A stretch of DNA of 17,382 bases from Alphaproteobacteria bacterium (GTDB lineage: Bacteria > Pseudomonadota > Alphaproteobacteria > UBA6615). Below the pieces are notes generated by a model that did not search any database, had not been told where the DNA came from, and saw nothing but the letters and a program-made list of their open reading frames with translations. Both the position numbers and the translations under genes were made by a program. This document shows, in pieces, positions 1 through 17,382 of this stretch (its first letter is position 1; each line of letters starts with the position of its first letter). The stretch lies in assembly GCA_965261975.1 (NCBI GenBank), contig CBDHEC010000020.1:1-17382 (forward strand). The letters run 5' to 3'.

Positions 1-103
1 GCGGATCGGGGAACGGTTCGGCAATTCGAAATACTCGTTAAAATAGAATCATATATAGTAACAATCGCTGTGAGATTGCTGACTTAATGTCGTGAGCCCT
101 CGA

Positions 104-526
104 ATGTCAGATGAAAGATTCGGGCGATCTGGTGCACGCCTGCTCTACTTTGACGTGGAGCCCGTCTCGTGCATGCGTGCGATCGATGCGGCCGAGGATT
201 TGCGTCTTCATATCGAGACGGCATCCCACCCCAAGGCGCTGCATGACGCCTGCCGGACGTTCAGACCATCGGCTGTCCTGGCGGTATTGCACCCGGGCGA
301 CTTGCAGGCCCTTCGGGTCATCGCTGTCATATCTGTCGCTGGGCCCCGGATTCCCGTCCTGGTTGCCGGCGATATGGACATTGGCCTGGACCGGGTGCTT
401 CGGGGGAAGGTGAAGTCGCTCGGCCTCGACGTGCGCGGCAGCGTGCAACTGGGCGGAAGCCAGCGCGATCTTCAACTTGCGCTGTTGTGCGCCGTTACCG
501 GTCTGGATAGGGAACCGGTTGTCTAG
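104..526 (+). CDS. Degenerate CheY-like receiver-domain protein (probable pseudo-receiver)
   Basis: The ORF is open from GTG 92 or ATG 104. The segments RLLYFDVEP, FRPSAVLAVLHPGD, IPVLVAG and LGLDVRGSVQL follow the beta1/beta3/beta4/beta5 pattern of single-domain response regulators, but the phospho-Asp, Thr/Ser and Lys are missing. Confidence 0.5.
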   Translation: MSDERFGRSGARLLYFDVEPVSCMRAIDAAEDLRLHIETASHPKALHDACRTFRPSAVLAVLHPGDLQALRVIAVISVAGPRIPVLVAGDMDIGLDRVLRGKVKSLGLDVRGSVQLGGSQRDLQLALLCAVTGLDREPVV

Positions 527-634
527 CCGGCTGGTCGCATCGCTTTACAGCGAATTGCCAAAGTCCCTAAGCTTCTCGCCGAAGTCACGATGAAACAATG
601 ACAACGCCGAAACAGGCGTGGCGAGGGGGGCAGG

Positions 635-1864
635 ATGAATTTTCCACCAGGCGAGACATACACATCGAATATCGATGTTATCGGGTATGACGACGTCGAC
701 GGGCGCCCGGCCTTCAAACTAGCCCTGCACAAGTCCGGCGATCGCTGGTACCTGTACACCGGCCAGTTCTGGTGCTCCGGCTTCTCGATCGTCGAGGTCA
801 CCGACCCCGCCAATCCACGCTTCGTGCGCTATATCGAAGGGCCGCCGAACACCTGGACGCTGCAGGTGCAGGTTGCCGACAACATGCTCGTCACGTCCCA
901 GGAAAAGATCATGGACGGCTGGGGCCATATCGACGGACAGCCCTGGGGCGAGGGGTTTCTGCTCTGGGATCTGACCGATCCGGAAAACCCCGAACAGCTG
1001 AGCCACTGGAAGACCGGCGGGTATGGCACCCATCGCAATTACTATGACGGCGGTCGCTATGTTTATGCGACAGGCCTGCCCGAAGGTTATGAAGGCAATA
1101 TCCTCCAGATCGTCGATATCGACGACCCCCGGAATCCGGTCGAGGTCGGACGCTGGTGGATGGAAGGCCAGCACGTCGGCGGCGGTGAAGCGGGGGCTGC
1201 CCCGGGAACGATGCTCCATGGCGGCGCCTATGTGAAAGGCGATCTGGCCTATCTGCCCTACAGCGCCGGTGGGTTCGTCGTTCTCGACATTTCCGACAAG
1301 ACCAATCCCACCCTGGTCGGAGATTTGCCGTTCTCGCCGCCCTTCCAGACCTTCATCGCGGTGCATACGGCCGTTCCCTTGCAGGGGCGCGACGTGGTGA
1401 TCGTCAATTCGGAAGCGATCAAGGAAAACTGCGAGGAGCCGCTGGGCTACGCGGGGATCGTCGATGTCAGCGACAACGCGAACCCGCGCCTGATGTCGCT
1501 CTTCCCGTTGCCTGTGCCGCCCGAGGAGGCGCCGTATCCGACCTTCTGTGCCCGTGGTGGGCGCTTCGGGCCGCACAATCAGCATCAGCCCCAGTATCAG
1601 GATATCCTCTACCAGGGCGAAGACCTGTGCTTTCTGACCTACTTCAATGCCGGATTGCGGGTCTACGATATCTCGAATGCGGAGCAACCCCGTGAAGTGG
1701 GTTACTTCCTGCCGCCCGATCCGCTGGAACGCAGGGGCTTGCTGCCAGCCTCAAAGCTCGTGGCCCAAAGCGAGGACGTGATTGTCGACGCGCGCGGCAA
1801 TATCTTCGTGTCGGACAAGAACCACGGGATTTATGTGCTGCGATATGACGGCCTGAACCCCTGA
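635..1864 (+). CDS. LVIVD-repeat beta-propeller protein of unknown function
   Basis: Repeated units GFSIVEVTDPANP, GFLLWDLTDPENP, LQIVDIDDPRNP, GFVVLDISDKTNP, AGIVDVSDNANP and GLRVYDISNAEQP. A G-rich RBS (gaggggggcagg) precedes ATG 635. No signal peptide. Confidence 0.85.
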   Translation: MNFPPGETYTSNIDVIGYDDVDGRPAFKLALHKSGDRWYLYTGQFWCSGFSIVEVTDPANPRFVRYIEGPPNTWTLQVQVADNMLVTSQEKIMDGWGHIDGQPWGEGFLLWDLTDPENPEQLSHWKTGGYGTHRNYYDGGRYVYATGLPEGYEGNILQIVDIDDPRNPVEVGRWWMEGQHVGGGEAGAAPGTMLHGGAYVKGDLAYLPYSAGGFVVLDISDKTNPTLVGDLPFSPPFQTFIAVHTAVPLQGRDVVIVNSEAIKENCEEPLGYAGIVDVSDNANPRLMSLFPLPVPPEEAPYPTFCARGGRFGPHNQHQPQYQDILYQGEDLCFLTYFNAGLRVYDISNAEQPREVGYFLPPDPLERRGLLPASKLVAQSEDVIVDARGNIFVSDKNHGIYVLRYDGLNP

Positions 1865-1909
1865 TTCAGCCGGGCCTTGCGGACCATCAAGCAACGAGGG
1901 CGACGCGGG

Positions 1910-2761
1910 ATGCATCCTGCGCTGCGCCATGGCCTGTTGCTCGCGTGGCTGGTCATCGTCGTGTTTCCGCTGTTCTGGATCGTCGCAACATCATTCAAAC
2001 CACCACAGGATTGGAATGCGCGCCCCGCTGTCTGGTGGCCGTCTGAACCCACCCTGTTCAACTATGTCCAGGTCTGGGTGAATGATTTTGCGACGGGTAT
2101 TGGCGTTCCCGGCGGCGGGACCGAGGTCATCGGGCCTTGGGGGGCTTTGATCAACACCTTCACCATCGCGCTGATATCGTCCAGCATCGCGACCGTGTTC
2201 GGCGCCGTGGTCGCCTACGGTGCGTCCCGGTACAGAATTCTCAGCGATTCCCAGCTGTTGTACTTCCTGATGCTGCGCATGATCCCGCCATTCGTGGTCG
2301 CAGCGCCCGTGTTTCTGTGGTTCTCGGCCTTGGGGATCGAGGACACGCTCATCGGCCTGATCATGCTCTACACGTTGATCACCGTGCCGTACGCCATGCT
2401 GGTCATGAAGAGCTTTATCGACGATGTGCCGCGTGAATTCGAACAGGCCGCGGAGATTCTCGGCGCCGGGCGCTGGCGAATAATCTGGGAGATCGTTTTT
2501 CCATTGTTGCGCCCGGGTCTGGCAGCGACGTTCCTGTTTCTCTTTATCCTGAACTGGAGCGAATATTATTTCGCCCTGATCCTTTCCAAGACCGATGTCT
2601 CGACCCTGCCGGTGCATCTCAACCGTTGGGTGGGAAATAGTGGCGCGAACGGGTTTCAGGCTGCGCTGTCCGTGGGGGCAACGCTGCCGCTCCTGGTGAT
2701 CGGTCTGCTGATCCGCAAGCATCTTGTCCGCGGCTTGAGCTTCGGTTTCGTGCGGCGGTGA
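1910..2761 (+). CDS. Carbohydrate ABC transporter permease (MalG/UgpE type)
   Basis: Hydrophobic helices, N-terminal FPLFWIVATSFKP, EAA loop DVPREFEQAAEILGA...IVFPLLRPG and C-terminal KHLVRGLSFG. ATG 1910 is preferred over TTG 1877. Confidence 0.9.
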   Translation: MHPALRHGLLLAWLVIVVFPLFWIVATSFKPPQDWNARPAVWWPSEPTLFNYVQVWVNDFATGIGVPGGGTEVIGPWGALINTFTIALISSSIATVFGAVVAYGASRYRILSDSQLLYFLMLRMIPPFVVAAPVFLWFSALGIEDTLIGLIMLYTLITVPYAMLVMKSFIDDVPREFEQAAEILGAGRWRIIWEIVFPLLRPGLAATFLFLFILNWSEYYFALILSKTDVSTLPVHLNRWVGNSGANGFQAALSVGATLPLLVIGLLIRKHLVRGLSFGFVRR

Positions 2762-2880
2762 AGATGACGACGTTTCACGTCTCATTCAGTGATCACCATG
2801 TTCGATGATAGTCCCAAAGGGTTCTGATAGACGCTCTATTGCGGTAGGTTTCGGTCGTAGGACAACCCAGAGAGAGTGCA

Positions 2881-3933
2881 ATGAAGTTTGGATTGTTTGG
2901 CGGTGCGCAGGCCGTCCCCGGAGAGGTCGTGACGGAAGCCGCGCTCGGCTATCACGAGTATGGCGAATATATCCAGACTGCCGAGAAGCTCGGATATGAG
3001 AGCGCCTGGATGGTGGAGCACCATTTCACCGGATTTTCCCAGCTCTCAGCAACTCTTAACTACATCTCTTATCTATCTGGAATTACATCTAAAATAAGAC
3101 TTGGAAGCGCCGTGGTTGTGGTGCCTTGGCACAACCCGGTACTCCTCGCCGAACAGGTCGCGACCATCGATCAGCTGTCCAAGGGACGCTATGATTTCGG
3201 CATTGGCCGCGGCTACCGTGCGAACGAGTTCAATGGCTTCGGAATCGACATGTCCGAGGCCGAGGATATCTTCCAGGAATCGATTGCGTTCATGCGGCGC
3301 GCATTCACCGAAACCGAGCGCTGGACCTACAAGTCCGACCGGTACAGCTTCAATGACATCATCGTTGAACCGCCGGTGGTGCAACAGCCGCATCCGCCCA
3401 TGTGGGTCGGGGCAGGCAGCGAGAAATCCATTCGTGCCGCAGCGCGCAACGGATTCAACCTTCTGCTCGACCAGATGACACCCTTCGGGGGTATTGGCGA
3501 ACGGGTTCAGCAGTATCGCGATGAGCTCGAGAAGATGGGTAAGGATTTCGATCCCTACAGCATCGGTGTCACGCGTGGGCTGATGGTGGCCAATAACGAT
3601 AATGAGCGCAAAGACGCGCACATCCTGCGTGGCAAGTTCATTACAGAGGTGCAGGTCCTGTCCACGGACAAGCGGTACCAGGCCAAGGCGTTCAATCCGG
3701 TCGACGATAACGACGCCGAGGCCAGCGGAACGGACACGGTTTCGGAGAATGGCGCCGTGCTTGGAAATTCGGATGAAATGATCGAGCGTGTTCAGAAGCT
3801 CTACGACCTGGGTGTGCGGAATATCCTGCTGCACGATCTCAGCGGAAATTTCGAGGCGTTGCATCAGTTCGCCGAAGAGGTGATGCCGCACTTCGTCGAA
3901 AAGAATGACCCGGTGATCGCGGCAGCGGAATAG
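2881..3933 (+). CDS. LLM-class (luciferase-like) flavin-dependent oxidoreductase, copy 1
   Basis: Motifs MKFGLF, W-x-x-EHHF, RLGSAVVVVPWHNPVLLAEQVATIDQLSKGR, GRGY, PVVQQPHPPMWVG and FAEEVMPHF. Confidence 0.93.
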   Translation: MKFGLFGGAQAVPGEVVTEAALGYHEYGEYIQTAEKLGYESAWMVEHHFTGFSQLSATLNYISYLSGITSKIRLGSAVVVVPWHNPVLLAEQVATIDQLSKGRYDFGIGRGYRANEFNGFGIDMSEAEDIFQESIAFMRRAFTETERWTYKSDRYSFNDIIVEPPVVQQPHPPMWVGAGSEKSIRAAARNGFNLLLDQMTPFGGIGERVQQYRDELEKMGKDFDPYSIGVTRGLMVANNDNERKDAHILRGKFITEVQVLSTDKRYQAKAFNPVDDNDAEASGTDTVSENGAVLGNSDEMIERVQKLYDLGVRNILLHDLSGNFEALHQFAEEVMPHFVEKNDPVIAAAE

Positions 3934-3969
3934 TCGCCTGCTGAATCTGGCTGGCAGCGGAGGTGAATA

Positions 3970-5019
3970 ATGAAGTTTGGCTTGTTTGGCGGAGCACAGG
4001 CGGTCCCGGGTGAAGTCATCACCGAGGCGGCGCTCGGCTATCATGAATATGGCGAATATATTCAGGCAGCCGAGCGGCTGGGATACAGCAGCGCCTGGCT
4101 GGTCGAGCATCATTTCACCGGCTTTTCCCAGCTTTCCGCGACGCTTAATTACATTTCATATCTGGCCGGCATCACATCGAAAATCCGGCTTGGCAGCGCG
4201 GTCGTTGTGGTGCCCTGGCACAATCCGGTTCTGCTCGCCGAACAGGTTGCGACGATCGATCAGTTGTCCAAAGGACGCTACGACTTCGGTGTGGGTCGCG
4301 GATACCGGGCGAACGAGTATCACGGGTTCGGGCTCGAGATGGCCGATGGCCAGGATATCTTCGAGGAATCGATCAATTTCATGCGGCGTGCGTTCACCGA
4401 AACCGGGCGCTGGACCTACAAGTCGGACCGCTACACCTTCAACGACATCATTGTCGAGCCGCCTGTCGTCCAGAAACCCCATCCGCCCATGTGGGTCGGG
4501 GCGGCCAGCGAAGGCTCTATCCGCGGCGCGGCGCGCAACGGATATAATCTCCTGCTCGCGCAGGTGCCTTCGTTCGAGGCGATTGCGGAGAGCGTCAACT
4601 ACTATCGCGATGAACTCGACAAGATGGGCGAACCGTTTGATGCCAATCGGATCGCCGTCACCCGCGGTCTCATGGTCGCCAACAACGATGCCGAGCGCGC
4701 CGAGGCGCATGTGCTGCGCGGCAAGTTTCTGACCGAGGTGCAGGTGCTGGCCACCGATCCGCGTTTCCAGTCGAAGACCTTCGTGCCCGCAGCGCGCCAC
4801 AAGAACCGTGGAGATCCGACCGAGACATCCGAGGCCGGCGCGATCATCGGCAATTCCGAGGAAATGATCGAGCGGATCGAGCGGCTCTACGAGATCGGCG
4901 TGCGCGACGTGGCACTGCACGATCTGAGTGGCAACTTCGATGCGCTTCAGCAGTTTGCGGAAGAGGTCATGCCGCATTTCGCCGGTCGCGACGACGACAG
5001 TGTCGAGGCCGCGCAGTAG
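3970..5019 (+). CDS. LLM-class (luciferase-like) flavin-dependent oxidoreductase, copy 2
   Basis: Same motifs as copy 1 and roughly three-quarters identical to it by manual alignment. Strong RBS ggaggt upstream of ATG 3970. Confidence 0.93.
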   Translation: MKFGLFGGAQAVPGEVITEAALGYHEYGEYIQAAERLGYSSAWLVEHHFTGFSQLSATLNYISYLAGITSKIRLGSAVVVVPWHNPVLLAEQVATIDQLSKGRYDFGVGRGYRANEYHGFGLEMADGQDIFEESINFMRRAFTETGRWTYKSDRYTFNDIIVEPPVVQKPHPPMWVGAASEGSIRGAARNGYNLLLAQVPSFEAIAESVNYYRDELDKMGEPFDANRIAVTRGLMVANNDAERAEAHVLRGKFLTEVQVLATDPRFQSKTFVPAARHKNRGDPTETSEAGAIIGNSEEMIERIERLYEIGVRDVALHDLSGNFDALQQFAEEVMPHFAGRDDDSVEAAQ

Positions 5020-5154
5020 GCAGTTGCGTTCGAAACACGCCGTTCAAGCGGGCAAGCCAGAGTTTGCGCGGGACGCTCGCATTCCGGATGCGTTATCATC
5101 GGCACACAGTCGCTCGCGGCTACAGGGATTTTTTTATTGGGGGGAGTACGTCCC

Positions 5155-7488
5155 GTGGAAGATAGGATCTTTGGTACCGGCCCCTACGCCGTCAGCCAGC
5201 CGGTATCCCGAACCGAGGACCCGCGATTGCTGCGCGGCGACGGTGTCTATACCGACGACCGGAACCTCGATGGGCAGGCCTATGCGGTGTTCGTCCGTTC
5301 TTCTGTCGCCCACGGGGAGATCGCCAGCCTGGATGTCACGGCGGCGAAATCTGCACCGGGCGTCCTTTCTGTTCTTTCCCATGAGGACATCTCGGCGGCG
5401 GGGCTCGGCACGCTGCCGAATAATCTTCCGGTCAAGAGCCGTGACGGCAGCGCGCTGATCAAGCCCGCCCGCCCGATCCTCGCGACGGACCGCGTACGCC
5501 ATTTGGGCCAGCCGATCGTCGCGGTAATCGCGGAAACCGTTGCCCAGGCGCGCGATGCGGCGGAGCTTGTGGAGGTCGACATCAAGGCCCTGCCGGTGGT
5601 GAAGGGCCTCGACGCGGCCGTATCCGGCGGGGCGCCACAAATTCATGACGAGGCGGCCGGCAATGTGTGTCTGGACTTCCAGATGGGCGATGCCGATGCG
5701 ACGGCGGCGGCGTTTGATAAGGCGGCCCACGTCACGCGAATGCATCTGGTAAACAATCGCTGTTTCGTCTCCGCGATGGAGCCCCGTGCGGCGGTTGCTG
5801 ACTATGACGGTGATGCGGACCGGCACCTGCTTTATGTCTGCTGCCAGGGCGTGATGGGAATGCGCAACATCCTGGCGAACGCCATTTTCAACTGCGAGCC
5901 CGAGAAGATCCGCGTGATCACCGGCGACGTCGGCGGTTCCTTCGGCATGAAGGCGATGCCGTATCACGAATACCCGGTGATCATGCTCGCCGCCCAGCAA
6001 CTCGGTCGCCCGGTGAAGTGGACGGCAGACCGGAGTGAGAGTTGCATCTCCGACCATCAGGGGCGTGCCAGCCAGTTCGATGCCGAACTCGCCCTGGATG
6101 CCGACGGCAAGTTTCTCGCCGCCCGCGTCCACGGCCTCGCCGACATGGGCGGCTATCTGACCGGCACCGGTCCGCTCGCCCAGTCGGTCAACATCGGCAA
6201 GAACCTGCCCTGCATGTATGGCACCGCGGCCATCGACGTGAACATGAAATGCGTGTTCACGAACACGGTCTATGTCGGCGCCTATCGCGGCGCGGGGCGC
6301 CCCGAGGGCAATTTCATCATGGAGCGCCTGGTCGATACGGCCGCGCGCGAGATGGGGATCGACCGGATAGAACTGCGGCGCCGGAACCTGGTGCCGCCGT
6401 CGGCCATGCCGTTCACGGCCGCGAGCGGCCAGGTCTATGACAGCGGCGATTTCGAGCCGATGCTCGACAAGGCGGTTGCGGCATCCGACTGGTCCGGTTT
6501 CGCCGCCCGCAAGGCGGAATCCGAATCTCGCGGCATGAAGCGCGGCCTCGGTGTCTGTTCCTATCTCGAGGTGACTGCACCCCCCGGCAAGGAAAATGGC
6601 GGCCTGCGCTTCGGCGATGATGGCCGGGTGACGATGGTGTCCGGCACGCTGGATTATGGCCAGGGTCATCGCGCCACCTACGCGCAGATTGTCAGCGCGC
6701 GGCTCGGCATACCGTTCGACAAGTTGGACCTGTTGCAGGGCGATTCAGATGAGTTGCTGGTTGGCGGCGGGACCGGCGGGTCGCGTTCGGTCATCGCGGC
6801 CGGTGGCGCCTTCTACGAGGCCGCGGCGGCGGTCATCGAGAAGGGCAAGGCCGTCGCCAGCCATGTACTCGAGGCGGCGATCCAGGATATCGAATTTGCC
6901 GATGGCGAGTTTCGCATCTCCGGCACCGACCGCTCGATCGGTCTGCTGGAGCTGGGCGGCAAAACCCGCGAGCTGGGCGGCGCCGACGGCCTGCCGGATA
7001 GCCTCGACGTCGACCTGATCCATGACACCGCACCGTCATCCTTCCCGAACGGCGTTCATGTCGCAGAGGTCGAGATCGATCCGCAAACCGGCGAGACCGA
7101 GGTCGTGAAGTATACGGTTGTCGATGATTTCGGGAACGTCATCAATCCGTTGTTGGCCGCCGGGCAGGTGCATGGCGGGGTGGTACAGGGGATCGGCCAG
7201 GCCTTGATGGAAGATGTTGTCTATGACGATGACGGCCAGCTCATCACGGGCTCCTACATGGATTATGCCCTGCCACGTGCCGATCAGGTGCCGGACATCG
7301 TCTTCGACGAGCATCCCGTGCCGGCGAAAACCAACGTGCTGGGCGCCAAGGGCGCGGGAGAGGCCGGCGTGAGCGGAGCGTTGCCGGCGATCATGAATGC
7401 GATGGCGGATGCACTTGCCGAATATGGTGTCGACAACATCGACATGCCTGCGACACCCGAGAAGGTCTGGCGCGCCATTCATGGCTAG
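5155..7488 (+). CDS. Xanthine dehydrogenase family molybdopterin-binding (large) subunit, CoxL form II-like
   Basis: Motifs R-x-EDPRLLRG, AMEPR, DVGGSFGMK, AYRGAGRPE, GQGH, GTGGSRS, GQVHGGVVQGIGQAL and KGAGEAG. GTG 5155 follows a ggggag RBS and is preferred over TTG 5137. Confidence 0.93.
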   Translation: MEDRIFGTGPYAVSQPVSRTEDPRLLRGDGVYTDDRNLDGQAYAVFVRSSVAHGEIASLDVTAAKSAPGVLSVLSHEDISAAGLGTLPNNLPVKSRDGSALIKPARPILATDRVRHLGQPIVAVIAETVAQARDAAELVEVDIKALPVVKGLDAAVSGGAPQIHDEAAGNVCLDFQMGDADATAAAFDKAAHVTRMHLVNNRCFVSAMEPRAAVADYDGDADRHLLYVCCQGVMGMRNILANAIFNCEPEKIRVITGDVGGSFGMKAMPYHEYPVIMLAAQQLGRPVKWTADRSESCISDHQGRASQFDAELALDADGKFLAARVHGLADMGGYLTGTGPLAQSVNIGKNLPCMYGTAAIDVNMKCVFTNTVYVGAYRGAGRPEGNFIMERLVDTAAREMGIDRIELRRRNLVPPSAMPFTAASGQVYDSGDFEPMLDKAVAASDWSGFAARKAESESRGMKRGLGVCSYLEVTAPPGKENGGLRFGDDGRVTMVSGTLDYGQGHRATYAQIVSARLGIPFDKLDLLQGDSDELLVGGGTGGSRSVIAAGGAFYEAAAAVIEKGKAVASHVLEAAIQDIEFADGEFRISGTDRSIGLLELGGKTRELGGADGLPDSLDVDLIHDTAPSSFPNGVHVAEVEIDPQTGETEVVKYTVVDDFGNVINPLLAAGQVHGGVVQGIGQALMEDVVYDDDGQLITGSYMDYALPRADQVPDIVFDEHPVPAKTNVLGAKGAGEAGVSGALPAIMNAMADALAEYGVDNIDMPATPEKVWRAIHG

Positions 7489-7503
7489 ATTCGGTCCGGC
7501 GCG

Positions 7504-8448
7504 ATGACGCTGGCAGCCCTGAACGACAGGATCGCGGCCATACCGGCCCCGGTTCGCGGTCTCTTGTTGATCGTGTTGGCGAGCGCATTTTTCGCCAGCA
7601 TGCACAACACGATCCGTTTCCTGACCCAGACGTCGGATATTCACCCCTTTGAGATGGCCTTCTTTCGGGTCGTCTTCGGGCTGATCGTGTTCATTCCGTT
7701 TTTCATTCGGTCGGGGGTCGGCATCCTGCGCACCGAGAAGCTGACATGGCATGTCGGGCGCGCCTTCATCAACGCAACATCCATGTTGTCCTGGTTCATG
7801 GCGCTCAAGCTGATGCCGGTTGCCGATGCGACGGCCGTCAGCCTGATCGGCCCGGTCTTCGTTGCGATCCTTGCCATGGTTTTCCTCGGCGAACATGTCG
7901 GCCGTATGCGGTGGCTGGGGATTTTCCTGGCGATTGCCGGCGGATTGATTGTCGTCCGGCCGGGATTCACGGAGATCAGTTCGGGAGTCTGGCTGGTCCT
8001 GTTCTCGGCCGTTGCCGTCTCAAATTCCAAGCTGATCGCCAAGATTCTTACCCGCCACGATGGCCCGACCACGATCGTCGCCTACATGACGATCCTGATG
8101 ATCCCGATCACCTTTGTTCCTGCCTTCTTTGTCTGGCAGACGCCAACGCTGGAACAGCTCGGATTCATGGCCTTGATCGGGGTTTTCGGGACCCTCGGTC
8201 ATCTCCTGTTCGTCCAGGCTTACAAGCTGGCTGATATGAGCCTCGTCGAGCCGGCGATGTTCACCCGCATGATCTGGGCGGCGTTGATCAGCCTGATCCT
8301 GTTTTCCGAGTTTCCCACCCCCTGGACGTGGGCCGGCGCGGGCGTAATTGTCATCGGCACGACGTTGCTGGCACGCAACGAGGCCCGGCGCGAACCGCGG
8401 CGGGCCGACCCCAATGCCTCGACAGTCGATCCAAGTCCGAGTGATTGA
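7504..8448 (+). CDS. DMT/EamA family transporter
   Basis: About 10 hydrophobic helices in two EamA repeats, with motifs HPFEMAFFR, MPVADATA, FLGEHVG and LFSEFP. Confidence 0.9.
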   Translation: MTLAALNDRIAAIPAPVRGLLLIVLASAFFASMHNTIRFLTQTSDIHPFEMAFFRVVFGLIVFIPFFIRSGVGILRTEKLTWHVGRAFINATSMLSWFMALKLMPVADATAVSLIGPVFVAILAMVFLGEHVGRMRWLGIFLAIAGGLIVVRPGFTEISSGVWLVLFSAVAVSNSKLIAKILTRHDGPTTIVAYMTILMIPITFVPAFFVWQTPTLEQLGFMALIGVFGTLGHLLFVQAYKLADMSLVEPAMFTRMIWAALISLILFSEFPTPWTWAGAGVIVIGTTLLARNEARREPRRADPNASTVDPSPSD

Positions 8449-8477
8449 TTGGGCGCGCGGAAAAATCCCTGTAAAGT
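8449..8477 (+). promoter_or_regulatory. Possible sigma70 promoter for the Gfo-hydratase pair
   Basis: TTGGGC (8449-8454), 17-nt spacer, TAAAGT (8472-8477) in a 100-bp intergenic gap. The -35 match is weak. Confidence 0.25.
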
Positions 8478-8548
8478 GCGCGCGAAGGCGGTCAATCGAC
8501 CTTCTGAATACTCACTAGATAAAAATCCAGTTTTTGGGAGAGTTTTGA

Positions 8549-9688
8549 ATGGCAGAAAAGAAGCAGCTCGGCCTGGCGGTCGTGGGGTGTGGTGTCGTCG
8601 GGCGGATGCGCGCGGAACTGGCGCGGGATTTCCCGGGGATAGGCTGGATCGGCCTGAGCGACGTCAACGAGAAGGTTATGAACCAGCTCGGCGAGGACAT
8701 CGACGCCGATTTCACCACCAATGATTTTCGCGAGCTGATCGCACGCCCGGAAGTGGATGCCGTGATCGTCGCCACTTCGACCTGGGCCCATGTGGAGCCC
8801 ACACTGGCCGCGGTCGAGCAGGGGCATATGCTGTTCATCGAGAAGCCGCTGGCGACGGACGCGCGCGAATCCGCACAGATTCTCGCCGCCATCGAAGCGG
8901 CCGGCGTTGATGCGGTTGTCGGCTACACCCAGCGTTTCCGCCGCCGTTTCCTTTCGGTCAAGGAACGGATCGAGACCGGTCAGATCGGCGACTTCACGGC
9001 CGCCGTCGTGCGCGCCTTCATGAACCGCATGGCCCCGACAGGCGAGACGCGCCTGACCCAGGACCGCCGCTTCCTGTCCCCGATGGTCGTGTCCGGCACC
9101 CACTCGCTCGACATGGCCTTCTGGCTCATGGGCGAGGCGGGCAATCCTGTCTCGGTCTACTCCAAGTCGACGGACAAGATTTTGCATGACGAGCTGGGCA
9201 TCAAGGACGCGACGTTCGGCATCTTTCATATGGCAGATGGGTCGATGTTCTCCATGAACATCTGCTGGGCATTGCCCAAAGTCTGGCCGGGCGCGGTCTA
9301 TGGCTTGGAGATCGGCATCGTCGGCACCGAGGGCATCATCGACATCGAGGATACCCATCGCGATGTCGTCTTTGCCTCAGACCATCATGCACAGGGCCCC
9401 GCCTACCAGCCCGACGGCCTGAGCATCGAGGCCAGGCGCAGCGTGGAATTCATGACCAGTTTCCCGCCGGGCGATACCCATGGTGGTGAGCTCTGGGGAC
9501 CGATGCGAGAGGAGACCAACACCTGGTTCCAGCGCATCTACAACAAGAAGCAGACGCCCCATGCCACCGCGGCCGAGGGCCATCGTAACCTGATGCTGAC
9601 CATGGCCATGGATCTCTCATCCAAGACCGGCAAGGAAATCAAGCTGCCGATCTCGCCGGAAGATCTGATGGAAGGCCTCGAGGCCTAG
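8549..9688 (+). CDS. Gfo/Idh/MocA family NAD(P)-dependent oxidoreductase
   Basis: Rossmann motif VVGCGVVG, plus VDAVIVAT...H, FIEKP, VGYTQRF, GTHSLD and IVGTEG. RBS gggag. Confidence 0.92.
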   Translation: MAEKKQLGLAVVGCGVVGRMRAELARDFPGIGWIGLSDVNEKVMNQLGEDIDADFTTNDFRELIARPEVDAVIVATSTWAHVEPTLAAVEQGHMLFIEKPLATDARESAQILAAIEAAGVDAVVGYTQRFRRRFLSVKERIETGQIGDFTAAVVRAFMNRMAPTGETRLTQDRRFLSPMVVSGTHSLDMAFWLMGEAGNPVSVYSKSTDKILHDELGIKDATFGIFHMADGSMFSMNICWALPKVWPGAVYGLEIGIVGTEGIIDIEDTHRDVVFASDHHAQGPAYQPDGLSIEARRSVEFMTSFPPGDTHGGELWGPMREETNTWFQRIYNKKQTPHATAAEGHRNLMLTMAMDLSSKTGKEIKLPISPEDLMEGLEA

Positions 9689-9700
9689 CGGGGGTAGCGG

Positions 9701-10561
9701 ATGTCGGAAGACTTGCCAGCCTGGGTCGGGCGCAGCGAGACCCGGGAGGACATTGTCGGCGTGGAGCGCTGCGTGGCCATGCAGGCAGCGCTGGATTCGT
9801 CCGTCTTCGGCGGTGCGGATCAGCTGGCGGCGGGCGATGCCCTGCCACCGCTCTGGCACTGGCTCTATTTCTGGGACATCGCCGCGCGGTCGGGCCTCGG
9901 CCGTGACGGCCACCCGGCCCTCTCGGGCGAGTTCCTGCCGCCCGTCGGGCCCGCGCGGCGCATGTGGGCGGGCAGCCGTGTGTCGTTTCCGGGCACCCTG
10001 ACGCTCGGCGAGCCGGCGACGCGGGTCTCGACCATCGACAAGATTGCGGAGAAAGAAGGCCGCAGCGGTCGCCTGGTCTTCGTCACGGTGCGTCATGAGG
10101 TTTCCGGCAGCGGGGGGCTCGCTGTCGTCGACGAGCATGACATCGTCTATCGCGAAGACACCGGCGAGGCCGGTGCGACGGCCCGGCCGGGCGAGCCGGC
10201 TCCCGACGATGCCGACTGGAGCGAACCCGTCGACCCGGACCCGACCCTGCTGTTTCGTTATTCGGCGATCACCTTCAACGGTCACCGTATCCACTACGAC
10301 CGCGACTATGCGCGAGACGTGGAGGGCTATGGCGGGCTCGTCGTCCATGGGCCGTTGCTCGCCACATATATGTGCGGACTGGCAGGTCATTCATGGTCGG
10401 ACCGTCCGGTGGCGGGGTTCGAGTTTCGTGGCATGCGGCCGGTCTTCGATACCGAGGCCTTCACCGTTTGCGGCAAGGCGGACGGCGATGATGCAATCGA
10501 TGTCTGGGTCGCCAACGGCGACGGGCATCTGGCGATGAAGGGACGAACAACGTTCGCGTAA
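9701..10561 (+). CDS. Double-hotdog (MaoC/HTD2-like) acyl-CoA hydratase of the itaconyl-CoA/mesaconyl-C4-CoA hydratase family
   Basis: Motifs LPPLWHWLYF, LGRDGHP, RRMWAG, KEGRSGRLVFV, LFRYSAITFNGHRIHYD and LVVHGPL. Confidence 0.88.
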   Translation: MSEDLPAWVGRSETREDIVGVERCVAMQAALDSSVFGGADQLAAGDALPPLWHWLYFWDIAARSGLGRDGHPALSGEFLPPVGPARRMWAGSRVSFPGTLTLGEPATRVSTIDKIAEKEGRSGRLVFVTVRHEVSGSGGLAVVDEHDIVYREDTGEAGATARPGEPAPDDADWSEPVDPDPTLLFRYSAITFNGHRIHYDRDYARDVEGYGGLVVHGPLLATYMCGLAGHSWSDRPVAGFEFRGMRPVFDTEAFTVCGKADGDDAIDVWVANGDGHLAMKGRTTFA

Positions 10562-10565
10562 CGGG

Positions 10566-11594
10566 CTAGATCGCGACAAGCTCGCGGATCAAATCCATGT
10601 TGCACGCGCCGGGCTCGATCTCGCCGGCATGTATCCGGCGGGTCACCTCGACGATCGCCTGGCTGGCCGGGGCTGTTTGTCCGGCCGAGACTAGCGTCTC
10701 CGCAACGATACCGTTGATGCCATCGGTCTCGCTCATGCGGCCCTTCGAATGGTCCTGCAGGATGGTCGTCGGCGTGTCGGGCAGGGTGAAGGATTCGAGT
10801 TTCTCGACCAGCAGTTCGAGCAGGTTGTTGGCGTTCTCGATCTCGGATTGCTTCAGCCCGACGATGGGCACCGGCTTGTAGCCGCGCGCCTCTCCGGCCG
10901 CCAGGGCCTCGGCACCGGCCTTGAGCATCAGGCCGCGCATGCCGGGGATCTCGTAGGACTCGTTTAGTCCTGAGCCCAGCAACGCGGCGGTCGCCAAAGT
11001 CATGGAATTCATCACCAGCTTCATCCACTTGGCCGACAGGATGTCGTCGACGATCTCGACCTCGCCCACATGACGCAGAAGTTCCGCGACTTCTTCCTCG
11101 CGGCCGTTCGTTGCCGGATGGACGCTGCCGAGCGCGAACCATGATCCGTTGTCCGGCGGCGAGCGCCGGATCACCACGCCCGGGCCCTCCAGTTCGCCCG
11201 CCAGCTCGATGACGCAGGGCAGGGTGCGTTCGGGGCCGACCACCTCGGCGATGGTCTCCGCCGTCATCCCGTTTTGCACCCCGATGAGCAGGCCGTCCGG
11301 GGCGAGGTGAGGCTTGATGAGTTCTGCCGCCCAGCGGGAGTCGTAGGCCTTGAACAGCATCAGCACGATGTCGAAGGGCTCGGTGAATGTCGCGATGTCG
11401 CACAGGTGATAGGCGTCGACATTTGTGTGAATGGTCTCGCCGGGCATTTTGACCGTCACGCCATTGGCGCGCATGGTTTCTACATGTTCGGGCCACTGGT
11501 CGATCAGCTTCACGTCGAGCCCTGCGCGGGCCAGGTCCGCCCCGATGGCCGCCCCGTTGGCGCCGGAGCCCAGGATGGCGACGCGTTTGGTCAC
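10566..11594 (-). CDS. Ketopantoate reductase (PanE/ApbA) family oxidoreductase, substrate uncertain
   Basis: Motifs ILGSGANG, DQWPEHV, KAYD, QNG, KWMKLVMN (catalytic Lys) and LQD...GRMSETDGING. GTG start at 11594. Confidence 0.87.
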   Translation of the reverse strand: MTKRVAILGSGANGAAIGADLARAGLDVKLIDQWPEHVETMRANGVTVKMPGETIHTNVDAYHLCDIATFTEPFDIVLMLFKAYDSRWAAELIKPHLAPDGLLIGVQNGMTAETIAEVVGPERTLPCVIELAGELEGPGVVIRRSPPDNGSWFALGSVHPATNGREEEVAELLRHVGEVEIVDDILSAKWMKLVMNSMTLATAALLGSGLNESYEIPGMRGLMLKAGAEALAAGEARGYKPVPIVGLKQSEIENANNLLELLVEKLESFTLPDTPTTILQDHSKGRMSETDGINGIVAETLVSAGQTAPASQAIVEVTRRIHAGEIEPGACNMDLIRELVAI

Positions 11595-11604
11595 TTGTGC
11601 GTTC

Positions 11605-12300
11605 TCACGCCAACGACTTCCCGAAACGCCAGCGGTGGATGTTGATTTCGCCGAATACGCCGCCCGCCGTCATGGGTTCGTTGGCGACGAGCAACTCCGC
11701 CGTATTCCGGTCGGCGACCTCGATAAGGAACAGGCTCCCGAGCAGGCCGGTCCCGTCATCGCTGCGCAGCGGGCCGTGGGCAAAGTAGCGCTCGATGAGC
11801 GAGCCCTGATAGTCGTGATGGTCGGCGGCGGTTTTGGGGCGCAGGCTCGCGGCGTCGGGCCCGTCGAGGCATTCGCAAACGAACAGCTGTAAATCCGGGT
11901 CGGGGTCCCGGTCGTAGTATTTCAGGCGCTTGGAACTGACGAACCGGGTAATGGTCGCGGGCTCCAGCATGCCGGCCTTCGCGTAGCCGTCGCCGGAGAC
12001 ATATTCTTCCGCCGCGGCTCTATCCGGCAGCTCGATGATGCACATGGTGCCGAGCGGTGTTGCCCCGTCGTCGCTCAGGATCGGCCCGGCGAAATGAACA
12101 TGGTCGCGATATCCGGCCTGGTAGGCGAGATGCGCCGCCATGGCCGCGTCGCGCTTTTCGGCAGCACCCGGGGCGTACATGGACCGGATGAACCATTGGG
12201 GCGGCTGGGCCAGGTAGTAGTCCTGCAACGCCTGGCCCGACAGGCCGTAACGGGGGTCATCGGGCCGGTAGCCGCCGGGATTGGCGGGGTCACCAACCAT
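11605..12300 (-). CDS. Tandem two-domain YciI family protein
   Basis: Two internally similar units: R..AMAAHLAY...AGPILSDDG...GTMCIIE..DRAAAE...DGY and R..TAADHHDY...HGPLRSDDG...GSLFLIE..DRNTAE...EPM. The ATG lies 1 nt after the GST stop codon. Confidence 0.85.
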   Translation of the reverse strand: MVGDPANPGGYRPDDPRYGLSGQALQDYYLAQPPQWFIRSMYAPGAAEKRDAAMAAHLAYQAGYRDHVHFAGPILSDDGATPLGTMCIIELPDRAAAEEYVSGDGYAKAGMLEPATITRFVSSKRLKYYDRDPDPDLQLFVCECLDGPDAASLRPKTAADHHDYQGSLIERYFAHGPLRSDDGTGLLGSLFLIEVADRNTAELLVANEPMTAGGVFGEINIHRWRFGKSLA

Positions 12301-12301
12301 C

Positions 12302-12994
12302 CTATTCGGCCGCGACCGTGTTCTCGAAGAATTCCCGCGCGTAGAGTTCGCGGCGGTGCAGATTGCCGATGAACTCCGCCTCGAAGTTGTCCGGCACCGC
12401 GCCGGTCACCCGTTCGTCGGCCATCAGTGTCTCTGCCCAGGCGCGGATCAGCGGGAAGTCCCGGAGCACGTCGTTCTTCAGCCCGTCGTCGATCAACAGA
12501 TAGCGTTGCAGGAAGGGCGCATAGGCCGCGTCCACCAGCGACAGGTCCGGTCCGTTGAAGAACGGCCCGTCATTGCCGCGCCCGGCGAGCGCACTCTCCA
12601 CCTTTTCCAGCACGGCCGGTGCGGCCTCGACCGCTGCCTCCATGTCTTCCCGGGTCTTCGCGTAGTGGATCTTGCTCAGCGCGCCCGCGAAGGTCGGCGT
12701 GAAGTCCGTCCATGCGCGGTTCTTGGCCCGGGCGATCGGGTCTTCCGGGTGCAGGCGCGGCGATACCACCTCGTCGAGATACTCGGCGATGGCGCTAGAC
12801 TCGAACAGGATCTCGTCATCGACCTTGAGGACGGGAACCTTGCCGTGGGGCGAGATTTCGAGGAACCAGTCGGGCTTCTCGCGGAGATTTATATAGGTGA
12901 CATCGAACTCGACATCTTTGGCGCGCAAAAGGATCACGGCGCGCTGGACCCATGGTCAGGTGAACGAGCTGATCAGGTGATACTTGACGGTCAT
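12302..12994 (-). CDS. Glutathione S-transferase (omega-like CP[FYW] type), 230 aa, probable selenoprotein with Sec13 encoded by an in-frame TGA
   Basis: Reads MTVKYHLISSFT-[TGA]-PWVQRAVILLRAKDVEF...KPDWFLEISPHGKVPVL...LFESSAIAEYLDE...SLVDAAYAP. The RBS aaggggg sits just before ATG 12994. The ORF track splits the gene into 12302-12937 and the tail of 12956-13999. Confidence 0.85.
12921..12958 (-). promoter_or_regulatory. UGA codon plus putative bacterial SECIS hairpin
   Basis: mRNA reads UGA CCAUGGGUCCA GCGCGC CGUGAUCCUUUU GCGCGC. There is an 11-nt spacer, a 6-bp GC stem (12944-12939 with 12926-12921) and a 12-nt loop with GU at loop positions 2-3. Confidence 0.6.
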
Positions 12995-13019
12995 GAATTC
13001 CCCCTTGGAAGCGGTGTAA

Positions 13020-13048
13020 ATCATAGGCCGCCAGTCGGCGACGGTCAA
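13020..13048 (-). promoter_or_regulatory. Sigma70-type promoter of the GST-YciI-PanE-like operon
   Basis: Minus strand TTGACC (13048-13043), 17-nt spacer, TATGAT (13025-13020). Each box matches consensus at 5 of 6 positions and the -10 box ends 25 nt upstream of ATG 12994. Confidence 0.7.
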
Positions 13049-13162
13049 AAATCGTCCGTGTTCCACCGCATGAGCTCTGACGATGTTGTGAGCGGTCAAT
13101 TGATTGGTCGCGGCCTGCAACCCGGCTAGCCTAATGGGAAATCGAACCTGCGGGAGAAGATC

Positions 13163-14017
13163 ATGAGCAAGAGCCTGAAACTTGCACTCATCGGCGCAGC
13201 CTCGCTTGCCGCCATGGCGGTGCCGGGGGTTGCCGGCGCCCAGCAGATTTCTGCCGTGGCCGACGGCATTCACGTCATCATGGGGCGCGGGGGCAATATT
13301 GGCGTCTCGGTCGGTGAGGACGGCGTCTTCATGATCGACGATCAGTTTGCACCCGCGACCCCGGCGATTCTCGAGCAGATCAGGACCGTCACCGATCAGC
13401 CGGTGCGCTTCCTCGTGAACACCCATTTCCACCGTGATCACACCGGCGGCAATGAGAATCTCGGCAAGGCCGGGGTGCTCATTTTCGCCCATGACAATGT
13501 CTGCGCGCGCCTGCTCGCCGCGGATGCCCCCAAGGCCGCGTTGCCCGTCGTGACCTTCAACGACGCCACCACATTCCATATGAACGGCCAGACGGTGCGT
13601 GTGTTTCACACGGCGAACGCCCACACGGACGGCGATGCGATGATCCATTTCCAGGAGGCCGATGTCATCCACATGGGGGACACCTTCTTCAACGGTTTCT
13701 ACCCGTTCATCGATTCCCGCTCGGGAGGCTCGGTAGAGGGCGTATTCGCGACCATCGACACGGTCCTCGCCCTGGCCGACGACGACACGGTCATCATCCC
13801 GGGTCACGGGCCGGTTGCAAACCGCGCCGACCTGATCGTCTACCGCGACATGCTGATCAAGGCGCGTGACGGCATCATGCCCCTGATCGCGGACGGCAAG
13901 TCGGTGGAGGATATTATCGCGGCGAAACCCCTGGCCGATCTCGATGCGGATTGGGGCGGCGGGTTCCTGAACCGGGAACGGTTCCTGCGGGTGATGCACG
14001 CGGCCCTGACGAAATAG
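13163..14017 (+). CDS. Secreted MBL-fold metallo-hydrolase (cyclase-like subgroup)
   Basis: Signal peptide MSKSLKLALIGAASLAAMAVPGVAGA, followed by GGNIG, IDDQF, NTHFHRDHTGGN (HxHxDH), HTDGD, HMGD and IPGHG. RBS gggaga. Confidence 0.92.
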   Translation: MSKSLKLALIGAASLAAMAVPGVAGAQQISAVADGIHVIMGRGGNIGVSVGEDGVFMIDDQFAPATPAILEQIRTVTDQPVRFLVNTHFHRDHTGGNENLGKAGVLIFAHDNVCARLLAADAPKAALPVVTFNDATTFHMNGQTVRVFHTANAHTDGDAMIHFQEADVIHMGDTFFNGFYPFIDSRSGGSVEGVFATIDTVLALADDDTVIIPGHGPVANRADLIVYRDMLIKARDGIMPLIADGKSVEDIIAAKPLADLDADWGGGFLNRERFLRVMHAALTK

Positions 14018-14048
14018 GCCGCGCTGCCCGCGATGAGTTCAGGCACGG

Positions 14049-14429
14049 TTAACTCGGGCAGTCTCTAAACCGCTGCAATGCGATGAGCGTGTCCCATCGC
14101 TCCTGAATGGCATCGAGGCGACGCTTTTCACCGGGGTTTTCCTTCGCCGCCACCAGGGGAAAAAGGAAGAGTCCGCCGAGGTAGCCTGCGACCTGGTTGC
14201 GCTTCCGGTTTCCCTTGATAACGCCGGTGAGTTTTCCGGCCTCGTCGGTGAGGGCCGCCTGCTCCGACACGATGGTAACGCAGGATTTGTCCAAATCCGC
14301 GCGTTCGAACTGGTCGGCGGAAAGCTTCGCGCTGGCGTTCACCGAGCCATAGTCGGGCGGTAGGTCCGGGGCGGACCGGGCACAGGCGGCCAGCAGCACG
14401 CCACCGGCAATGAGCAATATGAGACGCAT
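14049..14429 (-). CDS. Hypothetical lipoprotein
   Basis: Lipobox LLAA-C at residue 16, two further Cys (KSC, RDC) and a short hydrophobic GYLGGLFLFPLVAA segment. Confidence 0.7.
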   Translation of the reverse strand: MRLILLIAGGVLLAACARSAPDLPPDYGSVNASAKLSADQFERADLDKSCVTIVSEQAALTDEAGKLTGVIKGNRKRNQVAGYLGGLFLFPLVAAKENPGEKRRLDAIQERWDTLIALQRFRDCPS

Positions 14430-14430
14430 G

Positions 14431-14848
14431 CTACTGGACGAAGTAGACCGCGCGACCCTAACCGTCGAGGGACCCCCCAGCTGAACACCGAGACCCCGAC
14501 GGACCCATAACGGGTGAGGATGACGGCATCGGCACCCAACTCCGCGGCTTTATCGCGCAGGCGTTCGTCGACCATCGCGGGGGTCGGGTCGGCATTGAAG
14601 ATCGTCGTCTTGTTGACCGTGACCTTGATGTCCCCGATCACCTCATATTTGCGATCCTTGATGTCGTCCTTGGTGATGATCACCGCCGCGGCATTCGTGG
14701 CGGGGCGGTTGCTGGTGACTTGCTTGGGTTCATCCAGCGTCGATGTTTTGCTTTCGCCGGGCGCGCTGACGGATGTCGACGAATAGCTCGCGCACGCCGA
14801 CAGGGCGAACGCCATGGCCACAACTATACCGAGATTGCGAAACTTCAT
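14431..14848 (-). pseudogene. Disrupted lipoprotein with a YbjQ/RcsF-like domain (frameshift in a G6 run plus an in-frame TAG)
   Basis: Lipobox LSA-C, Ser/Thr linker, YEVIGDI and LRDKAAELGADAVI. Removing one G from the run at 14473-14478 gives WGSLDG*GRAVYFVQ*, ending at 14431, 1 nt before the next ATG. As written, the frame runs about 90 nt into the next gene. Confidence 0.65.
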
Positions 14849-14971
14849 CGGATAGCTCCCCAGGTTACGTGTCCGCTAAACTATGCCAGAGAAAATAGCA
14901 TATCGACCAGAGCGTAACCGAACCCGAAGATAACCTTTGCGTGCATGGCGGCCTTGCGCCTGAAGCAGGAA

Positions 14972-15868
14972 CTAGTCGCCGGATTCCGAGGGTGGTGTTT
15001 CTCTCGGAATGCCCGCCATCGCTTCCAGCACGGCGAGGATCGAGGCGGCATCCTGCTGTTGCCAGCCCTGAGCGCCGGCGGCGATATAGTAGGGCATCGC
15101 CGCGTCGAACATCGGCGTGGGGCAGTCGTGGGCCGCGGCGAAGTCGCGGATCACGTCCTTGTCCTTGAGCTGGATGGCGAGCTCCGCCGTCGGGTCGTCA
15201 TAGTCCCCCTTGATCCACTTGTCGGCACGGATATCGAACACCCGGGACGCCGCTGCGCTTTGCTTCACGGCATCCGCCATCAGCTGCAGGTCGACCCCGG
15301 CCTTGCGGGCCAGCAGGAATGCCTCCGCGCTCGCCATGTTGTGGATCGAGATCATCAGGTTGAGGATGTACTTGATCTTGGCGCTTTCGCCGAACCCGCC
15401 GACATGCAGCACGCTCTTGCAGAAACTTTCGAGCGCAGGTCGTACACGGTCGAATGCGTCTTCTTCGCCGCTTACGAGCATGGCCAGTTCGCCTGCCTGA
15501 GCCTGGGGACGTGCGCCACTGACCGGGCAATCGAGAAGGTCGATACCGGCGCGCGCGAGTTCCTCATGGGCGCCGCGTTTTTCCTCGATAGGGAATGTGC
15601 AGAGATCGGCAACCACGAGGCCCCGGCGGCCGGTGGCCGAAATGGCGGCGAGGGACGCCCGCCAGGCCGTCAGGGTGGCGACCGCGAGGACGATCAGGTC
15701 CGTGCGCGAGGCCACATCCGCCGCGTCGACACCTGCCTCGATACCCGCGGCCGAGATCCGCGCGGCGTCGGTGTCGTAACCGATGACCCGATGACCGGAG
15801 CCGGCGAGATTCTTCGCGACGCCGCCACCGATGTTTCCGAGTCCAACGACCCCAGCTGTCAGTGCCAT
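14972..15868 (-). CDS. Beta-hydroxyacid dehydrogenase (3-hydroxyisobutyrate dehydrogenase family), downstream copy
   Basis: Motifs GVVGLGNIGG, DLCT, LDCPVSG, KIKYILNL (catalytic Lys) and LKD. Confidence 0.9.
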   Translation of the reverse strand: MALTAGVVGLGNIGGGVAKNLAGSGHRVIGYDTDAARISAAGIEAGVDAADVASRTDLIVLAVATLTAWRASLAAISATGRRGLVVADLCTFPIEEKRGAHEELARAGIDLLDCPVSGARPQAQAGELAMLVSGEEDAFDRVRPALESFCKSVLHVGGFGESAKIKYILNLMISIHNMASAEAFLLARKAGVDLQLMADAVKQSAAASRVFDIRADKWIKGDYDDPTAELAIQLKDKDVIRDFAAAHDCPTPMFDAAMPYYIAAGAQGWQQQDAASILAVLEAMAGIPRETPPSESGD

Positions 15869-16791
15869 TACTTTTTCTTGCGGGCCGGGCGCTTCTTGCG
15901 CGGGATCCCGGCCATCTGTTCGTAGACGCGGGTGACCACGCCGGGGTCCTCCTGTCCGTAACCCTGGGCGAGAGCTGCGTAGGCGCTGAACATGCTCGCC
16001 TGGAACACGGGCACCGGGACGCTGAAGTCCTTGGCGTAATTCTCGATCAGGTTGTTGTCCTTGATCAGGACCGTCAGGTCGGCGGTCTTGGTTTTCGGGT
16101 TGTTGTAGTCGTCGGCCAGCATCAGGGGGCCGCGATATTCGATCACCCGGGAGTTGCCCGCCGAACGGGTCAGCGCCTCGGCGAACACATCGAGATCGAT
16201 GCCGGAGGCGCGGGCGAGTGTGATTGCTTCGGCGAAGGCCGCGCCGTGCACGCTGATCAACATGTTGATCAGCAGCTTGAGCCGCATGCCGTTGCCGAAG
16301 GGGCCGACGTAATACTGGACCATCGAGAAAGCCTCGAGGATCTCATGGACGGTCTTGAAGTCCTTCTTCGTGCCGCTCGCCATGGTCGTGATCTGGCCGG
16401 AGGCGGCCTGCTGGCCGGCGCCGGAGACGGGGCAATCCACCATGCTGGCGCCCTTTTTGGCGAGGGCTGCCTGAGCGCGTTCCTTGTCGGCGATATCGAG
16501 GGTCGAGGTCTCGATCAGGATCATGCCCTTATGCGCGCCCGCGAGGATCCCGGCCTTGCCCGTGACCACAGCATCGAGAATGGCTGCCGAGGTGAGGGAG
16601 GTGATCACGACGTCGGATTTGCGTGCCACGTCGGCAGCGCTCTTGCCTGCCTTGCCACCTGCCTTCACCAGGGCGTTCATCTTGGATTTGACCGGATCGT
16701 ATCCGGTGACCTTGAATCCGGCCTTGGCGATGTTGGCGGCGAACGCGCCCCCCATGATTCCCAGACCGACCACGCCAACGCGCAATGCCAT
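15868..16791 (-). CDS. Beta-hydroxyacid dehydrogenase (3-hydroxyisobutyrate dehydrogenase family), upstream copy
   Basis: Motifs GVVGLGIMGG, ETST, VDCPVSG, RLKLLINM and IKD. The stop overlaps the next start (TAATG at 15870-15866). Confidence 0.92.
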   Translation of the reverse strand: MALRVGVVGLGIMGGAFAANIAKAGFKVTGYDPVKSKMNALVKAGGKAGKSAADVARKSDVVITSLTSAAILDAVVTGKAGILAGAHKGMILIETSTLDIADKERAQAALAKKGASMVDCPVSGAGQQAASGQITTMASGTKKDFKTVHEILEAFSMVQYYVGPFGNGMRLKLLINMLISVHGAAFAEAITLARASGIDLDVFAEALTRSAGNSRVIEYRGPLMLADDYNNPKTKTADLTVLIKDNNLIENYAKDFSVPVPVFQASMFSAYAALAQGYGQEDPGVVTRVYEQMAGIPRKKRPARKKK

Positions 16792-16891
16792 GTTCCTTCT
16801 CCCCGATTTTGTTTTGTCGTTGCGGCGACTATAGCGGCTGGGCTGAAGGCCGCCTACACTTCAGCGGCAAGGGAACCGGGAGAAGCGGGCG

Positions 16892-17382
16892 ATGGCACAA
16901 ACCCAAGCTGCGAGTGAAGACGTAATTCTGATGCGCGATGATGCCGACGGCATCGCAACCCTGACTCTGAATCGGCCGGGGTCCGGCAACAGTCTTTCGC
17001 ATGCGCTGGTCGATGAACTTTCATCGATGCTGCGGCAGATCGCGAACGACGAGGATGTGCGGGTGGTGGTGCTGGCCGCGACGGGAAAGCATTTCTGCAC
17101 GGGCCATGACCTGCAGGAATCCATTGCGACCGAAACTGGAGACGAGAAACGCGCATCGAACGCGGCGTGTAACGCCATGATGCAGGCGATTGTCGCCCTG
17201 CCACAGCCGGTTATCGCCAAGGTGCATGGCACTGCCACCGCTTCGGGTTGCGAACTCATGGCGAGTTGCGACCTGGCCGTTGCCGCGCGCTCGGCGCGTT
17301 TCGCAACGCCGGGCGTGAATATCGGTTTCTGGTGTTACACGCCGCAGGTGGCCTTGAGCCGGGCCGTGTCGCGCAAGCATGC
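16892..17382 (+). CDS. Enoyl-CoA hydratase/crotonase family protein (ECHDC3-like), 3' end outside the window
   Basis: Absent from the ORF track because no stop codon falls in the window. Manual translation gives MAQTQAASEDVILMRDDADGIATLTLNRP...NSLS...VRVVVLAATGKHFCTGHDL...LPQPVIAKVHGTATASGCELMASCDLAVAA...FATPGVNIGFWCYTPQVALSRAV. Confidence 0.9.
   Translation, partial: MAQTQAASEDVILMRDDADGIATLTLNRPGSGNSLSHALVDELSSMLRQIANDEDVRVVVLAATGKHFCTGHDLQESIATETGDEKRASNAACNAMMQAIVALPQPVIAKVHGTATASGCELMASCDLAVAARSARFATPGVNIGFWCYTPQVALSRAVSRKH

Follow-up and report, generated by a model that had tools for sequence, protein, structure and literature searches.

The question raised by this locus is whether a TGA standing in frame near the 5' end of a GST gene is a stop, an error or a codon for selenocysteine (Sec). 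The gene lies on the minus strand of the window, by which we mean the whole 17,382-nt stretch of alphaproteobacterial DNA that was analysed, and the features discussed here are collected in Table 1. From an ATG at 12994-12992 the 5' codons read ATG ACC GTC AAG TAT CAC CTG ATC AGC TCG TTC ACC TGA CCA TGG GTC CAG CGC, and apart from the TGA at codon 13 the frame stays open to its TAG. An earlier note on this DNA had claimed that a complete GST can be read here without a frameshift, and this proves to be the case. The translation comes to 230 residues including one U and contains both Pfam GST domains, GST_N_2 (2.6e-19, residues 12-75) and GST_C_2 (1.5e-09); GST_N_3 and GST_C are also among its Pfam domains, and PF13409 is the best Pfam match.

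Table 1. Coordinates of features at the GST locus, numbered from the first letter of the window
Feature	Position	Strand	Remarks
Predicted Sec-containing GST, full coding sequence	12302..12994	-	230 aa with residue 13 as Sec; TAG stop at 12304-12302
UGA codon 13, very probably read as Sec where the C-P-x motif has its catalytic Cys	12956..12958	-	Ortholog alignment, alignment with solved relatives
SECIS-like hairpin	12921..12944	-	11 nt between UGA and stem
Hairpin 5' arm, GCGCGC	12944-12939	-	
Hairpin loop, CGUGAUCCUUUU	12938-12927	-	
Hairpin 3' arm, GCGCGC	12926-12921	-	
GTG (Val20 codon), false start of the 211-aa call	12935..12937	-	Inside the hairpin loop
Shine-Dalgarno-like AAGGGGGA	12999..13006	-	5 nt upstream of ATG 12994
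Promoter-like TTGACC-17-TATGAT	13020..13048	-	Score 10 of 12
Tandem YCII-domain gene	11605..12300	-	Pfam YCII 8.7e-24 in 2 stretches
Ketopantoate-reductase-like (ApbA/PanE) NAD(P) oxidoreductase gene	10566..11594	-	Pfam ApbA 4.1e-25, ApbA_C 6.6e-12

The AlphaFold2 model of the product (mean pLDDT 88.3) has a GST fold, in which a beta-alpha-beta-alpha-beta-beta-alpha unit is followed by helices, giving a thioredoxin-like N-domain and a helical C-domain. Strand beta1 spans residues 5-10 and helix alpha1 residues 14-25, which places residue 13 just before alpha1. Residue 13 aligns with the C-P-F cysteine of solved Cys-type GSTs, including omega GST, TDR1 and pyrimidodiazepine synthase. The best solved relatives are 4ags (1.2e-27), 10ha (2.8e-26) and 8qll (2.2e-23). 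In domain order and predicted fold the protein resembles Leishmania thiol-dependent reductase 1 (4ags), pyrimidodiazepine synthase (10ha), GST omega-1 (8qll, 1eem), lambda GST (4pqh) and DHAR (5el8), whose matches, from 1.2e-27 to 2.5e-20, are the best among solved structures. The V-P turn at V53-P54 and the E-S pair at E65-S66 are invariant across 24 aligned sequences, and these we take to be glutathione-site residues. Unlike the solved Cys-type GSTs, the protein of the window would have Sec at the nucleophile position, in the motif U-P-W-V-Q-R; the genome's own GST paralogue, 36% identical to it, has C-P-F-A-Q-R. No NCBIfam equivalog reached its cut-off for this protein, the best scoring 55.1 bits against the 150 needed. 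Judged by these alignments, the protein is a cysteine-type GST whose relatives include TDR1 and the omega, lambda and DHAR classes.

Orthologues occur in 28 of 61 related genomes, at 59-95% identity and with one in-frame TGA apiece, and the TGA is found at the identical codon in 27/27 orthologue loci of these relatives. Named public MAGs supply another 80 loci, with TGA at this codon in 63, TGC in 11 and TGT in 6. Removal of duplicates from the two sets leaves 97 distinct orthologous genes, of which 80 have TGA at codon 13 (Sec forms) and 17 have TGC or TGT (Cys forms); the Cys forms, however, 15 of which make up one clade, trace back to no more than 1 to 3 independent events, so the Sec-versus-Cys contrasts drawn here and below are not 17 independent observations. 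The 80 TGA genes come from separate assemblies, share 58-95% protein identity and show no frameshift or other in-frame stop. Every one of the 17 Cys forms carries C-P-W-V-Q-R where the Sec form has U-P-W-V-Q-R, which bears out both the C-P-[FYW]-V-Q-R motif expected by the earlier note and its suggestion that Cys/TGA pairs be sought among homologues. Members of the family come from Alphaproteobacteria, marine ones among them, and from some Gammaproteobacteria. The 12 codons 5' of the TGA can be compared in the same alignment: at codons -8 to -3 the residues Y, H, L, I, S and S are retained in 74-80 of the 80 Sec forms, while the tree records 18, 20, 20, 3, 14 and 21 synonymous changes there. 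Conservation as protein with variable third positions marks these 12 codons, on comparative grounds, as translated.

A hairpin follows the TGA directly. A GC stem beginning 11 nt after the UGA, with GU near the 5' side of its loop, had been described before, and both are there: GCGCGC runs from 12944 and the loop starts with CGU. The element folds at -10.3 kcal/mol with a 6-bp stem. Its loop begins 17 nt from the UGA and measures 12 nt; accepting the lone G-U pair drawn by RNAfold would shorten it to 8 nt. Where codon +9 encodes Ala, members of the family have a longer stem and a 7-nt loop, CGUGAUU. The E. coli fdhF gene contains a bacterial SECIS element, spaced 11 nt from its UGA. Rfam, searched at E up to 10 across 12800-13100, has no family matching at the hairpin; its sole match in that interval is a sub-threshold AdoCbl-II on the other strand. 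In a published bacterial SECIS model, as given in the legend to its Fig. 2 (PMC13188914), the UGA stands 16-37 nt from the apical loop, a G falls at one of the first two loop positions, the minimum free energy is at or below -7.5 kcal/mol, the apical loop has 3-9 nt and the upper stem 4-16 bp. Set beside that legend, the hairpin of the window agrees in lying within the coding sequence directly 3' of the UGA, in its distance, in its energy and in having, among the first two loop positions, a G followed by U, but its loop, if counted at 12 nt, is longer than the model allows.

Comparison of Sec and Cys forms can reveal which parts of this hairpin are maintained. A perfect stem together with a loop starting CGUGAU is present in 71/80 Sec forms against 0/17 Cys forms, and stem cells are paired at 97.3% in 67 distinct Sec-form rows versus 82.3% in 16 Cys-form rows. 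Synonymous changes were counted on the tree for 80 columns of at least 3-fold degeneracy in the Sec forms, where the median degenerate column has 0.276 changes per sequence, or about 22 changes. The fewest fall at codons +6 Ala (1), +7 Val (1) and +5 Arg (3); these three slowest columns are the codons that build the stem and the loop, and in the 17 Cys forms, where they are free, they show 4, 4 and 5 changes. Codon +3 Val is unconstrained in Sec forms (GTC 29, GTG 20, GTT 18, GTA 13), and codon +11 Arg is CGY in 79/80 of them, by which a G-C or G-U pair is preserved. True covariation is thin, amounting to one doubly changed pair in 2 rows (pair 15-38, G-C to A-U in the non-sister genes L061 and L094), and the RNAalifold consensus is weak (-3.99 kcal/mol, covariation term -0.2). 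Folding energy was rejected as a discriminator, as the means of -11.8 kcal/mol for the 80 Sec forms and -13.0 for the 17 Cys forms carry no signal; the amino-acid sequence itself imposes part of the stem, through two Arg-Ala dipeptides of helix alpha1. On the synonymous-site evidence, the hairpin is under RNA-level constraint only where codon 13 is TGA. Eighty distinct orthologous genes combine this hairpin with the TGA and the peptide encoded upstream of it, a recurrence beyond chance.

The machinery for Sec can be found in the same genome. The search for sel genes that the earlier note had advised found all four on contig C22, with scores that exceed their respective curated cut-offs: selA (582 bits), selB (473 bits), tRNA-Sec (71 bits) and selD (291 bits). 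Among related genomes, selA is present in 26/28 with the TGA gene versus 6/33 without it; it is also present in 3/3 distant Sec-form genomes and in 2/17 Cys-form genomes. The two TGA-gene genomes in which selA was not found are 85% and 77% complete. A Sec formate dehydrogenase was sought through PF00384, and none of the 8 matches has an in-frame stop. The genome's SelW-like selenoprotein gene has a hairpin with no loop motif in common with that of the GST, so the two yield no common SelB signature. A genome-wide scan for CxxU/UxxC followed by a hairpin was dropped, its 1073 candidates being mostly wrong-frame noise in a GC-rich genome.

We consider it highly probable that the gene at 12994-12302 on the minus strand encodes a cysteine-type GST with a catalytic Sec inserted at UGA-13. 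This was the proposal of the earlier note, and the three refutation tests set out beforehand, concerning the machinery, a strain-specific TGA and conservation of the hairpin, all came out in its favour. The structure of the gene, its conserved UGA, the pairing of Sec with Cys forms, the constraint at RNA level and the Sec machinery are seen in the sequences; the insertion of Sec itself, the binding of SelB to the hairpin, the chemistry and the substrate are inferred. In the proposed mechanism, the promoter at 13048-13020 would make the mRNA and translation would start from ATG 12994; at UGA-13 the hairpin, with its GC stem and C-G-U-G-A-U loop, would recruit SelB with Sec-tRNA(Sec), and Sec would be inserted instead of termination. 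The Sec would then lie at the N-terminal end of alpha1, in the nucleophile place of Cys-type GSTs, and the product would most likely be a glutathione-dependent reductase or thiol transferase acting via a mixed selenenyl-sulfide with glutathione.

Alternatively, the TGA could be a real stop, with a 211-aa product made from GTG 12937 and the 12 upstream codons forming a leader peptide or remaining untranslated. This is what gene callers produce: the table-11 ORF is 12302..12937 (211 aa, GTG start), gene call P0002 from the window's contig is the short form, and 16/16 aligned close database homologues, drawn from 113 short calls among the 120 matches listed, start at the Val20 GTG or nearby. The GTG is moreover retained in 77/80 Sec forms. 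Its retention can be explained, however, by the codon's place within the loop of the hairpin; most Cys forms (11/17) have GTC at this codon. Measured against the AlphaFold2 model, a start at Val20 falls past beta1 and residue 13, so the 211-aa product would lose both, along with the C-P-W active-site motif and the six residues that open alpha1; the earlier note was right that this start deletes beta1 and the active site. The upstream codons, in frame and conserved as protein with free third positions, are collinear with the N-terminus of the full-length Cys forms. The expression signals also belong to ATG 12994, as had been suggested: TTGACC-17-TATGAT is the sole promoter-like site in 12150-13200, with 0.3 expected from shuffles, and TTGACC with (C/G)TATGAT recurs at the same distance to the start in 13/14 closest orthologue loci (L019-L032, the exception being L025). 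AGGGGG lies 5 nt before the ATG, a comparable purine run precedes the ATG in close orthologues, and no promoter or Shine-Dalgarno sites serving GTG 12937 were found. A genuine stop at this TGA is thus extremely unlikely. Public gene calls for the Sec-GST family are, by the same comparisons, systematically wrong, placing the start in the hairpin loop and losing the active site; the 7 full-length database proteins among the matches listed have Cys at the position of residue 13. Inferences on function or structure from the short public records rest on a dead fragment.

Two further explanations concern the TGA itself. A single transition or transversion can turn TGC or TGT into TGA, and the genome is a draft of 59 contigs; the earlier note had accordingly cautioned that the codon might reflect a nonsense mutation or a base-call error, pointing to another disrupted gene in the window. 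One region looked at for such a gene, 14049-14848, contains two lipoprotein-like ORFs overlapping by 91 nt, in which a disruption was not established. The caution does not hold for codon 13, where the same TGA stands in all 27 loci of relatives and in 63 of the 80 public-genome loci, in genes otherwise intact across separate assemblies. An independent sequencing run has the whole stretch in one contig, and a near-identical run has no differing letters. The chance of a pseudogene or an assembly error is next to nil, and comparative data can be said to have refuted it already. The UGA could also be read through by near-cognate insertion of Trp or Cys, or through a lineage-wide reassignment of UGA, with no part for Sec-tRNA(Sec). 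Low-level read-through of UGA by near-cognate tRNAs does occur in bacteria. Within this GST family, however, UGA still serves as an ordinary stop, since L039 and L043 end in TGA; codon 13 alternates only with Cys codons, and presence of the TGA tracks selA. The hairpin, with its constrained synonymous sites at SECIS distance, also argues against it, and we regard read-through of this kind as very unlikely.

Decoding of UGA-13 as Sec would place the gene in a family that is already on record. A 'GST-like' prokaryotic selenoprotein family was predicted in the Sargasso Sea survey of 2005 (PMC1088965) and appears again in the GOS survey (PMC2398784), in agreement with the earlier note's statement that such proteins had been predicted from marine metagenomes, and it is included in two reviews (PMC9312934 and PMC13188914). 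A 2026 review lists it outside the 'Experimentally verified' block, in a text stating that bioinformatics identified nearly all such families. By these accounts a GST selenoprotein family is not new; it has been catalogued since 2005, with members predicted by computation. The protein of the window shares with the published descriptions a GST domain (COG0625 / PF13409), a single Sec and the lack of a UxxC-type motif, as well as an origin in marine bacteria, abundant Cys homologues and being known by computation alone. Compared through these descriptions, the two are likely the same family. SECIS anatomy, gene context and the position of the Sec are not given in those family descriptions and are added here. 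The Sec/Cys state tracks selA, which makes the family a clean natural system for studying the benefit of selenium to a GST, and the hairpin, a defined element whose motif is invariant specifically in Sec forms, is a concrete target for mutation.

How the hairpin arose can be considered more tentatively. Cys-type relatives also have the two Arg-Ala dipeptides of alpha1 and already pair 82% of stem cells, and one possibility, which we would sooner doubt than affirm, is that the SECIS was pre-adapted, its GC stem being written by the codons of those dipeptides. A few synonymous changes might then have fixed CGC-GCC-GUG, completing the stem and creating the C-G-U-G-A-U loop, and these together with TGY to TGA would be enough for a switch between Cys and Sec. 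If true, this would explain flips between Sec and Cys with gain or loss of selA, and the family would be a natural example in which the coding sequence of a protein helix was pre-adapted to become a recoding signal.

The surroundings of the gene provide some additional observations. A 347-aa ORF at 12956..13999 ends at the GST TGA, in the same frame; it has no Pfam match, is antisense to a metallo-beta-lactamase-fold gene (13163-14017) and was taken as spurious. Contigs from two RNA libraries, which belong to two studies and derive from relatives 90-95% alike, extend across the TGA, with 35-38 letters lying 5' of it. They cover 12732-12996 and 12832-12993, the rest of the GST gene being without RNA cover. 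As these are contigs and not reads, giving coverage without the base at the TGA and possibly including DNA carry-over, they are a weak hint that shows neither expression nor a transcript end. Downstream, the ATG of the tandem YCII gene lies 1 nt past the GST stop. The YCII gene is directly downstream in 26/80 Sec-form loci, all from the window's own clade, and in 0/17 Cys-form loci, and is likely an operon partner of the GST. The ApbA-like gene follows it in 18/80 Sec-form loci.

The Sec-GST gene, a minus-strand glutathione transferase gene (12994-12302) with an in-frame TGA as codon 13, is very likely a genuine selenoprotein gene, and what doubt is left is about the experimental demonstration that Sec is inserted rather than about the gene model. 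From ATG 12994 the window reads M-T-V-K-Y-H-L-I-S-S-F-T, TGA (12958-12956), P-W-V-Q-R, and then runs without a further stop until TAG 12304-12302. Reading the TGA as U gives a product of 230 residues with one U, at position 13, in which Pfam finds both N- and C-terminal GST domains (GST_N_2, 2.6e-19; GST_N_3, 1.4e-17; GST_C_2, 1.5e-09). Under table 11 the ORF begins at GTG 12937, for a product of 211 aa. In an AlphaFold2 model based on an alignment of 24 sequences (mean pLDDT 88.3, pTM 0.86), strand beta1 is predicted to span residues 5-10 and helix alpha1 residues 14-25, so the 211-aa call loses beta1, the residue at position 13 and the beginning of alpha1. The sole promoter-like site within 12150-13200 is TTGACC-17-TATGAT (13048..13020; shuffles give 0.3), and both hexamers recur with unchanged spacing to the start codon in 13 of the 14 nearest orthologue loci. 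An earlier note had proposed a hidden selenoprotein with a SECIS-like hairpin here, and its sequence statements were all borne out. A 347-aa minus-strand ORF (12956-13999) shares the frame of the Sec TGA and ends there; it looks like a GC-rich artefact, as it has no Pfam match and is antisense to a metallo-beta-lactamase-fold gene (13163-14017).

Searching 61 related genomes in six frames recovered a Sec-GST orthologue in 28 of them (59-95% identity), each with exactly one in-frame TGA. One of these is broken across two contigs. In each of the 27 complete loci the TGA occupies the column of codon 13, between an upstream (M)..K-Y-H-L-I-S-S-F-T and a downstream P-W-V-Q-R-A-V-I. GST paralogues (35-41% identity) found in the same search have no in-frame stop, save one in a related genome (G017:C13:31804-32418, 37% identity), which has one TGA and one TAG within the match and may be either a further type of Sec-GST or a defective gene. 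A wider scan, with one genome per species, gave 80 further loci (57-94% identity) from MAGs labelled Alphaproteobacteria, Rhodospirillaceae, Hyphomicrobiaceae, Defluviicoccus and Gammaproteobacteria, with TGA at codon 13 in 63, TGC in 11 and TGT in 6. Dropping identical genes left 97: 80 with TGA (Sec forms) and 17 with TGC or TGT (Cys forms). In the maximum-likelihood tree, one clade (support 99) unites 15 of the Cys forms and the other two are separate; the Sec/Cys label needs at most three changes, of which well-supported branches force just one.

Counted from the TGA, codons -8 to -3 spell Tyr-His-Leu-Ile-Ser-Ser, each residue being conserved in 74-80 of the 80 Sec forms, with 18, 20, 20, 3, 14 and 21 third-position changes on the tree, respectively. 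Because the amino acids are kept while third positions change, these codons read as a translated, selected peptide. This peptide is collinear with the N terminus of full-length Cys forms.

A hairpin follows the UGA on its 3' side. For a 40-nt piece, mean folding energy is -11.8 kcal/mol in Sec forms versus -13.0 in Cys forms, and energy by itself is uninformative because the arms are the codons of two alpha1 Arg-Ala dipeptides, encoded in both forms alike. Judged from the aligned genes, the informative signal is in the synonymous sites. Across the 80 Sec-form columns in which the amino acid is conserved and at least 3-fold degenerate, codons +5, +6 and +7 have the fewest synonymous changes, against a median of 0.276 per sequence (about 22 changes). 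Codon +3 Val is unconstrained in Sec forms (GTC 29, GTG 20, GTT 18, GTA 13), and Arg +11 in the 3' arm is CGY in 79 of 80, which keeps a G-C or G-U pair.

Codon usage in the hairpin region of Sec forms (n = 80) and Cys forms (n = 17)
Codon	Sec forms	Gene-wide share	Tree changes, Sec	Cys forms	Tree changes, Cys
+5 Arg	CGC 76	CGC 0.48	3	CGC 7, CGG 7, CGA 2, CGT 1	5
+6 Ala	GCC 78	GCC 0.50	1	GCC 7, GCG 4, GCT 1, Ser in 5 sequences	4
+7 Val	GTG 77	GTG 0.39	1	GTC 11, GTG 4, GTT 1	4

Scored on the hairpin structure, pairs form in 97.3% of cells from 67 distinct Sec rows versus 82.3% from 16 distinct Cys rows, and a perfect 6-bp stem with a loop starting CGUGAU is present in 71/80 Sec forms and 0/17 Cys forms. 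One stem pair has turned from G-C into A-U in two genes that do not group as sisters on the tree. Because there is little true covariation and the Cys forms sample a narrow part of the phylogeny, the case for the hairpin rests not on covariation but on synonymous sites being frozen specifically in Sec forms. Set against the bacterial SECIS model in the Fig. 2 legend of a 2026 review (16-37 nt spacing, loop of 3-9 nt; PMC13188914), the window hairpin has 17-nt spacing, G-then-U at the loop start and an energy within the limit; its 12-nt loop is no clean fit. In family members whose codon +9 encodes Ala, RNAfold gives a longer stem with a 7-nt loop, CGUGAUU.

The Sec machinery is encoded on C22, a contig of the same genome outside the window. 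Among related genomes, selA was found in 26 of the 28 with the TGA gene (the two without it are 85% and 77% complete) and in 6 of the 33 lacking that gene. It was also found in 2 of 17 Cys-form genomes, for which completeness is not reported, and in all three distant Sec-form genomes.

Coordinates of the hairpin elements and the Sec machinery genes
Feature	Location	Strand	Detail
Hairpin 5' arm	window 12944-12939	minus	GCGCGC, starts 11 nt after UGA
Hairpin loop	window 12938-12927	minus	CGUGAUCCUUUU, 12 nt
Hairpin 3' arm	window 12926-12921	minus	GCGCGC
selA	C22 73288-74640		582.4 bits, curated cut-off 267.9
selB	C22 74667-76538		473.2 bits, curated cut-off 242.25
tRNA-Sec	C22 82623-82714		71.2 bits, curated cut-off 47
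selD	C22 83976-84887		290.6 bits, curated cut-off 125

Because the SelD model covers only 83976-84887 of a 757-aa open frame (C22:82740-85010), a fusion of selD to an N-terminal domain some 400 aa long is suggested; tRNA-Sec lies 26 nt upstream of this frame. The genome has at least one further selenoprotein gene; it is SelW-like, carries a C-x-x-U motif and lies on another contig (C47:134887-135078, minus strand; Rdx family, 48.7 bits), with one in-frame TGA, within C-K-I-U. Its downstream hairpin and the GST hairpin have no common loop motif.

The best solved relatives of Sec-GST are Leishmania thiol-dependent reductase 1, pyrimidodiazepine synthase, omega GSTs, a lambda GST and DHAR (E-values 1.2e-27 to 2.5e-20), and the cysteine in the C-P-F motif of these proteins lines up with residue 13. 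V53-P54 and E65-S66, which we take to be glutathione-site residues, are invariant in the family alignment. By analogy with this class, the selenolate would likely attack a disulfide or oxidised substrate, a selenenyl-sulfide with glutathione would arise, and this would then be resolved. An ordinary Cys-type paralogue (C-P-F-A-Q-R; C22:87605-88429, minus strand; 36% identity) lies about 3 kb from selD.

Sec-GST is an addition to a family known so far by prediction. A GST selenoprotein family appears with four sequences in the Sargasso Sea survey (PMC1088965), with 12 Sec sequences and 1,036 Cys homologues in the GOS survey (PMC2398784), and in the tables of two reviews (PMC9312934, PMC13188914). 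The 2026 review (PMC13188914) places it outside the experimentally verified block and calls such families still largely uncharacterised. The subfamily described here is probably identical with the published one; our literature search for experimental work on a natural Sec-GST found none. Among the best 120 matches listed from a large protein database, 113 are calls of 207-217 aa (85-93% query cover, 70-100% identity), and those that are named read 'glutathione S-transferase' or 'glutathione S-transferase family protein'; the other seven are full-length proteins at 63-67% identity. In an aligned subset of 23 of these matches, column 13 is Cys in all 7 full-length proteins, and the 16 close ones begin at Val20, at Met/Leu23 or, for one of them, at residue 17. 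It is the conserved GTG of the hairpin loop that offers gene callers a convenient false start.

In the window's own clade, a tandem YCII-domain gene is next downstream, its ATG 1 nt after the GST stop, followed by an ApbA/PanE-like reductase gene. The YCII gene is found in 26/80 Sec loci and the ApbA/PanE-like gene after it in 18/80, with neither in Cys loci; such neighbours hint at a lineage-specific small-molecule pathway. Elsewhere in the window, two minus-strand ORFs at 14049-14848 (169 and 126 aa) have lipoprotein-like signal sequences and share 91 nt, read in different frames. Pfam matches neither, and the first has a terminal Cys/Pro-rich tail unlike its remainder; this pair may be what the earlier note called a disrupted gene. 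Two adjoining luciferase-like monooxygenase genes, then a xanthine-dehydrogenase-family molybdopterin-binding subunit, occupy 2881-5019 and 5137-7488 (plus strand), and two adjoining 3-hydroxyisobutyrate-dehydrogenase-like genes occupy 14972-16791 (minus strand).
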